From Planctomycetota bacterium (GTDB lineage Bacteria > Planctomycetota > Planctomycetia > Gemmatales > HRBIN36): DNA of 64,000 nucleotides. Position numbers and translations under genes: made by a program. This document shows, piece after piece, positions 1 to 64,000 of the stretch; position 1 is the stretch's first letter; the number at the start of each line of letters is the position of its first letter. Location of the stretch: contig JACTMY010000017.1 of the NCBI GenBank assembly GCA_014584395.1, positions 40,012 to 104,011 on the forward strand, read 5' to 3'. Below the pieces are notes generated by a model. That model did no database searches. It saw nothing but the letters and a program-made list of their open reading frames with translations, and had not been told where the DNA came from.

Positions 1-1073
1 TCAAGGCCCGCTCGCTGTTCATTTCCGTTTCCTTAGACAAGGAAGCGGTCTTCCTGGCTGAGGGCGTTTTTGCCGATGAGATGGACGCCATGAACGCCGC
101 GACGGCCGCCACCGGCCTGCTGGGGCTGGCCAAATTGAGCTTCCCCGCGCTCAGGAAAGAAGTGCAACAGCAACTCGTCGAAAATCCCGACTTTCCCGCG
201 GACCTGTACGACATCCTGCCCCGCGTGGAAAAGTATCTCAACGAACTGAAGCCCGTTGCCGAGGGGAACAAAGCCATCCTGAGCATCAAGACCGACTTGT
301 CCGTCGGCATGTTGTCCGGTCTCTCCGGGGTCGCCATCACGACTTTGGGCGCCAGTGCTTATGCCACGTTCGCTCAAGTGGGCGAAACCATTGGCGAAAA
401 AAAGGAGGAGGACCCTTCGCTACCCCGGCCCCAGGCAGGCAAGGCGTTCAAGCAATTGGCCAGCGCCTTGGAAAAATACCGGGAGGATCACGGCCACTAT
501 CCCGCGCCCGCCATCCTGTCCCCGGAAGGGAAGCCATTGCTCAGTTGGCGCGTGACCCTGTTGCCCTATCTGGGTCATGAAGATTTGTATTACGAATTCA
601 AGCTGAACGAGCCATGGAACAGCCGCCACAACAAGCAACTGATCGAGAAGATGCCCGACATGTACCGCATGGGGCGCTTTTACTCAAACCAAACCACCTG
701 CCGTCTCATCACGGGCGAGAAGGCGCCCTTCCAGGAAAAAGCCAAAACGGGTCCCCGGCTCCCTGACTTCAAGGACGGCGCGGCCCAAACGGCCTTGATC
801 GTGGAAGCCGACTTCCAAGTGACCTGGACCCGGCCGGAATCCTTGAAGCTGATTTCCCATTTCCCGCTGCCTCGAATGGGAGATGACCAGGTGATGCGCT
901 TTGGCGGCGCGGGTTCCGATTCAGAGAAATTGGAAGGTTTCTATGCCGTGATGGCCGACGGCGTGGTCCGCTTTTTTGACAAGAAGAGCGATCCGAAGAG
1001 CCGCATGGCGTTGTTCACGCACACGGGCGGAGAGACGCTTCCGGAGGACAAGCTCGGCAAGGTGGTCAAATAA
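1..1073 (+). CDS. DUF1559-like domain protein, 5'-partial (frame open to the window edge)
   Basis: The frame of the listed ORF (ATG 81) has no stop back to nt 3, so the gene probably starts upstream of the window. The C-terminal half has DUF1559 hallmarks (KPLLSWRVTLLPYLGHEDLYYEFKLNEPWNS, ...FYAVMADGVVRFF). There is no GF(T/S)LVE prepilin leader; a hydrophobic stretch VGMLSGLSGVAITTLGASAYATF precedes the domain. Confidence 0.6.
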   Translation, partial: KARSLFISVSLDKEAVFLAEGVFADEMDAMNAATAATGLLGLAKLSFPALRKEVQQQLVENPDFPADLYDILPRVEKYLNELKPVAEGNKAILSIKTDLSVGMLSGLSGVAITTLGASAYATFAQVGETIGEKKEEDPSLPRPQAGKAFKQLASALEKYREDHGHYPAPAILSPEGKPLLSWRVTLLPYLGHEDLYYEFKLNEPWNSRHNKQLIEKMPDMYRMGRFYSNQTTCRLITGEKAPFQEKAKTGPRLPDFKDGAAQTALIVEADFQVTWTRPESLKLISHFPLPRMGDDQVMRFGGAGSDSEKLEGFYAVMADGVVRFFDKKSDPKSRMALFTHTGGETLPEDKLGKVVK

Positions 1074-1316
1074 CGGCGGGCTGCAGGACCAGCCGGTGTG
1101 CCATCAATGGATCGGCTGTACAAGAAGGCGACACGTGGAAGGTCCATTGTCTGCTGGCTTTGGACAGAAACACGGCTGGTTGCTGACTTAGCATGTTGAC
1201 GCCCTTGGACGCGGCGGGGTGCCGTCGTAATGATTCATTGTTGTCGCCTATGTCTATGACACAGGCAGCAATCAATCGTGAGATGCTTGCCGGAGCGCAA
1301 ATAAACCTCAATCTAC

Positions 1317-1718
1317 TTATGGAAGCAGCCAGTCAACCAACCGCAGATTAGGGATGGACAGGAAATCATTCAAGTTGTGCGTCACCAAGGTAAGATCATG
1401 CACAAGAGCGACACTGGCGATCATTAAATCGATGCGGCTTACCGTGAGGCCGCGCTGCAAAATTTGACCGCGCAGCATGCCGAACTATCGAGCACAATCG
1501 ACATCAAAATCGAGGACATGGACATCAGGCAATAAATCTCGATCGATGCTCTGCAGTAATGGTTCAGGATGGGCACGCTGATAGGCCCAAACGAATAATT
1601 CGCCTAGGGTAATGGTTGAAATGCATAGACCGCCTGAAAACTGAACAAAGCGATGCATCAGGCCCGCTGGTCTTTTTAAATGAGCTGAGCAAATGTCGGT
1701 ATCCAAAAGGAAATTCAT
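1317..1718 (-). pseudogene. vapC: PIN-domain VapC toxin interrupted by one in-frame TAG (1485-1487)
   Basis: The N-terminal half is [14 protein letters not shown]...DFDVDCAR, then TAG. The same frame continues as [55 protein letters not shown] and stops at TAA 1317-1319. I translated this codon by codon. Confidence 0.75.
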
Positions 1719-1963
1719 TCGCTCAGTTCCCGTCGTTGGTCCTGATGACGTTCGTTGCGAAGTGCTTCGAGGATTTGATCATCCTCCGGGGTCCATTCAT
1801 TGGCTAATCGGCCCGCACAGCGCCGCCAGCCCTCCCCGGTCAACGTCGAGGAATTGTCAATCACGCGCACTTGAACCTCGACCATTTGGCCATCGCGAAG
1901 CCCCAGTTCCTCGGTGATTTGAATCATATTACCATGCACGGTTCCCTGTCGAATCAACTTCAT
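1715..1963 (-). CDS. putative antitoxin partner of VapC
   Basis: 82 aa from ATG 1963, with GGAG 7 nt upstream. Its stop overlaps the vapC start as ATGA (1715-1718). The N-terminus [32 protein letters not shown] resembles small beta-strand antitoxins. The 105-aa version on the ORF track has no RBS. Confidence 0.6.
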
Positions 1964-2188
1964 TGAGGACTCCTTGAAAGCGCTTACCAGCCGTCTATGA
2001 CATTTTAACTCAAACCATGGGCATGGAGTCAATGAACCTTTGCTTTCCAGGAAACATGGATCATGACCCTAGACCATGTGATGACGCTGCGTGAAGTTTG
2101 ATCACTCTTCGATCCTCGTGGACGTGTTCGGTGATTCCCCGACGTTCGCTCTTGCCGGGGGATCGGACTCGACATAAACTGTTGATCG

Positions 2189-2369
2189 ATCAGGTGCCGC
2201 GGCTGGCTTCGACCGTCGAAGCCAGCGCGGAGAATAGGGAAAACGGTGCAAATCCGTTGCGGGGCCGCCGCTGTGATCGGCCAGGCCCGGGATCCCAACG
2301 CCACTGCCCCAAAAGGGTGGGAAGGCAGCCCGGGCCGTGAGGAGCCGAGAGCCAGAAGACCTGCCTGAT
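2189..2369 (+). promoter_or_regulatory. cobalamin (B12) riboswitch aptamer
   Basis: Conserved core: AGAAUAGGGAAAACGGUGCAAAUCCGUUGCGGGGCCGCCGCUGUGA, then CGCCACUGCCCCAAAAGGGUGGGAAGGC. The B12 box GCCAGAAGACCUGCC is at 2351-2365. P1 pairs AUCAGG (2189-2194) with CCUGAU (2364-2369). Confidence 0.85.
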
Positions 2370-2511
2370 TGTTCCTTCGGGGCTTCGGTCTCAAGCCATC
2401 GACAGGCCGCGGTTTGCTTGTCCTCATCCCCCTTCGGACGACAAGTTTCCTCGCTCCTGCCAGGCTAGCGAAGCCCCTTCTTCACCCTGCACCGGTGAAA
2501 GGAAGGTGGTC

Positions 2512-3345
2512 ATGGCAACCTGGCTGACTGTTTCTTTCGCTTCTCCCTCAAAACCTCCGAGACGCGCCGGTTTCTCCCTCGTGGAGTTGCTCGTCGTCTT
2601 CGCCATCATCACGGTACTGATCGGGCTGATGTTGCCCGCCATCCAGCGGGTGCGCGGCACCGTCGATGCCCTGATCTGCCAGCATCGCCTGCGGCAGATC
2701 GGACTGGCCTGCCACCATTACCACCTGGACATGGGGACTTTTCCGCCGGGCGGCATCGAATGGCGGCCCCCGGGGAACACCACGCGCCGGCAGCTTTCCT
2801 GGTGCGTCTTCATTCTCCCTTACCTCGAACAGGACCTCGTTTACCGCCAGTTGGACCTCAATCTGCCCTTTGACCATCCGGTCAACGCCCCGGCGGCGGC
2901 GACGGTGTTGTCGGTCTTTATCTGCCCCTCGTCTCGCCGCATGGAAAAATTGGTCCAGGGGCGCGGGGCTTGCGACTACGGCGGCATCTACGGCGAACGC
3001 ATCACCTCGCCCAACAACCCGCCCAAGGGGATGATGCTCTACGATCAGCCCGTGCGCATCGCCGAGGTGACGGATGGCCTGCTGACAACGCTGATGATTT
3101 CAGAAGACAGCGGCTGGAAAGATGGACAGTGGATCAACGGGCTGAACCTTTTTGACCAGGCCTATCCCATCAACCGCGCTCCCCCCTTCGAGAACGACAT
3201 TCGCAGCGACCATCCCGGCGGCGCGCATGGACTGTTCGCGGATGGGTCGGTCCGCTTCCTGCATCAAAACATGGCCTTGCCGGTGCTGGCGGCGATTTGC
3301 ACCCGCGCTCAGGGCGAGCCGATTTCTGTCGATGATCTCGATTGA
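2512..3345 (+). CDS. prepilin-type N-terminal cleavage/methylation domain + DUF1559, H-X9-DG protein
   Basis: The leader is ...RRAG/FSLVELLVVFAIITVLIGLMLPAIQ and the C-terminal motif is HPGGAHGLFADGSVRFL (H-X9-DG). ATG 2512 lies 6 nt after GAAAGGAAGG. The track start at 2506 is a GTG inside the SD. Confidence 0.85.
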   Translation: MATWLTVSFASPSKPPRRAGFSLVELLVVFAIITVLIGLMLPAIQRVRGTVDALICQHRLRQIGLACHHYHLDMGTFPPGGIEWRPPGNTTRRQLSWCVFILPYLEQDLVYRQLDLNLPFDHPVNAPAAATVLSVFICPSSRRMEKLVQGRGACDYGGIYGERITSPNNPPKGMMLYDQPVRIAEVTDGLLTTLMISEDSGWKDGQWINGLNLFDQAYPINRAPPFENDIRSDHPGGAHGLFADGSVRFLHQNMALPVLAAICTRAQGEPISVDDLD

Positions 3346-3508
3346 CCCGCGGTTCCTGTCTGGGGCTGGAGGGGAGGTCGCGTTCGGTCGCAGATCGGCG
3401 GCGGCATGGAGCAGTCGCCATCGAGCCACGATTGACCCGGCCTCCCTTCTCCTCCCGGACGAAGTTGTGGTTTCCTTGTCTTTCTGGTTGAACCTTTGAA
3501 AGGAGAGC

Positions 3509-4339
3509 ATGGTGCAGCGAAACTTGCTGATCGTTTGGATGTGGCTCCTCTCCGGTGCGGCGCCATTGTTGGCGCAGACGGCGGTTGTCGATTTCGAAGA
3601 CTTGAGCCTGCCTCCTGAATCGTTCTACAACGGTTCGGACTTCGCTGGAGGGTTCATCTCAAGGGGGGCTTTTTTCAACAATGATTACATCGACTTGGGC
3701 GGCGGGTTCGATGCCTGGAGCGGCTGGGCCTACTCCAACATGACCGACGTCGCGACGGCCGGCTTCATGAATCAATATAGCGCCTATCACCTGCCCGACG
3801 GCGGCGGCGACGGCTCAGCCCTCTTCGGCGTGGCTTTTTGTTTTGCGCCGGGAATCAGCCAAATCTGGCTCCCCGGTGATCTTCGTCCTTTGTCCTTGCG
3901 CATCACGAATACGACCTATGCCGCTCTGTCGATGCGGGACGGCGACAGCTTCGCCAAAAAGTTCGGAGGCCCTTCGGGGAATGATCCGGATTTCTTCCGC
4001 GTCATCATCGAGGGGCGCGATGCTTCCGACCAGAGCACCGGCAGCGTCGCTTTTTATCTGGCCGACTATCGCTTTGCCGACAACAGCCAGGATTACATCG
4101 TCAGCGAATGGACGACGGTGGATTTAACGGAGCTGGGCGACGCGACGAACCGGCTCCTCTTTGCGCTGGAATCCTCCGACGTGGGGGCGTTTGGCATCAA
4201 CACACCGACCTATTTTGCCATGGATAATTTGCTGGTCGCGGCGGTGCCCGAACCCGGCGGAGCGGCCTTCATCGCCATGGCAAGCGTGGTGGGATGGATG
4301 GGATGGCGGCGGAAAAAACGGCTGTCAAGGCCGGTTTGA
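3509..4339 (+). CDS. secreted PEP-CTERM-anchored protein, DUF4465-like
   Basis: Signal peptide MVQRNLLIVWMWLLSGAAPLLAQ. The C-terminus VPEPGGAAFIAMASVVGWMGWRRKKR is a PEP motif plus TM plus basic tail. The N-terminal pattern FEDLSL..ESFYNGSD..GGF...FFNN.Y......WSGWAYSNMTD recalls DUF4465. The RBS is AAAGGAGAG. Confidence 0.8.
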   Translation: MVQRNLLIVWMWLLSGAAPLLAQTAVVDFEDLSLPPESFYNGSDFAGGFISRGAFFNNDYIDLGGGFDAWSGWAYSNMTDVATAGFMNQYSAYHLPDGGGDGSALFGVAFCFAPGISQIWLPGDLRPLSLRITNTTYAALSMRDGDSFAKKFGGPSGNDPDFFRVIIEGRDASDQSTGSVAFYLADYRFADNSQDYIVSEWTTVDLTELGDATNRLLFALESSDVGAFGINTPTYFAMDNLLVAAVPEPGGAAFIAMASVVGWMGWRRKKRLSRPV

Positions 4340-4357
4340 CCTTTGCCTGGAGAATCG

Positions 4358-4385
4358 TTGAGATGGCTTGCAAAACGGGTATAAT
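4358..4385 (+). promoter_or_regulatory. candidate sigma70-type promoter (TTGAGA-16 nt-TATAAT)
   Basis: TTGAGA at 4358-4363 and TATAAT at 4380-4385, upstream of the DUF2617 gene. This is a motif match only. Confidence 0.3.
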
Positions 4386-4501
4386 TCGTGTATGCAGGAA
4401 AGCGCGTGGTCCGCCGCATTCCAGAAGAACAGGGGATGGGGCACGATGCTTGATCGACCGATAGGTGGAATGTGTTTCTGGTACGACCGTTTGTCGAGGA
4501 C

Positions 4502-5026
4502 ATGGTTTTTCAGTTGTACAGCCGGCCGCTGCACCCCGAGCTGTTCGACATCGTCGCGCGCCAGACCGTTCTGCGCAGCGATTTCCAGGCGCGCGTCCAC
4601 ATCACCCGCACCGGCCACATGATCCAATGGGTTTCCCGCGGCCGGGCCGAGGCGATTTATTTCACCGAAGTCGTGACGGCCGCGAATGAATCCCTGCCCC
4701 AGGGACATCTGGTGCATCACCGCTTTGGCCGCGATCATCACGCCCAGGTCAAGCATCTGCCCGGCGTGACCTATCAGGCGAGCTTCCAAAAGGAAACCCT
4801 GTCGCCCGCTCTCTTCGAATTGGTGCATGAGGAGCTGTTGGCCGATGGGCGGCGCCGGGGCTTCATCCACCACTTCCCGCATTATCAGCAGATGGGCCTG
4901 CCCGCCTTGGGCTTCGTGACGATGGACGGCCGGCCGGGGTGCCAGGTCATCCACGCCTTTCATACCTTTCCCGAAGAGTTGACGATCATCAAGTCGCAAT
5001 CGCTGATTGAAATCGCGCCGGCTTGA
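4502..5026 (+). CDS. DUF2617 family protein
   Basis: MVFQLYSRPLHPELFDI... matches my recollection of the DUF2617 N-terminus. The start is uncertain (GTG 4472 or ATG 4502). Confidence 0.6.
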   Translation: MVFQLYSRPLHPELFDIVARQTVLRSDFQARVHITRTGHMIQWVSRGRAEAIYFTEVVTAANESLPQGHLVHHRFGRDHHAQVKHLPGVTYQASFQKETLSPALFELVHEELLADGRRRGFIHHFPHYQQMGLPALGFVTMDGRPGCQVIHAFHTFPEELTIIKSQSLIEIAPA

Positions 5027-5053
5027 GGCGCGAACGGCCCCTTCCTTGAACCG

Positions 5054-5752
5054 TCATGGCCGAGGCAGGAGCAAGTCGCGGAGCTGCGCCACTTCGTAAA
5101 AAACGAGCGTCGGCTCGGCGGCCAGCGTCGCGGCGTGATCGAAACTGCCCCACAAGGCGGCGGCCGTTCGCGTTTTCGCGGCTCGACCCGCCAGGATGTC
5201 CGCTGGAGCGTCGCCGACGAACAACGTCGCCTCGGCGGGAACGTTCAACCGCTCCACCGCCTTCAGCACGCCTTCCGGATCGGGTTTCACCCGCGTGATG
5301 TCGTCGCTGCTGACCAGGCAGCGCAGGACGCCCGGCCAGAGCCCCAGCTCGCCGAGCGTGTATTCGGCGCCGCGCCGGCCTTTGCCCGTGAAGACGCCCA
5401 GAGGGACCCCGGCGCGGTGCAGGGTTTGGATCAGATCGATCATCCCGGGGAAGGCGCGGATCTGATCGTGGCCCCGCTCGTAAAACCGAAAGAAGCGTTC
5501 GACCGCCTGGTTGACCCGCTCGGGGTCCGTGGAGGTGAGCGTGCCGGCCTGTTCGGCCTGCTTCAGATAGCGGGCGATGCACTCGCGCTCGGCGGGGCCA
5601 AAGGTCGCCACCACCTCGGCGTTGCTCGGCAGGCGGCTGACGAAGGGGGCCACCGCATGGCGGAACGCATCGAAGAGAAACCCCATCGTGTCCACGATCG
5701 TGCCGTCCAGGTCGAACAGCACGGCTTCGGGGCGCGTCGGCGGCGCGGTCAT
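5054..5752 (-). CDS. HAD-superfamily hydrolase (phosphoglycolate phosphatase-like)
   Basis: Motif I is VLFDLDGTIVDT and motif IV is FVGDAPADILAGRAA. ATG 5752 is preceded by GGAGAG. The longer track ORF would overlap the upstream gene. Confidence 0.8.
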   Translation of the reverse strand: MTAPPTRPEAVLFDLDGTIVDTMGFLFDAFRHAVAPFVSRLPSNAEVVATFGPAERECIARYLKQAEQAGTLTSTDPERVNQAVERFFRFYERGHDQIRAFPGMIDLIQTLHRAGVPLGVFTGKGRRGAEYTLGELGLWPGVLRCLVSSDDITRVKPDPEGVLKAVERLNVPAEATLFVGDAPADILAGRAAKTRTAAALWGSFDHAATLAAEPTLVFYEVAQLRDLLLPRP

Positions 5753-5768
5753 GGATCGATCTCTCCAT

Positions 5769-7688
5769 TTAAAACGGCTGACCGGCGCGGCTGGGCGCTG
5801 GCAGCCAATGTTCATCCACGTCCAGGTCAGAGGCTTCCCATGCGGCCGGCCTCTCCTCCGGCTCGCCTTGCCAGAGCAGCGCGGCATGAGCACCCATCGC
5901 CCGCAACCAATCCGGCTCCAAGGCCTGACGCCACGGGCTGGCCAGCAACAGCAGCATCCGCTTGGCGCCCATGGGCCGTCCCGGTTGCATGGCGAAATAG
6001 CGGTCCAAATAAGTTGGCTGCATCATGCACGACGCCCAGAGATCTTGCAAGAGTTTCGCATCAAGCTGGCGCGGGTCGGCCAATGGCTCCAGGACCAGTT
6101 GCAGCGTGGTGAACGGATTGCGCTGCAAGAGCTGCTGAATGGCCAGCTTGAGCGTGGCGGCATGCCGATGCCATTCGCTGGCTTGAAACCACAGGGTGAA
6201 CACCTGGCTGCAGGAGTGCGTGAATCGCATCACGGACGCATGATCCAAATGAACCCGCAGTCCTTCGCAAAGCCCGCCGCGCCAGGCCGTTTCCGACTCG
6301 CCGTCTTGCCGCTGCCATGCATCGGGCAGCACCGGATCGGGCCAGCGATCCCACTCCAGCTCAAAACCATCCCTGGCGTCTTGCATCAATTGATACAAAT
6401 CTTCCTTGCGCAGCGTGGGCGTTTGTTGCACGTAATAGGGGGGCCGGGGCTGATACCTCAATCCCAGGGAAGCCGCCTCCTGGCGAAACGCCGTCCCGGG
6501 CAGGATGGCCAGGTTGAAGACTTGCACGTCGTCATACAGTTGCTGTTCGCGCAGGTAGTCCATGCCGCGCAGGACGGAACCGACCGTGTCCCCGGGCAGG
6601 CCGATGATGAGGTCGACCTTGACGCGAATGCCCTCCGCACGCATGGCCCGGATGCCGCGCTCGACGGCGTGGAGGGCGTTGTTGCGATCCATCAGGCGCA
6701 TCGCCTGGGGGTCGATGGATTGCAGTCCGACTTCGACCTCGGTGAAATGAGCTTGCCTGAGCAGCTTGGCGGTGTGCGGGGTAATGCCTTCGGCGCGCAG
6801 CTCGCCAAAGTAGGTGAATTGCCGATCCGGGTTGCATCGCGCCAGGAGGGCGACGAAGTCATCGAAGCGCCGCCCCTGATTCAGCGTCGGATCGAGGAGG
6901 ACCACCTCCCGGACGCCCTTGCGGCGCGCATATTCCAGATTGGCGACGATCTTTTCCTCGGAGACGAAGGCGAGGTCGTCGTAGCTCTTCGGATAGTAGC
7001 AAAACTTGCATTTGAAGACGCAGCCGCGGAGCGTCTCCAGCAGCATCATGTTCTCCTCGGCGGCGTCGATCAGGCCGGCGAGATAAGGCGAGGATATGAC
7101 GTCGAGATCTTTGAGCGGCTGGCGAAAGGCGGGCAGCGCAGGGACGGCTGCGAGGGGCAATCCCAGCCGGCTCGGCGCGCGGGCGGCGGCATCGCCGCAG
7201 GACGCCGCGAAGGATTGGTATAACCCCGGCACGTCGACGCGCCGGCCAGGCTCCGAGCGCCAGGCCGCGAGGAATTCCGCGAAGGTTTGCTCTCCTTCGC
7301 CAATGGCGGCCAGATCCGCGGCGGGATGGTCCAAGACCCAGCGATTGTCGACGGTGATCTCCGGCCCGCCCAGGATGATCCAGACGCCGGGGCGGTGTTT
7401 CTTGATTTCGTTGGCGATCCAGAGCGTGCGGTCGATGTTCCAGAGATAACAGCTAAAGCCCACCATCCAGGGGCGTTCGGCCAGGAGCGCATTGACCAAT
7501 TCGTGGTCGCCCAGGGTGTTGGTCAAGGGGGTGGGAAAGAGGCGGAGATCATAGAGGTCGCCCAATCCCTGCTGCTCGGCGTACATCTTGAGGTAGCCGG
7601 CCGCGAGCGGCACGTTGCCGGCGAGGCGGCCCGGCCCCAGCGGGGGGATCGGGAGCTGGACCAGCAACACGCGACGACGATCCAGCAT
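5769..7688 (-). CDS. B12-binding-domain radical SAM protein
   Basis: The N-terminus has a Rossmann-like B12-binding region (VLLVQLP...MVGFSCYLWN...IILGGPE). The CX3CX2C motif is RGCVFKCKFCYY. There is a long C-terminal extension. Confidence 0.85.
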   Translation of the reverse strand: MLDRRRVLLVQLPIPPLGPGRLAGNVPLAAGYLKMYAEQQGLGDLYDLRLFPTPLTNTLGDHELVNALLAERPWMVGFSCYLWNIDRTLWIANEIKKHRPGVWIILGGPEITVDNRWVLDHPAADLAAIGEGEQTFAEFLAAWRSEPGRRVDVPGLYQSFAASCGDAAARAPSRLGLPLAAVPALPAFRQPLKDLDVISSPYLAGLIDAAEENMMLLETLRGCVFKCKFCYYPKSYDDLAFVSEEKIVANLEYARRKGVREVVLLDPTLNQGRRFDDFVALLARCNPDRQFTYFGELRAEGITPHTAKLLRQAHFTEVEVGLQSIDPQAMRLMDRNNALHAVERGIRAMRAEGIRVKVDLIIGLPGDTVGSVLRGMDYLREQQLYDDVQVFNLAILPGTAFRQEAASLGLRYQPRPPYYVQQTPTLRKEDLYQLMQDARDGFELEWDRWPDPVLPDAWQRQDGESETAWRGGLCEGLRVHLDHASVMRFTHSCSQVFTLWFQASEWHRHAATLKLAIQQLLQRNPFTTLQLVLEPLADPRQLDAKLLQDLWASCMMQPTYLDRYFAMQPGRPMGAKRMLLLLASPWRQALEPDWLRAMGAHAALLWQGEPEERPAAWEASDLDVDEHWLPAPSRAGQPF

Positions 7689-7706
7689 GATGCTCCCGAA
7701 CCTTGA

Positions 7707-8432
7707 TTACGCCTTCGATTCGACCGGGGCCGACAAAGGCAAACGAATGGAAAACTTGGTCCCGCGGCCCGGCTCGCTTTGCACCTGGATGCGGCCGCCG
7801 TGCGCTTCGATGATTTTCTTGAGCGTGGGCAGACCCAGGCCGCAGCCCCCGGTTCGCGTCGTGAAGAACGGTTCGAAGATGCGCTGCTGGACCTCGGGGC
7901 TCATGCCCATGCCGGTGTCGATGAAGTGCAGCTCGACGCCTTCATCCCCCTCCAGCCGGCTGGCTTGGATCGTCAGCGTGCCCCCGTGCGGCATTGCCTG
8001 TACGGCGTTGAGCAGCAAGTTAAGCATGCCCTGCTTGAGCAGCTCGCGATCGAGCCTGATCCGCGGCAGATCGGGGGGAACGAACGTCTTGATGTCGATG
8101 TTGGCCTGCCGGGCGCTCGGGCCGTAAAAGTGGACGACGTCGTCCACGAGTTGATTCAGGTCCGTCTCGGCCAACTGCAGTTCACGCAGCTTGGCGAAGC
8201 GCAGAAAGTCGTTGGAGAGATCGGCGAGCCGCTGGCATTCCAACTGCAGCTTCAGCGTGCGCTGCAAGGCGCGATGTTCCTTGGGCGTGTCGGCGGGGCT
8301 GAGGTCCTCGGCCAGAAGCTGCAGGTTGATGCTGAGCGTGCTGATGTGGTTCTTGATTTCATGGATGAGCTGGCCGGCCAGTTGAGCCAACTCGGCGTAG
8401 GCGTCCGATCGCTGCGTCCCAGAAGCACTCAT
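7707..8432 (-). CDS. soluble histidine kinase core (DHp + HATPase only, no sensor domain)
   Basis: H-box LIHEIKNHISTL; N/G boxes LLLNAVQAMP, FIDTGMGM, GGCGLGLPTLKKIIEAHGG. No TM or PAS/GAF region, and no adjacent response regulator. Confidence 0.8.
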   Translation of the reverse strand: MSASGTQRSDAYAELAQLAGQLIHEIKNHISTLSINLQLLAEDLSPADTPKEHRALQRTLKLQLECQRLADLSNDFLRFAKLRELQLAETDLNQLVDDVVHFYGPSARQANIDIKTFVPPDLPRIRLDRELLKQGMLNLLLNAVQAMPHGGTLTIQASRLEGDEGVELHFIDTGMGMSPEVQQRIFEPFFTTRTGGCGLGLPTLKKIIEAHGGRIQVQSEPGRGTKFSIRLPLSAPVESKA

Positions 8433-8549
8433 GCGTCACCTCGGCGAGAGGGATCGCCGTTCCGATCCGCGCTCGCGGGCCGCCGGATCGCAGACGCCGA
8501 TCCGGCGGACGGGCCAGGGGGTCGTCCAGGAGGGAGAGGCCGGCTCAGG

Positions 8550-10715
8550 CTAGTTGCCCGGGCCTGGAGGCGCGGGGCTGCGCCGGGGGCCGCGCGGCAT
8601 CGTCGGATCATCCTCCGGGGCGGCCGGCCGCGCTCCCGGTCCGGCTTGATCGCGCAGGACCGCCTTGCGGGACAGCTTGATCCGATCCTGGGCGTCGATG
8701 GCGATCACCTTGACTTGCATGCGATCCCCCACCTTCACCACGTCCTCGACGCGCCCGACGTACTTGTCGTCCAGTTCGCTGATGTGGCACAGGCCGTCGC
8801 GGCCGGGGACGATCTCGATGAAGGCGCCAAACTCCTTGATCGAGGTCACTCGGCCGTCGTAAATCTTGCCGACCTTGACTTCCTCGGTGATCGCTTCCAC
8901 CTTGAGCCGCGCCTGCTCGGCGGCCTCGGCGTCGATGCTGGCGATGGTCACGGTGCCATCGTCCTCGATTTCGATTTGCGCGCCGGTCGCTTCCTGGATG
9001 CTCTTGATCGTCTTGCCGCCGGGGCCGATCAAGAGGCCGATCTTGTCCGGATTGATGCGCACCTGGATGAGCCGCGGCGCGTTCTTGCTGATCTCCGGGC
9101 GCGGGAAGCGGATGGTGCCGAGCATGACCTTGAGGATTTCCATCCGCGCCTCGCGGGCTTGTTCGAGGGTGGCGCGGATGATCCGCTCGTCGATGCCGTC
9201 GATTTTGAGGTCGAGCTGAATGCCGGTGATGCCGCGGCCGGTGCCGGCGATCTTGAAGTCCATGTCGCCCAGGTGGTCCTCGTCGCCGACGATGTCGGTC
9301 AGCAGGATAAAGCGGTCCCCTTCCTTGACCAGGCCGATCGAGATGCCCGCCACGGGATCGGAGATGGGCACGCCGGCGTCCATCATCGACAGCGTGGCGC
9401 CGCACACCGAGGCCATGCTGCTCGAACCGTTGGATTCGAGAATGTCGGAGACGACGCGGATGGTGTAGGGAAATTTATCAGGGGGCGGAATGACGGCGTT
9501 GAGGCTGCGTTCGGCCAAGGCGCCGTGGCCGATCTCGCGCCGGCCAGGTCCGCGGATGGGCCGGCATTCGCCGACGCTGAAGGGCGGGAAATTGTAATCA
9601 AGCATGAACTTCTTGCTGTATTCGTCGATCAGGCCGTCGATGCGCTGTTCGTCGCTGGTCGTGCCCAGGGTGGTGGTGACGAGGGCTTGCGTTTCGCCGC
9701 GCTGGAAAATGGCCGAGCCGTGCGTGCGCGGCAGGACGTTGACCTCGCAGCTAATGTTCCGCAGTTGCGTGGGCGTTCGGCCATCCACGCGAATGCCGTC
9801 GAGGGTCAGTTCGCGGACGACGCGCTGCTCCAATTCCGCGAAGGCCGCGGCGACGAACGCCGCTTCCTCTTCCGACGGCGCGCGCTCGGCCAGAATCTGG
9901 TCCTTCAACTCGCGCACCTTGGCGGCGCGATCATGCTTGCCCGGCGTCTGCTTGGCGGAACGCATGGCGGCGGCGTATTTTTTATAAAACGCTTCCACTT
10001 CGGGGTTCACCGGCGGCGGCGGGTAAGGCAGCGGCTGAATGCCCTTCAATTTCCGCAGCTCCTCGATCATGTCGACGATCGTGGAGATGATCGTTTGCCC
10101 GAAGAGGATGGCCTGGACCATGTTCTCCTCGGACAGTTCGCGGGCGAACCCCTCGATCATCGTGACGGCGTGGCGGGAGCCGGAAATGACCAGGTCCAGG
10201 TCGCTCTCTTCCAGGTCGGAGTGCGTGGGCATGACGATGAATTCATTGCCGATGCGGCCGATGCGCACCGAGCCGGTCGGTCCCTGGAAGGGAATGTGGG
10301 AGATGCTCAGGGCCGCGCTGGCGCCGATCATGGACAGGATGTCGGGATCATTTTGCTTGTCGGCGGACAGGACGACGGCCATGACCTGGACTTCGTTGGT
10401 GTATTGCACGGGAAAGAGGGGGCGGATGGGGCGGTCGATAAGGCGGGAGGTGAGAATCTCCTTGGTCGTCGGCCGTCCTTCGCGCTTGATGAAGCCGCCG
10501 GGGAATTTCCCCGCGGCGTAGGTTTTCTCCCGATAGTCCACTACGAGGGGGAAGAAATCCCTGGATTCATCCAGTTCTCCCTCGACGGCGGTGACCAGCA
10601 CGGCCGTGTCGCCGTATTGGACGAGGACTGCTCCGTGGGCTTGCTTGGCCAACTTGCCGGTTTCGATGCTCAGAATGCTTTTACCGATGGGACGTTCTAC
10701 ACGACAAACCTGCAC
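8550..10715 (-). CDS. pnp: polyribonucleotide nucleotidyltransferase (PNPase)
   Basis: Contains ...SIETGKLAKQAHGAVLV..., two RNase PH domains, and KH and S1 domains (VGKIYDGRVTSIKEFGAFIEI). The probable GTG start at 10715 lies 6 nt after AGAGGTGA. The start is uncertain. Confidence 0.95.
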   Translation of the reverse strand: MQVCRVERPIGKSILSIETGKLAKQAHGAVLVQYGDTAVLVTAVEGELDESRDFFPLVVDYREKTYAAGKFPGGFIKREGRPTTKEILTSRLIDRPIRPLFPVQYTNEVQVMAVVLSADKQNDPDILSMIGASAALSISHIPFQGPTGSVRIGRIGNEFIVMPTHSDLEESDLDLVISGSRHAVTMIEGFARELSEENMVQAILFGQTIISTIVDMIEELRKLKGIQPLPYPPPPVNPEVEAFYKKYAAAMRSAKQTPGKHDRAAKVRELKDQILAERAPSEEEAAFVAAAFAELEQRVVRELTLDGIRVDGRTPTQLRNISCEVNVLPRTHGSAIFQRGETQALVTTTLGTTSDEQRIDGLIDEYSKKFMLDYNFPPFSVGECRPIRGPGRREIGHGALAERSLNAVIPPPDKFPYTIRVVSDILESNGSSSMASVCGATLSMMDAGVPISDPVAGISIGLVKEGDRFILLTDIVGDEDHLGDMDFKIAGTGRGITGIQLDLKIDGIDERIIRATLEQAREARMEILKVMLGTIRFPRPEISKNAPRLIQVRINPDKIGLLIGPGGKTIKSIQEATGAQIEIEDDGTVTIASIDAEAAEQARLKVEAITEEVKVGKIYDGRVTSIKEFGAFIEIVPGRDGLCHISELDDKYVGRVEDVVKVGDRMQVKVIAIDAQDRIKLSRKAVLRDQAGPGARPAAPEDDPTMPRGPRRSPAPPGPGN

Positions 10716-10922
10716 GATATTCACCTCTTGATGGCTTAACCTGACCCAGCCGAGGAACCGGGGACGCAGCGTCCCAGCATGATGAATCCTTCGAGCCGAA
10801 AGTCCAACAGGCACCCGCGCGCCTTCGCCTGGAGGGCGGGCCCAAGGCTGCCGACCGTGCCAGGTTCAAAGCGCTATAGGTGCCTGCCGCTTTGGCTCCA
10901 CGGCTCCGGTCTCGAGCCGATG

Positions 10923-11189
10923 CTATTTCCGCAAGCCCAGCTTGTTGATCAAGCTCAGGTAGCGATTGCGGTCTTTATTGCGCAAATAGGTCAGCAGGCC
11001 GTTGCGCTTGCTGACCATTTTCAACAATCCGCGCCGACTGGAGAAATCCTTCTCATGCTGCCGCAGATGTTCTGTCAATTCATTGATCCGGCTGGTGAGC
11101 AGCGCGACTTGCACTTCGGGCGAGCCGGTGTCATTGCCTGCTCGGCGATGGCTTTCAATGATCTTGGATTTATTGTCCTTCGAAATCAT
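10923..11189 (-). CDS. rpsO: 30S ribosomal protein S15
   Basis: 88 aa. [41 protein letters not shown] is the typical S15 sequence, and rpsO-pnp synteny is present. Confidence 0.95.
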
Positions 11190-11360
11190 GAGTCAAACCT
11201 TTCACGATCCGCCTGGCCTAGGCGCGCCCGGGCCGGGGGAGAACTCAGAAAATCCCGACAATTCATTGTTTTACGAGGTGAAGGGCGTCCTTGCAAGTGG
11301 CCTTGTCGAAACCCATGGTTCTTGGCCCGCTTTCCTGAAGGGGCTGCGCGGTAGGGCTTC

Positions 11361-11726
11361 TCAGCCGTCGGCGCTGGCAGGCGGCATCGTCGCCGCCAAT
11401 AGGGCCAAGATGATGAGCATGCCGAGCATGCCCAGGAGGCTGATCAAGCGATAAGCATTCCACCACGGCCTGGGGGTCGGTACCGCGGCGGCCAGGATCG
11501 TCTCATCGGGACGAAACCATTCGGGCCGCCGCCACAAGGCGATGCGCCAGATCAGGATCATGACCGCCATGAGGGGAATCGTGTGCATTAACCCCACGCG
11601 CATGCCGTGGAAGAAACCGAGAAACGCGCCGATGCCGCACATGAGCGTGACGGCGTTCACTTCGATTTGCTTAAGCAGCACGAAGGGAATCCAACCGACA
11701 TAGACCGCGGCCATACTGGCCACCAT
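11361..11726 (-). CDS. small integral membrane protein (hypothetical)
   Basis: 121 aa with 3-4 hydrophobic helices, co-directional behind the sigma/anti-sigma pair. Confidence 0.5.
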   Translation of the reverse strand: MVASMAAVYVGWIPFVLLKQIEVNAVTLMCGIGAFLGFFHGMRVGLMHTIPLMAVMILIWRIALWRRPEWFRPDETILAAAVPTPRPWWNAYRLISLLGMLGMLIILALLAATMPPASADG

Positions 11727-11735
11727 GCAGGGGGT

Positions 11736-11918
11736 TCAGCCGACGCTGTGATCGAAAGCCGCGCCCAACTTATGGTACAGCAGCAAGCCGATCGGCGTGA
11801 TGGCCATGACCCACGCGTGGCGGGCTCGAGCCAAAGCCGTGCGCAGGGGCAGCATCCAACCGGCGGCCAAGAGGGCCACCCCAATCCAAAGCGACGTGGT
11901 CGCGGCGAAAAAGGACAT
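11736..11918 (-). CDS. small membrane protein (hypothetical)
   Basis: 60 aa with 2 hydrophobic helices. It starts 3 nt after the anti-sigma stop and is in the same frame as 11361-11726, separated from it by TGA plus 3 codons. Confidence 0.4.
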   Translation of the reverse strand: MSFFAATTSLWIGVALLAAGWMLPLRTALARARHAWVMAITPIGLLLYHKLGAAFDHSVG

Positions 11919-11921
11919 GGA

Positions 11922-12965
11922 TCAATCATCCACGGGGGCCGGGGGCGGTGCGGGGCACGCTTCGCTCGGAGCGAGCACGGCATCATAGGGCCGCAACCCC
12001 GGCGCGACTTGCCGATGGTCGTTGCGGAAAATGTCGGGGTCAAAATGACCGTCATGAACGGCCAAGGCCCGCGATTTCAAGAACAGGGCATGCCCGCCCA
12101 TGAAGAGAACGTTTTGCCCCTTGCCGGCGTGATTGGGACTATGCATCGACTCCCATTGAATCCCTTCGCCTTCCCGAGGCGGGCGATCCGCCATGATGGG
12201 CATCTGGCTGCCCAGGCTCAAATGCAGCGGTTGGCGTTGTTTTAAATCGCCTTGACCGGCCCAATAACCCAGGGGAAAGGCATAACAGCCGCCGATTTGC
12301 CTGCGCCAGGTGCCATTCAAGTCAAGTTGGCTGCGCTCCTTGAGTTCGTCCAAGGTGGGCGGCAACAACGGAGCGTCGCCATGGCGCGGATTGGCCGGGC
12401 AGGTGACTTGCATGTCCGAACCCCAGTAGCCGTTTTCACGGAGAATGACGTTGACCGCGCCGGCCACGTTGAGCGGGCTTTGATCGGCCACGGCGGGGAG
12501 ATAGCCGTCGTGGGATTGCTGATAGGCGGCAAAGGCGTTGTAAAACTGCCGCAGGTTTTCCTGGCAGGCGACGATGCCATGCTTTTGCCGAATCTCGCTC
12601 AGCAGCATGGGCACGAGCAGGCCGAGAACAAACAGGATGCCCGCGGCGACAATGAAATCGATCTTGCGCCAATGGCTGGGCGACCAGACGCGGTCGCCCC
12701 AGCGGTTGAGGGGAGCGGGCGTCAATTCCCGAGCCGCCGGCGCGGGCTGGCGGGTGCGATAATGGGCGATTTTTCTGAGCGTCGTGAAGTGCAGGTCCGT
12801 TGACGCGGGGGGCCACTCGCGATCCACGTTCAGGGGATTCAGGGCTTCGCGGAGCCGCACGAGCCGCTGGCGCAGTTCGGGCGAGGCTTCCAATTGTCTC
12901 TCGATCGCGCGACTTTCATCGTCGTCGAGGCCATCGATCAAGTAGGCTAAAAGTTCAGTGTCCAT
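11922..12965 (-). CDS. anti-sigma-factor-like N-terminus + TM + DUF1559-like extracytoplasmic domain
   Basis: The N-terminus MDTELLAYLIDGLDDDESRAIERQLEASPELRQRL is anti-sigma-like (no Zn ligands). The TM is IDFIVAAGILFVLGLLVPMLL. The post-TM segment ACQENLRQFYNAFAAYQQSHDGYLP parallels the CQxxLRQIG...H..H segment of the DUF1559 paralogues. The C-terminus HAGKGQNVLFMGGHALFL is H-X9-MG instead of DG. Confidence 0.75.
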   Translation of the reverse strand: MDTELLAYLIDGLDDDESRAIERQLEASPELRQRLVRLREALNPLNVDREWPPASTDLHFTTLRKIAHYRTRQPAPAARELTPAPLNRWGDRVWSPSHWRKIDFIVAAGILFVLGLLVPMLLSEIRQKHGIVACQENLRQFYNAFAAYQQSHDGYLPAVADQSPLNVAGAVNVILRENGYWGSDMQVTCPANPRHGDAPLLPPTLDELKERSQLDLNGTWRRQIGGCYAFPLGYWAGQGDLKQRQPLHLSLGSQMPIMADRPPREGEGIQWESMHSPNHAGKGQNVLFMGGHALFLKSRALAVHDGHFDPDIFRNDHRQVAPGLRPYDAVLAPSEACPAPPPAPVDD

Positions 12966-13008
12966 CGGCAGCCAAACCTCATGGGCGACGGGAAACGCCG
13001 GGCGAAGA

Positions 13009-13644
13009 TCACGGACGGGGCGTTTCCATCAAGGCGGATGATTTTTGCCAAAGCTCGTGGAGGCGGGCGAGCGCCAGGTGCAAGCGCGATTTCACCGTCC
13101 CCACGGGCACCTTCATCACCTCGGCAATGTCGCGGTATTTCATCCCCTGGTAATAAGCCAGGATCAGCGTGAGCTTCAAATGCTCCGGGAGTTTGTCAAT
13201 GCCCTGGCGCACCAACTGCTGCCTTTCCTTCGTGGCCAGCTTGGCGAACGGGTCCAACTCGCGGTTGGCGAGGAGATCAATCCCCGCCGTGGACGTGTTT
13301 CCGTCTTGGCTCAGCGCCTGGTCCAAGCTGACGCTGGCCCGCCGGCCGGAGCGACGCAGCGCGTCGATCGCCAGGTGCGTGGCCATGGTGTAAATCCAGG
13401 GGCGCGCCGGCCGGCCCGCTTCATACTGGTCGATTTTCTCAAACAGCTTGAGGAACGTGTTTTGAAAAACGTCCTCGGCCAGCGTTTCATCGCCCAGATA
13501 ACGTCTCAGATAACCGAAGAGTTCCTTCTCATAACGCCGAAGCAAGGGTCCGAAGAGGTCGGTTTCCCCCTTTTGAATGCGTTCAAGAAGTTGCTCATCG
13601 GAGACGTCTTCCAGGGCCACATCGCACTTTTGCGTCTTCGACAT
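13009..13644 (-). CDS. ECF-type RNA polymerase sigma factor
   Basis: Region 2 is FGPLLRRYEKELFGYLRRYLGD...DVFQNTFLKLF. Region 4 is LILAYYQGMKYRDIAEVMKVPVGTVKSRLHLA. The start is uncertain (TTG 13674 or ATG 13644). Confidence 0.85.
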   Translation of the reverse strand: MSKTQKCDVALEDVSDEQLLERIQKGETDLFGPLLRRYEKELFGYLRRYLGDETLAEDVFQNTFLKLFEKIDQYEAGRPARPWIYTMATHLAIDALRRSGRRASVSLDQALSQDGNTSTAGIDLLANRELDPFAKLATKERQQLVRQGIDKLPEHLKLTLILAYYQGMKYRDIAEVMKVPVGTVKSRLHLALARLHELWQKSSALMETPRP

Positions 13645-13777
13645 TGGTACGCTTTTAAGCTGGCGAGGGTTCAATCATGGCGCGGAAATGACTCCTTCCT
13701 TCATTCTCAAACGGAGGGGAAGTCAAGTCAAGCCGGATCGAACGGCGCGGCACCGCCGCGGGCCGAGCCGGCCGGAC

Positions 13778-14305
13778 TCAGCGATCCAAGTCCTGCGTCG
13801 AGCGGAGGTACGCGGCCTGCAGCAGCGTTTTGATCCCGTCCGCGGGGATGTCTTCCAGGGAGCGCACGGGAACGTGGCGAATTTTTTGCCCGTTGCCGCG
13901 GAGCAGGCCGTGCGGGTCCGGCAGTTGGGCGCCTTCCGTGAAATAAAAATGGCACTGATTCTTGCTCGGTTGAATCCCGCAAATCTTAATCGGCGCTTTG
14001 TACAGGGCCAGGCGCAGGGCGGGATAGACCGTTTCGATGGCGCTGGGCAGCGTTTCGAAGACGATTTCCCTTAAGCGGCGGCAGATGGCTTGAATTTCCG
14101 AGTCGATCTCCTCGATGAGATCGGAGAAGGTGGCGATGTTGGGCGGCAGCGCTGAGCGCTTGACTTGCTTGACCTGGCGTTTTTTGGGAGTCCCTTCTTG
14201 GGGAGCACGGCGTTCTACGGTCTTGGCGGGCAGCGGCGAAACGGACACGGGCTTGGACGTGCCGCTTGGACGGGCCTTGGAGCCCGGTTTCGACTTCTTG
14301 ACCAT
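13778..14305 (-). CDS. DUF1801 (YdhG-like) domain protein with Lys/Pro-rich N-terminus
   Basis: The C-terminal 110 aa (IQAICRRLREIVFETLPSAIETVYP...CHFYFTEGAQLPDPHGLL) resemble DUF1801. The assignment is tentative. Confidence 0.55.
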   Translation of the reverse strand: MVKKSKPGSKARPSGTSKPVSVSPLPAKTVERRAPQEGTPKKRQVKQVKRSALPPNIATFSDLIEEIDSEIQAICRRLREIVFETLPSAIETVYPALRLALYKAPIKICGIQPSKNQCHFYFTEGAQLPDPHGLLRGNGQKIRHVPVRSLEDIPADGIKTLLQAAYLRSTQDLDR

Positions 14306-14426
14306 CCTTCACATCCCTTCCCTAAGAACGGAAGCCGACCTGGGCGAGCGTCGGCGTGAGCGTGGCTGGCGTTGCCCCTGGTCCCAGGGCCGCGGGCGAG
14401 TCCAGCCGGAACGAGTCCTAACCATC

Positions 14427-16190
14427 CTATGCGGAACCGCCATTGTTGGAAGGCTGCGGATTCATGGGGCGCGGCTCGCCGGCGGGATGCTTGGGCAACA
14501 GATCGAGCACCTCGCGCGCCTCGCTGCGCAGCCGCGTGAGAAACTCCTCCCAGGCCTGTTCCGCCTGGCCGCGAAATTGCCGCAACCCTTCCTCGATGTC
14601 GTCCCGCTTGTCGAGCCAATCGCCCATGTATTGCCGCTTGGTCGCTTCCATTTCCGCCTCGACGTTCGCGCGGCGCTCCGCCAGCTCCTTCTCCAGGGCT
14701 TTCCGCTCGCCCTCGGCGTGGCTGTTCCATTCGGCGATGGACATCTCGATTTTAGTTTCCTCGTTGCGGAGCTGCTTCAGCGTGTCGCGGAGTTGTTCGA
14801 TCTCCTTTTCCCGCTCGGTGTGCTCGTCGAGCAAGGCCTGGCGCTGTTCATACCAGCTTTCCGTTTCCTGCTGCACGGCGATGCGCTGGCGGTTCAAACC
14901 CGCCTCCATTTCCAGCAATTGCGCTTGCTTGCGCGCCAGCTCCTCGTCTTTCTTGGCCAGTTCGTCTAGCTGTCTGGCCCGCTCGGCGATGAAGGCTTTC
15001 TTCTGCTCGGCCAGATCGTGCATTTCCTGGCGGCGGGCGTTGAAGGCGGCCGACTGAATTTCGCGCTCGCGCTTGTAGGCTTCCTCTTCCTGCTCCCGTT
15101 CGTTGCGGAGCCGATTCAATTCATCTTCCAAGGCGGTCATGTGGTCTTGCTGCTTCTGCAGCTCCATGCGGCCGGCGGCGATCATGTTCTTGACGTGTTC
15201 GAATTCCGCCGACTCCTTGATCCGCAACTGCCGCAGGTAGTCGAGCTGCTGTTCTTCCTTGATCGCGTCGGGCAGGAGCCGGGCGCTCTGGCGGGCCAGG
15301 GCCTTCTGCACCGCGTCCAGGGATGTGCGCTGCTCTTCCTCGAGTTTGCGGAACGTGCTGATGTTTTCCAGGAGCGTGGCCTCTTCCGACGCGAGGCGGG
15401 TGATGTTGATCTTGAGCCGCTCCAACTCCTTGCGGGCATGGGCCAGTTCGGCGGGCGAATTCTGCCGCCCCTCGCGGCGGCCGCCCCGCGCCGCCTGCTC
15501 CATGATGTGCTGCTGCAGGGCGTTCAGCTCGGCTTCGCGCTTGTCCAGTTCCTTGCGCCAATCCTCGAGGCGATTGCGGCGGTCGAGAATTTCCTGGCGC
15601 TGTTTCGACAAATCCTGGGCGACGTCGTCATTGGACTGCGGCTGGGCGGCGCGGAGCAACTGGTTTTCCAGCTCCTTGGCGCGCTCCTGCAGAGACGACA
15701 ATTGCCGGGACAGCAACAAACAGCGCGTGCGCCGCTTCCAGGCCAATTGGGCCAGATGGGCGCGCCGCCGCGACAACTTGGCGTTTTCCTTTTGGCTGCC
15801 GTCGTGCGGTTGCACCTGGCCGGAGGCGTCGGGCAAGCTGGCCCGCAACTGCAATGAGCCGATCTGGATCGTGTCGTTGTTTTTGAGCAGCGTCTCGGCC
15901 ACCGCCACGCCGTTGACGAGCGTCCCGGACTGCGTGCGACAATCGCGCAGCAAGTAACCTTGATCGGTTTTCACCAGCAAGCAATGCATCTCGGCCACGT
16001 CCGAGTCGGGGAATTTGTAATCGCAGGCGGGATGGCTGCCAAACAAGAGGGCCGATCGATTGATTACGAGTCGGCGATGGGCCAGGGGGCCTGAGATGAC
16101 CAGCAAAACCGGTTCGCTGGCTTGAGCATCAGACCCAGACACATTGGTGCTCATGCGGACCTCGAATGGGGGGCGGAGCAAAGCATTCAT
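14427..16190 (-). CDS. FHA-domain protein with a coiled-coil region of about 450 aa
   Basis: FHA core: LLFGSHPACDYKFPDSDVAEMHCLLVKTDQGYLLRDCRTQSGTLVNGVAV. The rest is heptad-like and E/K/R/Q/L-rich. An alternative start is ATG 16154. Confidence 0.8.
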   Translation of the reverse strand: MNALLRPPFEVRMSTNVSGSDAQASEPVLLVISGPLAHRRLVINRSALLFGSHPACDYKFPDSDVAEMHCLLVKTDQGYLLRDCRTQSGTLVNGVAVAETLLKNNDTIQIGSLQLRASLPDASGQVQPHDGSQKENAKLSRRRAHLAQLAWKRRTRCLLLSRQLSSLQERAKELENQLLRAAQPQSNDDVAQDLSKQRQEILDRRNRLEDWRKELDKREAELNALQQHIMEQAARGGRREGRQNSPAELAHARKELERLKINITRLASEEATLLENISTFRKLEEEQRTSLDAVQKALARQSARLLPDAIKEEQQLDYLRQLRIKESAEFEHVKNMIAAGRMELQKQQDHMTALEDELNRLRNEREQEEEAYKREREIQSAAFNARRQEMHDLAEQKKAFIAERARQLDELAKKDEELARKQAQLLEMEAGLNRQRIAVQQETESWYEQRQALLDEHTEREKEIEQLRDTLKQLRNEETKIEMSIAEWNSHAEGERKALEKELAERRANVEAEMEATKRQYMGDWLDKRDDIEEGLRQFRGQAEQAWEEFLTRLRSEAREVLDLLPKHPAGEPRPMNPQPSNNGGSA

Positions 16191-16583
16191 CCCCGGGAGC
16201 AGCTTCTTGGCGCCTCCGGTGTCGGGATCAACACCCGCCTTGATTGTCCTTCATAATCGCGCCTTGGTCAAACAAGAACTGGCATCATTCTGAAGTTCCT
16301 CGGCCGGCGGCTTTAAATGGCGCCGGCGCCAGGGGATGGCTCATCGAGGCCGTGCTGACTTGCGCCCGGCGTGGGGCGATGCCGTGAGGCCAGGCAGCGC
16401 CGGCGGCTTTCTCTCCAAATTATGAAATCGTTATATTTTCTCTTCAAGGCCGGGAGGCGTTGAAAAAACTCTTCACTTCGCATGTACGATCGGTCGTGGA
16501 AAAGTTAAGATGACCCTGTAAGCACTGGCAACGTGCCAGCCCGCCCATGAGAGGTAGATGGATCGCCCACCTCGAGGTGCAAC

Positions 16584-17111
16584 ATGTTTCCCGCCTTTCC
16601 GAAGCTCGAATCCTTGTGTCGTTACCTGGATGGACTGACCGAACGCGTGGACCTGCAGGTGTTGGGTTACCATTTGCGTGAATTGGAAGTCGAGCCCGAC
16701 GATATCGCCGAGGCCTGCCTTTTCGACGATCATCATTACAACCGCAACAAAGTGGCCGCTGGACCTTGGTATGACCTGTTCATCATTTGCTGGAAGCCCG
16801 GACAAGCCTCCCTCATCCACGACCACACGGGGTCGAGTTGCGGCTTCAAAGTCTTGACCGGCACGGCTACGGAAACCGTTTTTGAAAAGACCGGCGCCAT
16901 GCGGAATGGCGTGCCCGTGGCTCGGGCCTTGGAGGCGCACGATTTCAAGACTGGCGCCGTGTGCCTGGCGCAGGACGATGCCATCCATCGCGTGATCAAT
17001 CTCAGCGACGACAAGCCCCTGATCACGCTCCATGTCTACTCGCCGCCGCTGGACATGCACTACTACGAAGAAGAGATCGGCGAACCGGCGGCGACGACCG
17101 CGGGCCGCTGA
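16584..17111 (+). CDS. cysteine dioxygenase type I-like cupin
   Basis: ICWKPGQASLIHDHTGSSCGFKVLTGTATE...DDAIHRVIN matches the CDO His triad context. Confidence 0.75.
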   Translation: MFPAFPKLESLCRYLDGLTERVDLQVLGYHLRELEVEPDDIAEACLFDDHHYNRNKVAAGPWYDLFIICWKPGQASLIHDHTGSSCGFKVLTGTATETVFEKTGAMRNGVPVARALEAHDFKTGAVCLAQDDAIHRVINLSDDKPLITLHVYSPPLDMHYYEEEIGEPAATTAGR

Positions 17112-17180
17112 GCGCTTCCTCGATCCGCATGGCCGGCATCTGCATGAGGTGAGCGAAGATGCCGCCGCGATGAAACAGCA

Positions 17181-17216
17181 AGACCGGTGGGTTGAACCAC
17201 CGGTCTTTTCATTTTC
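17181..17216 (+). terminator. Rho-independent terminator between convergent genes
   Basis: Perfect 10-bp stem AGACCGGTGG / CCACCGGTCT with loop GTTGAA, followed by TTTTCATTTT. Confidence 0.65.
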
Positions 17217-17231
17217 GCAGCGCCTCGCCGG

Positions 17232-20200
17232 TTACTTCTTCGGTCCGGGCGGGGGCGGAGGCATCTTGAATTCCTTCGTTTTCAATTCCTCCAGCATGTG
17301 CTCGATGGCCTTTTCGAGTTGTCGATCCTTGCCCGCCAGTTCCTCGGCCGGGTCGTTTTCGACGACGATGTCCGGATCGACGCCGTAGCCCTCGATGACC
17401 CACGTTTTCCCTTCGAGATCATAGCGGGAGAATTCGGGCCGATTCAGGGAGCCGCCGTCGAGCAGCGGGAGGGTGCCGCGGATGCCTACGACGCCGCCCC
17501 AGCTTCGCCGGCCGATCAGTTTGCCGAGCTTGTGTTGCTTGAATTGATAGGGGAAGAGATCGCCATCCGAAGCGGAATACTCATTGAGCAAGCAGCACAT
17601 CGGCCCGGCCAGCATTTCCGCGGGACTGGTGCGGGGGATGCTGTTGCGGGAGATGCTGATCATCGTCATTTGCCGGCGGAGCCGTTCGATGAGCATGGGG
17701 GAGACGTTGCCGCCGCCGTTGCCGCGCATGTCGATGATGAGGGCTTTCTTTTGCAGTTGCGGGTAGAACTGCCGCGCGAATTCATTCAAACCTGTGACCT
17801 GCATGTCGGGCACGTGCAGGTAGCCCACTTTGCCGTCGGTGGCTTTCTCGACTTTGGCGAGGTTGGTCTTCACCCATTCGCGGTAGAGCAGGTTGGACTC
17901 GTCGGCGATGGGGATGACCGTGACGTCGCGGGTTTTGCCGTTGCCGGCGTCGAGGGTCAGGATGACCTGCTTCCCGGCGGTGCCGATGAGCAGTTCATGC
18001 AGGTCGCCCAGCTCCTTGGTGGGTTGGCCGTCGATAGCGGTGATGACGTCGCCCACCTTGACTTCGACGCCGAGTTCGGTGAGGGGCGAGCGTTCGCGCC
18101 GATCCCAATTCTCGCCGGGAAGAATGCGGGTGATCTTGAAGCCTTGGTCCGTCTTTTGGTAGCGAGCGCCGAGCAGCCCCAGGGGAATCCGCTTGACCTC
18201 GGGGAGTTCGCCGCCGCCGACGTAGGCATGGCCGCAGTTCAGCTCGGCGATCAGTTCGCCGATGATGTAGCTGAGGTCGGCGCGATGATTGACGTGGGCG
18301 ACGAGCGGTTCGTATTTCTTGCGCATGGCGGGCCAATCCACGCCGTGCAGGTTCTCGACGTAGAAGAAGTCGCGCATTTGCCGCCAGCATTCGTGGTAGA
18401 TCTGCTTCCATTCCGCCCGGCGATCCAGGCGCACTTGCAGCCCGCTCAAGTTGAGCGGTTCGGTCCGTTCCGGCAGGGGGCCGCGCGGCAGATCGACGAT
18501 GCTGTAGCTGCCCTCGCGGACGATGATCATTTTCTTGCCATCGGCGCTGATTTCATACCCGCTGAGGTTGCCCAGCGAGGTTTCCTTGGGGGCCGGCGCC
18601 GCGAGATCGAAGACGTATAAACCGGCGCCGCGGGGGCCGCCCATCCCGGGTCCGCCCGCTCCCGCCGTCACGCGCTGGTAATAAACCGCGCCGCCGATGG
18701 AGCGCAGGGCAAAATACTGCGCGGGCGGGACGGGCAAACTCATGACTCGGCCCATGAGGCCGTCCAGGTCCACGGTGATCGGCTTGGGTTGCGGCTTGTC
18801 ATCCTTCTTCGGCTCGTCCTTTTTGGGCGGCGCCTTGTCGTCCGGCTTCTCCTCGCCCTTGGCGGCGTCCGCGGCGGGCTTCTCCTCCTTGGGCATGGCG
18901 GCTTCGTCGTTCTTGGGGGCGAACGGATTGGCCGTGCCCTTGGCCAAGGTCACGAAGTAGATGCGCTGCATGTTTTGGTAAGCGTGGTTCCATTCGGTCT
19001 GGCTGTAGATCGGATTGAAATCGCGATCGGAGACGAAGAACAGGTACTTGCCATCGCCGCTGAAGCAGGGCTGGCTGGCGCGATACCAGCCATCGGTGAC
19101 CGCCGTGCTTTGCCCCGACTCGAGGCTGTAAAGGTACACCTTGGGGAAACCTTCCTCCTCGGGGCGGGTGTAGGCGATCCATCGGCTGTCCGGCGACCAG
19201 ACAAAGCTGCGCATTTCAAACACGGGTGATTGAAAGACTTCCTTGACCTCCTTGGAAGCGACGTCCACGTAGCGCAGCCGCTGCTTGCGGTCCGACCAGG
19301 CGATTTTCGAGCTGTCGGGCGACCAGGCGAACTCGTACTTGTAGTTGTCCGATCCGCTGGTCAACTGCAGGGGCTGGCCTCCCATCGGCGAGACCACGTA
19401 GATTTCATCCTCGCCGGTGGCGTCGGAGACGAAGGCGATCCACTTGCCGTTGGGCGACCAGGAAGCGTTGCGTTCGTGCACGCCGCTGGTTTGGGTCAGG
19501 TTGCGAGTGATGCCGTTTTTCTCGGGGACGGTGAAAATCTCGCCGCGCGCGCCGAACAAGGCCCGCTTGCCGTCGGGGGAGATGTCCACGGTGGTGACGC
19601 GCTTGCTGACGTCGGTCAAGCCGCCGCGGCCGCCCAGGAAATCCTCCTGCAGAGTCACGGCCAGCTTCGTTGCTTTCTCCGTTGCGAGGTCGAACTTGTA
19701 AATAAAGCCGCCGTTTTCGAAGACGATGGCTTTATCGCCCAGCGAGGGGAATTTGATGTCGAACTCGGTAAATGTCGTCAGCTTCTTGGTTTGTTTGGTG
19801 TCGGTGTCGTAGCTATAAAGGTTGAACCGCACGTCCTTATCGCGGTCGGAGAGGAAATAGATTTTCTTGCCATGCCACATGGGGAAAATGTCCTGGGCGG
19901 GGTCGTTCGTTATCCGCTCGGTTTTCTTCGTGGCGAAATCGTGAACCCAGACGTCGTCGCACATGCCGCCGCGATACCGCTTCCAGGTGCGGAATTCGCG
20001 GAAGATCTGGTTGTAGGCCAGCTTGGACCCATCAGGGGAGTAGCTGCAAAAACCGCCGCGCGGCAAGGGCAGCGGCTCGGGCAGACCCCCTTGCACGTCG
20101 ACGGCGTAGAGGCTGCCGACAAAGTCGTTGAACGTATGCATGCGGCTGCGGAAGACGATTTTCTTGCCGTCGGGCGTCCAGGTCATGACGACGTTGTTCG

Positions 20201-20558
20201 GCCCCATGCGGTCGGAGATTTCATCGCGGCTCAAGGTGGCCGTGAAGGTCAAACGTTTGGGGATGCCGCCCCCGGCCGGCATGACGTAAACTTCGGTATT
20301 GCCGTCGTATTGGCCGGTGAAGGCCAGCCATTTGCCATCCGGCGAAAAGCGGGGGAACATCTCGAAGCCGTCGTGATGGGTCAAGCGCCGCGCCAGCCCC
20401 CCCTCGGCGGCGACCGTGTACAGATTGCCCGCATAGGTGAACGCCACCTGATTCCCATGAATGGCGGGGAAGCGCAGCAGCCGGGCTTCTTCCGCTTCGG
20501 AGCTTAATGGCAGGCCGATAAACAAGGTTAGCGCCAGGAGAGTGAGCCTGATCAACAC
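17232..20558 (-). CDS. tricorn-type protease homologue (beta-propellers + PDZ + S41 peptidase)
   Basis: 1108 aa with a signal peptide and repeated TolB-like SPDGK(W)(I/L)AF blades. The PDZ is VGDVITAIDGQPT. The C-terminal S41 region is LIIDMRGNGGGNVS. Confidence 0.9.
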   Translation of the reverse strand: MLIRLTLLALTLFIGLPLSSEAEEARLLRFPAIHGNQVAFTYAGNLYTVAAEGGLARRLTHHDGFEMFPRFSPDGKWLAFTGQYDGNTEVYVMPAGGGIPKRLTFTATLSRDEISDRMGPNNVVMTWTPDGKKIVFRSRMHTFNDFVGSLYAVDVQGGLPEPLPLPRGGFCSYSPDGSKLAYNQIFREFRTWKRYRGGMCDDVWVHDFATKKTERITNDPAQDIFPMWHGKKIYFLSDRDKDVRFNLYSYDTDTKQTKKLTTFTEFDIKFPSLGDKAIVFENGGFIYKFDLATEKATKLAVTLQEDFLGGRGGLTDVSKRVTTVDISPDGKRALFGARGEIFTVPEKNGITRNLTQTSGVHERNASWSPNGKWIAFVSDATGEDEIYVVSPMGGQPLQLTSGSDNYKYEFAWSPDSSKIAWSDRKQRLRYVDVASKEVKEVFQSPVFEMRSFVWSPDSRWIAYTRPEEEGFPKVYLYSLESGQSTAVTDGWYRASQPCFSGDGKYLFFVSDRDFNPIYSQTEWNHAYQNMQRIYFVTLAKGTANPFAPKNDEAAMPKEEKPAADAAKGEEKPDDKAPPKKDEPKKDDKPQPKPITVDLDGLMGRVMSLPVPPAQYFALRSIGGAVYYQRVTAGAGGPGMGGPRGAGLYVFDLAAPAPKETSLGNLSGYEISADGKKMIIVREGSYSIVDLPRGPLPERTEPLNLSGLQVRLDRRAEWKQIYHECWRQMRDFFYVENLHGVDWPAMRKKYEPLVAHVNHRADLSYIIGELIAELNCGHAYVGGGELPEVKRIPLGLLGARYQKTDQGFKITRILPGENWDRRERSPLTELGVEVKVGDVITAIDGQPTKELGDLHELLIGTAGKQVILTLDAGNGKTRDVTVIPIADESNLLYREWVKTNLAKVEKATDGKVGYLHVPDMQVTGLNEFARQFYPQLQKKALIIDMRGNGGGNVSPMLIERLRRQMTMISISRNSIPRTSPAEMLAGPMCCLLNEYSASDGDLFPYQFKQHKLGKLIGRRSWGGVVGIRGTLPLLDGGSLNRPEFSRYDLEGKTWVIEGYGVDPDIVVENDPAEELAGKDRQLEKAIEHMLEELKTKEFKMPPPPPGPKK

Positions 20559-20834
20559 GGATGCGTCTCCTTCACAGGGGGGCAGGAGGGATGGAATCGA
20601 GATCGAGTCTTGATGGGGTGATGATATTCAGAGAGCGGGGCTTGGTCAGATGAATCGCGGAAGTTGGGACCACTCGCCGAGCCAGGCCGCCGTCACGACC
20701 CGAACGGGAAGGACGCGAACGGACGACGTGCCCTCCGCCGGGCTCTGGCGATGCACCTTTCTCATGTCTCATGGGAGCCGTCGCGGCGTAGAATGGACAA
20801 GGTCGCACCTGCCCCTGAGATGCAAGGAAACGGC

Positions 20835-22757
20835 ATGGCCGAGGCTCGAACCAAATTCGCTTCCTCTGTTTCTGGCGCCAAGGACGCTCCCTCGACCTAT
20901 TCCTCTGTCGATGGTTTGATCGCCCTGCTGGCCTTGTCCGCCATCGCCGTCCATTTGCTCCTGCGCTACGTCTGGACTACGCCGACGACGATCCTGGGCC
21001 GTCCCTGGCATGAATTGCCGCTCTATGTGGCCTTGATCCTGGGCGGGATCCCGCTGGTCGCCATCTTGGCGATGAAGCTGATCCGATTTGAATTCAGCTC
21101 GGACCTGCTGGCGGGGATCGCTATTGTCACCGCGGTTCTCCTGGATGAATACCTGGCGGGAACGCTCGTCGTCCTGATGCTGTCCGGCGGGCAGGCCTTG
21201 GAAGCCTATGCCGTGCGCAGCGCTTCCTCGGTGCTGCATGCCCTGGCCAAACGGATGCCGACCTTGGCCCACCGCCTATCCGCAGGCACGATCACCGACG
21301 TGGCCCTCGACGACGTTCAGGTGGGCGACGTGTGCGTCGTGCTGCCCCATGAAATCTGTCCCGTCGATGGCACCGTGCTCGAAGGGCATGGCAGCATGGA
21401 TGAATCCTACCTCACCGGCGAGCCGTTCATCATGTCCAAGGCGCCCGGGGCGAACGTCCTTTCCGGTTCGATCAACGGCGCATCGGCCCTGACCATTCGC
21501 GCGGATCAGCGGGCCGAGGATTCCCGTTACGCCAAAATCATGGCCGTCATGCGCGAGACGGAGCAGCGCCGTCCCCGGCTGCGCCGCCTGGGGGATCAGT
21601 TGGGAGCGATCTACACGCCCATTGCCGTGGGGTTGGCCCTGGCCGCCTGGATGGGCAGCGGCGAGGCGATTCGCTTCTTGGCCGTGCTCGTCGTGGCGAC
21701 GCCATGCCCGCTGCTTATCGGCATCCCCGTCGCCATCATCGGCTCCATCTCCCTGGCCGCGCGGCGCGGCATCATCATCAAGAACCCCGCCGTTCTGGAG
21801 AAGCTGTCCAGCTGTGAAACCGCCATGTTCGACAAGACGGGCACCTTGACCTATGGCCAGCCTCACTTGACCGACATCCAGGCCGCGCCGGAGATGCAGC
21901 GCGAGGAGCTGCTCCGGCTCGCGGCCAGCCTGGAGGTCTATTCCCGGCATCCGCTGGCCCGCGCCGTGGTGCAGGCCGCGAAGCGCGACAAGCTGGTGCT
22001 CCATGAGGCCAGCGCCGTCAGCGAGAAGCCGGGCCAGGGTCTGCGCGGCACCGTGGCCGGCAACGAGGTCGTCATCACCAGCCGCAAGCACTGGCTGCGG
22101 GAGCGGCCCGGGGATCAGTCCATTCTGGAGGGAACCGCCGAGGGACTGGAATGCATCGTGGGCGTCAATGGCCGCTGGGCGGGGACGCTGCGCTTTCGCG
22201 ATGAGCCGCGCGACGACGGCGAACCGTTCATTCGCCATCTGACCCGCAAGCATCGCTTCCGGCGCATCCTGCTTGTGTCGGGAGACCGCGCCTCCGAGGT
22301 GCAATATCTGGCGGACAAGGTGGGCATCCCCGAAGTGCACGCCGGCCAGAGTCCGGAGCAAAAGCTGGAACTGGTGCGCCGGGAAACCGCGCACACGGCC
22401 ACGGTCTTCCTCGGCGACGGCATCAACGACGCCCCGGCCCTCATGGCGGCCACCGTGGGCATCGCTTTCGGCCAAGGCAGCGACATCACCATGGAAGCCG
22501 CCGACGCCGTCATCCTGGAAAGCTCCCTGCAGCGGGTGGACGAATTGTTGCACATCGGCCAGCGGATGCGTACAATCGCGCTGCAAAGCGCCGTCGGCGG
22601 GATGGCGCTGAGCATCGTGGGCATGGTGGTGGCGGCCTTTGGCTATCTGCCGCCCGTCGCTGGAGCGGTGGTTCAGGAAATCATCGACGTGTTGGCGGTG
22701 GCCAACGCCTTGCGAGCCGCCGTTCAGCCCAGCGTTTTGACGGATTATTCACGATGA
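20835..22757 (+). CDS. P1B-type heavy-metal ATPase with TPCP membrane motif, no N-terminal metal-binding domain
   Basis: Motifs TGEP, DKTGTLT and [10 protein letters not shown]. The TM motif [15 protein letters not shown] replaces CPC. The start is uncertain between 20664 and 20835; ATG 20835 follows AAGGAA. Confidence 0.85.
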
Positions 22758-23009
22758 GGTCATGCTGAAAACATCACGCCAAGCCGCCAATGTTGATGAC
22801 GGAGACGACATCAAAGTGATGACTATGACACACAGCGCTTCCGGATGCCCGCGAACCGCCGTCGCGGCCGGGAACTGGATCGACCCTTGGCGGCGGCTGT
22901 GGGTCTGCTGGCTGCTGGCCTGCGTCATTGGCCTCGGCTGCGAGACCAAAACCTATACCGTGACGAGTCCCATCGCCTCGGCACGCCGCCTTCGCTCCGA
23001 CTCGGGCAA

Positions 23010-23783
23010 ATGGTGCCGACGACGACCACGCCCCTGGGGTCGAACGTTTACCTGGAGACGATCCGTACTCCCGAAGAGTCGGCCGCGTTCATCGTCGCCG
23101 ACGCCTTGCGCATGATCGGTCCCGCGGCCGGACTGACCGGCGTCCATCATTTGCTGCCCATGCAGCCGGTGGTCGAGCGCGACCGCAACCCGAACCTCAA
23201 GATCCGCGTCTTGGTGGACAGCCTGGTCGTTTGCCAGTCCAAGTTCCTCGAACATTTCCTCTCTTGCGATCAGGCCGGCAAGCATCACGAATCGGTCCTG
23301 TCCGGCCCGTTTGACGCCAGCCACATCCATCTGGGCCTGCTGGCCGCAGGCGCCAAGCCCGGCAAACCGGCCAGCTTCGTCAACGAAAAGCGCGAGTTCG
23401 AATTCAAGCCGGCCACGGGCGACGTGATCAAGGTTTATGTGCAGTACGCCGAGCAGGGGCAGTTGAAAACCCATGCCGCCCAAGAATGGATCATCAACAG
23501 CAAGACGCAAAAACCCCTGGACATCGATTGGGTGTTCGCGGGCAGCTTTTTCGGCAGTTACAAGGACGACGATGGCAAAGAGCAGACGTTTTACGCCGCC
23601 AACTCGGGCCGCGTCATCTGCACGACCAATTTCGCCTCGGCCCTGCTCGATCTGCCCATCCTCTCAGCCGACGTCAATCCCGAGGAGGGAACAGGGGAGT
23701 TTTTCGCCGACCTGAAGCGGCTGCCTCCTCTGCACACCTTTGTGACTGTCATCCTCGAACCGGGGCCGCCAGCGAACAAATAA
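23010..23783 (+). CDS. YdjY-domain protein (possibly a frameshifted lipoprotein gene starting near 22819)
   Basis: The core ...SKFLEHFLSCDQAGKHHESVLSGPFDASHIHLGLLAAGAKPGKP... resembles planctomycete YdjY-domain proteins. A signal/lipobox-like sequence (WRRLWVCWLLACVIGLGC) lies upstream in a different frame. Confidence 0.6.
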   Translation: MVPTTTTPLGSNVYLETIRTPEESAAFIVADALRMIGPAAGLTGVHHLLPMQPVVERDRNPNLKIRVLVDSLVVCQSKFLEHFLSCDQAGKHHESVLSGPFDASHIHLGLLAAGAKPGKPASFVNEKREFEFKPATGDVIKVYVQYAEQGQLKTHAAQEWIINSKTQKPLDIDWVFAGSFFGSYKDDDGKEQTFYAANSGRVICTTNFASALLDLPILSADVNPEEGTGEFFADLKRLPPLHTFVTVILEPGPPANK

Positions 23784-23818
23784 GCCCCTAGGGACCATCC
23801 TTACCTCAAGGAGCTTCC

Positions 23819-24394
23819 ATGCTTGACAGGTTAATCGTTCGACGTGTGACCGCGGCGTTGATCGGCGTGCTGCTGCTGGTGCCGCTCTTGGGCAGCAGTC
23901 CCAGCGATGGACGGGGCGGAGCCGCATCCGGGGGCATCCCCCCGGCCAAGGTGGTCGCCTACAAGGAGTTGCTCGAATTTCTCAAAGAGAACAAAGGCAA
24001 GGTCATCATCCTTGATTTCTGGACGGATGCCTGCGTCGAGTGCAAAATCGAGTTCCCTCGCCTAGTGGAACTGCATCAAAAGTACAAGGACCAGGGCCTG
24101 GTCGGCGTCGGGATCAATCTCGATGATCCCGATGAAAAGGAAACGCTGCAGAAGGTGAACGACTTTCTGACCAAGGTCAAAGCCGACATGCCCAACTTCG
24201 TGCTCAAGGAAAAGCAGAAGGATTGGGAGCAACTTCTGGGAATCTCGGCCACGCCGGCGGTGTTTGTCGTGGATCGGGAGGGGAAGCTGGTCAAACGGTT
24301 TCTGCCGGAGGTCAGCCCGGACAATCCCGACGGCAAGGTGGACTATCAGCGCATTCGACCCTTCGTCGAGGACCTTCTGAAACGAAAGGGTTGA
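23819..24394 (+). CDS. TlpA-like thioredoxin-fold thiol:disulfide oxidoreductase
   Basis: Signal/TM, then VIILDFWTDACVECKIEFPRL (CxxC). The RBS is AAGGAG. Confidence 0.8.
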   Translation: MLDRLIVRRVTAALIGVLLLVPLLGSSPSDGRGGAASGGIPPAKVVAYKELLEFLKENKGKVIILDFWTDACVECKIEFPRLVELHQKYKDQGLVGVGINLDDPDEKETLQKVNDFLTKVKADMPNFVLKEKQKDWEQLLGISATPAVFVVDREGKLVKRFLPEVSPDNPDGKVDYQRIRPFVEDLLKRKG

Positions 24395-24395
24395 T

Positions 24396-24869
24396 ATGCC
24401 CGAGTCCGACCTGGCGGCCGCCTTGGGCCGGGTGCCCAGCGGTCTGTTCGTCTTGACCTTGCAATGGCAGGAACGCTCCACGGGATTGCTGGTGAGTTGG
24501 GTGCAGCAGTGCTCATTCGACCCGCCGATGCTGACCATCGGTCTGCGGCAAGGGCGGTATCAACTCGCCTGGCTGCGCCAGGGAGCCGCCGCGGGCCTGC
24601 ACGTTCTGGGGGAGGACGATAAAGCCTTCCTGCGCCATTTCGCCCAAGGGTTCGCCGAGGAGGCGGCGGCGTTCAACGGATTGACGGTGGATTTAAGGCC
24701 GCCGCTGGCCCCGCGCTTGGCGGATGGCCTGGCCTTTATGGACTTGCAGTTCGTGCAAAGCTTCCCAGCGGGGGACCACGACGTGGCGCTGTTTCGCATC
24801 CTCGACGGCGCTATGCTCGGGGACGGCAAGCCCTATGTCCATCTCCGCAAATCGGGTTTGAATTATTGA
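24396..24869 (+). CDS. flavin reductase-like domain protein
   Basis: LGRVPSGLFVLTLQWQERSTGLLVSWVQQCSFDPPMLTIGL is typical of the flavin reductase / FMN-binding split-barrel family. Confidence 0.75.
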   Translation: MPESDLAAALGRVPSGLFVLTLQWQERSTGLLVSWVQQCSFDPPMLTIGLRQGRYQLAWLRQGAAAGLHVLGEDDKAFLRHFAQGFAEEAAAFNGLTVDLRPPLAPRLADGLAFMDLQFVQSFPAGDHDVALFRILDGAMLGDGKPYVHLRKSGLNY

Positions 24870-24877
24870 GGCCGGCC

Positions 24878-25489
24878 ATGTCCGACGTGCCCCACATCAT
24901 CAGTTCCGACACGCTGCGTGAGCAACGCCTTCCGCCGGGCCAGTCGCTGACCCGCAAGTGGCCCATTCTCCACGCGGGGACCGTGCCCCGCTTCGACCCG
25001 GCTCGATGGAGATTCCAAATCTTCGGCCTGGTCGAACAGCCATGGCAGTGTGATTACACAGCGTTCAAGGCTCTGCCTCAGATCCGGGTGAAGGCGGACA
25101 TGCACTGCGTCACCCGCTGGAGCAAGCTCGACATGCTTTGGGAGGGTGTCAGCACGCGGACCGTGATGAACCAGGTCAAGCTCCTTCCCGAAGCTCGCTT
25201 CGTCATGGTCCATTGCGAACAGGGTTTCAGCACCAATCTGCCCCTGGATGAGTTCCTGGACGAGGATTGCCTCTTTGCCTGGGGATGCGATGGCCAGCCC
25301 CTGGACCCTGATCATGGGTTTCCCCTGCGTCTGGTCGTGCCCAAGCTCTATGCCTGGAAGAGCGCCAAATGGGTCCGCGGCGTGGAACTGATTCCCCAAG
25401 ATCGCCCCGGCTTCTGGGAAGACTGGTTCAACGGCGGCTACCACATGCATGGCGATCCCTGGACCGAGGAGCGGTTTCGCCCCGTCTGA
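24878..25489 (+). CDS. sulfite-oxidase-like molybdopterin oxidoreductase (small, catalytic domain only)
   Basis: ADMHCVTRWSKLDMLWEGV..., HGFPLRLVVPKLYAWKSAKWV.GVEL. The track start 24866 is TTG; ATG 24878 is preferred. Confidence 0.8.
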   Translation: MSDVPHIISSDTLREQRLPPGQSLTRKWPILHAGTVPRFDPARWRFQIFGLVEQPWQCDYTAFKALPQIRVKADMHCVTRWSKLDMLWEGVSTRTVMNQVKLLPEARFVMVHCEQGFSTNLPLDEFLDEDCLFAWGCDGQPLDPDHGFPLRLVVPKLYAWKSAKWVRGVELIPQDRPGFWEDWFNGGYHMHGDPWTEERFRPV

Positions 25490-25515
25490 AGGTTTCCCAT
25501 GAAGTCGTTCCCTCC

Positions 25516-25548
25516 AAAAAAAATCCATCCCGAAACTCCGGGATGGAT
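25516..25548 (-). terminator. Rho-independent terminator of the repeat-protein gene
   Basis: The minus strand reads ATCCATCCCG-GAGTTT-CGGGATGGAT (perfect 10-bp stem) followed by T8. Confidence 0.75.
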
Positions 25549-25578
25549 CATGGTGGTTGGCGAGCGGATCGAAGCGGC

Positions 25579-27165
25579 TTAGTTTTGCGGCTTCGTTTCC
25601 GACGGGCTCGTTTCCTCAGGCTGCTTGATGCGAACCATCAAGTAGGTTTCCGTTTTTTCCTTGCCGAAGTGCACCAGGATCGGCGCTTCATCCTGAGTCA
25701 GGTTGTAAAGTCCGGTTTCGACGACGATGTCCTGGTTGTCGCCGATGCGAAACGCCACGCGCTGGGTTTGTTTGTCCACCTGGCCCTGGATCGTCTGCGG
25801 CTGTTCGGTTTGCAGGTTGAAGAGCGTGCCGGCAATGATGCCCGTCTTGCTGATAGCCAGTTGAATGGACCAGGCCGGCGCGGTTTCCGCCTTGTCCCGG
25901 GAGACGACGAACGTGCCCAAGGGCATCCATTCCATCTTGGCCGCGTCATCCTCGGAGGCCGGCGGGGGCACGGTGGCCAAGGCCGCCGCGCTTTCCGTGA
26001 ATTCCTCCTGCGTGGCGACCTGCTCGCCGCCGATGTAAACCGAATTGTCCTGATAGACGACGTTCCCTCCCGACCCATAGTCGTAATAGGTCGGCGTCGC
26101 GGCCGCCCAGCCGACCCAGTTGGTCAACGTGTTCCACACGGGGACGGTCCACCAGTAAGAGAAGGGGTAGCGTCCGAATTGATGCCAGTAGTGCCAGGCG
26201 GCGCAGGGATGGCGATAATTGCCCCACCAAGCGGAGCCAAACCAGCCGCCGTAGCCCGGATAGCGGGCCGGCAGCGTCGAGGCCACGCCCCATCCCCAGC
26301 CATGCCAATGCTGATAGCGGCCTGGATTATTGACCATCCAGTTGTTCATGACCGGGCGGTTGATCGCCATGTTCCATTGGTTGTTGATCTGGGTGATGCG
26401 GTTGTTGTTGATGTTGGACCATGAAGGTCGTTGGCTGATGTTGTTGTTGATCGGCGGTCGTTGGATGTTGCTCGGCCGATCGATGTTGGGCCTGCTGCCT
26501 GGGGGCCGCCCGGCGATGGGCGGAGCGACGCTCGGGCTGCCGCCGGGTCGATGGATGCCGAGGAAGTCATCGAGCTGGCCTGCGGAGGGGCGGGTCGAAG
26601 GCAGCGTGGAGGGCCGCCCCGTGCCCACGCTCGGTCTCGTGGAAGGCAGGGTCGATGGTCGATCCAACCCGCCGCCGGGCCGCGCGGTCGGCATGCCGCC
26701 GCCTGGCGTGCTGAACGAGGGCAACTGCGAGGGCCGAGTGCCTGGGCCGCCGCCCGCACCCACCGAGGGCAGTTGCGACGGTCGAGTGGAAGGGCCGCCC
26801 GTGCCCACGGAAGGAAGCTGTGCGGGGCGCGTGGAAGGGGCCATGCCGCCCGAGGGGCGATTGACCTGGGGCGTCGAGGGTCGGGTGCTCGGTCGAACCG
26901 AGGGCTGCGGCATCGGCCGTTGCGGTGCCTGCATATGGGGCGCGCTAACGTTGGGGCGTTGCTGGGGAACGCTCATCGATCGTTGGGGAGTACCCATGGA
27001 GTGTTGGGGAGTGCCCATCGAGTGTTGGGGAGTGCCCATCGACCGGCCGCCTCCGCCGCCGCGCATGCCGCCACCTCCGCGGCCGCCCCGCTGAAACGCC
27101 TCGACCGTCCAAGGCAGGGTCGCGGCCAACACCATGGTGAAAAACATGAAGCGTATCGTTTTCAT
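25579..27165 (-). CDS. secreted low-complexity / Trp-rich repeat protein (hypothetical)
   Basis: Signal peptide MKTIRFMFFTMVLAATLPWTVEA, a G/R-rich stretch, 3 x SMGTPQ(H/R), degenerate STRPS.LPS repeats, an Asn-rich stretch, then 13 Trp in about 85 residues, then a globular C-terminal domain. Confidence 0.75.
   Translation of the reverse strand: MKTIRFMFFTMVLAATLPWTVEAFQRGGRGGGGMRGGGGGRSMGTPQHSMGTPQHSMGTPQRSMSVPQQRPNVSAPHMQAPQRPMPQPSVRPSTRPSTPQVNRPSGGMAPSTRPAQLPSVGTGGPSTRPSQLPSVGAGGGPGTRPSQLPSFSTPGGGMPTARPGGGLDRPSTLPSTRPSVGTGRPSTLPSTRPSAGQLDDFLGIHRPGGSPSVAPPIAGRPPGSRPNIDRPSNIQRPPINNNISQRPSWSNINNNRITQINNQWNMAINRPVMNNWMVNNPGRYQHWHGWGWGVASTLPARYPGYGGWFGSAWWGNYRHPCAAWHYWHQFGRYPFSYWWTVPVWNTLTNWVGWAAATPTYYDYGSGGNVVYQDNSVYIGGEQVATQEEFTESAAALATVPPPASEDDAAKMEWMPLGTFVVSRDKAETAPAWSIQLAISKTGIIAGTLFNLQTEQPQTIQGQVDKQTQRVAFRIGDNQDIVVETGLYNLTQDEAPILVHFGKEKTETYLMVRIKQPEETSPSETKPQN
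26981..27042. repeat. 3 x 21-bp tandem coding repeat
   Basis: cgttggggagtacccatggag / tgttggggagtgcccatcgag / tgttggggagtgcccatcga. It encodes SMGTPQH SMGTPQH SMGTPQR on the minus strand. Confidence 0.9.
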
Positions 27166-27214
27166 GATGCATTTACCTCATCGTTGATGGTTAAGGTCAA
27201 AGCCAAGCCCTGAC

Positions 27215-28156
27215 TTATTTGGATTCCGCCTTGACCCGCACAATCTTGATGGGATCCGACGACGGCAGCAATTGACCATCGATCTCCCGCCCGATGATGC
27301 GGACGGTGAAGTGGTCGTTCCCATTGGGCGTGAGGATGTGGGTAGAGACGCCATAACGGCCGTCGGCCAAGGTGCGATAGGAGCGCATCATCCATTCCTC
27401 GTCCGACTTGGTCCAAGTTTCCTCGCTGAAGGAGCCGTCCGAGTCGAAGGTCCAGGAGCGGATCTGTTGCGAGCGCGGATCCCAGCCGATGATCTGGGTT
27501 CCCTCGTGAACGTCGCCCTCGCCGAAATCGACGGTGTAAGCGCGAATGAGGAAGGCATTATGGCGGCTCCAGCGGACCTGGGTGGCGACCTTGACGTTCG
27601 GCGCCTCGTCCCGCCATTCGCCGATCATCCATTCCAACTCCTTCAGGGCATCGGCGCTGGTCTTGGGCAGGGGCGTCGCGTATTCCTCAGCGCTAGTGAT
27701 CATCCATTGGTTCTTGTCCTGAACGATGACGGCCATCAATTGATTGGTGGTGGTCGCGCCGTCGGCCGTCATCACGGTCACGGTGGCGTTGATCTGGGCC
27801 ACGTCGGGCTTGATCCAGCGCACGCGGTCGATTTTGACGTTCATCGTGGCTTTGGGATTTTCCTTGAAATACGCTGCCAGGTCCTTGGCCAGGGCTTCGC
27901 GTCCCTCGCGGCGTTCATTGCTCTCGCGGTCGTAGTAGCTGGCGTCCGGAGCCCACATCGAGGCGAGCTCATCCAGTTTGGCTTGATTGAAGGCGTCCGC
28001 GTATTTCGCGGCGAATTGCAGGATGGGGGCGTTTTTGTCCGCCGCCGTTTTGGTGGATGCGCTAGGCGCCCCGCCGTCTTGAGCGGTCAGCCAAGCCTGC
28101 GCCGTGGCAGCGAGGCCAAGAATCAGAACCAGGCTCATGATCCACAGTCTTTTCAT
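27215..28156 (-). CDS. secreted protein with two SnoaL/DUF4440-like (NTF2-fold) domains
   Basis: Signal peptide MKRLWIMSLVLILGLAATAQA from ATG 28156, then two repeats of the ...F..A.N..D.D.L.S.(W/Y).(P/E)DA... type. Confidence 0.65.
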   Translation of the reverse strand: MKRLWIMSLVLILGLAATAQAWLTAQDGGAPSASTKTAADKNAPILQFAAKYADAFNQAKLDELASMWAPDASYYDRESNERREGREALAKDLAAYFKENPKATMNVKIDRVRWIKPDVAQINATVTVMTADGATTTNQLMAVIVQDKNQWMITSAEEYATPLPKTSADALKELEWMIGEWRDEAPNVKVATQVRWSRHNAFLIRAYTVDFGEGDVHEGTQIIGWDPRSQQIRSWTFDSDGSFSEETWTKSDEEWMMRSYRTLADGRYGVSTHILTPNGNDHFTVRIIGREIDGQLLPSSDPIKIVRVKAESK

Positions 28157-28355
28157 GGGTGCGACTCCAAGGAGAAAGGAAACCGGTTTGTTTAGCGTTG
28201 TCAATCATTGACGGACATGCCATGGCAGATGGTCTTATGGTATGACAGGGGAACGGCGAAGTGAAAAAGAAAGGGTGAATTCGCGGAAGTTCCTTTGGGG
28301 ATTGGTAAGATAGCGGCATGGTTTAACGTGAACTGCTCCCCTGAAATGATTCATC

Positions 28356-29771
28356 ATGCTGCTCGATGATCTCCGCCGCATTCTTCCTCCCGAGGCCATT
28401 CTCACCGCGCCTTCCGACCTGGCGGTCTATGAGTGCGATGGCTTTACCATCGAGAAAAACCAGCCCGACGTCGTCGTTTTCCCGACGACGACCGAACAGA
28501 TCGTGCACATCGTGAAAACATGTGGTGCAAATCATGTGCCCTTTTTGCCTCGGGGGGCGGGAACCAGCCTGGCGGGGGGCTGTTTGCCCGTCGGCGGCGG
28601 CGTGATGATCGCTCTGACGCGCATGAAACGCATCTTGGAGATCAATTACCGCGACCGTTACGCCATCGTCGAACCGGGCCTGGTTAATCTCTGGCTGACC
28701 AATCAGTTGAAGCCCCATGGGTTTCACTATGCCCCCGATCCATCCAGCCAGGGGGCCTGCACCATCGGCGGCAACGTGGCCACGAACTCCGGCGGACCGC
28801 ATACTTTGAAGTATGGCGTCACCGTCAACCACGTGCTCGGTTTGGAATTCATCCTGCCCGACGGCCAGGTGCGGAACGTGGGCGGCCCCTTGGGCGATTA
28901 CCTCGGATACGATCTGACGGGAGTTCTCGTTGGCTCGGAGGGTACCTTGGGCATCGCCTCCAAGGTTTGGGTGCGGATCACGAGAAATCCGGAAGCCTAT
29001 GGCACGCTCCTGGGCGTCTTTGCCGCGGTCGAGGACGCCACCAATTGCATCAGCGACATCATCGGCGCGGGCATCATTCCCGCGGCCCTGGAGATGATGG
29101 ATCAGCTCATCATCCAAGCGGTGGAGGCGGCGTTTCAGTTCGGCTTCCCCCTGGATGCCGGGGCGGTGCTGATCATGGAAGTGGACGGCCTGGCCGCGGG
29201 GTTGGAAGAGGAAGTGGAGCGCATCACGCAGCTCGCCATGAAGAACGGAGCCCGCGAGGTGCGCCGGGCCATGACGGAAACCGAACGGCACAAGCTGTGG
29301 AAATGCCGCAAGCAGGCCTTCGGCGCCGTGGGCCGGCTGGCGCCGAGCTATTGCACCCAAGACGGCGTCGTGCCGCGGACGCAACTGCCCCATATGCTGC
29401 GGCGCATTCAGGAGATCGGCCGGCAGTTTGATCTGCGGATCGCCAACGTCTTTCATGCCGGCGATGGCAATCTGCATCCGATCCTGCTCTTCGATGAACG
29501 GGACGCGGAGCAGGTGCGGCGCGTGCTCGAAGCCAGCCACGCCATTTTGGAGGAATGCCTGGCCCTGGGGGGCAGCGTCACCGGCGAGCATGGCATCGGC
29601 GTGGAGAAGCTGGACTTCATGCCCCGGATGTTCGCCCCGGAGGATTTGAGCATGATGCTTCGGCTCAGAAAGGCCTTCAATCCCGACGACCGCTGCAGTC
29701 CGGGAAAAATGTTCCCCACGGCGGGGGCGTGCATCGAGGCCAACAAGGCGGGCCGGCGAGCGGCTTTATGA
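28356..29771 (+). CDS. glcD: glycolate oxidase subunit GlcD (FAD-linked oxidase)
   Basis: VVFPTTTEQIVHIVKTCGANHVPFLPRGAGTSLAGG and the C-terminal ITGEHGIGVEK-type motif (VTGEHGIGVEKLDFM). Confidence 0.9.
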   Translation: MLLDDLRRILPPEAILTAPSDLAVYECDGFTIEKNQPDVVVFPTTTEQIVHIVKTCGANHVPFLPRGAGTSLAGGCLPVGGGVMIALTRMKRILEINYRDRYAIVEPGLVNLWLTNQLKPHGFHYAPDPSSQGACTIGGNVATNSGGPHTLKYGVTVNHVLGLEFILPDGQVRNVGGPLGDYLGYDLTGVLVGSEGTLGIASKVWVRITRNPEAYGTLLGVFAAVEDATNCISDIIGAGIIPAALEMMDQLIIQAVEAAFQFGFPLDAGAVLIMEVDGLAAGLEEEVERITQLAMKNGAREVRRAMTETERHKLWKCRKQAFGAVGRLAPSYCTQDGVVPRTQLPHMLRRIQEIGRQFDLRIANVFHAGDGNLHPILLFDERDAEQVRRVLEASHAILEECLALGGSVTGEHGIGVEKLDFMPRMFAPEDLSMMLRLRKAFNPDDRCSPGKMFPTAGACIEANKAGRRAAL

Positions 29772-29804
29772 GCGACGTAAAACCTGGCAACCGCAGGGCG
29801 ACCC

Positions 29805-31013
29805 ATGACGCAACCTTCCAGCCAATCGCCTGAGCATCCGCGGACGACCGCCGCCGGCGTGGAAGCTGTCCGCGCCGCCGTGCGGGAAGCGCTCGCCGCG
29901 GGGCAGGGCATCTATCCCCGCGGTGGTCAGACGCAATGGCTTGAAGGGATGCTGCCGCCGTCGGCGTCGGCGTCGGGGCGCGAAGTCGATCTCACGGGCT
30001 GCTGCGCGGTCATCGATTATCCGGCGCGCGATATGACGATCACCGTCCAGGCGGGCATTCGCATCGCCGACCTGCAAGCGACTTTGGCCCGCGAAGGGCA
30101 ATGGCTGCCCATCGACGTGCCCCAGGCCCATGAGGCGACGCTCGGCGGCTGCCTGGCGATGAACACGCATGGACCGCGGCGGCAAGGGTACGGCACGCTG
30201 CGGGATTACCTGATCGGCATCGAGTTCATCAACGATGCCGGGGAGCGGATCAAAGCGGGAGGCCGCGTCGTCAAGAATGTGGCGGGATACGATCTCTGCA
30301 AATTGCTCATCGGCTCCCGCGGCACCTTGGGCGTCATCACCCAGGCCACGCTCAAGGTTCGCCCCGTGCCTGCCGCCGCGGGTCGTTTGCTCTATCGGTT
30401 TGGACGCGATCAATTCGCTCCAATCTTGAACCTCTTGGAGCAAACCGCATCGCAGCCGGCCAGCGTGGACCTGGAAGGCCAGACAGGCGATGACGCGGCT
30501 CATCTGGGTGTGCTCTTCGAAGGGGCCAAGGCCGCGGTCGAATGGCAGATGCGGCAATTCCAGCGCGAGGCCGGCTTCCTTGCGAATCAACTTATCGAAG
30601 AGGAGATCGGAGGCCTGGGCGTCTCGCAGGAGCGGGTCGATTATGTCTTGCAGCGACTTGCTGCGCCCGCGGCCTGTCGTTGGCAGCTCCGCGTCCTGCC
30701 CAGCCAACTGGCCGACGCCTGGCCGGCCGCTCAAGTCATCAGCGATCAGACGCTCATGTTTCCTGGGTGCGGTTGGATCAGCGGCAGCTCGGCGCGGACC
30801 GTCGACGCCGCCGCAGTGCAAAACCTGCGGCAACGCGTCGAAGCCATGGGCGGACAGTTGACCGTGCTCGCGGGGCCGGACGATTGGCGAAAACCAGCGA
30901 TGCTCTGGGGAACGCCGCGCGACGACTGGGCCTTGATGCGGCTCATCAAGCAGCACTTTGATCCAGGGAATCGGTTTAGTCCGGGTCGTTTTTTCGTAGA
31001 TCAACCGACATGA
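29805..31013 (+). CDS. glcE: glycolate oxidase FAD-binding subunit GlcE
   Basis: An FAD-binding PCMH-type domain (DMTITVQAGIRIADLQATLAREGQWLPID, VKNVAGYDLCKLLIGSRGTLGVIT), located between glcD and glcF. Confidence 0.8.
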   Translation: MTQPSSQSPEHPRTTAAGVEAVRAAVREALAAGQGIYPRGGQTQWLEGMLPPSASASGREVDLTGCCAVIDYPARDMTITVQAGIRIADLQATLAREGQWLPIDVPQAHEATLGGCLAMNTHGPRRQGYGTLRDYLIGIEFINDAGERIKAGGRVVKNVAGYDLCKLLIGSRGTLGVITQATLKVRPVPAAAGRLLYRFGRDQFAPILNLLEQTASQPASVDLEGQTGDDAAHLGVLFEGAKAAVEWQMRQFQREAGFLANQLIEEEIGGLGVSQERVDYVLQRLAAPAACRWQLRVLPSQLADAWPAAQVISDQTLMFPGCGWISGSSARTVDAAAVQNLRQRVEAMGGQLTVLAGPDDWRKPAMLWGTPRDDWALMRLIKQHFDPGNRFSPGRFFVDQPT

Positions 31014-31038
31014 ATCGACGGACCAAGCGAACGCCAAC

Positions 31039-32379
31039 ATGACGACACTGCCCCTGCCCATGTCCGCCGCTGCCGACTCCTCCCGGATCGGTGCGGACAT
31101 CGACTACGAACTGTTCCTCGACTGCGTTCACTGCGGCTTGTGCACGTCGGCCTGTCCGACCTACCTCGAACTCGGCACGGAAATGGACAGTCCGCGAGGC
31201 CGCATCTACCTCATGCGCGGCGTTGTGGATCAGCGGCTGCCCTTGGACAGCCAGGTCAAGCGCCATCTGGACCTGTGCCTGGACTGCCGAGCTTGCGAAA
31301 CGGCGTGCCCCTCGGGCGTGCAGTATCATCAACTGCTCGAACCGTTCCGGGCGGCCATGCAGCGGAACCGGCCGGCGGCGGAGCAGCCCTTGCCTGGCTG
31401 GCAGCGTTGGCTGCTGTTCAACGTCCTCACCCAAGCGCACTGGGTTCGCTGGGCCTTGCTGCCGGCGCGGGTGCTGCAAGCGTTGGGCTTGGATCGGCTG
31501 CTGGCCGCCAGCGGTTGGAGCCGGCGCCTGCCCGATCGGCTGCGGCAAATGCAGGAGATGCTGCCCGAGCTGCCTCTGCGCCACCGGCCGTTGCCGAACT
31601 TTTTCCCGGCGAAGGGGAAGCGCCGCGCGGTCGTCGCCCTGCTCGCCGGCTGCGTGAATGATGCGCTGTTCTCCGCCACCAACTGGGCGACGGCCCGGGT
31701 GCTGCAGCTCAACGGCTGCGACGTGTGGATTCCCCGCGACCAGGTCTGCTGCGGCGCGCTCCATGCCCATGCCGGCTGCGAGGCCGAGGCACAGTCGCTG
31801 GCCCGTCAGAACATCGAAGTCTTTCAACGCCGCTCCGTCGATGCCATCGTCGCCAACGTCGCGGGATGCGGCGCTGCCCTCAAGGAATACGGCCACTTGC
31901 TCGCCGCCACGCCGCAGGCTCAGGCCGGGCAGCGGTTCGCGGGCAAGGCGCGCGACGTCAACGAATTCCTCATGGAACTAGGGCCGATCCCGCCGACGCA
32001 TCCCTTGCCTCTCAAGGCCGCCTATCACGACGCCTGTCATTTGTGCCATGCGCAACAGATTCGGCAAGCCCCCCGTGCGTTGCTCGCCCTTATTCCCGGC
32101 TTGCAACTGACGACCCTCGACGAAGCGGAGGTGTGCTGCGGCGCGGCCGGGAGTTACAATCTGGCTGAACCCGACATGGCGGATCGCCTGGGACAGCGCA
32201 AGGCCAGCCATCTGCTCGCCACCGGTGCCCGGGCCGTCTTCACCGCCAACGCTGGCTGTCTCCTGCAGATACGCAAGCACATGCAATCGCTGCCGGGCCG
32301 GCGGTGGATCGCCCATCCCATGGATGCCCTGTGGGCCAGTTATACCGGCGAAAGCCCAGCCATCTTGAGGAAGGGATGA
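31039..32379 (+). CDS. glcF: glycolate oxidase iron-sulfur subunit GlcF
   Basis: Two ferredoxin motifs (CVHCGLCTSACPTY, CLDCRACETACPSGV) and two CCG domains. Confidence 0.9.
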   Translation: MTTLPLPMSAAADSSRIGADIDYELFLDCVHCGLCTSACPTYLELGTEMDSPRGRIYLMRGVVDQRLPLDSQVKRHLDLCLDCRACETACPSGVQYHQLLEPFRAAMQRNRPAAEQPLPGWQRWLLFNVLTQAHWVRWALLPARVLQALGLDRLLAASGWSRRLPDRLRQMQEMLPELPLRHRPLPNFFPAKGKRRAVVALLAGCVNDALFSATNWATARVLQLNGCDVWIPRDQVCCGALHAHAGCEAEAQSLARQNIEVFQRRSVDAIVANVAGCGAALKEYGHLLAATPQAQAGQRFAGKARDVNEFLMELGPIPPTHPLPLKAAYHDACHLCHAQQIRQAPRALLALIPGLQLTTLDEAEVCCGAAGSYNLAEPDMADRLGQRKASHLLATGARAVFTANAGCLLQIRKHMQSLPGRRWIAHPMDALWASYTGESPAILRKG

Positions 32380-32765
32380 TGGAACGACTTCATCATGCCT
32401 CGGGCACGCCATGGGAGCCGATCGTCGGGTATTCCCGATGCGTCCGGGTTGGGCCGCACGTTTGGGTGTCCGGCACGACGGCGATCGATGCCCGCGGCGA
32501 CCTGGTGGGGCCGGGCGATCCCCATGCTCAGACCCGGCAGATTGTGAAGAACATCGAACTGGCGCTCCAGGCCGTGGGGGCGCGGTTGGAGCATGTCGTC
32601 CGGACGCGCCTGTTCGTCACCCGCATCGCCGACTGGGAAGCCATTGGCCAGGCGCATGGGGAAGCGTTTCGAGACATTCGCCCCGCAGCGACGATGGTGG
32701 AAGTCGCACGCTTGATCGATCCGCGGATGCTGGTGGAAATGGAAGCCGAGGCCTATATCGATTGA
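32376..32765 (+). CDS. RidA/YjgF family protein
   Basis: The start ATGATG overlaps the glcF stop (ATGA) and the RBS is GAGGAAGGG. VWVSGTTAID..G......D...Q..Q...NI...L and the C-terminal VEMEAEA are typical of the family. Confidence 0.85.
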   Translation: MMERLHHASGTPWEPIVGYSRCVRVGPHVWVSGTTAIDARGDLVGPGDPHAQTRQIVKNIELALQAVGARLEHVVRTRLFVTRIADWEAIGQAHGEAFRDIRPAATMVEVARLIDPRMLVEMEAEAYID

Positions 32766-32774
32766 GGGAGGACC

Positions 32775-33695
32775 ATGTCGCCGATCGCCACGCCGCCTCG
32801 CGGCATCATTCCGCCCATCGCCACCCCCATGCAGGCCAACGAAGACCTGGACCTGCCCCGGTTGCGCTGGTTCGTCGATCATCTGATCCAGCAAGGCATC
32901 CATGCCGCCTTCGTGCTCGGCACCAACGGCGAAGCCTACGCCCTGACCGAAGAGGAAAAGCAAGCGGTGGTGGCGGCGGCTGTCGAAGCCGCGGCGGGAC
33001 GCGTGCCCGTTTGGGTCGGCACCGGGGCGATCACCACGCGGGAGACGCAGCGGCTCACGCGGATGGCGGAGAAAGAAGGGGCCCACGGCGTCACGGTGAT
33101 CACGCCCTATTTCGTGCATCCGAGCCAGACGGAATTGTTCGATCATTATCGCCGCGTCGCTGAGCCATCGTCGCTGCCCGTGCTCCTGTACAACAACCCC
33201 GCCCACACGCACCTGACGCTGCATCCGGAGACGGTGGCCCGGCTGGCGGAGATGAGCCAAATCGTCGGCATCAAGGATTCCAGCGGCGACCTGTCCCTCA
33301 TGCTAGACTACATTCGGCTCGCGCCCAGCCGCTTCAGCGTGCTGCAGGGACGCGATTCCCTGATCTATTCGGCGCTGGAGTTGGGAGCCAAGGGCGCCGT
33401 CCCCGCCTCGGGGAACCTCGTGCCGGCCTGGTGCGTGGAAATTTTCGAAGCGTTTGAACGCGGCGATCGCGAGGCGGCGAAGTCGGCCCAGCTCAAGGTG
33501 CATCCATTGAGGAAAGCCCTGGCGCTGGGGACCGCTCCCGGCGTCCTGAAGCCGGCGCTGCGGTTGATGGGGATCGATCTCGGCCCCGCCCGCTCGCCCC
33601 TGGGCGCGCTGAGCCTGGCGGAATTGACCAGGCTGCGCGCCGTTCTGGTCGAAGCGGGCCTGGCCTCGGCGGCATCGCTGCCCCCGAGCATGTGA
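32775..33695 (+). CDS. dihydrodipicolinate synthase-family (class I aldolase) protein
   Basis: FVLGTNGEAYALTEEEK, VWVGTGA, VITPYF, and GIKDSSGD with the Schiff-base Lys context. The RBS is GAGGGAGG. Confidence 0.85.
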   Translation: MSPIATPPRGIIPPIATPMQANEDLDLPRLRWFVDHLIQQGIHAAFVLGTNGEAYALTEEEKQAVVAAAVEAAAGRVPVWVGTGAITTRETQRLTRMAEKEGAHGVTVITPYFVHPSQTELFDHYRRVAEPSSLPVLLYNNPAHTHLTLHPETVARLAEMSQIVGIKDSSGDLSLMLDYIRLAPSRFSVLQGRDSLIYSALELGAKGAVPASGNLVPAWCVEIFEAFERGDREAAKSAQLKVHPLRKALALGTAPGVLKPALRLMGIDLGPARSPLGALSLAELTRLRAVLVEAGLASAASLPPSM

Positions 33696-33762
33696 AGATG
33701 GATTCGCAGGAATGGGTTAGGAACCGCGGGGCGCGCCGGCAAGGCGGCCGACGCGCCGCCGG

Positions 33763-34902
33763 TTATTCCTTCTCCTTGCCGGTGAGATATTCGACGTAAG
33801 CTTTCTCGCGCAGCCGCTTCAGTTCCTTTTGGAATTCATCCATCCCGATCTTGCCCTGCAGCTTGTTGCGGATGTCTTGGCAAACCTCGGCGAAGGGGAT
33901 CATGCCGCCGGGCTGATGGGCCAGCTTGCGAACGACGTGAAAGCCGTTGTCGCTCTCGATGACGGGGCCCGTTTGTCCCGGCTGCATGCGCAGGATGACC
34001 TCCTGCACTTCGGGGGGGCGAATCTGACCCGGCGGATCCTGATTCTCGCCCCCTTGATAACGGTCCGGGCTGTGGCTGTATTGTTGGGCGATCGCGGCAA
34101 AGTCTTCCTTCTTGTGCATGGCGAAAACCATCTGCTGCATTTGCTCGGCGTGCTGCCGGGCGGCCAGGCGCGAAGGATAGCGGCTGGAGTCCAGGTAAAT
34201 GTGCTGCCAAGTGATCAGCTCTTGCCGCTTGAATTCATCGGGATGGTCCCGGTAGTATTGCAGCAATTCCTTGCGGTCGATGAGGTCCAGCCGATCGCGA
34301 ACGAGGTTGCGCATGAATTCCATGGCCGTGTAAGCGCGGGCATATTGCCGCCGCATCTCCTCGAAGTTGTACCCCCGCTTTTCGAAATACTGCTTCAGCT
34401 CGACGTCGCTGCGGACGTGCAACTGTTCGCGCATGGCCCGCAGCTTCTTGTCGAATTCCTTTTGACCGTATTCAATGACCGACTGAATCGCGGATGCGCG
34501 CACCCGGGAGAAGGCTTCCTGCAGGATAACTTCATTGTCGATGATTTCCTTGAGCTGAGCGTCGAGGACTTCGCCGCGGACGCTGGGCCATTGCTCATCC
34601 GGCACCTGAGGTCGAATGTATTCCAGCTTCATGGCGGCGGCGTTTTCCACGTCCTGCAAGAGGATGGGTTGGCCGTTGACCCGCGCCAAGACGCGCGCCG
34701 CCACCTGGCTCGTTTTCTTGGCGTCGTCGGCGTTCAGCGGTTTCGTCGCGGCGGCCGCGGGGCCAGACAGGGAAGGCGCGCTGCTCGGCGGCGGCGGTGG
34801 AGCCGAGGTCGCCTGGCCCCAAGCGGTCGAGGCCAACCCCCCACTCCCTCCTCCGAACCAAATGACCAGCGACGCCCATGCAAGCTGCCTGATCATGTGC
34901 AC
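33763..34902 (-). CDS. SurA/PrsA-like peptidyl-prolyl isomerase (parvulin domain)
   Basis: Signal peptide plus a C-terminal PpiC domain: ...MQPGQTGPVIESDNGFHVVRKL. Confidence 0.8.
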   Translation of the reverse strand: MHMIRQLAWASLVIWFGGGSGGLASTAWGQATSAPPPPPSSAPSLSGPAAAATKPLNADDAKKTSQVAARVLARVNGQPILLQDVENAAAMKLEYIRPQVPDEQWPSVRGEVLDAQLKEIIDNEVILQEAFSRVRASAIQSVIEYGQKEFDKKLRAMREQLHVRSDVELKQYFEKRGYNFEEMRRQYARAYTAMEFMRNLVRDRLDLIDRKELLQYYRDHPDEFKRQELITWQHIYLDSSRYPSRLAARQHAEQMQQMVFAMHKKEDFAAIAQQYSHSPDRYQGGENQDPPGQIRPPEVQEVILRMQPGQTGPVIESDNGFHVVRKLAHQPGGMIPFAEVCQDIRNKLQGKIGMDEFQKELKRLREKAYVEYLTGKEKE

Positions 34903-34962
34903 GCTTCCCTCGGCCAGTGAATACGCGGTTTGCGTTCAAGACACCGTGGGAGGCGACCATAG

Positions 34963-37900
34963 TCAGCCCACTTGATTTTGCAAGAGCAGTTTAAGCAGCC
35001 GGGCCATGTTCGAAGGCTGCCGCTCGTCCTCGGTGCGCAGCCGATAATACGCACTTTGCGCATCCACCACCCGCAAGCGGCCTTGGCTTAGATTCGCCAG
35101 CTTCTCGATCTTGGCGCGCTGCCGATAGCCGAGCACCAGGTCCTTGTTTTCGACGTGGATGCTGGCCACCTCCCAGCGGCCGGCCAGGATGCGCAGCTCT
35201 TGCAGTTGCAGCATCTGCTCGGCCGGGGCCGGCAGAGGGCCGAAGCGGTCGACCATTTCCTGGCGCAAATCGTCGATGTGTTCCCGGTGCCGCAGACGCG
35301 ACAGCCGGCGGTACAGTTCGATCCGCAGTTTCGGGCTGGGCAGATAATCGCGCGGCAACAGGGCCGGCAGCGGCAGCTCAATGGTCACTTCCAGGCGATC
35401 GCGCGGCGCTTGCTTCTTCAAGCGGCGGACCGCGTTTTCCAGAAGCTGGCAATACAATTCGTACCCCACGGCGGCGATGTGGCCCGATTGCTCCGTCCCC
35501 AGGATGTTGCCCGCGCCGCGGATTTCCAAATCCCGCATGGCGATCTTGAAGCCGGCCCCCAGTTCGCTGAATTCCTCCAGCGCCTTGAGCCGCTTGGCCG
35601 CCTGCGGACTCATCTTGCGACCCGGATCGACGAGGAGATAGCAATAGGCCCGATGCTTGTACCGGCCCACCCGGCCGCGAAGCTGATGCAGGTCGGCCAA
35701 CCCGTAGCGGTCCGCCTGGTTGATGAGCATCGTGTTGGCCGAGCGGATGTCCAGGCCGTTCTCGATGATCGTCGTCGCCACCAGCACGTCGGCCTCGCGA
35801 TTGAGAAAGGCCACCATGGCGGCTTCGAGTTCATGCTCCGACATTTGCCCATGCCCCACGACGATGCGGGCCTCGGGCACCAGGCTGCGCAGATCATTGG
35901 CCAAGGCGTGGATGTTGTCCACGCGGTCGTTGACGACGTAAACCTGCCCCTCGCGGTTCAGCTCCCGCAGGATCGCCTGGCGGATGAGCGGTCCATCGAA
36001 GCGATGGATGCGCGTCTCCACGGCCAGGCGGTCGCGCGGCGGCGTCTCCAGGTTGCCGATGTCGCGGAGCCCCAGCAAAGCCAGATGCAAGGTGCGCGGG
36101 ATGGGCGTGGCCGTCAGCGTGAGCACGTCCACGGAATGGCGCAGCTTCTTGAGGCGGTCCTTATGCTCGACGCCGAAGCGCTGTTCCTCATCGATGATGA
36201 CCAGGCCGAGTTCGTGAAACTGCACGTCCTGGCTGAGGAGCCGATGCGTGCCGATGATGACGTCGATGCTGCCCGCCTTCAGCCCTTGCAGAATCTGCTT
36301 GGCTTGCGAGCCGGTGCGAAAGCGGCTGAGACAAGCCACCGTGAAAGGAAACTCGGCGAGCCGATCGCGGAAGGTGCGGTAATGCTGCTCCGCCAGGACC
36401 GTCGTGGGCACAAGCACGGCGACCTGCTTGCCGAAGTCGATCATCTTGAAGGCGGCGCGCAGGGCCAGTTCGGTCTTGCCGAAGCCGACGTCGCCGCACA
36501 GAAGGCGGTCCATGGGCCGGGTTTTTTCCATGTCCGCCTTGATCTCGGCCAGGGCCTTGAGCTGATCGGGCGTCTCCGCATAGGGAAACGCCGCCTCGAA
36601 CTCGCGCTGCCATTCCGAATCCGGCGGGCAGGCCGTGCCGGGGACCGCTTCCCTCTGGGCTTGCAGTTCCAGCATGTCCAGGGCCAACTCCGCCACCGCC
36701 TGCTGGACCTTTTCCTTGCGCTTCTGCCACAGCGTCCCCCCCAGCTTCGAGGGTTCCGGCGCGGCCTGGCCCCCGCCCACGTATTTTTGCACCAGGTCGA
36801 TCTTGTCAGCGGGAACGTAGAGCTTCGTCCCCTCGGCGAACTCCAAGGTCAAATGATCGCTGAGCTGGCCCTTGTTCTCGATGGGCTGCATGCCGCGATA
36901 CCGGGCGATGCCGTGCATGACGTGCACGACCCAGTCGCCCTCGTTGAGGTCCAGGAAACTGTCGATGGCCCGCGTTTCATAAGCCCGGCTCGGCAGCGTG
37001 GCCCGCGGCAGGGCTTCCCTGCGGAACAGCTCATCGGCGCTGAGCACGGCCAGGGCCGCATCGACCAGCCGAAAGCCGCGATGCACGTGCCCCAGGGCGA
37101 AGGTCAAGCGATCCGGGTCAACGGAACTGGCCGACTCGTCCGCGGGAGTGAAGATTTCCTCGAGCCGCTGCCGTTCACCCGCATGGGGGCATGCGATCAA
37201 CACCCGCGACCCCGCCGCGAGTTGGGCGATTTCCTGGCGCACTCGGCTCAGTTCGCCGCTGAAGCGTTCGACTGATTCCACTCGTAAATGACAGGTCGCT
37301 TCCATCGAGACCGTGGGCATGTGGGTGAGCGTGATGCTCGGAATGCGCGTGAGGGCCTGGAGCGTCGCCTCCACGGTGAAATGGCCGCGCCGGTCCGCCA
37401 GTCGCTCCAAGAAATGGCGGCCCTGGTCCTGCAGTTCTTCCAGTTCCACGAGCACCGACCACGAACCCGGGGGCAGATAGTGAAGCAAGGAGCCGACTTG
37501 ACTCGGGGCGTCCTTGGTTCGACTGCGCTTCGAGGCCGACCGCGCCGGCTGTTCGCGAACGTCCTCGCTGGGGATCGCTGCCTCTTGCCGCTGCAGCGAC
37601 TCGATGGCCGTCAATTCGACCGACTCCTCTGACTCGAGGCTGCGCTGCGAATCGGGAGCGAAGCGGCGCAGGCTCGCAATCTCGTCGCCAAAATATTCGA
37701 TGCGGATGGGGCGGTCGGCGTCGAGCGGGAAGACGTCGACGATCCCGCCCCGCCGGCTGAACTCGCCGGGCCGCTCCACGGTCTCGCGGCGCGTCAGGCC
37801 GTTTTCGACCAGCCATTTGACGAGGTCTTCCAGGCGAAACTCATCGCCGACCGTGATCCGGCGGGTGTGCTGTCGCAGCCGCTCCGGGGCGGGCACCGGC

Positions 37901-38292
37901 TGCATCAAGGCGGGCAGCGTCGTCAGCAGGACCTGGCCTGGCGGGGAATGGGGAAGCTGCCGAAGCACTTTGAGCCGGGCGGCCAAGGCGTCCTCCGCGG
38001 TGTCCCAGGCAGGGAAAGCCAGGGGCCGCTGTCCCGTGAACGTGTGCAGATCGTCCGTCCAGGGGTCCAAGTCATTCATGTGGGGCAGGACGACCACCAG
38101 CCAACCCGGCCCTCGCCGCGCCAACGCCGCCACGGTCAAAGCCGCCGAGGAGCCCCAGGCGCCGCCGATGGCAGCGCTTCGGCCGGCGCTCAATGAGGAC
38201 AAAACCTCCGCCATGCCCTCCGCCTGTTCGATCAGGCTGGGCAACTGCGTCATGGGATTTGGGGTCGCCTCGCTCAGCGGCCGGAGGTTCAT
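34963..38292 (-). CDS. mfd: transcription-repair coupling factor
   Basis: 1109 aa. The CarD-like domain is GDWVVHVMHGIARYRGM. The helicase motifs are LLCGDVGFGKTE, IIDEEQRFG and LRGRVGR. Confidence 0.95.
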   Translation of the reverse strand: MNLRPLSEATPNPMTQLPSLIEQAEGMAEVLSSLSAGRSAAIGGAWGSSAALTVAALARRGPGWLVVVLPHMNDLDPWTDDLHTFTGQRPLAFPAWDTAEDALAARLKVLRQLPHSPPGQVLLTTLPALMQPVPAPERLRQHTRRITVGDEFRLEDLVKWLVENGLTRRETVERPGEFSRRGGIVDVFPLDADRPIRIEYFGDEIASLRRFAPDSQRSLESEESVELTAIESLQRQEAAIPSEDVREQPARSASKRSRTKDAPSQVGSLLHYLPPGSWSVLVELEELQDQGRHFLERLADRRGHFTVEATLQALTRIPSITLTHMPTVSMEATCHLRVESVERFSGELSRVRQEIAQLAAGSRVLIACPHAGERQRLEEIFTPADESASSVDPDRLTFALGHVHRGFRLVDAALAVLSADELFRREALPRATLPSRAYETRAIDSFLDLNEGDWVVHVMHGIARYRGMQPIENKGQLSDHLTLEFAEGTKLYVPADKIDLVQKYVGGGQAAPEPSKLGGTLWQKRKEKVQQAVAELALDMLELQAQREAVPGTACPPDSEWQREFEAAFPYAETPDQLKALAEIKADMEKTRPMDRLLCGDVGFGKTELALRAAFKMIDFGKQVAVLVPTTVLAEQHYRTFRDRLAEFPFTVACLSRFRTGSQAKQILQGLKAGSIDVIIGTHRLLSQDVQFHELGLVIIDEEQRFGVEHKDRLKKLRHSVDVLTLTATPIPRTLHLALLGLRDIGNLETPPRDRLAVETRIHRFDGPLIRQAILRELNREGQVYVVNDRVDNIHALANDLRSLVPEARIVVGHGQMSEHELEAAMVAFLNREADVLVATTIIENGLDIRSANTMLINQADRYGLADLHQLRGRVGRYKHRAYCYLLVDPGRKMSPQAAKRLKALEEFSELGAGFKIAMRDLEIRGAGNILGTEQSGHIAAVGYELYCQLLENAVRRLKKQAPRDRLEVTIELPLPALLPRDYLPSPKLRIELYRRLSRLRHREHIDDLRQEMVDRFGPLPAPAEQMLQLQELRILAGRWEVASIHVENKDLVLGYRQRAKIEKLANLSQGRLRVVDAQSAYYRLRTEDERQPSNMARLLKLLLQNQVG

Positions 38293-38470
38293 CTTGCGTC
38301 TCGACGTCGGCGTCAGCTCAAACCGTCATTATACGGACCCCCCGCCCCCGCCGCGGCTCCTGAATCGAGGCGCTGCGAGATGAAGAAGGGGAAGGATGAC
38401 TATGGCTGCGAAAACCAATTGCCGAGTTGAGATGCGTCAGCGCCTGGGGGAGCAATGGCGAGGATAGCGT

Positions 38471-38809
38471 TTAACCCGATTCCATGAGCAATGTCTGCAG
38501 ACGCCTAACGGCTTCCACGACCACTTCCTTGGGGACGGTGCAGATGCGTGTAGCCTTCCGCGCTCGCCAGTCCATGCTTTTCACCTGGTCGGCTCCCACC
38601 ACGCCAGTGATGGGCAAGCCCACAGGCAGAGGTACTTCAAAAGGATAGCCTTTCACCTGACTGGTGATCGGACACAACAGAGCCAACCCCACCCGGCCGT
38701 TGTAAGCCGAATGCGACAACACCAGGGCGGGACGGCGCCCTGCTTGCGGGTCGCGGGTGATCCAGATGGCAGCGCCACGTTCGGGAACGTAGACCCCTTT
38801 CCGTTTCAC
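38471..38809 (-). CDS. mazF: MazF/PemK-family endoribonuclease toxin
   Basis: YVPERGAAIWITRDPQAGRRPALVLSHSAYNGRVGLALLCPITSQVKGYPFEVPL. The GTG start overlaps the mazE stop as GTGA (38806-38809). Confidence 0.85.
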   Translation of the reverse strand: MKRKGVYVPERGAAIWITRDPQAGRRPALVLSHSAYNGRVGLALLCPITSQVKGYPFEVPLPVGLPITGVVGADQVKSMDWRARKATRICTVPKEVVVEAVRRLQTLLMESG

Positions 38810-39049
38810 CAGACCTCCTTGACGACAGCCGGCCCCGTAAGCCATTCGCCGGGAAGGTTCTCATCCGTGACGCCGCTCAATAGCTCTTCCAGCGCGAGCG
38901 ATTGCGGCGCAATGGGCTGTACGACCAGGCGGTCCTCTATCAAGGACAGTTCGACGGCAGCGTTTTCATGCAGTCCTGCTTCCTGGGCAAAGGACTTTGG
39001 GATGCGCAGGGGCAAGACTATTGCCCCACTTTTGAACGCGCGTCTTCAT
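38806..39049 (-). pseudogene. mazE: MazE/AbrB-type antitoxin with +1 frameshift in a C4 run (plus-strand GGGG 39009-39012)
   Basis: ATG 39049 (RBS GGAGGG) gives MKTRVQKWGNSLA, and then the frame is lost. The +1 frame continues LRIPKSFAQEAGLHENAAVELSLIEDRLVVQP... to TGA 38806. The total length of 244 nt is not a multiple of 3. Confidence 0.7.
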
Positions 39050-39317
39050 CGCACCCTCCAGAATCTACAACGAAAATACATGAGGTGAGGGGTGAATCAA
39101 CAACTCCTGGACATGCCGGCTTGGGAGAAATGAAGAAAAAGTCCTGCACGATCTTCGGGAATAGCCTTGGTTGACGAGCCGCGATGCCGCGAACCAATTC
39201 GCCCCCGCCGCTCCGCCGCGGAACGGGCGACAGCTAGTTGTCACGACACGGAGGATGCGTTAGACTACAGCCAACGTGGTTGCTGCTGACTCGCCACGTC
39301 GGGCAAGGTAATCGAGC

Positions 39318-40946
39318 ATGACTCTCGCTGAGGCCAAGAAATTGGCCCGTCTGGCGATGAAGCACTGTCAGGTCGATCGCCGGACGGCCCAAAAGGCCCT
39401 GTATGTAGCCTGGAAGTCCTCCAAACGCGGCCAGCCGATCGATTTGCTGGGCTACCTGGTGCGCGCGGGGGCCATCACGCGCCCGCAAGCGGATGCCCTC
39501 TTGGTCGAACTCAAGGCCTTGCAGGATAAGCCGGCCGCTCCCTCCATGAAGCCGCCGCGGGTCAAGCCGCGGGAGGAGCGGACTTGGATTCGGCAGCGGC
39601 TCTCCTTGCAGCCCAAGCCCGTCTTGAAGAGCGTGGCCGGATATCCCCTCATCCGCAAGCTGGGCGAGGGGGGCATGGGGGAAGTTTATCTCACCAAACT
39701 CCTCGACAGCGGCGAGTATCGAGCGATCAAGGTGCTGCCGCCCAACCTGGCCGCCGACCTCAACCTCCTGGCCCGCTTCGAACGCGAGTCGGAGCATTCG
39801 GTCAAGCTGCATCACGTCAACATCGTCAAGGGGCTTGAGTCGGGCCATGACGCCGCCACGGACCGCCATTATCTGCTCATGGAGCACGTCGATGGGCCGA
39901 GCGTGGCGGATTTGCTCAATCGCTTGGACCGCTTTTCAGTCGAGGACGCACTGCGGATCGGCTACGATTTGGCCTTGGCGCTGGAATACCTCCATGCCCG
40001 CAACATCGTTCACCGCGACCTGAAGCCGGAGAACATCTTGGTGACGTCGACGGGCGTGGCCAAGCTCGGCGACCTGGGACTGGCCAAGCAGATGGACGCT
40101 CCCAGCCACTTGACCAAGGCCAACCACGGCTTCGGCACGCCGTACTACATGCCCTACGAGCAAGCGATCAACGCCAAGTTCGCCGATGCCCGCAGCGATC
40201 TCTACGCCCTGGGGGCCAGCCTGTACCACATGATCACCGGCCAGGTGCCCTTCGATGGCCAAACCGCGATGGAGATACTGGAGAAAAAGGACATCGGCGC
40301 CTTCACGGCCCCCCGGCTGCTGCGTCCCGAAATGCCTGAGCGCGTCGAGGCCATCCTCCTGAAGCTATTGGCACGCCGGCCCGAGGACCGCTATCAGACG
40401 GCCAGCGAGTTGATCGTCGATTTGCAGCGCTCGGAACTCGTGCCCCCCGCCTTGAGCCTCATCAATCACCGCCTGATTTTTCGCCATCCGAAGATTCAGC
40501 TCCGCGCCGTCAACACGCAGGCCAAGACCGTGCCCGACGTCGCCACGCTTTCCAAATCGAAGCGCATCGTTCGGCCCTGGTACATCCGCTTCAAGGATGA
40601 CGCGGGGAAGGACCGCTCGCTGTTGGCCAGCACGGCGGTGTTGCTGAAGGAAGTGCGGCAGGGGCGGGTGCCGCGCAGCGCCCACGCCAGCCGATCCAAG
40701 GAAGGCCCCTATCGGCCGCTGCTCGATTGGCAGGAATTGGATCGCTTCTTGGCCGACACGAAGCCGCAGGTTTTAGCGCCGGAGCAGGCGCCGCCGCCAG
40801 CACCGCCTCCGGTCGATCCGAACGAGAAGACCTTGCTGTTGCCAGCCAGAAACGCGCTCATGCCCAAGCTCCGCAAGGCGTGGCCATGGGCGGCCGTCGT
40901 CGTCTTGATTTTGTTGATCGCGGCCGGGATTTGGCTATTCACATGA
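39318..40946 (+). CDS. Ser/Thr protein kinase with C-terminal TM anchor
   Basis: GEGGMGEVYL, AIKVL, HRDLKPENIL, DLGLA and a C-terminal WPWAAVVVLILLIAAGIWLF. Confidence 0.9.
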   Translation: MTLAEAKKLARLAMKHCQVDRRTAQKALYVAWKSSKRGQPIDLLGYLVRAGAITRPQADALLVELKALQDKPAAPSMKPPRVKPREERTWIRQRLSLQPKPVLKSVAGYPLIRKLGEGGMGEVYLTKLLDSGEYRAIKVLPPNLAADLNLLARFERESEHSVKLHHVNIVKGLESGHDAATDRHYLLMEHVDGPSVADLLNRLDRFSVEDALRIGYDLALALEYLHARNIVHRDLKPENILVTSTGVAKLGDLGLAKQMDAPSHLTKANHGFGTPYYMPYEQAINAKFADARSDLYALGASLYHMITGQVPFDGQTAMEILEKKDIGAFTAPRLLRPEMPERVEAILLKLLARRPEDRYQTASELIVDLQRSELVPPALSLINHRLIFRHPKIQLRAVNTQAKTVPDVATLSKSKRIVRPWYIRFKDDAGKDRSLLASTAVLLKEVRQGRVPRSAHASRSKEGPYRPLLDWQELDRFLADTKPQVLAPEQAPPPAPPPVDPNEKTLLLPARNALMPKLRKAWPWAAVVVLILLIAAGIWLFT

Positions 40947-41884
40947 AGCCGCTCTCTCAACGCCGGGCGCGTTGCCTCGTCTTTTTGGGAGCGGTGTTGT
41001 GGAGCCTCAATGGGCTGTTCAAAAGCCTGTTGACGCAGCCCAATGTTCTGGATCTGGGCGAGCCGCCGCTGCACAGCTTCGTCATGGGCTTTTATCGTGC
41101 CCTGTTCGCGGGGCTGGTGTTTCTGCCCGGGTTGCGAGTCGCCCGGATGCGGTGGCGGCCGGCCATGGGGGTGATGGTGCTCTGTTTCGGCGCCATGAAC
41201 GCCCTGTTCATGTGGGCAATGACGCACGGCACCGCGGCGAATGCTCTCATCCTCCAATACACCGCGCCCTTTTGGGCCTTGATCATTGGGGTGGGGCTGC
41301 TCGGCGAAAAAGGGAACCGCAAGGACTTCGCGGCCGTGGCCATCGCCGGAGTGGGCTTGGCGGTGATCGTGCAAGCCGCTTTCACGGCCGGGGACGATAC
41401 CCAATGGTTGATTTTCCTGGCGGGTTTGGGCAGCGGCGTCACCTTTGCCGGCGTGCTGCTGTCGCTGCGCTGGCTGCGCGATGAAAATCCGACCTGGCTC
41501 ACCGTGCAAAATCAAGCCTTCGCCGCCTTGCTCCTGATCCCCTGGATGTTGCACTATCCCGTGCCCCGGTGGGATCAGATGCTCACGCTGGTCGTCTTCG
41601 GCGCGGTGCAATTGGCGCTGCCCTATTGGCTGGTCACGCAAGGCATGAAGACCATCAGCTCGCATGAGGTGGGCATGATCGGTTTGCTCGAGCCGCTGCT
41701 CAGTCCGCTCTGGGCGTATCTGGTGGCCGGCGAGATTCCCGAACGGGCGACGATCATCGGCGGGTCGATCATTCTGCTGGCCTTGGTGTACCGCTATTGG
41801 CCCCGTCCTGCCGCCGCAGCTTCTCCCATAGACGAGCCAAATCCGGCGGTCGGGGCATCACAAAACGCAGCTTCTGACCGGTGA
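40943..41884 (+). CDS. EamA/DMT-family transporter
   Basis: The ATG overlaps the kinase stop (ATGA). About 10 hydrophobic helices in two EamA-like halves. Confidence 0.8.
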   Translation: MKPLSQRRARCLVFLGAVLWSLNGLFKSLLTQPNVLDLGEPPLHSFVMGFYRALFAGLVFLPGLRVARMRWRPAMGVMVLCFGAMNALFMWAMTHGTAANALILQYTAPFWALIIGVGLLGEKGNRKDFAAVAIAGVGLAVIVQAAFTAGDDTQWLIFLAGLGSGVTFAGVLLSLRWLRDENPTWLTVQNQAFAALLLIPWMLHYPVPRWDQMLTLVVFGAVQLALPYWLVTQGMKTISSHEVGMIGLLEPLLSPLWAYLVAGEIPERATIIGGSIILLALVYRYWPRPAAAASPIDEPNPAVGASQNAASDR

Positions 41885-42785
41885 CCGGGTGTTCGAACCC
41901 CAACTCGGCGGCATGCAGGGCGATACGCGCCGCGCCGCTGCGGTCGGGAACGGCCGGCCCCTGAAGCGGTTTGTGATACACCTTCTCGCCGCACAGAGGA
42001 TGACCCGCCTCGGCCAGGTGAATGCGAATTTGATGGGTGCGGCCTGTTTCCAACGTGCACTCGATGAGTGTGTAATCCCGAAGCAGTTCGAGGGGCCGGA
42101 CGTGAGTGACGGCAAGCTGACCCTGTTGGGGGTCGGTCGTGGAGCCGCGCAACCCGTCGCCGCGGTCGCGGACGAGTTGACTGCGGATCGTCATCGGCTC
42201 GGTCAAGCGGCCGACGACGATGGCGTGATAGAGGCGATGGATGGCATGGGCGGCAAACTGTTTAATGAGATGCTGCTCGGCGTCCGCCGTCCGAGCGAAC
42301 ACCATGAGTCCGCTGGTGTCCCGATCCAGGCGATGCACGGGTCTGATCCGCGGTGTTTTTTGGGCGGCGCGCGGCCCTGACCGCCGCTCTTCCTTGGCCA
42401 GCCGCGCTTGCAGCATCTCATCCAGCGTGGGCTGCTTTTGCTTGCGCCGCTGGGGCCAGTCGCGCTCCTCGGGATGGCGCATCGTCGTGATCCCCGCGGG
42501 TTTCTCGACGACCAGGAGATGTTCATCCAGATGGCGCAGCTTGAGCTGCTCCGGCTCGGGAGGCGGGGGCAGCGATTCGGCCAACACTTTGACCACCTCT
42601 CCCGCCTTGAGCCGTCGAGCCGGGTCGAGGCAGAGATTGCCATCGATTTGCACCCGGCGGCTGGCGATCCATTGCCGCACCTCCGACCAGGAGCGGTCCG
42701 GATGCCACAGCCGCAGGGCCTGGGCCAACGTCTGACGGGCTTGCTCCCCCCGGGTATGAAAGATGTGGTCGCGCCGTTTCCCCAT
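41769..42785 (-). CDS. RluA/RluD-family pseudouridine synthase with S4 domain
   Basis: VHRLDRDTSGLMVFA catalytic motif and an N-terminal S4-like region (RQWIASRRVQIDGN). Confidence 0.9.
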   Translation of the reverse strand: MGKRRDHIFHTRGEQARQTLAQALRLWHPDRSWSEVRQWIASRRVQIDGNLCLDPARRLKAGEVVKVLAESLPPPPEPEQLKLRHLDEHLLVVEKPAGITTMRHPEERDWPQRRKQKQPTLDEMLQARLAKEERRSGPRAAQKTPRIRPVHRLDRDTSGLMVFARTADAEQHLIKQFAAHAIHRLYHAIVVGRLTEPMTIRSQLVRDRGDGLRGSTTDPQQGQLAVTHVRPLELLRDYTLIECTLETGRTHQIRIHLAEAGHPLCGEKVYHKPLQGPAVPDRSGAARIALHAAELGFEHPVTGQKLRFVMPRPPDLARLWEKLRRQDGANSGTPRPAE

Positions 42786-42831
42786 GATTCACATTGTATG
42801 TGGATGCGCGGAATGCATTTCATGAAAGCCC

Positions 42832-44181
42832 TCAAGACCCGGATGATCCGGAAGACCCGGATCGTGACTCACCGGCCAGGGAAGCAGATTCCACTCGAGC
42901 AATGTAGACCGCAGCGGTCAAATCGCCGGTCACGTTCAGCGTCGTGCGGCACATGTCCAGCAAACGGTCCACGCCGAGGATCAGGGCAATGGCCTGCGGG
43001 GGCACATGGACAGCGGCGAGCACCATCATCAGCAAGGGGATCGACCCCCCCGGCACGCCCGCGGCTCCGATGGCCGTGATGACCGACATGACGACCACGA
43101 TCAACTGTTGGCCCAGCGTGAGTTCGATGCCGAAGACCTGGGCCAGGAACAGCACCGTCACTCCCTCGAACAACGCGGTGCCGTTCATGTTCATCGTCGC
43201 CCCCAAGGGCAGGACAAACCCGGCGATGGGGGAAGGCACGCCGAGCCGCTCCTCGGCGGCCGTGATGCTCGTCGGCAAGGTGGCGCTGCTGGAACTGGTG
43301 GAAAAGGCCGTCACGATGACGGGGCGCACCTTCACGAAAAACCACCAGGGATTGACCCGGCCGAAAAAGATCAACAGCAGCGGGAAAACCAAAAACATAT
43401 CCAGGGCCAGCCCGAACAGAACGGTGCCGACGTACCAGGCCAGTTTTTCCAAAACCTCCAAGCCCAGCCGCGTCGTCGTCGCCAGGATCAGGCAAAAAAC
43501 GCCATAAGGGGCCAATTTCATCGCCAGGTGAATGATGAAGACCATCAAATCCCCCACGGCGTCGAGCAGCCGCTGCATGGCTTCCTTTTTTTCATCACTC
43601 AGATGCGTTATCCCCACGCCGATGAGCAAGGCAAAGACGATCACGCCCAGCATCTCCATGTTGGCCATGGCGGCGATGGGATTGCGCGGCACCATTTCAA
43701 CGAACGTGTTCACGCCGAAGCTGACCGGCTTCCGTTCTTGCAGCTTGCCCGCTTCCTCCCGAATCAGTTGATCGCGCTGCTGGGCGTCGAAGCCATCGCC
43801 CGGTCGGATCGTATTGACGAGGAGCAGGCCGATCACGACGGCGATGCCGGAGGTCAGCACGAAATAGGCCAGCGTGCGCAGACCGATTTGCCCCACGTGT
43901 TTCATCCCGCCCAATTGGGAAACGCCCAGGGCCAGGGAAGCGAAGACCAGCGGCACCACGGTCATGAACAGGAGCCGCATGAAAATCTGCCCCACCGGCT
44001 CGATGCCGTTGCGGAGAAAAGGCTCCACGATTTCAACGTCCCGCTGCAAGATGCCGGATAGCCAGGCGTCCAAAGCGTCCCGGCTCTGATTGAGCACAAT
44101 CCCCGCCGCGGCCCCGAGGACCAGGCCGATCATGATTTTAGTGGGTATGGTCATGCCCTTGGCGGGAGGAGTGGAAGTCAT
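42832..44181 (-). CDS. dicarboxylate/amino acid:cation symporter (DAACS/GltP family)
   Basis: FSTSSSSATLPTS, GATMNMNGTAL and TLNVTGDL are typical of sodium:dicarboxylate symporters. Confidence 0.9.
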   Translation of the reverse strand: MTSTPPAKGMTIPTKIMIGLVLGAAAGIVLNQSRDALDAWLSGILQRDVEIVEPFLRNGIEPVGQIFMRLLFMTVVPLVFASLALGVSQLGGMKHVGQIGLRTLAYFVLTSGIAVVIGLLLVNTIRPGDGFDAQQRDQLIREEAGKLQERKPVSFGVNTFVEMVPRNPIAAMANMEMLGVIVFALLIGVGITHLSDEKKEAMQRLLDAVGDLMVFIIHLAMKLAPYGVFCLILATTTRLGLEVLEKLAWYVGTVLFGLALDMFLVFPLLLIFFGRVNPWWFFVKVRPVIVTAFSTSSSSATLPTSITAAEERLGVPSPIAGFVLPLGATMNMNGTALFEGVTVLFLAQVFGIELTLGQQLIVVVMSVITAIGAAGVPGGSIPLLMMVLAAVHVPPQAIALILGVDRLLDMCRTTLNVTGDLTAAVYIARVESASLAGESRSGSSGSSGS

Positions 44182-44440
44182 GAGTGGATCCCGAGGGAAA
44201 CGATTGCAGGTTCGACGACGCCATCGCCAGGGATGGTTTTACACGACTGTAAACGATGGCGATTGCCCTGGAACCGAAAATCAGGAAAAATGAAGCAGAC
44301 GGCGCCGCCGCGCAGCGGTCCGATCATCTCGACCATGACAAACGCGCGCCCAACCGTTATCATGCAAGAAACGCCCTTGCCGCCGGCATCGCGGGTTGAT
44401 GCGGTGGAGGACAACATGGACGGGGAGGTCGTGAGAACGG

Positions 44441-46396
44441 ATGAGCCGCTTAGGGATGCCTCTGGTCAACCAATTTTACCGGCTCTTCGGCAGCAAGTCG
44501 GAGCGCTGGCTGGCTCGGGCCGCGCTGCGCGTGGACGCGATCCGCTACCATGAAGCCCAGGCGGCCAAGCTCTCCGACGATGAAATCCGCCACCAGAGCA
44601 TGAGACTCAGAGGGCGAGCCCGCGGCGGCGAAACGCTCGATCGGCTGCTGCCGGAAGCCTTCGGCCTGGTCACGGAAGCGGCGCGGCGGACGTTGAACTT
44701 GCGGCTCTACGACGTGCAATTGGCCGGGGCGCAAGTTTTGCATATGGGCGCCCTCGCCGAACTGGCGACGGGCGAAGGCAAAACCCTTACCGCCGTCCCC
44801 GCCGTCTATCTCAACGCCCTCAACGGCAAGGGCGTCCACGTGGCCACGGTCAACGATTACCTGGCCCGCCGCGACGCCGAGTGGATGGAGCCGGTTTATC
44901 AACTCCTCGGCTTGTCCGTCGGCGTGTTGCAGATGCAGATGCAGGATCAACAGCGGATCAAGGCCTATCGCTCGGACATCACCTACGGCATGGCGTCGGA
45001 ATTTGGGTTCGATTTTCTGCGCGATCGCTTGCGCATCAAGGGGCAAGCGTCGCAGGGCGTGCCGTTTTGGGAAGCCTGGCAGAACCCCGGCAGCAACGGC
45101 GCCGCCAAGGCGGGCGAAAGCCGGGTGCAGCCGGAGTTTCTCCATTACGCCATCGTCGACGAAGCGGACAGCATCCTGATCGATGAAGCCCGCACACCGT
45201 TGATCATCAGCACGGCCACGCAGCAAGCCAGCCCCGAAGAACAGGTCGTCTATCATTGGGCCAATCGCCTGGCTCAGATGATGGCCTTCAACGAGCATTA
45301 CACCTTCGACCACAAGAAGCAAAAAATCGAACTGACCGAGAGCGGACGTCATTTGGCCCGCTATGCCAACCCGCCCGTGGGGCCGCATTCCCACGCCATG
45401 GATAAGCTCTTCGAGCACGTCGAACGGTCCATCTTCGCCCACGTGCGCTATCACCGCGACGTGCATTACATGATCGAGAACAACAAGGTGGTCATCATCG
45501 ACGAATACACGGGCCGCCGCATGCCGGACCGCCATTGGCGGGATGGGTTGCACCAAGCGGTCGAGGCCAAGGAGGGCGTGCCGATCAACAAGCAGTCGGA
45601 CCACGCCGCACAGGTCACGTTCCAAAATTTCTTCAAGCTGTACAAGAAACTGGCGGGGATGACCGGCACCGCCGCCCCCAACAACCGCGAGTTCGCCCGC
45701 GTCTACAAGCTGCCCGTCGTCGTCGTGCCGACCAATCGGCCCGTGATCCGTGAGCATCTGCCCGACCGCGTGTTTCCCAACGAAGAGGTCAAGTTCACAG
45801 CCGTGGTGGCCAAGGTCAAGGAATTGATCGATCAGGGGCGCGCCGTCCTCATTGGCACCCGGTCGGTGGAAAAATCGGAAGCCTTGAGCGCCAAACTGAC
45901 GGCAGCAGGCATTGTTCATCAAGTGCTCAATGCCCGGCAACATGAACTGGAAGCCAAGGTGGTGGCCAAGGCGGGCGAACCCGGCGCGGTCACCATCGCC
46001 ACGAACATGGCCGGCCGCGGCACGGACATCAAGCTCGGCGCCGGCGTGGCCGAGTCCGGCGGACTCTTTGTCATGGGAACGGAGCGGCACGATGCCCGCC
46101 GCATCGATCGGCAGCTTGCGGGCCGCTGCGGCCGGCAAGGCGATCCAGGGTCGGCCCAGTTTTTCCTCGCCCTCGATGACGAACTGCTCGAGGCCCTGGG
46201 CGCGGAGAAACAACAGGCCCTCATCCAGGAAGGACAACGTCGGCCAATACAGAGCGACCGCTATCGCCGACTATTCGATGTGGCTCAAAAACGGATGGAG
46301 GCCAGGCACTACAAACAGCGCATCGATCTGATGGCTTACGACCGCCATCGCCAGGAAGTGCTCAAGGACCTTGGCGCCGACCCCTATGTGGATTGA
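44441..46396 (+). CDS. secA: short SecA paralogue (SecA2-like, 651 aa)
   Basis: RLYDVQLAGAQVLHMGALAELATGEGKTL, VNDYLARRDAEWM, VDEADSILIDEARTPLIIS, TNMAGRGTDIKLG. It ends shortly after the start of the helical scaffold. Confidence 0.9.
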   Translation: MSRLGMPLVNQFYRLFGSKSERWLARAALRVDAIRYHEAQAAKLSDDEIRHQSMRLRGRARGGETLDRLLPEAFGLVTEAARRTLNLRLYDVQLAGAQVLHMGALAELATGEGKTLTAVPAVYLNALNGKGVHVATVNDYLARRDAEWMEPVYQLLGLSVGVLQMQMQDQQRIKAYRSDITYGMASEFGFDFLRDRLRIKGQASQGVPFWEAWQNPGSNGAAKAGESRVQPEFLHYAIVDEADSILIDEARTPLIISTATQQASPEEQVVYHWANRLAQMMAFNEHYTFDHKKQKIELTESGRHLARYANPPVGPHSHAMDKLFEHVERSIFAHVRYHRDVHYMIENNKVVIIDEYTGRRMPDRHWRDGLHQAVEAKEGVPINKQSDHAAQVTFQNFFKLYKKLAGMTGTAAPNNREFARVYKLPVVVVPTNRPVIREHLPDRVFPNEEVKFTAVVAKVKELIDQGRAVLIGTRSVEKSEALSAKLTAAGIVHQVLNARQHELEAKVVAKAGEPGAVTIATNMAGRGTDIKLGAGVAESGGLFVMGTERHDARRIDRQLAGRCGRQGDPGSAQFFLALDDELLEALGAEKQQALIQEGQRRPIQSDRYRRLFDVAQKRMEARHYKQRIDLMAYDRHRQEVLKDLGADPYVD

Positions 46397-46542
46397 TGGC
46401 GATCAAAAGCCTTGTCGCTCCAGAGCATCAAGAAACGCTGGCGTTTCCCTTCTAATCGTTTGCGTGGGTCAAATCAATCGGCAAGATCAGCGAATAGCCA
46501 TATACCACCCCTCACTCAGTGGATTCAATCAGGAGCATGAGC

Positions 46543-46773
46543 ATGACGGACTTCTTGAACAAACTCACGGGAGACGAATTGATCCCCATCGTGGCGATCT
46601 TGTCGACCTTTCTATTCTTGATCGTTTATGCCATCGCCTCGAATTGGCGCAAAGCGCGCATCGCCGAGATCGATGCCGCCCTGAAACGCGACCTGATCGG
46701 TCAGGGTCGCTCCGCCGAGGAGATTGACCGCATCATCGGCTCGGGCAAAAAAAAGGACAAGGCAACGGAATAA
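46543..46773 (+). CDS. small single-pass membrane protein, paralogue 1
   Basis: MTDFLNKLTGDELIPIVAILSTFLFLIVYAI...LKRDLIGQGRSAEEIDRII. AGGAG lies 7 nt upstream of ATG 46543. Confidence 0.6.
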   Translation: MTDFLNKLTGDELIPIVAILSTFLFLIVYAIASNWRKARIAEIDAALKRDLIGQGRSAEEIDRIIGSGKKKDKATE

Positions 46774-46791
46774 TTTCGACAGGGGATCAAC

Positions 46792-47055
46792 ATGAGTTTT
46801 GACTTTTTAGATCGCCTCTCCGGGCGCGAAATGATGTTGATTGCGATCATCGGCATTCCCGCCTGCTTGGTGACCATTGGCTGCATGGTGAATCAGATCC
46901 TGCAATATCTGCAAACCACCAAACTGACGCAGGCCGAGTTGGCCCTGAAGCAGGAAATGGTGGCCCAAGGGCGGTCCGCCGAGGAGATCGAACGCATTCT
47001 CAAGGCCAAGGTCGGCGACGCAAAAAAACGGGACGAATCCTATCGCTTCGGCTAA
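46792..47055 (+). CDS. small single-pass membrane protein, paralogue 2
   Basis: MSFDFLDRLSGREMMLIAIIGIPACLVTIGCM...LKQEMVAQGRSAEEIERIL. Same architecture as 46543-46773. Confidence 0.65.
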   Translation: MSFDFLDRLSGREMMLIAIIGIPACLVTIGCMVNQILQYLQTTKLTQAELALKQEMVAQGRSAEEIERILKAKVGDAKKRDESYRFG

Positions 47056-47064
47056 GCTGTCCCT

Positions 47065-47910
47065 ATGGATCCACCAGCCCTGGAGCTTCAGCGCGTCTGC
47101 TTCGCCTACCCCTTGCAGCGCGTGGTTCTTCAAGAGGTTTCCCTCGCGGTTTATCCCGGTGAACGCGTGGCCTTAGTCGGCCCCAACGGCGCGGGCAAGA
47201 CCACGCTTTTTCTTTGCGCGGCCGGGGTGTTGCAACCCCAATCCGGCTCCATCAGCGTCATGGGGCTGAATCCCGAGCGCACCGCCGACCGCCGGCAACT
47301 CCCGCAGCGCCTCGGCGTCATTTTTCAGGATAGCGACGATCAAATCTTCAGCACGACCGTGCTGGACGACGTGGCCTTCGGACCCATCAACCTGGGGCTG
47401 CCGATCACCGAAGTGAGAGAACGAGCGTTCAAGGCCATGCGTCAAGTCGGGCTGGAAGGGTTCGAGCAGCGGGTGCCGCATCACCTCTCGGGGGGAGAAA
47501 AACGCCGCGTGGCCCTGGCCGGCGTGCTCGCCATGGAACCGGCCGTCATGCTGCTGGATGAGCCGACGGCTTTTCTCGACCCGAAGGGCCGCCGCATGCT
47601 CTTGGCGGTCCTGCGGTCCTTGCCGCAAACGATGCTCATCGCCTCCCATGACCTGGAGTTCGTCCTTCGTCTCTGCCACCGGGCGATCGTAATGGATGGC
47701 GGTCGGATCGTGGCCGAGGGCCAGCCCAGCGACGTCTTTTCACGGCAGGGCTTGATGGACGTCCATGGTCTGGAAGTGCCCGCGAGTCTGGCGCTGCGCC
47801 GCAACGAAGAAAGCCCGAACGCGCCGGAGCACGGTCGGGCTTGCTCAGATTCATCATCGCCTTCGATTACGAGGTGCCGCCCGGACGCGGTTGACCCGGC
47901 TGCATCTTGA
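47065..47910 (+). CDS. ECF/CbiO-type ABC ATPase (no T or S component adjacent)
   Basis: GPNGAGKTT, QIFSTTVLDDVAFGPINLGL, LSGGEKRRVALAGVLAMEP, LLLDEPTAFLDP. Confidence 0.85.
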   Translation: MDPPALELQRVCFAYPLQRVVLQEVSLAVYPGERVALVGPNGAGKTTLFLCAAGVLQPQSGSISVMGLNPERTADRRQLPQRLGVIFQDSDDQIFSTTVLDDVAFGPINLGLPITEVRERAFKAMRQVGLEGFEQRVPHHLSGGEKRRVALAGVLAMEPAVMLLDEPTAFLDPKGRRMLLAVLRSLPQTMLIASHDLEFVLRLCHRAIVMDGGRIVAEGQPSDVFSRQGLMDVHGLEVPASLALRRNEESPNAPEHGRACSDSSSPSITRCRPDAVDPAAS

Positions 47911-48211
47911 CGCGCTTTTGAATGTCCGTTTCCAGAACGCCGTAGATGTTTTCGTGTTGCTGCAAGGCCATCCCCAAGGCCATGAGCAAACGCTTGGCCG
48001 TGTAGTAATTAAGGACCAGGCGATGGGTCAAGCGCACGGGTTCATTCGGGTTGGGGGACATTTGCGTATTGAGGCCGAAGTCCAGCACCAATTCCTCGGG
48101 AGTTCCCGTCACCCGGGCGAAATTGGCATAGGCCGTGGACATGGCCGTGGAATCCATCGGAAATTCGCGGGATTGTTGTCCTTGAGGGTTCGTGGGGGAT
48201 TCGGCTCCCAT
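47867..48211 (-). CDS. DUF3467 domain protein
   Basis: YANFARVTGTPEELVLDFGLN...RLVLNYYTAKRLLMAL. The RBS AAAGGAAG lies 5 nt before ATG 48211. Confidence 0.7.
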   Translation of the reverse strand: MGAESPTNPQGQQSREFPMDSTAMSTAYANFARVTGTPEELVLDFGLNTQMSPNPNEPVRLTHRLVLNYYTAKRLLMALGMALQQHENIYGVLETDIQKRVKMQPGQPRPGGTS

Positions 48212-48470
48212 GGTACTTCCTTTCGTTGGATGATCGCATCATCTCGGACCAAACTGCCGACGTTCACCAGGATCGGCTCATCTTCCAAATGGGTCCGGGA
48301 CATTTGGAAAGCAAACGCCTCTCGCATTCCTCGGCGGCGCGGGGCAAACCCTTGCCGCATAGGTGGATAATGTAGCCAATGCGGCGGAGCTTGCAAGTCG
48401 AAGCCGAGGGAAACCGATGCGAATTTGGCGGGATGGCGCGGCCGCGCGCGGAAGCGGAGCATGATGGACC

Positions 48471-49340
48471 TCACCGGCCGTTGGCGTGAAAACGCTGATA
48501 AATCTCGTTTAATCCCAACGGCTCGATGCGCAGTTCCGACACCTGTTGCCTGGAGAGCCAAAGCAACAGCGGCTGTGGATCCGCGCGGCAGATCAGCGTG
48601 TAATGGAGTTGATCCACCCGTTTGACTTCCACGCAGGGCGGCGGCGCTTCCGTGGCGGCGCTCGCCAATTGGACTTGAGCCAAGCGACCTTGGCGCAGCT
48701 CCTCCATCGGCTGCAAATGCACCAGCTTGCCCTTGGATAGAATGCCCACTCGGTCGCAAATCCGTTCCACTTCCTGCAAGACGTGGGAAGAAAAAAGGAT
48801 CGTCTGCCGCCTTTGCCGAGCGTCCAATAGTTGATCCAAAAGCTCATCCCGCATGGTGGGGTCCAGCGTATTGGTCGGCTCATCGAGAATGATCAACGGC
48901 ACTTCCGGCAGCAAGACCTGCATCAGGGCGAGCTTGCGTTTCATGCCGGAAGAGAGATGGGCGATGGGCAGGTCGATATCGATGTCGAAGCGCCGGGCAT
49001 AGCGATCCGCGTCGCCGTTGAGCTTCTGGCCGCGCAGCCCGGCCAGGAATTGCAGCAAGCGGCGGCCGGTCATGTTGTCGTAGAGCCGCAGTTCGCCGGG
49101 CAGATAAGCCGCCTTGCGCCGGACGGCCACGCTCTCGCGCCAGCAATCATGCCCATCGATGAAGGCGCGCCCCGAAGTCGGACGAATCATCCCCAAGAGC
49201 AAGCGAATGGTGGTGGACTTCCCCGAGCCGTTGGGACCGAGCAAGCCAAAGATTTCACCTTGAGGGATCTGCAAGTCCAGGGCATCCAAGGCGCGTTGCG
49301 TCCCATACTGTTTGGTCAGGCGTTCAGTCTTGAGCAGCAT
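48471..49340 (-). CDS. ABC transporter ATP-binding protein (ABC-2 type)
   Basis: GLLGPNGSGKSTT, LSSGMKRKLALMQVLL, LILDEPTNTLDP. Confidence 0.9.
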   Translation of the reverse strand: MLLKTERLTKQYGTQRALDALDLQIPQGEIFGLLGPNGSGKSTTIRLLLGMIRPTSGRAFIDGHDCWRESVAVRRKAAYLPGELRLYDNMTGRRLLQFLAGLRGQKLNGDADRYARRFDIDIDLPIAHLSSGMKRKLALMQVLLPEVPLIILDEPTNTLDPTMRDELLDQLLDARQRRQTILFSSHVLQEVERICDRVGILSKGKLVHLQPMEELRQGRLAQVQLASAATEAPPPCVEVKRVDQLHYTLICRADPQPLLLWLSRQQVSELRIEPLGLNEIYQRFHANGR

Positions 49341-49348
49341 GCCGAGGA

Positions 49349-49918
49349 TTACCCCAGGGATTTGGGCGAAGTTTCGCTTTTTACGATCGGCTTGACGTTG
49401 GCCTGCTCGCTGGCTTCCTTCGCATAGAGCACCAGGGCTACGCCCGACGCCACCAGGGCCACGCCGACGTAAAACATCCAGCCGGGGGCCGCCTTGGGCA
49501 GGGCGAAATGAAAAGCCGACTGCGCCGAGGGATGCCAGAACAAGCTGACGATGGTATTGATCACGGGGGCCAAACCGAAAATCAAGGGCGCGATAAACAG
49601 CCGATCGCCGGGACTGGCAGCGGCCGTGGCAAAAACGACGCAGATGGCGCCGCCCGCTCCCGCGGCGCCGGCCAGCGAGGAAAAGAAGACGCCGTGGCCG
49701 TTATTTTGTGCATTGCCCGTGCCGTTGAGGTAAAAATAGCCCAAGGGGAAAAGGACGCCCATAACGAAATAGGCCAGACCCACGCAGAGGATGGCCGCGA
49801 AGCGATTGCCGATGCCGGGCGTTCCATCGCTGAGGCTTTTGCCGCCGAAGGCGATCAAGGGCACATAGGTTCCCCAACAGAGTCCCGCTCCGATGACAAA
49901 GGCGAGCCAAACTTTCAT
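49349..49918 (-). CDS. integral membrane protein (hypothetical, about 5 TM)
   Basis: MKVWLAFVIGAGLCWGTYVPLI... Its stop lies 8 nt before the ABC ATPase start. Confidence 0.6.
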   Translation of the reverse strand: MKVWLAFVIGAGLCWGTYVPLIAFGGKSLSDGTPGIGNRFAAILCVGLAYFVMGVLFPLGYFYLNGTGNAQNNGHGVFFSSLAGAAGAGGAICVVFATAAASPGDRLFIAPLIFGLAPVINTIVSLFWHPSAQSAFHFALPKAAPGWMFYVGVALVASGVALVLYAKEASEQANVKPIVKSETSPKSLG

Positions 49919-50026
49919 GATGCATCTTCCTCCGAAGCTTGTTACAAACAGATTCATGCTAACTTACGTCCGATGCATGGGGTTGCAAGCAGTCTTCATC
50001 CGCGGTGAACCAACGGGGGTAGGGGC

Positions 50027-50569
50027 ATGACCGAGCCCATGAACGAGTACTCAGCGTCCGCTCCGCCGCCGATGTGGGTCAAGGTTTTGAAGCAGGTCAT
50101 GTATTGGGCGCTCTTCGCGCTTGTGCTGGCCGCCCTGGTTCGGTATGGCTTCGTCGTCTATCAGCGTTCGGAAATGACCAGTCAGTTGATGGATAAAGGC
50201 AGTCAGGCGTATGATGCTTGGAAGAAAGCCTTGGCGAGCAAGGACCCTGCCGCCATCCATCGTCTCTGTTCACCCGATTATCAGGCGCGGATCAGCCCGG
50301 AAGGGTGGGCCGCGTTGCTGGAAAAGCATCCCGTATTGACCGAGCAACTGATCATGCAATCCTTCACTTATCGTTCGGATGGAACTTTCCTTTGGAAGAC
50401 CTTTTTGGGGCTGCGCGATGAGATGGCTTCGCCAAAAATGACTTATGTCGTCCATACCGCAAAGGATACCGAACGCAAGCAGCCCATCGTCTTCGTTTTC
50501 ATTCTCGATGAAGGCCAGGTCAAGGTCCGCGAGGTGAGAATCATCGATCAACCTTTGGAGATGCCTTGA
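50027..50569 (+). CDS. membrane-anchored hypothetical protein
   Basis: One TM (VMYWALFALVLAALVRYGFVV) plus a domain of about 120 aa. It is followed after 3 nt by the deacetylase gene. Confidence 0.55.
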   Translation: MTEPMNEYSASAPPPMWVKVLKQVMYWALFALVLAALVRYGFVVYQRSEMTSQLMDKGSQAYDAWKKALASKDPAAIHRLCSPDYQARISPEGWAALLEKHPVLTEQLIMQSFTYRSDGTFLWKTFLGLRDEMASPKMTYVVHTAKDTERKQPIVFVFILDEGQVKVREVRIIDQPLEMP

Positions 50570-50572
50570 TCC

Positions 50573-51487
50573 ATGCCGGCCGCGGCGCTTCCAGTCTTTG
50601 CCTGCGACGCCTTCTCGTTTCCTCTCCCGGAGGGCCATCGCTTTCCGTTGGCAAAGTTTCGCCGGCTCCGAGAGAAGCTGATCGCTGACGGCGTCGTGGC
50701 GGGCCGGGACGTTCACTTGCCCTCTCCCGTCCAGCGGGAGCAGCTCGAACTGGCTCATGACGCGGATTACGTGCAGCGCATGCTCCAAGGACAACTGTCC
50801 GCGGCGGAATGCCGCCGGTTGGGCTTCCCCTGGTCTGCCGCCTTGGTGGAGCGGGCGCTGCGCTCCGCGGGGGGCACCTTGGCCGCGGCCCGCGCGGCCC
50901 TGGAGCGGGGCGTGGGGATCACCTTGGCGGGCGGTACGCACCACGCCGGCGTTCGGCACGGCGAAGGCTTTTGCCTGTTTAACGACAGCATCATTGCCGC
51001 GCGGGTTTTGCAAAGAGAAGGCTGCGTTCGGCGGGTGGTCGTCCTCGATGGCGACGTTCATCAAGGCAACGGCACGGCCGAGATCGCCGACGGGGATGAT
51101 GCCATCTTCACCTTTTCCTTGCATGGCGCCCGCAACTTTCCCTTGCGAAAGCATCCCAGCGATCTGGACATCGCCCTGCCCGATGGCACGGAGGATGAGG
51201 CGTTCCTGCACGCTTGGAGGCATGGGGTGATCGAAGCGCTGGACCGCTCGCGCGCGGAGATGGCCATCTATCTGGCCGGGGCGGACCCCTATCGCGGCGA
51301 CCGCCTGGGCCGGCTCGCCGTTTCTCCCGAGGGATTGCTGCAGCGCGACCGCTTCGCTCTGGCCGCTTGCCATCAAAGGGGGATTCCCGTCGTCGTTACG
51401 ATGGCCGGGGGATATGCCAGGAACATCGACGAAACCGTCGCCATTCAGGCCAGAACGGTCCAAGAAGCGTTGCGCTATGGGAGATGA
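50573..51487 (+). CDS. histone deacetylase-family (arginase/deacetylase fold) protein
   Basis: LAGGTHHAG...GFCLFND...VLDGDVHQGNG...GADPY. Confidence 0.85.
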   Translation: MPAAALPVFACDAFSFPLPEGHRFPLAKFRRLREKLIADGVVAGRDVHLPSPVQREQLELAHDADYVQRMLQGQLSAAECRRLGFPWSAALVERALRSAGGTLAAARAALERGVGITLAGGTHHAGVRHGEGFCLFNDSIIAARVLQREGCVRRVVVLDGDVHQGNGTAEIADGDDAIFTFSLHGARNFPLRKHPSDLDIALPDGTEDEAFLHAWRHGVIEALDRSRAEMAIYLAGADPYRGDRLGRLAVSPEGLLQRDRFALAACHQRGIPVVVTMAGGYARNIDETVAIQARTVQEALRYGR

Positions 51488-51538
51488 ACGGGAAGCGGGC
51501 ATGGAGCGAACCGATGCCCGGTTCAGCCGCGGGCGGAC

Positions 51539-52336
51539 TTAACCGGTTCCCCCCGAGTCGCCGCGCGATTTTTGGCTTAGCGTGCAAGAGCGCATGAACT
51601 CGCGATTCATCTTGGCGATGAAGTCGATGCTGATCTCCTTGGGGCAAGCCGCTTCACATTCGGCTTGATTGGTGCAGGCGCCGAACCCCTCGGCGTCCAT
51701 TTGATAAACCATCTGGCGCACGCGCTCCGTGCGTTCGACCTCGCCCTGCGGCAAGAGGGCCAGATGGGACACCTTGGCGGCCACGAAGAGCATGGCCGAG
51801 GCATTTTTGCACGCCGCGACGCAGGCGCCGCAGCCGATGCAGGCCGCCGCGTCCATGGCCAGATTGGCCTGATGCTTGGGGATGGGGATGGCGTTGCCAT
51901 CGACGGCGTTGCCCGTGTTCACCGAAACAAAGCCGCCCGCTTGGATGATGCGATCGAAGGCGGCGCGATCCACCACGCAATCCTTGAGGACGGGGAAGCC
52001 TGCCGCCCGCCAGGGTTCGATGTAGAGATGGTCGCCATCCGTGAAGTCGCGCATGTAGACCTGGCACGTCGTCGCGGCTTTGTTCGGGCCATGCGGCCGC
52101 CCATTGATCACCAGGCCGCACGTGCCGCAGATGCCCTCGCGGCAGTCGAATTCAAAGGCGATGGGCTCCTCGCCCTTTTCCGTCAGCTCATCGTTGACCA
52201 CGTCGAGCATTTCCAGCAGGGACATGTCGGGGCTGACGTTGGTCGCCTTGTACTCCACCATGCGGCCCGGATCGCTCGGCCCCTTTTGCCGCCACACGTG
52301 GAGAGTCAGGTTCATCAATTTCGTTGCACCGGCCAT
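51539..52336 (-). CDS. sdhB: succinate dehydrogenase/fumarate reductase iron-sulfur subunit
   Basis: [38 protein letters not shown]. The start is uncertain (ATG 52336 or 52315). Confidence 0.9.
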
Positions 52337-52413
52337 GTTGACGTTGCACTCCTCTCGACACGCCGTTCGCCGGCCTCTCGCCTGGCTAACGGCGCGAAGC
52401 GGCTGGAAAAGCG

Positions 52414-54324
52414 TTATTTGTAACTGCGCACCGTGGGCTTGACTTCCTCGAAGACCAAAGGCTCGGTGTGCCGAATCGGCGGTTGATCCGGGCCGGCGTA
52501 CTCCCAGGCGGCCGCGTGGCAAAACTCCGCGTCGTTGCGGGCCGCTTCGCCGTTGTCTTGATATTCCTCGCGGAAATGACCGCCGCAGGATTCATTCCGC
52601 TGCAAGGCGTCCAGGCACAGCAGCTCCGCAAACTCGAGATAATCGGCCACGCGGTTGGCGTATTCCAGCGAGGGATTCAGGTCGTTCCCCTGGCCCGGCA
52701 CGGAAACGTTTTGCCAGAAATCCGCCCGCAACTCGGGGATGCGCCGCAGCGCCGCTTGCAAACTCTCCGCCGTGCGCGCCATGCCGCAGTGGTCCCACAT
52801 CACCTTGCCCAGTTCCTTGTGGAACGCCGTGATGGTTTTCTTGCCGCGAATGGCGAGCAGCTTGTCCAGCTTCTGCTGCACGGACGAAGCGGCTTCCTTG
52901 AAGGCGTCGTGATCGGTGCCGACCTCTTCCTTTTTCACCGAGGCCAACTCCTGGCCCATCGTGTAGGGCAGAATGAAATAGCCATCCGCCAGGCCCTGCA
53001 TCAACGCGCTGGCGCCCAGGCGATTGGCGCCGTGGTCGGAGAAATTGGCCTCGCCGATCACAAACAGGTTTTGCACGTTGGACATGAGGTTGTAGTCCAC
53101 CCACAGTCCGCCCATCGTGTAATGCAGGGCGGGGTAAATGCGCATCGGCGAGCGATACGGATTTTCGTGGGTGATGTGGGCGTACATGTCGAAGAGGTTG
53201 CCGTATTTCTCGCGAATGACGTGCTCCCCGACCCGGGCGATGGCATCCTTGAAATCGAGATAGACGCCGCGGCCGCTCTCGCCCACGCCCCGGCCCTCAT
53301 CGCACACCTGCTTGGCGGCCCGCGACGAGATGTCGCGCGGGGCCAGGTTGCCATAACTGGGGTATTTGCGTTCGAGGTAATAATCCCGTTCGCCTTCGGG
53401 GATTTGCTCCGGCGGCCGCTTGTCGCCCGCCTTCAGGGGCACCCACACGCGGCCGTCGTTGCGGAGCGATTCCGACATGAGGGTCAGCTTTTTCTGATAA
53501 TCGCCGCTCACCGGGATGCACGTCGGGTGAATCTGCGTGTAGCAGGGATTGGCGAAGGCGGCGCCGCGCTTGTAGGCGCGGAACGTGGCCGAGACGTTGC
53601 AGCCCGCCGCGTTGGTCGACAGGAAAAAGACGTTGCTGTAGCCGCCCGTGCCCAGGACGACGGCGTCCCCGGCGTGGGCTTCGATGCGGCCGGTGACCAG
53701 GTCGCGCGTGATGATGCCGACGGCCCGGCCGTTGACGACGACCAGGTCGACCATCTCGCAGCGGGTGTGCATTTTGACTTTGCCCAGGCCGATCTGCCGG
53801 GACAGGGCGGAATAGGCGCCGATGAGCAATTGCTGGCCGGTCTGGCCGCGGCAGTAAAAGGTGCGCGACACCTGGGCGCCGCCGAAGCTGCGATTGGCGA
53901 GCGTGCCGCCGTATTCGCGGTTGAAGGGCACGCCCTGGGCGACGCATTGATCGATGATGTTGACGCTCACCTCGGCCAGGCGGTGCACGTTGGCCTCGCG
54001 GGCGCGAAAGTCGCCGCCCTTGATCGTGTCATAGAAGAGGCGGAAGATGCTGTCGCCGTCGTTTTGATAGTTTTTGGCGGCGTTGATGCCGCCCTGGGCG
54101 GCGATGCTGTGCGCGCGGCGCGGACTGTCGTGAAAGGTGAAGGCGTGAACGTTGTATCCCAATTCCGCCAGGGTGGCCGCCGCCGAGGCCCCCGCCAGCC
54201 CCGTCCCCACGATGAGGATTTTGTACTTCCGCTTGTTGTTGGGGGCGACCAGCTTCATCTCCGACCGGTAGCGCGTCCACTTCGAGGCGAGCGGGCCGCC
54301 TGGCACTTTCGATTCGAGTTTCAT
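52414..54324 (-). CDS. sdhA: succinate dehydrogenase/fumarate reductase flavoprotein subunit
   Basis: [28 protein letters not shown], and the full-length FAD/capping/C-terminal domains. Confidence 0.95.
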
Positions 54325-54394
54325 GGTCGAGCCTTTATATCCGTTTGCAGTCCACCAAGAAGGTCTGGATCCTCCCGCCGCTCAAGGGGCGGGA

Positions 54395-55165
54395 TTACAG
54401 CGGTTGATAGCCTTGCCCCACCAGGCCAAGCATGATCGTCAACGGCATCGAGACGTTGCCGACCCCGACGATCACGGCCACGGCCGCGCCCACCTTTTGA
54501 ATCAAGGCGTTGTAGCGCGAGTGATTCAGGCCCAACGATTGAAACATGCTCGAGGCCCCGTGATACAAATGCAGGGCCAAGAGCAATTGCGCGAGAATGT
54601 ACGATAGACTGATCACCGGCTGGCGAAAGGCGAGGATCACCATGCCGTACACGTCATGCCGGCCTTGTTGGTCATGCAGCGACAGCATGTCCCGCATGAC
54701 TTCGCCCCCCGTTTGCGGGTCCTTGACCGGCACCTGATGCACGATGCCCAGGGTGTAATGGGCCAGATGAAAAATGACAAACGCCAGGATCACCAACCCG
54801 GTCAGCAACATGTATTTGGAAGGCAGGCTGGCACGGAGCGTCCGCTCCACCTGATAACCAATGGGCCGAGCCTGGCGGTTGCGCCGACTCAGACGAAAGG
54901 CCAGGCCGATGTGGACGAGGAAGACCAGCAGCAAGCCGCCGCGCGCGATCCAAAGCATCGGCCCCATGCCTTTGAGGAACTTGGCATAGCCGTTCAGGGC
55001 GTCCTGACCGCGATAAACGAGCAGATTCCCGGCCATGTGGACCAGGACAAAGGCCACGAGCAGGAGGCCGGTGATAGCCATCCAGTATTTCGCGGCAAGC
55101 GTGGAAACGGGCAGCGGGGCAACGTTCGTCCGGGCGGCGGGCCGGGGGGCGGTCATGGTGCTCAT
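54395..55165 (-). CDS. sdhC: succinate dehydrogenase cytochrome b558-type membrane subunit
   Basis: 256 aa with 5 TM and conserved His in the helices (LVHMAGN, FLVHIGLA, IFHLAHY, LALHLYHG), upstream of sdhA. Confidence 0.85.
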   Translation of the reverse strand: MSTMTAPRPAARTNVAPLPVSTLAAKYWMAITGLLLVAFVLVHMAGNLLVYRGQDALNGYAKFLKGMGPMLWIARGGLLLVFLVHIGLAFRLSRRNRQARPIGYQVERTLRASLPSKYMLLTGLVILAFVIFHLAHYTLGIVHQVPVKDPQTGGEVMRDMLSLHDQQGRHDVYGMVILAFRQPVISLSYILAQLLLALHLYHGASSMFQSLGLNHSRYNALIQKVGAAVAVIVGVGNVSMPLTIMLGLVGQGYQPL

Positions 55166-55374
55166 GGATGGGCCAATCTCCGAGGTGATGCAATGGGAAG
55201 CATCAAGGAGCCGGCCGACGAAAATCGCGTCGGCGAGCGCCGGTGATTTTCTTATCCATTTCGCGCAGCTTGGACAGGTGAAAGTAGTTCACCCCAGGGC
55301 GGCCGCGGCACGATGAACGATTGACTTGGAGCAGGTCCGTCAGCTTCGACAGATCGCGGAGCACCAAAGCGCCA

Positions 55375-56310
55375 TCAATCCTCGGGCAACTGGACGGTTT
55401 CGCCGCCGTTGCGGGTGCACAAGGCCCGCATGATGCGATCCGAGACGGAGTATTTGAAGAAATGAACGGAGCCATCCACCATGAGAAAATGGGCCCCGCC
55501 AGGGTGCATGCTCCAGTAGTGGCCGCGGTCGCAGGGCCGGTCGATGCGGCCGGGACCCAGGCAGGGCGTGGGGAATTGTTCGCAGGGATCACGCGGAACT
55601 TCAATGCCCACGTCATAGCGCGGCGGACAATGAACGGTATTCTCATTGTTCCTCACGACGGGAAGAGGTTGATAAATGGTGTACCATTTCCCGGAGCGGT
55701 AATCGTCTGGCGGCGGTCGTTCGCCGGCCATGATGGTCGTGGAATGGCCATCGATCACGTCGCTGAAACGGATCTCGTTGAAATCGAGAAAGATGCCATT
55801 GTACAGGGAGCCAGCATTCCCAACATAGGACATCACGGCAATCTTTTGCCCCGACGGCGTGAAGACCGGGTTTAATAGTCGGCGATCCAAGGGACATACA
55901 AAGAGCGGGATGACCGTGGCATTGCCCACATGCGGCGGATCGATCCACGTTTCCACGTTGAGTTCAAACGCTTGCTGCGTCTGACTCCATAAGGCGTTCT
56001 GTTCGATGTAAGGCAGCAATTGCGCAGGCCAGGCCAGCCGATCCTCGGCGTATTTCCAAAAGTTTGTGACATAATCAGGATTCCGTTTGGCATATTGCGA
56101 TGGGCCGGGGAAGCGCTGATGGTTGGCATGAAAGTGATGAATGGCCACGCCGATTTGCCGCAGATTGGATTGGCATTGAACCGCGGCGGCCGAGGCGCGT
56201 ATCCGTTGAATGGCAGGCATCAAGAGGCCGATGAGAAGCGAGATGATGCCCAGGCAGACCAACAGTTCGACAAGGGTAAATGCAGAGCGATGGTGATCAT
56301 GTGCTTTCAT
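55375..56310 (-). CDS. prepilin-type N-terminal cleavage/methylation domain + DUF1559, H-X9-DG protein
   Basis: Leader HHRSA/FTLVELLVCLGIISLLIGLLMPAIQ and C-terminal HPGGAHFLMVDGSVHFF. Confidence 0.9.
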   Translation of the reverse strand: MKAHDHHRSAFTLVELLVCLGIISLLIGLLMPAIQRIRASAAAVQCQSNLRQIGVAIHHFHANHQRFPGPSQYAKRNPDYVTNFWKYAEDRLAWPAQLLPYIEQNALWSQTQQAFELNVETWIDPPHVGNATVIPLFVCPLDRRLLNPVFTPSGQKIAVMSYVGNAGSLYNGIFLDFNEIRFSDVIDGHSTTIMAGERPPPDDYRSGKWYTIYQPLPVVRNNENTVHCPPRYDVGIEVPRDPCEQFPTPCLGPGRIDRPCDRGHYWSMHPGGAHFLMVDGSVHFFKYSVSDRIMRALCTRNGGETVQLPED

Positions 56311-56351
56311 GGCTCACAGTTCTCCATTACCTTGCCCATGTCATGAAGCCA

Positions 56352-57413
56352 TTATGAAGCTTCCAGCCGCTCCCGCCGCTTTTGCCAAAGCCAATAGCCA
56401 ACCGCCAGGAGAAGGAGAGCCAGGCCGCCCAGGATAAACCACAGCCCGCCGCTGCCCGGCTCCGCGCGGGTCGGCCCCAACAAGCTGCGCGGATCGTTGG
56501 TGGCATAAGGCAACTCGGCCTGATTCATGGTGACTTCTTGACCATCTTTCTTGAGCGGAGCCAATGAACCATCATCGAGGACTTTCCAAATCTTTTTGTT
56601 GACTTCATCGAACACTTGAGCGCCTGGAGGAAAAGTCAATTGAAACAGTGAATCGGGTAAATCGGGATTAATCTGATAGTTCTCGAAAGTCATGACCCCA
56701 TGGGCCTTTTGCCTGATCTCATTGGATGTTTTCATATAAGCACGGGAATGGAGACTGATCTTCTTGGGTAAAAATAATCCTGGCAATGGTTCAACATACT
56801 CATCAACGGTTTCTTCTCCATGAATGCTCGCATATGGCTCATCGCTGATCGTATCCTTTATTTTTTTATATATGACACCATTTTTGTCAACATCATACCA
56901 TAATTCATACTTATTTATAGTGGACGCTATCTCTGTAGCATACTGATATTTTACGACAATATAATCTTTCTCTTTCTCTCTTATCATTGACGCAGTTGCC
57001 TGCTTGTCATCCAAAATCTCTTTGAGATACTTGCCCTGATTATGATACATGGAAATGATGCCTAAATGGTCTCTTAGGTCAAAGAAGCTAGAAAGTCTAT
57101 TTCCATGATTATAAGATCGAATATAACCTGTTGCAATTTTTCCTTTTGGTGCATCTAGCCGCAATAGTGATTTGTCCGTGATAACGATAACGGAATAGGC
57201 ATCGATAGTAAAATCTTCCATCCTGATCATTTTATCCTTCATCATGAATAGCCCATTTCTGGCGATACCTATTTCTGGATCACTGGAAATAATTTTACAT
57301 GATATATTTGATATTGATGAATGTAATACATCGATCAGTTTGCATAGTCTTTCTTTTTCACTTGAATGAGTGAATGTTGCAATACATAGTAGAAAATAAA
57401 CATGCATGGTCAT
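56352..57413 (-). CDS. hypothetical protein of the low-GC island, C-terminal TM anchor (possible LolA/RseB-like fold)
   Basis: 353 aa, with an AT-rich body that uses A/T-ending codons. The GC-rich 3' end encodes AEPGSGGLWFILGGLALLLLAVGYWLWQKRRER. PDSLFQLTFPPGAQVFD resembles the LolA-like C-terminal strand; the fold call is weak. Confidence 0.7.
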   Translation of the reverse strand: MTMHVYFLLCIATFTHSSEKERLCKLIDVLHSSISNISCKIISSDPEIGIARNGLFMMKDKMIRMEDFTIDAYSVIVITDKSLLRLDAPKGKIATGYIRSYNHGNRLSSFFDLRDHLGIISMYHNQGKYLKEILDDKQATASMIREKEKDYIVVKYQYATEIASTINKYELWYDVDKNGVIYKKIKDTISDEPYASIHGEETVDEYVEPLPGLFLPKKISLHSRAYMKTSNEIRQKAHGVMTFENYQINPDLPDSLFQLTFPPGAQVFDEVNKKIWKVLDDGSLAPLKKDGQEVTMNQAELPYATNDPRSLLGPTRAEPGSGGLWFILGGLALLLLAVGYWLWQKRRERLEAS

Positions 57414-57561
57414 GTCCTTGCTAGTTCATCAAAGACTTTATATACCCAACTGGACTATTATTGGATAAGACGACGCCCTTTTGCCATTGAAGCAGCTTAT
57501 GAAGTCATTTCATGCTGTTCAATAAAAAAGGCAAAAGGGCAATGATCACATTCTAGAAAAC

Positions 57562-57885
57562 CTAATCGCAGCTCCACCTCTGTACATAACAAGTGAAGCC
57601 ATTTATCGTTGAAGTTCCGACGCATGATGTCAGGCTGCCATTTTCGCACCATTCAAATTGCATGTCGCCACAGACAAAATAAGTTGTACCTGATTGAGTT
57701 ACATCACATCCCGTTATTGGCGTACCATCTCCAAGTACTCCAGGAACAACGCCAAGAGTACTACAATTCTTCTGCGTGATACATTTGAAATTTGCCAATC
57801 CCGTTCCAGGTTGCCCCGCGACTCGGCCCAGGCCGAAGACCACCAGCCCCATCCCCAACACCACCAGCAGCAGCACGCGACGCAT
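57562..57885 (-). CDS. small secreted 8-cysteine protein (hypothetical)
   Basis: Signal peptide MRRVLLLVVLGMGLVVFGLGRVAG. The mature part of about 83 aa has 8 Cys. The RBS AAGGAG lies 6 nt before the ATG. Confidence 0.7.
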   Translation of the reverse strand: MRRVLLLVVLGMGLVVFGLGRVAGQPGTGLANFKCITQKNCSTLGVVPGVLGDGTPITGCDVTQSGTTYFVCGDMQFEWCENGSLTSCVGTSTINGFTCYVQRWSCD

Positions 57886-57911
57886 GGGTTTCTCCTTTTC
57901 TCAAGAGGTTC

Positions 57912-57953
57912 ATTTTACCAGGCAGCACAAGGCTACTGTCAAAAAAAAAAAAA
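57912..57953 (-). promoter_or_regulatory. candidate strong sigma70-like promoter with T13 UP-like tract
   Basis: The minus strand reads T13-TTGACA(57942-57937)-19 nt-TGgTAAAAT (-10 at 57917-57912), about 25 nt upstream of the AAGGAG RBS of the Cys-rich gene. Confidence 0.5.
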
Positions 57954-58062
57954 TGCAAGTGAAAAAGGAAAAAAAAACGCTGGCCTAGGTGCTGGATTGA
58001 GAAATGAGCAGAAAAAGTCCAGGAAAGAGGGTTTCCCTTGGGTGAATTGCCCGCCGGCCCGG

Positions 58063-59178
58063 CTAGCTCACACCCCATTCGATGAGCGTGTCGCTGAGGT
58101 CGGCCGTCTCGTCGGCGACGACGCAGTCCCGTCCCATCGCCTTGGCGCGGTACAGGTTGTGATCCGCCCGGCGGACCAGGTCTTCCGTCTTCTTCATGTC
58201 TTCGGACAGGCTGGCCACGCCGAAGCTCGAAGTCAAGCACAGGACCGTCTCGCCGATGCAGATGGGATGATGGCGGATGCGCTCGCAGAGGCGGTTGCAG
58301 AAGGTGATCGCGCCATGGTTGTCCGTGTTGGTTAGGATCAACATGAACTCCTCGCCCCCCCAGCGGCCAATGAGGTCCGTGTCGCGGAGGGCGGAGCGGA
58401 TCAGTTGGGCCACCGTTTGCAAGGCGCGATCTCCAGCCAGGTGGCCGTAGGTGTCGTTGACCCGCTTGAAATAGTCCAGGTCCATGATCACGATGCTCAG
58501 CGGCATGTGATACCGTTGGGCGCGGTGCATCTCGTCCTCGAGCCGCTGCGTGATGAAGCGGCGATTGAAGAAGCCGGTCAGTTCATCGGTGTGGGACAAC
58601 TCCCAGAGCCGGGAGGTGAGTTGTTCCAACTCGAGGTTGCGCTGCCGGAGGGCCTCGAGAATGCGGCTATTCTCGCGCTCCAGGCTTTTCAGGTAAATGG
58701 CGGATTGCACGGCGCGGTCGATGCGGATGGGGTCGTAAAGGACTTGGTCCTTGACCAGATAGTCGGATGCCCCGGTTTTCATGGCCCGCACGGCGGCGGC
58801 TTCATCCCCTTGGCGGGTGATGATCAGAAAGGCCGCGTCGGGGCAGACGGCGGAAAGTTTGGGGATGATCGAAATGCCATCCTCGGTGGGCAGGCGGTAG
58901 TCAAGCAGGATGGCGTCGGGGCTGTAGCGCTGCGCCAGGTCCATGGCCGTCGCGGCGTCGGAACATTCGAAGATTTGATAACGGGTCAGTCCGGCCTTGA
59001 TGAGCGCCGTCCGCAGAAGGAAACGGTCCGCACTGCTTTCATCCACGATTAAAATGCGCACCTCGCCCATCAGCGGCGTCGCATTCGCGCTCGCTGCCGA
59101 TGGGCTCGCCGGCGGTGTTGCCTTCGCCGGGCCGGTCAGCTTGGGATCACTGGATTTACCGATGGGGGGTGCGGACAA
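58063..59178 (-). CDS. response regulator receiver + GGDEF diguanylate cyclase
   Basis: REC domain (ILIVDESS...ILLDYRLPTEDG), a coiled linker, and a GGDEF domain with RWGGEEFMLIL. Confidence 0.9.
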   Translation of the reverse strand: MSAPPIGKSSDPKLTGPAKATPPASPSAASANATPLMGEVRILIVDESSADRFLLRTALIKAGLTRYQIFECSDAATAMDLAQRYSPDAILLDYRLPTEDGISIIPKLSAVCPDAAFLIITRQGDEAAAVRAMKTGASDYLVKDQVLYDPIRIDRAVQSAIYLKSLERENSRILEALRQRNLELEQLTSRLWELSHTDELTGFFNRRFITQRLEDEMHRAQRYHMPLSIVIMDLDYFKRVNDTYGHLAGDRALQTVAQLIRSALRDTDLIGRWGGEEFMLILTNTDNHGAITFCNRLCERIRHHPICIGETVLCLTSSFGVASLSEDMKKTEDLVRRADHNLYRAKAMGRDCVVADETADLSDTLIEWGVS

Positions 59179-59321
59179 ATCAACACCTGGAGGTTAGTCG
59201 TCAAGCACTGATGAGAAACTCATGAACCACGATGATCGTCAAATGAAGGATCAAATGCAAGCAGTTTCCGCTTGGCATTGAATATTCATGTGTTGATGAA
59301 AACCATTGAAGCTCCTTTTCG

Positions 59322-60122
59322 TTAAGCAGCAGCTTTGGGCTGGACCCGGGAATGGATAAAGCGAATTTGGTTGCGAACGGCCAACTCTTGCTCGCTTGGA
59401 AGGGCGGAGGCGAGAATGAGCCACTTCTTCTGTCCAAATTCATGCAGCCAGGGGCCGAGCCGGTTCCAATCAAGCTGTCCCGAACCCAGTGGAACCAAGC
59501 CATAAGGCTCACGCCGCTGCCGCTCCTTAAGACGGATTTGGCCCAAGACGGGTTCCAGCAAGTGCAGTTCCGCCAGTGGGTCGCGCTTGACGGCGTGGGC
59601 GTTTCCTAAATCATAGCTTATGCAAAGCCGCGAAGAAGGCAGTTTCGCCAAGAATTGTCGGCAAACCTCGGCCGGCCAGAACGTTTCCAAAGCCAAGGGC
59701 ATGACATGCCGTTCGGCCTGTTCGATCACCGGTGTTAAGGCGTTCATCCAGAAGGCTTCGCTTTCGGTCGGTCTCAATTCGGGGGGATCGTAAATCGGCA
59801 AGTGCACAGTGGCGATGCCCGCTTCGACCGCCCGATCGATCAGGGGAGGAATTTCCTGTTTCATGTAAACCTTGACGTCTTCGAGTCGAGGAAATTGGCC
59901 AGGCCAGACCAAGGACTGGATCGAGAGCGAAGCCAAGGCGACGCCGGTGTGGGCCGACCATTCACGCCAACGCTCCGGCCCATCCTTTTGCATCAGAAGC
60001 CGATGGGGGCCGGTGAGGGGCGTAGTGCAGAGTTCCAGACCTGAGCCACCCCATTCAGCCGCCTTGGCGAGTCGCTGTGATTCGTCCCCGGGCAATAAAT
60101 AGTCCGGAATCGCTAATTTCAT
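59322..60122 (-). CDS. xylose isomerase-like TIM-barrel (sugar phosphate isomerase/epimerase family) protein
   Basis: MKLAIPDYLLPG... AAGGA lies 8 nt before ATG 60122. General family resemblance only. Confidence 0.7.
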   Translation of the reverse strand: MKLAIPDYLLPGDESQRLAKAAEWGGSGLELCTTPLTGPHRLLMQKDGPERWREWSAHTGVALASLSIQSLVWPGQFPRLEDVKVYMKQEIPPLIDRAVEAGIATVHLPIYDPPELRPTESEAFWMNALTPVIEQAERHVMPLALETFWPAEVCRQFLAKLPSSRLCISYDLGNAHAVKRDPLAELHLLEPVLGQIRLKERQRREPYGLVPLGSGQLDWNRLGPWLHEFGQKKWLILASALPSEQELAVRNQIRFIHSRVQPKAAA

Positions 60123-60263
60123 AGCGTCCATCCTTGGTTTAGAATGCAGCCCGCAAAGCTCTGTTTCATAAAGGGGATGCAGGCTTTTGTCAATTCTGGC
60201 TTGTGATCGGCGATCGTGGCTCATTGCAATGGGTCATTTACAAAGTCAAGGTAAAGGTGGCAC

Positions 60264-60821
60264 ATGAGGCAAATGGTCTACTCCGTGGCCATGAGTTTGG
60301 ACGGCTACATTGCGGGGCCCAGAGGTGAATTCGATTGGATCATCATGGACCCCGAAATCGATTTCGCGGCCCTGTTCAATCGCTTTGACGTGCTGCTGAT
60401 GGGAAGAAAAACCTATGAAGTGGTTCAGGGCATGGGAGGTGGTGGATCATCGAACGTGAAGACACTGGTCGTTTCCCGCACCATGAAGGCCAAGGATCAT
60501 CCCAACGTCGCGATCCTGCACCGCGATTTAGAGAAGAGCCTCCGCCATCTCAAGGAAAGCCCCGGGAAGGATATTTGGCTCTACGGCGGCGGTCAACTCT
60601 TTCGAAAAATGCTTGAGTTGAATCTGGTCGATCGGGTCGAAGTAGCCATTATCCCCGTGCTCCTGGGCCGGGGAATCCCCTTGCTTCCCGCTCCCAGCCT
60701 GCGGGTGAAGCTGCAACTGGCGCAGCATCGCATTTTGAGCAAAACGGGCATCGTGATGCTGGAATATAACGTGTTGGGGCAGAAGAAATCCGCGAGCCGA
60801 CGCAAGGGACGTCGTCGTTGA
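60264..60821 (+). CDS. dihydrofolate reductase-family (RibD C-terminal domain) protein
   Basis: VAMSLDGYIAGPRGEFDWI...DVLLMGRKTYE...IWLYGGGQLF. Confidence 0.8.
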   Translation: MRQMVYSVAMSLDGYIAGPRGEFDWIIMDPEIDFAALFNRFDVLLMGRKTYEVVQGMGGGGSSNVKTLVVSRTMKAKDHPNVAILHRDLEKSLRHLKESPGKDIWLYGGGQLFRKMLELNLVDRVEVAIIPVLLGRGIPLLPAPSLRVKLQLAQHRILSKTGIVMLEYNVLGQKKSASRRKGRRR

Positions 60822-61020
60822 AGCAGCTCGCGCCACGGCAGCCATTGGACCGCATGATCGATCGCTTCGAGCCCGCGTTGACTCAGCGGGCGCGGATGAT
60901 CATCTAGGCCATCGCCACGCACCAGCGACCCCGCTACCCCGCGGAGAAATCACAATAAAAAATGGGACAAGTAAAAGTGTGGGAAAATTGGGTCATTATG
61001 AGTCCTGTGACGGAAGTTCC

Positions 61021-61038
61021 AAAATTGCGCGCAATTTT
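61021..61038. promoter_or_regulatory. perfect 18-bp palindrome AAAATTGCGCGCAATTTT (candidate operator)
   Basis: Read directly, in the 500-nt leader of the vWA gene. A related palindrome GTTGCGCAAC is at 61088-61097. Confidence 0.35.
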
Positions 61039-61322
61039 TCTTGCCGAGCTGCATCCAAGTTGTTAGAGTTGACGAAGCAAATCCATGGTTGCGCAACTAT
61101 CACATCTTGTGCGCGCCCAGGACGATTCTAAACGCAAGAACTGTACCTGTTGTAGCGGTTCTGCATGTCGCATTGACCCGGAAGGGTTGGTATCCTTGGG
61201 AATCTGGTAAATGGGCAAGGTTCGACTAGACCTGTCCTAGATTTTGCGACTACAATTGCGTGGCCCGGTCGTATCGTCGTCCGGGTCTGGTCCGTCATGT
61301 CTTTTTTTACGGAGTATGGGAC

Positions 61323-64000
61323 ATGCTATCTGTCCGCCGTGTCTTGGCGCTGAGCGCCTTCTTGGCCCTCATCGTCATCTCCTCACCTCTTATGGGAGAT
61401 TCGGGATCCGCCACGGATTCCAAACGGTCGCCACTCAAGGGCGACGCGGTTCATCATGATGCCGGTCAACTGGTGGAAAAGGCCCTGGCGAAAGCGATTG
61501 TCAGCGATGCCTCGTTAACGTATCAGTCGGCCCAAGGCGACACACTGTTCGCCCTCAAGGTCAAGCCCGCCCTGACGGGACAAAACGACCTGCCCAAGGA
61601 TTACGTGATCCTGGTGGATTCCACCGCCAGCCAGGCCGGTGCGCCGTTCATCGTGCAGCGGCAAATGGCGGCCCAGTGGATCAAGCAACTGGGTCCCAAG
61701 GACCGCGTGGCTTTGTGGGAAGTGAACGTCAAGCCCCGCGCATTGACCTCCGGATGGGCTTCCGCCAACGATCCGCAACTCAGCAAGGCCCTGGCCAAGC
61801 TGGATCAGACGACGCCGATGGGCGCCGCCGATTTCAAGTCGGCTTTGTCCCAGGCCGTGTCGAGCTTTGAAGCAACCACGCAGCGGCAACAAGTCGTCAT
61901 TTACCTGGGCGACGGCCAAGGCACGCTCAATCCCTTTACGCCTCAAGAACGCCGCCAGGTCGTGCAGACCATGACCCAGCGCCGCATTCAATTTTTCGCT
62001 GTTCCACTCGGAGCGAAGGTGGACCTCTTGGACATCAGCGCCCTGGCAACGGGCACCGGCGGCGTCATTCTTCGCATAAATCTGACTGAAGCGGCCGACG
62101 TAGCCGTGACGCGCTGCCTGGCCACCGTGCGCCAGCCCGTGCTCTATGTCGACAAAGTCGCCGCCGACGCCAACGTGGCCGAAAGCTATCCGACGCAGTG
62201 GCCGCCGCTGCGCAGCGACGTGCCGACACTGGTCGCGGGCAAGCTGGCCAAGAGCGCGCCGCAACTCAGCTACCAGGTCGAAGGCCAGCTGCTGGGCCGA
62301 GCCGCCTCGATCACCGTCAGCTCTCCCGTGGCTGAGCCGATGATGGAATGTTTCTTCCTGGCCAACGTCGTCAAACAATGGCGCACAGCCGCCGATCAGC
62401 CCGCGCTGATGCAGGCCGACTATGCCCTGGCGTTTTCCTTCAACCAAACCTCCTCGGCCAAGGAAGAAATCATTCTACAAGGCCGGCAGGCGCTGGAATT
62501 CGAAAAGCTGGACGTGGCCAAGCAATTGTTCGAACAGATCGCGGACCTCGATCCGAACGACGCCGAGGCGCAAATGGGCCTGAAGCTCGTTGCTCACCTG
62601 GACAAGGAAAAGAGCAAGGGGCGCTTCAAGCAAACAGACGACAATCTCAAGAAGGAAGACGACCTGCTCCGCCGCACGCAGCAGCGCCAGGATTTGGAAA
62701 AGCAGCGGCTCAAGCTGCTCATGGATGACACGATTCGCCAATCTCGCAAGGAACTGGCCGCGAATCCCGACGAAGCTGTGCGCCGGCTCAAGCTCCTCAG
62801 TGAAGAAGTTCGCAACGACCCCAACCTGGGCGATGAGCTGCGCAATCAAATGCGCCGCGAACTCGAAAGCGAACTGCGCACGGCGCAGGATCGGGCCGAG
62901 AAATTCCTCGCCCAGCAGCAAGACCGTGAACAGCGCCTGGCCCAGGCCAAGGCGATTCTGGATGCGCAGAACGCCCGGGCCGATCAGCAGGCGCGTCTCC
63001 GCGCGGCCTTGCAGCAATTCGAGGGGTTGGTCCAGCAGGCCCGCCTCGAGGAAGCCATGCTGCAAGCGCAAACGGCTTTCCAACTCGCGCCGGAATCCAT
63101 CGTCACCAACGTGGCCGTGCAACAATCGGAACTGGGTTACAACCTCGACGCCAACCTGAAATTGCAACAGGACAAGCGCGTGGCTTACATGGAAACGATG
63201 TACGAACTGGAAGTGTCGCATCGCCCCATTCCGGATAATCCGCCGATGGCCTTCCCGCCGCCGGGCGATCCGTTCTTCAAGACCAAGACCTACACCACGT
63301 GGGGGCAACTCTCCGATAAACGCAAGAAGCGCTGGGGCAACACCCGCTTCAACGAACCCAACGCGGCGCAGTCCGAGGAAATTCAACGCAAGTTGAACCA
63401 GGCCACCGACAAATTCCGCAGCGGCCTGGATGCCATGCCGCTTGAAGAACAGCTGGCCTTCATCGGCAAAGTCTTCGGCGTGCAATTCATCATCGATGAA
63501 CGCTCCTTCAAGGCAGTCGACCCCAACGTCGAAATCGCCAAGAAAGAAGTCTCGCTCCGCCAGATGACCAATGTCAGCGTCAACACCGTTCTCAACAGCA
63601 TCCTGGCTCAACTCGAGCCGACGGCCACTTACGTCATTCGTGGCGACCATGTCGAAATCACCACGCTCGAACGCGTCCTCAAGGACCCAGGCAAACCGAT
63701 CGTGGCCTACCCCATTCTTGAGCTTATTTACATGGGCGGCGTCGCCAGCATGATGCAGGGCGGCATGGGTGGTGGCATGATGGGTATGATGGGCATGGGC
63801 GGCGGTATGATGGGCATGGGCGGCGGCATGATGGGCATGGGCGGCGGTATGATGGGCATGGGCGGCGGCGGCATGATGGGCATGATGGGTATGGGCGGCG
63901 GCATGATGGGTATGGGCGGCGGCATGATGGGTATGGGCGGCGGCATGATGGGCATGGGCGGCGGCATGATGGGCATGGGCGGCGGCATGATGGGTATGGG
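61323..64000 (+). CDS. large secreted vWA-domain protein with coiled-coil, STN/secretin-N-like module and Gly/Met heptad repeats, 3'-partial
   Basis: Not on the ORF track because it has no stop in the window. I translated it by hand from ATG 61323 (GGAG at 61311-61314) to nt 64000 with no stop (892 codons). Signal peptide MLSVRRVLALSAFLALIVISSP. vWA core: DYVILVDSTASQAG, VVIYLGDGQG, IQFFAVPLG...LATGTGGVILRI. STN-like module: LEEQLAFIGKVFGVQFIIDE...VSLRQMTNVSVNTVLNSILAQL..YVIRGDHVEITT. Confidence 0.85.
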   Translation, partial: MLSVRRVLALSAFLALIVISSPLMGDSGSATDSKRSPLKGDAVHHDAGQLVEKALAKAIVSDASLTYQSAQGDTLFALKVKPALTGQNDLPKDYVILVDSTASQAGAPFIVQRQMAAQWIKQLGPKDRVALWEVNVKPRALTSGWASANDPQLSKALAKLDQTTPMGAADFKSALSQAVSSFEATTQRQQVVIYLGDGQGTLNPFTPQERRQVVQTMTQRRIQFFAVPLGAKVDLLDISALATGTGGVILRINLTEAADVAVTRCLATVRQPVLYVDKVAADANVAESYPTQWPPLRSDVPTLVAGKLAKSAPQLSYQVEGQLLGRAASITVSSPVAEPMMECFFLANVVKQWRTAADQPALMQADYALAFSFNQTSSAKEEIILQGRQALEFEKLDVAKQLFEQIADLDPNDAEAQMGLKLVAHLDKEKSKGRFKQTDDNLKKEDDLLRRTQQRQDLEKQRLKLLMDDTIRQSRKELAANPDEAVRRLKLLSEEVRNDPNLGDELRNQMRRELESELRTAQDRAEKFLAQQQDREQRLAQAKAILDAQNARADQQARLRAALQQFEGLVQQARLEEAMLQAQTAFQLAPESIVTNVAVQQSELGYNLDANLKLQQDKRVAYMETMYELEVSHRPIPDNPPMAFPPPGDPFFKTKTYTTWGQLSDKRKKRWGNTRFNEPNAAQSEEIQRKLNQATDKFRSGLDAMPLEEQLAFIGKVFGVQFIIDERSFKAVDPNVEIAKKEVSLRQMTNVSVNTVLNSILAQLEPTATYVIRGDHVEITTLERVLKDPGKPIVAYPILELIYMGGVASMMQGGMGGGMMGMMGMGGGMMGMGGGMMGMGGGMMGMGGGGMMGMMGMGGGMMGMGGGMMGMGGGMMGMGGGMMGMGGGMMGM
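63757..64000 (+). repeat. near-perfect 21-bp tandem repeat (ggcggcggcatgatgggcatg), about 11 copies, running off the window
   Basis: Read directly. It encodes (GGGMMGM)n in the vWA gene frame, and the copies differ mostly at synonymous ggc/ggt positions. Confidence 0.95.

Follow-up and report, generated by a model that had tools for sequence, protein, structure and literature searches.

The 64,000-nucleotide stretch of planctomycete DNA analysed here (the window) very probably carries an autoregulated cassette of two signalling genes, pairing an ECF sigma factor with a cognate single-pass anti-sigma factor, the latter derived from a prepilin-type DUF1559 pseudopilin-like protein. In the proposed course of events, the DUF1559 pseudopilin-like ancestor would have exchanged its short cleavable leader for a class I anti-sigma domain, cytoplasmic, free of zinc and about 95 residues long, and the pilin alpha1 helix would now anchor the protein in the membrane. 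The globular DUF1559 domain, with the H-X-DG hairpin and a conserved pair of cysteines, is predicted to face the periplasm. At rest, the N-terminal domain would hold the sigma factor at the membrane. Either the DUF1559 domain or the pilin-type helix within the membrane would sense the signal, and the sigma factor would most likely be set free by regulated proteolysis, the route known from other anti-sigma factors of the single-pass type. The free sigma factor would then transcribe its own operon from the GAAC-N17-CGTA promoter, resulting in positive feedback, together with a regulon at other genomic sites. The features on which this reading is built are collected in Table 1.

Table 1. Features of the sigma/anti-sigma cassette and the canonical DUF1559 genes of the window (residue numbers refer to the 347-aa protein)
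Feature	Position	Strand	Basis or remark
ECF (group 4) sigma-70 factor gene, 211 aa	13009..13644	-	Sigma70_r2, Sigma70_r4_2, TIGR02937
Predicted ECF-type promoter GAAC-N17-CGTA	13648..13672	-	-35 GAAC 13669-13672; -10 CGTA 13648-13651
Putative anti-sigma factor gene, 347 aa + stop, single-pass product	11922..12965	-	downstream of sigma gene
Predicted anti-sigma domain, residues 1-75, class I-like, zinc-free	12741..12965	-	NF052375 match and AF2 helices
Linker, residues 76-95, predicted cytoplasmic	12681..12740	-	poor conservation, low pLDDT
Continuous pilin-type alpha1 helix, residues 96-151	12513..12680	-	AF2; helix-only hhalign
TM part of alpha1, residues 99-121	12603..12671	-	within alpha1 helix
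Globular domain, residues 152-300, divergent DUF1559, predicted periplasmic	12066..12512	-	globular-only hhalign; AF2
H-X10-(D/G)G hairpin, residues 279-291, HAGKGQNVLFMGG	12093..12131	-	Gly at canonical Asp position
Family-specific C-terminal tail, residues 301-347 (DDIF/Y.N ... D.VL)	11925..12065	-	beyond canonical DUF1559 end
Canonical DUF1559 protein	2506..3345	+	PF07963, PF07596, TIGR04294
Canonical DUF1559 protein	55375..56310	-	PF07963, PF07596, TIGR04294

The sigma gene and operon layout

In the Pfam search, the sigma protein is matched by Sigma70_r2 (PF04542, 5.3e-18) and Sigma70_r4_2 (PF08281, 2.5e-14), and it passes the TIGR02937 sigma70-ECF model with 93.7 bits against a cutoff of 42.9. 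None of the equivalog-level models was passed, the best being PRK12513 (127.6 bits vs. 206). Judged by its domain content, with sigma-2 and sigma-4 domains only and the superfamily model passed, the product is an ECF (group 4) factor. The start of the gene is placed at the ATG at 13644, giving a product of 211 aa, because of the public gene calls, which annotate it at this length in three assemblies, and the position of the promoter. A longer ORF (13009..13674, minus strand) opens at a spurious TTG overlapping the -35 box. Alternatively, translation may begin at a GTG at 13620.

The initial annotation had paired the ECF sigma factor with an anti-sigma factor at positions 11922-13644, and the layout agrees with this, as both ORFs lie on the minus strand, separated by a gap of 43 nt, and the end at 13644 matches the sigma ATG. 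The family was sampled as 42 homologs for HMM matches, 122 aligned members for alignment columns, 78 upstream regions, and the 80 best loci for synteny. A same-strand sigma gene lies directly upstream of the anti-sigma gene in 80/80 of these loci, with a median gap of about 12 nt. No conserved third gene was found beside the pair among the family loci, and the 60-aa and approximately 120-aa ORFs just downstream of it are without homologs in the other loci.

Promoter and search for the regulon

Read directly from the sequence, the -10 CGTA sits 3 nt upstream of the sigma ATG. The GAAC/CGTA dyad occurs in 75 of the 78 sigma upstream regions, while shuffled sequences yield at most 13-16, and the spacer measures 17 nt in 63 and 16 nt in 13 of the 77 instances. 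The PWM score of the window promoter (22.9) equals the training median, and this is the sole PWM site in the 64-kb window. With its GAAC-type -35 and CGT-type -10, the element is predicted to be an autoregulated ECF promoter.

Scanning 722 kb of family loci with the PWM yielded one extra genuine sigma promoter (locus L053, outside the regular-expression count) and one borderline site. The initial annotation had suggested searching for the motif upstream of 13644 and of other genes; the first of these was found, whereas the PWM revealed no regulon member beyond the own operon in the window and the 722 kb of family loci. In 1.14 Mb around canonical DUF1559 genes, the PWM placed the promoter upstream of 0/80 of them, and three background-level sites fell elsewhere in these regions; therefore, the tie of the sensor to DUF1559 biology is hypothetical. 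A second core match in the window, at 31105..31129 with an ATG 4 nt downstream, was rejected as a chance occurrence, because it lies antisense within a GlcF-like gene and the ORF that follows it is spurious.

Predicted N-terminal anti-sigma domain and linker

The AF2 model of the N-terminal domain contains four predicted helices (residues 2-9, 15-27, 29-50, and 58-72), with pLDDT mostly 88-97 for residues 2-72. Every anti-sigma HMM match of the window protein lies below its curated cutoff: NF052375 'anti-sigma factor' covers residues 5-121 at 3.7e-11 and 43.5 bits (cutoff 100), and RskA_N reaches 15.5 bits (cutoff 27). Across the family, NF052375 is matched by 41 of the 42 homologs (best 5.3e-19) and PRK13920 by 38/42. 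The only sensible Foldseek fold matches of the N-terminal model are RslA, RsiW, and MucA, all with weak E-values; for RslA (3hug), a TMt of 0.65 goes with an E of about 4 and a probability of 0.47. A profile search of PDB sequences returned sub-threshold matches only (RskA, E = 0.29; geopilin alpha1, E = 0.44). The zinc-binding HxxxCxxC motif is present in 0/122 family members, which by this criterion lie outside the ZAS subfamily. On these grounds, the N-terminus of the 347-aa protein resembles a class I anti-sigma domain of the zinc-free kind, for which sigma binding is predicted. The anti-sigma N-terminus recognised in the initial annotation is supported by the model matches of the family, the four-helix model, and the sigma gene lying upstream in all of the 80 loci.

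Residues 76-95 probably form a disordered linker. The AF2 pLDDT falls below 50 for residues 77-91, and the column conservation is 0.36, compared with 0.5 or more elsewhere in the protein.

The pilin-type helix

The alignment of the helix with the pilin numbering is free of gaps: Trp99 corresponds to position 1, Asp103 to 5, Pro120 to 22, Arg126 to 28, and Cys134 to 36. A helix-only hhalign against canonical DUF1559 gives 98.4% (E = 4.8e-15). Residue 103, at pilin position 5, is acidic in 119 of the 122 members (Asp in 115, Glu in 4), Cys134 is present in 122/122, Trp occupies position 1 in 87/122, and Pro120 is kept in 79/122. Position -1 is Gly in merely 10/122 members, and from this loss it follows that the anti-sigma family has no prepilin-peptidase site. 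No family member matches N_methyl (PF07963), which both canonical DUF1559 proteins of the window do. Prepilin-type proteins have a short leader that ends in Gly-1 and is cleaved, followed by N-methylation, with Phe1 and Glu5; of the prepilin-type features, the family keeps the acidic position 5 and Pro22 only. The column conservation amounts to 0.53 in the TM segment, 0.55 in the sigma-binding domain, and 0.48 in the globular part.

The predicted periplasmic DUF1559-type domain

The DUF1559 assignment rests on family-level and profile-profile evidence, because the window protein itself has no match to Pfam PF07596 at E <= 10, either at full length or as residues 100-347. The initial annotation had aligned the post-helix segment with the two canonical DUF1559 proteins of the window, which is supported by BLASTP of the 347-aa protein (E = 3e-6 and 0.002, covering the TM and post-helix segment) and by hhalign of the family against each of the two singly (96% and 90%). 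In the opposite direction, phmmer with these canonical proteins pulls about 47 members of the anti-sigma family. The full-region hhalign against canonical DUF1559 reaches 98.8% (E = 1.2e-16), where the helix and the H-X-DG hairpin account for most of the profile-profile score and the mid-globular similarity is weak. The globular part alone aligns with the 125-sequence canonical profile at 90.9% (E = 1.1e-6, score 47), while the reversed controls stay below 1% with scores of 15-17. Together with the exact pilin register, this alignment bears out the core of the initial annotation, in which the pilin leader had been swapped for a sigma-binding domain and the helix and globular DUF1559 domain kept.

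PF07596 is matched by 21 of the 42 homologs at E <= 0.01 (best 1.2e-8), at both ends of the model, in two co-linear stretches at profile positions 3-40 and 207-263. P0024, P0026, P0028, and P0030 exceed its cutoff of 23.3 bits. In P0019, P0026, and P0028 the stretch 207-263 is the best one, and positions 226-262 cover the hairpin region. TIGR04294 (H-X9-DG) is matched by 7/42 members at E <= 0.01. The initial annotation had proposed an hmmscan for both domain types and had counted a lack of a significant DUF1559 match against its own reading; this lack is real for the window protein, whose NF052375 match also stays below the cutoff, but it is overridden by the evidence from its relatives. The C-terminal profile retrieves 72,598 library proteins at E <= 1e-3 and 817 at 1e-30. 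The AF2 model of residues 93-347 has a pLDDT of 92.7 and a pTM of 0.87, and no fold match of the C-terminal model was found in the PDB.

The landmarks of the globular domain occur in the same order as in canonical DUF1559, from the LLPYIEQ-like helix through CP(S) and (G/A)(E/D)RPP to H-X-DG. In the window protein, NVAG..V..L corresponds to LLPYIEQ, V.CP with the invariant Cys189 to CPS, and PIMADRPP to GERPP. Within the hairpin, His279, Gly283, Gln284, and Asn285 are invariant in 122/122 members. Column 290, the position of the canonical Asp, contains Asp in 77, Gly in 37, and Asn in 6 of the 122, and Gly follows at column 291 in 115/122. The motif which the initial annotation had placed at the end of the domain as H-X9-DG is present, but the family spacing between His and DG is X10 in the members matched by the pattern, one residue longer than the canonical one, and the ending is (D/G)G. 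The replacement of Asp by Met, also reported there, results from a reading off by one position, as the window protein has Gly at this site. In the tail, Asp311, Ile312, Gly323, Asp328, Val330, and Leu331 are nearly invariant, and its column conservation is 0.53. The conservation pattern indicates that the invariant His279, GQN 283-285, Cys134, and Cys189 are under selection.

Nature of the signal and alternative explanations

The periplasmic DUF1559 domain may bind a periplasmic or envelope-derived molecule and in this way cause the sigma release, the helix being an inherited anchor only; this explanation is tentatively held to be possible. As the initial annotation had proposed, the molecule would be of the same class as that bound by canonical DUF1559 proteins. 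Such a role is consistent with the strong conservation of the periplasmic residues (His279, GQN 283-285, Cys134, Cys189, and the family-specific tail) and with the existence of anti-sigma factors whose modules are borrowed from the controlled pathway. An example is the RsgI anti-sigma-I factors of Clostridium thermocellum, which act on SigI and whose extracytoplasmic sensor module is borrowed from a large extracellular protein family of the organism. These sensors are carbohydrate-binding modules, and the TM helix lies outside the borrowed module. The concept of the borrowed sensor is therefore the same as in the 347-aa protein, while the sigma family, the anti-sigma domain, and the sensor fold differ. 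On the other side, there is no known ligand for any DUF1559 protein, neither a pocket nor a structural analogue hints at one, and a role limited to the ligand leaves the retained acidic TM residue unexplained.

This residue is accounted for in a rather unlikely alternative, where the sensing is performed by mimicry of a pilin. Alpha1 would dock on mature DUF1559 pseudopilins or on a T2SS/type IV pilus-like machine, with no soluble ligand involved; the acidic position 5 would accept the N-terminal amine of the partner, and the sigma factor would report the pseudopilin inventory or assembly status. The helix is kept with the acidic position 5 and Pro22 but is uncleavable, and therefore it may pair with pseudopilins in the membrane. 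The gap-free register, preserved despite the loss of Gly-1 and of cleavage, points in this direction, as does the conservation of the TM segment, close to that of the sigma-binding domain and above that of the globular part. A precedent is offered by the histidine kinase PilS of Pseudomonas aeruginosa, which senses PilA through intramembrane contacts with positions 5 and 22 of the pilin N-terminal helix. PilS binds a pilin, whereas the 347-aa regulator itself carries the pilin helix and its contact with a partner is hypothetical. The copy number is also consistent with mimicry: the 80 best loci come from 79 assemblies, and thus from about one copy of the anti-sigma gene per assembly, compared with dozens of canonical DUF1559 paralogs, for which published counts are at least 41 per genome (PMC8567305) and, in Planctopirus limnophila, 68, two of them essential (PMC10632474). 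However, T2SS and pilus genes are not conserved beside the pair, the RRAD motif may be a mere juxtamembrane topology signal, and feedback on pseudopilin genes is not seen, because none of the 80 canonical DUF1559 genes carries the promoter of the sigma factor. The full proposal, that an uncleavable pilin-mimic anti-sigma factor pairs with mature DUF1559 pseudopilins or engages the assembly machine, turning inventory or assembly status into sigma activity, is put forward as a doubtful one, slightly less likely still.

It is improbable that the resemblance is limited to a generic type IV pilin-like helix, with a periplasmic domain unrelated to DUF1559. At default settings the confident profile alignment is indeed the helix, and the window protein has neither a PF07596 match nor a PDB fold match. 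The globular alignment, though, persists with alpha1 removed from both profiles, far above the reversed controls, the C-terminal PF07596 stretch is the best one in three homologs, and both the TIGR04294 matches and the co-linear landmarks lie outside the reach of this explanation. That the protein is a genuine pseudopilin with an unusually long cleaved leader, merely co-expressed with the sigma factor, is highly improbable, since the perfect pilin register with its acidic position 5 and Pro22, and the prepilin-type names given to several members by JGI, stand against the near-complete loss of the Gly-1 required by prepilin peptidase, the lack of PF07963 in every member but not in the canonical window proteins, a 95-residue N-terminus predicted to be a conserved four-helix domain with anti-sigma models in 41/42, and the sigma gene adjoining in 80/80 loci.

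Comparison with known systems and significance

The preferred reading, an anti-sigma factor of DUF1559 origin, shares with known single-pass ECF anti-sigma factors a helical N-terminal domain in the cytoplasm, a single TM helix, and a C-terminal domain outside the cytoplasm, here by prediction. As in known ECF/anti-sigma pairs, the anti-sigma gene lies immediately 3′ of the sigma gene and the predicted autoregulated promoter is of the GAAC...CGT type. Unlike in known anti-sigma factors, the zinc motif is missing from all members, the HMM matches stay below the curated cutoffs, and the TM helix and the sensor domain have a joint source in a pilin-like DUF1559 protein; in the literature examined, such a derivation was not found for any anti-sigma factor. 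With canonical planctomycete DUF1559 proteins the family shares the identical alpha1 register (positions 1, 5, 22, 28, and Cys36), the CxxNLRQ motif, the LLPYIEQ-like helix, the CP(S) cysteine, the (G/A)(E/D)RPP strand, and the H-X-DG hairpin. It differs from them in the 95-residue anti-sigma domain standing in place of the prepilin leader, Gly-1, and N_methyl match, in the X10 loop, in the Asp to Gly change of about 30% of the anti-sigma members, the window copy included, and in the added conserved C-terminal tail; half of the members are too divergent for Pfam.

The largest paralog family of planctomycete genomes is that of the DUF1559 proteins, described in 2023 as of unknown function (PMC10632474), and the link to a sigma factor makes it accessible to a genetic read-out. 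Reporter activity from the promoter, together with the sigma regulon, could show what the DUF1559 domain or the pilin-type helix responds to; the DUF1559 domain may act as a sensor whose ligand the regulon would help to reveal. It appears that a complete pilin alpha1 helix can be re-used to provide a signalling protein with its TM segment, which would enlarge the ECF/anti-sigma repertoire by a new origin of sensors. If true, pilin mimicry would be a kind of sensing for which sigma/anti-sigma systems offer no described example.

Distribution and annotation

The names in use miss the anti-sigma identity of the family: NCBI-sourced members are called 'hypothetical protein', several JGI ones 'prepilin-type processing-associated H-X9-DG protein', and none of the source names examined gives an anti-sigma label. 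No paper combining DUF1559 with an anti-sigma factor was found in the literature, although ECF group tables may hold a prior description; the DUF1559, SBP_bac_10, and ECF classification papers examined make no mention of the fusion. The pair was not confirmed in Rhodopirellula baltica, Planctopirus limnophila, or Gemmata obscuriglobus.

The initial annotation had suggested a survey of genomes for the fusion beside ECF sigma genes, and this survey shows that it is not unique to the assembly. The fusion is present in at least 404 species genomes across Planctomycetota, with the sigma gene adjacent at every one of the 80 best loci, and the family comprises 817 clusters at 50% identity. It is not an assembly artefact, because contigs assembled from many separate runs of sequencing encode the identical protein. 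The pair is also found in one complete genome of a cultured strain, Planctomycetales bacterium 10988 (CP043547.1).

Genetic organization and distribution

The 347-aa gene lies 43 nt downstream of an ECF sigma gene. The position 13644, given as the end of the cassette in the initial annotation, is the ATG of the sigma gene in the public gene calls; a longer reading from a TTG codon (13009..13674) was rejected, as this codon overlaps the promoter −35 box. Translation could alternatively begin at a GTG at 13620. The sigma protein contains Sigma70_r2 (5.3e-18) and Sigma70_r4_2 (2.5e-14) domains. Its score against the ECF superfamily model TIGR02937, 93.7 bits, exceeds the cutoff of 42.9, and it reaches no equivalog-level cutoff.

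Features of the cassette and of the window regions discussed
Feature	Coordinates	Strand	Remark
ECF sigma gene, 211 aa	13009..13644	minus	public gene calls, ATG at 13644
347-aa ORF	11922..12965	minus	ORF listing
Predicted ECF-type promoter GAAC...CGTA	13672..13648	minus	PWM score 22.9
Small hydrophobic ORF, 60 aa	11736..11918	minus	called as gene in public assemblies
Small hydrophobic ORF, ~117-121 aa	11361..11726	minus	called as gene in public assemblies
DUF1801 protein	13778..14305	minus	upstream of cassette
FHA-domain protein, 587 aa, coiled-coil-rich	14427..16190	minus	upstream of cassette
rpsO	10923..11189		downstream of cassette
Polynucleotide phosphorylase	8550..10814 (as listed)		downstream of cassette
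DUF1559-type ORF running off the window start	3..1070	plus
Canonical DUF1559 protein	2506..3345	plus
Canonical DUF1559 protein	55375..56310	minus
353-aa ORF	56352..57413	minus

The fusion beside an ECF sigma gene recurs in other genomes, with a full-length relative encoded in at least 404 species-representative genomes. The 80 best of these loci come from 79 assemblies belonging to Gemmatales, Pirellulales, Thermoguttaceae, Planctomycetaceae and Isosphaerales; an ECF sigma gene lies immediately upstream on the same strand in all 80 (median gap ~12 nt). No other conserved neighbour gene surrounds the family loci, and the DUF1801, FHA, rpsO and polynucleotide phosphorylase genes are not kept with the cassette in other genomes. 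The identical window protein, with the same neighbours, is found on contigs of many separate sequencing runs, and the cultured strain Planctomycetales bacterium 10988 (complete genome) has a family member. Searched against 1.84 billion representatives, the C-terminal profile matched 817 clusters at E ≤ 1e-30, 4,310 at 1e-10 and 72,598 at 1e-3; nearly all of the top 150 matches are proteins of 315-350 aa in which the domain begins at residue 85-105.

One MAG (CAWFBG01) carries the cassette on two contigs with identical promoter regions (loci L022 and L038), reflecting either redundancy among the contigs or a very recent duplication. Six loci with typical planctomycete genes (L002, L015, L113, L116, L144 and L160) carry a Bacteroidales or Alcaligenaceae MAG label and probably represent mis-binned or mislabelled assemblies.

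The predicted anti-sigma N-terminus

The only Pfam match in the N-terminus is a weak one to RskA_N (E = 0.021). The NCBIfam 'anti-sigma factor' model NF052375 matches residues 5-121 at 3.7e-11, under its curated cutoff. Among 42 full-length relatives (314-352 aa) retrieved in the homolog search, NF052375 is matched by 41 (best 5.3e-19) and PRK13920, 'putative anti-sigmaE protein', by 38. In the AlphaFold model (mean pLDDT 88.4) residues 2-72 form four helices, followed by a disordered linker (77-91). A fold search with the full model gave sensible matches, all with weak E-values, only to the anti-sigma domains of RslA (TMt 0.65), RsiW and MucA. The HxxxCxxC zinc motif is present in none of 122 family members. 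Because of these matches, the model and its fold matches, the missing zinc motif and the upstream sigma gene, the residues before the linker are interpreted as a zinc-free, class I-like anti-sigma domain, presumed to bind sigma; an anti-sigma N-terminus was also called in the initial annotation.

Pilin-type helix and DUF1559 homology

DUF1559 is a family of unknown function (PMC10632474); the domain has been described on its own as well as behind prepilin leaders or Sec signal peptides (PMC8567305). No literature linking it to anti-sigma factors was found, and an earlier mention of this sigma group in planctomycete ECF surveys or ECF group tables is possible. The helix after the linker aligns without gaps, across 122 members, to the canonical FTLVELLVV...LLPAVQ.VR......C. 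With Trp99 (W in 87) as pilin position 1, Asp103 falls at position 5 (D 115, E 4), Pro120 at 22 (P 79), Arg126 at 28 (R 82) and Cys134 at 36 (C in all 122). Residue 98, at position −1, is W in 54, R in 21 and G in 10, so that the Gly needed by the prepilin peptidase is lost, and no family member matches the N_methyl model. AlphaFold predicts a single unbroken helix over residues 96-151. Judged by this alignment, the helix is pilin alpha1 in exact register. The proposal that the pilin leader has been exchanged for a sigma-binding domain, with the helix and globular domain kept, is therefore accurate. Column conservation is 0.55 in the anti-sigma domain, 0.53 in the TM part, 0.48 in the globular part and 0.36 in the linker.

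The expected DUF1559 HMM match is found in half of the 42 homologs and fails for the window protein, which yields no PF07596 match at E ≤ 10, either at full length or for residues 100-347, while the window's two canonical proteins score 1.2e-41 and 2.7e-34. BLASTP to these two proteins recovers the similarity quoted initially, limited to the TM helix and post-helix stretch (E = 3e-6 and 0.002), and the case for DUF1559 is therefore made at the family level. PF07596 is matched individually by 21 of the 42 homologs (best 1.2e-8) and TIGR04294 by seven; several relatives bear the JGI name 'prepilin-type processing-associated H-X9-DG protein'. The PF07596 matches fall into two co-linear blocks: profile positions 3-40 align with the post-TM helix and 207-263 (of 268) with the H-X-DG region, the same two places singled out in the initial annotation. 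Starting from the two canonical proteins, phmmer recovered ~47 family members in the fetched loci (E 3e-10 to 8e-4).

In hhalign, the C-terminal family profile matched a canonical profile of 125 sequences at 98.8% (E = 1.2e-16). After alpha1 was cut from each profile, the match of the remaining globular parts was 90.9% (E = 1.1e-6, score 47), against <1% and scores of 15-17 for column-reversed controls; a thinner 6-sequence canonical profile gave 70% for the globular parts. The mid-domain share of the profile score is small. The landmarks NVAG..VP.L, V.CP, PIMADRPP and NHxGKGQNVLFxDGHVxF of the family align, in the same order, with the canonical sW..LLPYIEQ, y.CPsD, TlmvGERPP and lHpG-GAnFLfADGSVrF. 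These comparisons identify the C-terminal region as a homolog of the DUF1559/H-X9-DG prepilin-type proteins. A model of residues 93-347 (pLDDT 92.7, pTM 0.87) found nothing similar in a PDB fold search.

Within the H-X-DG hairpin, His279, Gly283, Gln284 and Asn285 are invariant, and the spacing is X10 rather than X9. The Asp column holds D 77, G 37 and N 6, followed by Gly in 115 of 122. In the window hairpin, HAGKGQNVLFMGG, Gly occupies the Asp position and Met the variable position just before; the Asp-to-Met replacement called initially arose because nine residues were counted off in a loop of ten. Two cysteines, Cys134 and Cys189, are likewise invariant; their canonical counterparts are the conserved Cys36 and the CPS cysteine, and a putative Cys134-Cys189 disulfide is plausible. 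The original observation is confirmed and its interpretation supported, with two corrections: the miss of the window copy by Pfam and the Asp-to-Gly change in an X10 loop.

Promoter and regulon

Unbiased counting of dyads in front of the sigma gene at 78 loci returned GAAC...CGTA in 75 (best dyad in shuffles ≤ 16); the two halves are separated by 17 nt in 63 occurrences and by 16 nt in 13. The ECF promoter motif sought upstream of 13644 is present, and it is the only PWM site above noise in the 64 kb. A second core match (31105..31129) was dismissed as chance, lying antisense within a GlcF-like gene. PWM scans found no recurrent target in 722 kb of family loci and, in 1.14 Mb of sequence surrounding 80 canonical DUF1559 genes, three background-level sites, none upstream of such a gene. 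The conserved promoter before sigma, together with the lack of recurrent sites nearby, points to an autoregulated cassette with any further targets unlinked; direct control of canonical DUF1559 genes finds no support in the clade tested.

In the window the CGTA −10 element ends 3 nt ahead of the sigma ATG (13642..13651, minus strand), and in at least 20 Pirellulales loci (e.g., L030, L050, L064, L066 and L072) the distance from motif to ATG is 5-9 nt. This proximity suggests leaderless or near-leaderless sigma transcripts. In Gemmataceae loci, by contrast, AGAG/AGGG is found 8-12 nt past CGTA.

Proposed mechanism

The cassette very probably follows standard single-pass anti-sigma logic with a DUF1559-derived sensor, and its working logic resembles that of the RskA, RslA, RsiW and RseA class. 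The family falls strictly outside the prepilin class, having neither Gly −1 nor an N_methyl match, and strictly outside the ZAS subfamily; the window protein also lies below the Pfam DUF1559 threshold. The cytoplasmic anti-sigma domain would sequester sigma until a signal is sensed outside or within the membrane, and sigma would then be let go, most likely via regulated proteolysis, to boost its own operon and switch on a regulon elsewhere. The signal may tentatively be a ligand that the periplasmic domain binds, in keeping with the invariant residues on that side of the membrane. Docking within the membrane on mature pseudopilins or their assembly machine is rather unlikely, and would fit the high TM conservation and the retention of Pro22 and of an acidic residue at position 5.

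Genomic neighbourhood

A pair of small hydrophobic ORFs starts 4 nt past the anti-sigma stop. Neither has a homolog in the 80 related loci; both ORFs are lineage-specific and may be co-transcribed. The ORF running off the window start matches PF07596 at residues 148-217 (E = 6.4e-18), and the ~145 residues ahead of the match are not a prepilin leader. This third DUF1559-type protein, whose N-terminal part differs again, suggests a modular domain. The GC content falls to 0.448 in 56001..58000, compared with ~0.62 elsewhere in the window; the dip spans the 353-aa ORF beside the canonical DUF1559 gene at 55375..56310 and may be a foreign insertion.

Follow-up and report, generated by a model that had tools for sequence, protein, structure and literature searches.

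An AT-rich block with in-frame borders in the first two genes of a planctomycete envelope cassette

The window, by which we mean the whole 64,000-nucleotide stretch of DNA analyzed here, contains on its minus strand genes for a small Cys-rich protein (p107), a LolA-fold protein with a C-terminal anchor (p353) and a DUF1559 pilin-like protein, together with an AT-rich block that extends from within the first of these genes into the second.

57562–57885, minus strand: p107, ORF for a secreted protein with 8 Cys; signal peptide, codons 1–24 (57814–57885); mature part, codons 25–107
56535–57813, minus strand: AT-rich block, from p107 codon 25 through the intergenic region to p353 codon 293, delimited by change-point fit, codon-level GC3 and codon usage
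56352–57413, minus strand: p353; AT-rich body, codons 1–293; host-like tail, codons 294–353 (56352–56534)
55375–56310, minus strand: DUF1559 pilin-like gene, last in the cassette; PF07596, 119.9 bits; PF07963, 26.2 bits; TIGR04294, 39.7 bits; GC3, 0.67

The p107 and p353 genes open an envelope cassette that is conserved in planctomycetes and in which the small secreted Cys-rich protein and the anchored LolA-fold protein are usually followed by a DUF1573 protein and then by a DUF1559 pilin-like protein. The order LolA-like, DUF1573-like, DUF1559 was found at loci L089, L090, L091 and L108 and on the P0022 contig, and a gene of 100 to 121 amino acids lies directly upstream of the LolA-like gene at L090, L092, L108 and L109 and on the P0166 and P0029 contigs. 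The metagenome-assembled genome (MAG) from which the window derives carries a paralogous cassette (L088/L091). The cassette of the window lacks the DUF1573 gene, with a gap of only ~41–42 bp between p353 and the DUF1559 gene. The original prediction had recognized a co-directional DUF1559 gene downstream, and this assignment was confirmed: the protein exceeds all three cut-offs (PF07596, 23.3 bits; PF07963, 21.2 bits; TIGR04294, 19 bits), carries a prepilin N-methylation motif and an H-X9-DG C-terminus, and is a bona fide member of the DUF1559/H-X9-DG prepilin-like family, although the AT-rich block stops short of its gene. The LolA-like gene is the fastest-evolving member of the cassette, with identities of 22–34% compared with the 47–48% between the DUF1559 protein of the window and those of the L090 and L091 cassettes. 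As far as we found, a link of DUF1559 to the Cys-rich and LolA-like pair has not been described in the literature. The DUF1559 family is very large and of unknown function, with 68 paralogs in Planctopirus limnophila, two of which are essential (PMC10632474).

Homologs of p107 are encoded upstream of p353 family members at L090, L092, L108 and L109. Small ORFs immediately upstream of two such members (P0017 and P0019) showed 37–42% identity to p107 and retained all eight Cys residues as well as the signal-peptide motif FG[LI]G[RK]xxGQP, which is common to p107 relatives in other genomes. All 8 Cys are invariant in the close set of the alignment, and 6 are so across all five sequences. No match to p107 was detected in Pfam, NCBIfam or PDB, word-index homolog searches with p353 and p107 returned self clusters only, and a single-sequence structure model of p107 was unusable (pLDDT of 48.7).

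The p353 protein probably starts at its third codon, at position 57407, which gives a length of 351 amino acids, and it comprises an N-terminal signal peptide, a LolA-like half-barrel, a disordered linker, a C-terminal transmembrane (TM) helix and a basic tail. An exhaustive HMMER search placed 162 cluster representatives in its family at E ≤ 1e-3, and a profile search with the family added at least two further distant members. Full-length alignments were obtained with the ~350-amino acid proteins P0017 (2e-57) and P0018 (7e-33). The nearest relative, P0017, is encoded on a lower-GC contig of another organism and is 33% identical over the body, and paralogs in the same MAG are 25–29% identical. 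The anchor EP-x5-W-TM-WLWQ[KR]RR is also common to relatives in other genomes. The original prediction proposed that foreign-looking cargo had been embedded in native-looking secretion and anchoring ends; the notion of an unrelated cargo is not supported, since p107 and p353 each belong over their full length to a conserved family, with the motif and the anchor, respectively, shared by their relatives.

With its short motif (EP-x5-W), TM helix and basic cluster, the p353 C-terminus resembles the sorting signals LPXTG, PEP-CTERM and MYXO-CTERM. It differs from LPXTG and PEP-CTERM signals, however, in that the tail, which reads ...GPTRAEPGSGGLWFILGG..., has no LPXTG or PEP motif ahead of the TM helix. 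PEP-CTERM models gave no match to p353 at E ≤ 1, and the TIGR01167 match (16.3 bits, cut-off of 15.9) covers only residues 321–348, corresponding to the TM helix and basic tail.

Members of the LolA/LolB/RseB superfamily carry lipoproteins or lipids in the periplasm and have an unclosed β-barrel. An AlphaFold2 (AF2) model of p353 (pLDDT of 90.2, pTM of 0.80) revealed the unclosed antiparallel β-barrel with N-terminal helix that defines this superfamily, and LolA, LolB and RseB were among the top 19 Foldseek matches (E values of 4e-6 to 1e-4, probability of 1.0), with target TM-scores that were mostly 0.45–0.57 and lower, at 0.27–0.36, for RseB. Despite this likeness in predicted fold, p353 is larger (~350 amino acids), with an extra C-terminal subdomain, the disordered linker and the TM anchor, and its gene adjoins pilin-like genes rather than lol genes. 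Its sequence also scores far below the curated LolA cut-offs (TIGR00547, 21.0 versus 112 bits; NF000661, 17.9 versus 255 bits), with both matches confined to residues 239–270; the TIGR00547 match (E = 1.8e-4) is a faint echo of the C-terminal strand motif of LolA. The family profile detected LolA among PDB sequences at E = 0.24, and DUF2092 (PF09865) reached 13.4 bits (E = 0.052) against a gathering threshold of 21.2 in one of 16 family members. A toxin/immunity or adhesin pair, also entertained in the original prediction, is not supported: p353 has a LolA/LolB/RseB fold, and no defense or toxin model was matched.

Fold similarity and gene neighborhood suggest, with low confidence, what the cassette may do; family membership, gene order, the p353 fold and the positions of the compositional borders are established here. 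The p107 protein would be exported by the Sec pathway and disulfide bonded, whereas p353, anchored in the cytoplasmic membrane, might expose a hydrophobic cavity of the LolA type to the periplasm. It may act as a carrier or chaperone for a hydrophobic partner, such as a lipid, p107 or a pilin-like N-terminal helix, a role that would serve the assembly of DUF1559-type fibers.

The AT-rich block is a contiguous segment of 1279 bp with a GC content of 38.5%, compared with 61.3% for the window. The sliding GC and GC3 analysis suggested with the original prediction located both the lowest windows and the codon-level steps at the block. Windows of 300 nucleotides had a mean GC fraction of 0.613 (sd of 0.054), and across the 64 kb the 11 lowest values (0.33–0.43) were those of windows beginning at 56501 to 57501. 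A two-change-point likelihood fit placed one border at 56523 (2-lnL support range of 56497–56590) and the other at 57793 (57787–57814), with GC contents of 38.2% inside and 58.7% outside (LLR of 81). At the codon level, one border separates codons 24 and 25 of p107 and the other codons 293 and 294 of p353, with GC3 changing from 0.92 (codons 1–24) to 0.35 (codons 25–107) in p107 and from 0.36 (codons 1–293) to 0.87 (codons 294–331) in p353, a jump of >0.5 across one codon boundary at each junction; the median GC3 of host ORFs is 0.78. A low-GC island with borders inside two ORFs, as originally described, is therefore present, but its extent (56520–58020) was overestimated, given that the block proper ends at 57813 and is followed by the GC-rich sequence for the p107 signal peptide (57814–57885) and by an intergenic region (57886–58062) whose GC content of 46% lies within the range of other intergenic regions in the window (42–60%).

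The original prediction also held that the drop exceeds amino acid bias and that the p107 signal peptide and p353 anchor have host-like codons. Both statements proved correct, the second for the p353 linker as well. Among Arg codons, the share of AGA and AGG is 72% within the block, compared with 0% for the host-like ends and 1% for host genes; the corresponding shares of CTA and TTA among Leu codons are 46, 0 and 2%; and the codon switch persists when the same amino acids are compared. The block behaves as one DNA segment rather than as a gene-level property. A GC richness of membrane segments does not account for it, given that the block includes the p107-p353 intergenic region (38% GC) and the AT-rich signal peptide of p353 itself. 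Nor is the host-like signal peptide of p107 a family constraint, because that of the paralog in the same genome is not GC-rich (GC3 of 0.52).

Given that the sequence comes from a MAG, the block might be thought an artifact of assembly or binning in which low- and high-GC DNA were joined in a chimeric contig. The block was present, with identical junctions and intact reading frames, in all 16 conspecific assemblies, which include three NCBI MAG assemblies as well as Logan assemblies from at least 12 runs. The identity of the junctions in 16 independent assemblies indicates that the block is real, and the artifact explanation is refuted for practical purposes. The comparison of strains proposed with the original prediction thus confirmed the presence of the block but revealed no alternative cassettes: database haplotypes form only three groups with ~99.4% identity, all with the block, and 90%-identity clusters of the flanking proteins contained the same three groups only. 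No donor, alternative allele or GC-rich ortholog of the block was found in databases. A scan of genome contigs with SdhA, a protein that proved too conserved for this purpose, gave best matches of 74% identity that were spread across phyla, with no sister genus, and the nearest SdhC (47% identity) was in a Gemmataceae MAG.

Low GC content and alien codon usage, together with a VapBC-like module elsewhere in the window, might also suggest the insertion of a mobile element, prophage remnant or defense or toxin-immunity island. The original prediction had, however, already argued against a classical island. The 64 kb contain no tRNA gene, flanking repeats, whether direct or inverted, were not conspicuous, and no integrase or transposase was among the Pfam matches of the called neighboring genes. 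The block has no relatives in IMG/VR, no PADLOC match and no DNA match in phage or plasmid collections, with a single weak PHROG match (E = 0.038), and both genes are part of a cassette that is chromosomal and conserved among planctomycetes. Such an insertion is very improbable and close to refuted.

Our preferred reading, with a probability of roughly one half, is that a fast-evolving module of two genes was replaced in frame by recombination. A resident, host-adapted cassette would have had its central 1.28 kb exchanged, with the reading frames kept, for an AT-rich and divergent allele of this module. The exchanged segment would span mature p107, the intergenic region, and p353 from its signal peptide through its folded domain. 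Its junctions would fall in the two segments with the highest conservation, namely the end of the p107 signal peptide (between FGLGRVAG and QPG) and the end of the p353 folded domain ahead of the linker and anchor. The replaced module would then have become fixed in the species and would now be under relaxed or diversifying selection. This reading is supported by the contiguity of the block, its sharp junctions, and the contrast between the host-like codon usage of the ends and the alien usage of the body, and also by the closer relationship of p353 to P0017, from a lower-GC contig of another organism, than to its paralogs in the same MAG. Among 87 aligned family members, moreover, p353 has the most AT-type amino acid composition (FYMINK of 0.36 versus a median of 0.21), which points to long evolution under AT pressure. 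Replacement by recombination was among the possibilities raised originally, and it remains the best single account of the sharp borders, even though the source allele was not recovered. Homologous recombination requires stretches of nucleotide identity, which are hardly to be expected between a donor rich in AT and a recipient rich in GC, even in conserved motifs.

The original prediction named two observations that would speak against its foreign-looking block: the lack of a GC3 discontinuity within the ORFs, and the same composition in close relatives. The discontinuity was found, but the second observation was made in part: at all other loci that could be measured, the two leading genes of the cassette also show an AT shift, including the paralog in the same MAG and loci of other genomes, with a milder shift and with borders that are blurred and positioned elsewhere. 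GC3 was 0.46–0.52 at L088/L091 compared with 0.79 in a flank, and 0.68–0.72 in the first two genes at L108 compared with 0.86–0.91; L089 and L087 are also AT-shifted. A pattern that recurs in this way points to a systematic cause more than to a single event.

The recurrence favors a compositional regime that arises in situ and involves no transfer, in which the first two genes, being fast-evolving, weakly expressed or hypervariable, drift to an AT-rich equilibrium. The module would escape the force that keeps GC content high, be it selection on codon usage or GC-biased gene conversion, while the conserved ends recombine and stay GC-rich. An AT trough over the same two genes in five loci, with backgrounds from ~50% to ~72% GC, fits such a regime, as do the fully host-like downstream DUF1573-like and DUF1559 genes of L108 and the rapid evolution of the LolA-like gene. 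The three family members with the most AT-type amino acid composition also form one subclade with a YWLWQ[KR]RR tail, two of them in the same MAG. However, drift would hardly yield a GC3 step of >0.5 at one codon boundary, and the signal peptide of the same-genome paralog has not been protected. Attainment of a GC3 of 0.36 and an AGA/AGG share of 72% from a host-like start would require near-saturating synonymous change, and yet 293 and 83 codons are still open in AT-rich DNA (chance of 1e-8 and 0.006, respectively). Moreover, it is only assumed that GC-biased gene conversion operates in this lineage. We regard an in-situ regime as the main alternative, though a somewhat unlikely one.

Polymorphism bears on both readings. 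The p107 and p353 genes harbor nine nonsynonymous or nonsense polymorphisms versus one synonymous, compared with 12 versus 35 synonymous in six flanking genes (Fisher p = 2.5e-4), a contrast that we take as support for replacement. ORFs at 50270–51502, 61515–62447 and 62475–63650 (all minus strand) are shadow frames of plus-strand genes, and their counts are to be disregarded. The pN/pS ratio of ~2.5 in the block genes and the presence of a K184* allele in the population are as an in-situ regime would have it. Synonymous diversity was lower in the block (pS of 0.0033 versus 0.0228, Poisson p = 0.007), and could reflect a recent sweep, but we place no weight on this interpretation, given the small counts and the lower mutability expected of AT-rich third positions.

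Another account is that the whole cassette was AT-rich on arrival and that its ends were later converted from GC-rich paralogs in the same genome. At least two LolA-like paralogs are present in the same MAGs, and the GC3 of the DUF1559 gene is slightly low relative to the host median, in line with this account. The ends nevertheless lack DNA likeness to the known paralog, with codons for identical residues matching at 10 of 26 positions in the tail and two of 14 in the signal peptide, and no match was obtained by blastn. Conversion of the ends seems improbable.

Replacement within conserved flanks is known for mosaic pbp genes, pilin genes and O-antigen or capsule loci, and in-frame compositional borders within genes mark mosaics built by recombination, usually at loci under diversifying selection. 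The block resembles mosaic and low-GC surface loci in its sharp junctions within reading frames at conserved segments, and its locus in its exported or surface-linked products, AT richness relative to the host and excess of nonsynonymous polymorphism. It differs from them in that it spans two genes and their intergenic region, has no identified donor or alternative allele, and concerns genes that are AT-shifted across distant genomes. A more speculative and rather unlikely extension is that the Cys-rich and LolA-like pair constitutes a hypervariable, persistently AT-rich module across Planctomycetes that undergoes repeated exchange, or is barred from recombination, at the conserved signal-peptide and anchor junctions, as a result of frequency-dependent selection (by phages or grazers, for example) on a surface or fiber-assembly component. 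If correct, it would provide a first handle on the role of the DUF1559 paralog family.

The mosaic lies in an undescribed operon in which neither p107 nor p353 has a Pfam or NCBIfam model and which connects with DUF1559; among planctomycete protein families of unknown function, this one is the largest. The association of Cys-rich, LolA-like, DUF1573 and DUF1559 proteins and the recurrent AT shift offer testable leads on planctomycete envelope and fiber biology, and the shift of the first two genes bears on the local maintenance of GC content. The block also misleads gene callers; public records give the p353 gene a length of 232, 292, 297 or 351 amino acids.

The intergenic regions contain a stem-loop, a promoter-like motif and a pair of T-tracts.

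57475–57540, minus strand: strong stem-loop in the p107-p353 intergenic region; inverted repeat I10 with 14-nucleotide arms, 93% complementary
57912–57942, minus strand: promoter-like TTGACA-N19-TAAAAT, with TG one base upstream of the second hexamer
57941–57970, minus strand: two T-tracts just upstream of the –35 hexamer, with lengths of T9/T13, T7/T10 and T8/T10 according to strain group

A 171-nucleotide fold of the stem-loop region had a free energy of –54.2 kcal/mol (z = –4.5), and the stem-loop, which has no Rfam match, may be an attenuator or an element for mRNA processing or stabilization. The intergenic regions of the three close cassettes could not be aligned convincingly; each holds a hairpin, but only that of the window is significant. 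The near-consensus promoter noted in the original prediction is present in its two hexamers, which are the sole match in the window and had no match in 100 shuffles, although their spacer is 19 nucleotides long, which is why a promoter scan with spacers of 16 to 18 nucleotides did not call the motif. The motif is followed by an AAGGAG ribosome-binding site at 57892–57897. Both hexamers and the 19-nucleotide spacing are constant in 15 conspecific loci, with the spacer base at 57933 differing in 12 of the 15.

The original prediction of a low-GC island with borders inside two ORFs was borne out by GC windows, a change-point fit, and codon-level GC3. The GC content of the window is 61.3% (mean of 300-nt windows, 0.613; SD, 0.054), and the eleven lowest 300-nt windows in the 64 kb all start within 56501–57501, with GC of 0.33–0.43. 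A two-change-point likelihood fit over 54.5–59.5 kb placed the borders at 56523 and 57793 (LLR of 81; 2-lnL support, 56497–56590 and 57787–57814), with GC of 38.2% inside versus 58.7% outside. Given that codon-by-codon GC3 steps sharply in both ORFs, the AT-rich block was delimited as one contiguous stretch; the median GC3 of host ORFs is 0.78.

Features of the AT-rich locus
57562–57885, minus strand: 107-aa ORF (p107, Cys-rich protein); GC3 0.92 in codons 1–24, 0.35 in codons 25–107
56352–57413, minus strand: 353-aa ORF (p353, LolA-like protein); GC3 0.36 in codons 1–293, 0.87 in codons 294–331
56535–57813: AT-rich block, 1279 bp, 38.5% GC, single contiguous stretch

An intergenic region of 38% GC and the AT-rich signal peptide of p353 itself both lie inside the block, which behaves as a unit at the DNA level. 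The codon switch goes beyond amino acid bias, as had been argued: for the same amino acids, codon choice in the block differs from that in the GC-rich ends of the two genes and in host genes.

Codon shares in the block, the ends, and host genes
AGA/AGG among Arg codons: block 72%; ends 0%; host genes 1%
CTA/TTA among Leu codons: block 46%; ends 0%; host genes 2%
GTA/GTT among Val codons: block 62%; ends 14%; host genes 8%

Each border coincides with a protein-module boundary, at the signal-peptidase site in p107 and where the folded domain ends in p353; both sites are also the best-conserved segments. In agreement with the earlier reading, the window contains no tRNA and the block no notable flanking repeats; Rfam gave no match in the window. 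The same gene order and junctions were present in 16 independent assemblies of the same species (99.2–99.7% identity to the window), comprising three NCBI MAGs (JAANMW, JAANMX, and JAANMY prefixes) and Logan assemblies drawn from at least 12 sequencing runs. An assembly artifact is ruled out by these identical junctions.

Word-index searches with p353 and p107 returned only their own clusters. An exhaustive HMMER search with p353 yielded 162 cluster representatives at E ≤ 1e-3, and many of these relatives (designated by P-numbers) are proteins of ~350 aa that align full-length (P0017 at 2e-57, P0018 at 7e-33). The family alignment shares an NH2-terminal signal peptide followed by a helix that contains a conserved Cys, the motifs EIWFDPxVNYLxRK, PGxFFP, and INxPLPxDxFxLxFPPG, and a COOH-terminal linker, conserved EP-x5-W motif, TM helix, and basic tail. 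Of the Pfam and NCBIfam models, only TIGR01167 reached its cut-off with p353, and only marginally (16.3 versus 15.9 bits), through a motif-less match to the TM helix and basic tail; the scores of DUF2092 (13.4 versus 21.2 bits) and LolA (21 versus 112 bits) fell below theirs, and a PDB sequence search with the family profile gave nothing significant. An AlphaFold2 model built from an 87-sequence alignment (pLDDT 90.2, pTM 0.80) showed an NH2-terminal helix, a long antiparallel sheet, disorder at 303–314, and a TM helix at 321–350, and the predicted fold is that of the LolA/LolB/RseB superfamily (Foldseek E down to 4e-6, probability 1.0). Public calls for the p353 ORF vary widely (the window's own record gives 232 aa, others 292, 297, and 351 aa), probably because host-trained gene finders distrust the AT-rich 5' part; a putative AAGGA ribosome-binding site 7 nt upstream favors the ATG at 57407 (351 aa) as the start. 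Two close homologues of p107 show 37–42% identity, with all eight Cys residues and the signal-peptide motif FG[LI]G[RK]xxGQP invariant, and distant ones (28–29%) keep six Cys. These small upstream proteins had no Pfam or PDB match.

We examined the DNA context of eight p353 relatives (loci are designated by L-numbers). The order LolA-like, DUF1573-like (~370–410 aa), DUF1559 was found at L089, L090, L091, L108, and the P0022 contig, and a gene of 100–121 aa lies immediately 5' of the LolA-like gene at L090, L092, L108, L109, and the P0166 and P0029 contigs. The window cassette is without a DUF1573 gene, p353 and the DUF1559 gene being only 41 bp apart; its DUF1559 protein shares 47–48% identity with the corresponding proteins of the L090 and L091 cassettes, compared with only 32% for another DUF1559 protein of the window. 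The same MAGs hold two paralogues. One, L088 (JAANMY010000059.1), matches L091 at 99.8% identity and has the P0019 cassette in full, with products of 113, 358, 380 (DUF1573-like), and 307 aa (DUF1559), followed by a DUF1501 gene of normal GC; the other, L087 (JAANMX010000110.1), carries a solo copy. From run SRR32675155, the P0019 locus was recovered along with a locus of the window type. Because both proteins have homologues with these parts in a conserved cassette, the signal peptide and anchor are family features, not host parts on unrelated cargo as had been proposed. The mosaic is genuine, has sharp borders, and forms part of a planctomycete envelope cassette that is conserved but undescribed. 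Two more DUF1559-like genes, one a clear match to the DUF1559 of the cassette (E = 5e-36) and the other weak, lie at 81–1073 and 2506–3345 on the plus strand, neither with a LolA-like or Cys-rich partner.

Cassette replacement by recombination, also raised in the original prediction, is the reading that we favor for the sharp borders (probability of about 0.5), since the block is a contiguous DNA-level unit ending at conserved module boundaries. In this reading, a single in-frame recombination would have put a divergent AT-rich allele in place of the middle of a resident, host-adapted cassette. Neither a donor nor an alternative allele is known, however, and the nucleotide identity that homologous recombination requires would be scarce. 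A phage, plasmid, defense, or toxin-immunity origin, including the toxin/immunity pair suggested earlier, is essentially excluded.

The first two cassette genes were AT-shifted at every locus measured.

Composition of cassette genes at other loci (GC3 unless stated)
L088/L091 (same MAG): first two genes 0.46 and 0.52; DUF1573/DUF1559 0.60–0.64; next gene 0.79
L108: first two genes 0.72 and 0.68; all neighbors, including DUF1573-like and DUF1559, 0.86–0.91
L089: LolA-like gene only, 0.44; flanks 0.55–0.61
L087 (solo paralogue): GC 0.50; flanks GC ~0.58

That the shift recurs in other genomes points to a systematic cause. This recurrence counts against replacement and would be accounted for by an in-situ regime in which a fast-evolving module escapes the force keeping the genome GC-rich. 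Such a regime, the main rival but a less probable one, leaves unexplained the sharp step and the host-like signal peptide found only in the window copy. Borders at the other loci are blurred and positioned elsewhere; at L088/L091, the GC trough begins ~150 nt 5' of the small gene, not inside the signal peptide, and the signal peptide of this paralogue has a GC3 of 0.52. A reading in which GC-rich paralogues converted the ends is improbable, as comparison with the one paralogue available gave it no support. Among 87 aligned members, p353 has the most AT-type amino acid composition (FYMINK 0.36 versus 0.21 for family and host), followed by P0019 and P0017, both with its YWLWQ[KR]RR tail. A recombination-type mosaic or an AT-rich variable locus is already known in kind; the cassette itself is a new observation, as is the AT shift that recurs in its first two genes.

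Across the 16 loci, the p107 and p353 genes showed eight nonsynonymous changes, one nonsense change, and one synonymous change, compared with 12 nonsynonymous and 35 synonymous changes in six verified flanking genes (sdhB, sdhA, sdhC, DUF1559, GGDEF, and AP_endonuc_2; Fisher's exact p = 2.5e-4; pN/pS of ~2.5 versus 0.11). Given this nonsynonymous excess, present selection on the two genes is relaxed or diversifying. The nonsense allele K184* (AAA to TAA, nt 56864, p353), found in four assemblies (runs ERR3169469-74), cuts the LolA-like gene into ORFs of 181 and 127 aa, and its haplotype also has I63M and D150N in p353 and Y69N in p107. Both genes must nevertheless have been maintained in the long term, because open frames of 293 and 83 codons would arise by chance in DNA of this composition with probabilities of 1e-8 and 0.006. 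Among strains, a RibD_C-like gene (60264–60821, plus strand) had six nonsynonymous versus four synonymous changes, a ratio above its neighbors. The 3' part of the DUF1559 gene (55390–55768) carries six SNPs, mostly synonymous, that set the window apart from the other two haplotype groups, compared with only one such site in the block; a recombination tract or a difference in coalescence depth may account for this.

With regard to function, p107 may be a Sec-exported protein with four probable disulfides, and p353 may be exported and held by its COOH-terminal helix, with the modeled LolA-like cavity facing the periplasm; we hold both assignments tentatively. The downstream DUF1559 protein has a prepilin methylation motif, and a plausible, though low-confidence, candidate role for the cassette is that of carrier or chaperone of a hydrophobic partner in DUF1559-type fiber assembly. 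In Planctopirus limnophila, DUF1559 is the largest paralogue family, with 68 copies, two of them essential, and its function is unknown (PMC10632474). Upstream, the L108 and P0029 contigs have genes for ECF-type sigma factors, and the window cassette has a gene for a GGDEF response regulator.

The near-consensus promoter described earlier has both hexamers and is unique in the window as a motif, but its spacer measures 19 nt. A pair of T-tracts at 57941–57970, just 5' of TTGACA, varies in length by strain group (T9/T13 in the window, T7/T10 and T8/T10 elsewhere), which could reflect phase-variable promoter strength or homopolymer assembly noise. Nine sigma-70-like matches within 56500–57400 on both strands (shuffles, 3.8 ± 1.9) resemble the spurious intragenic promoters typically seen where DNA is AT-rich. 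A strong hairpin (57475–57540, z = -4.5) separates the two AT-rich genes; the matching spacers of L090 and L092 also have hairpins, but these neither reach significance nor align. The region with the second-lowest GC in the window (1317–2032, minus strand, 47–51%) holds a putative VapBC-like pair, called by eye, a 105-aa upstream ORF followed by a PIN-like toxin that is seemingly split into ORFs 1485–1718 and 1317–1478.
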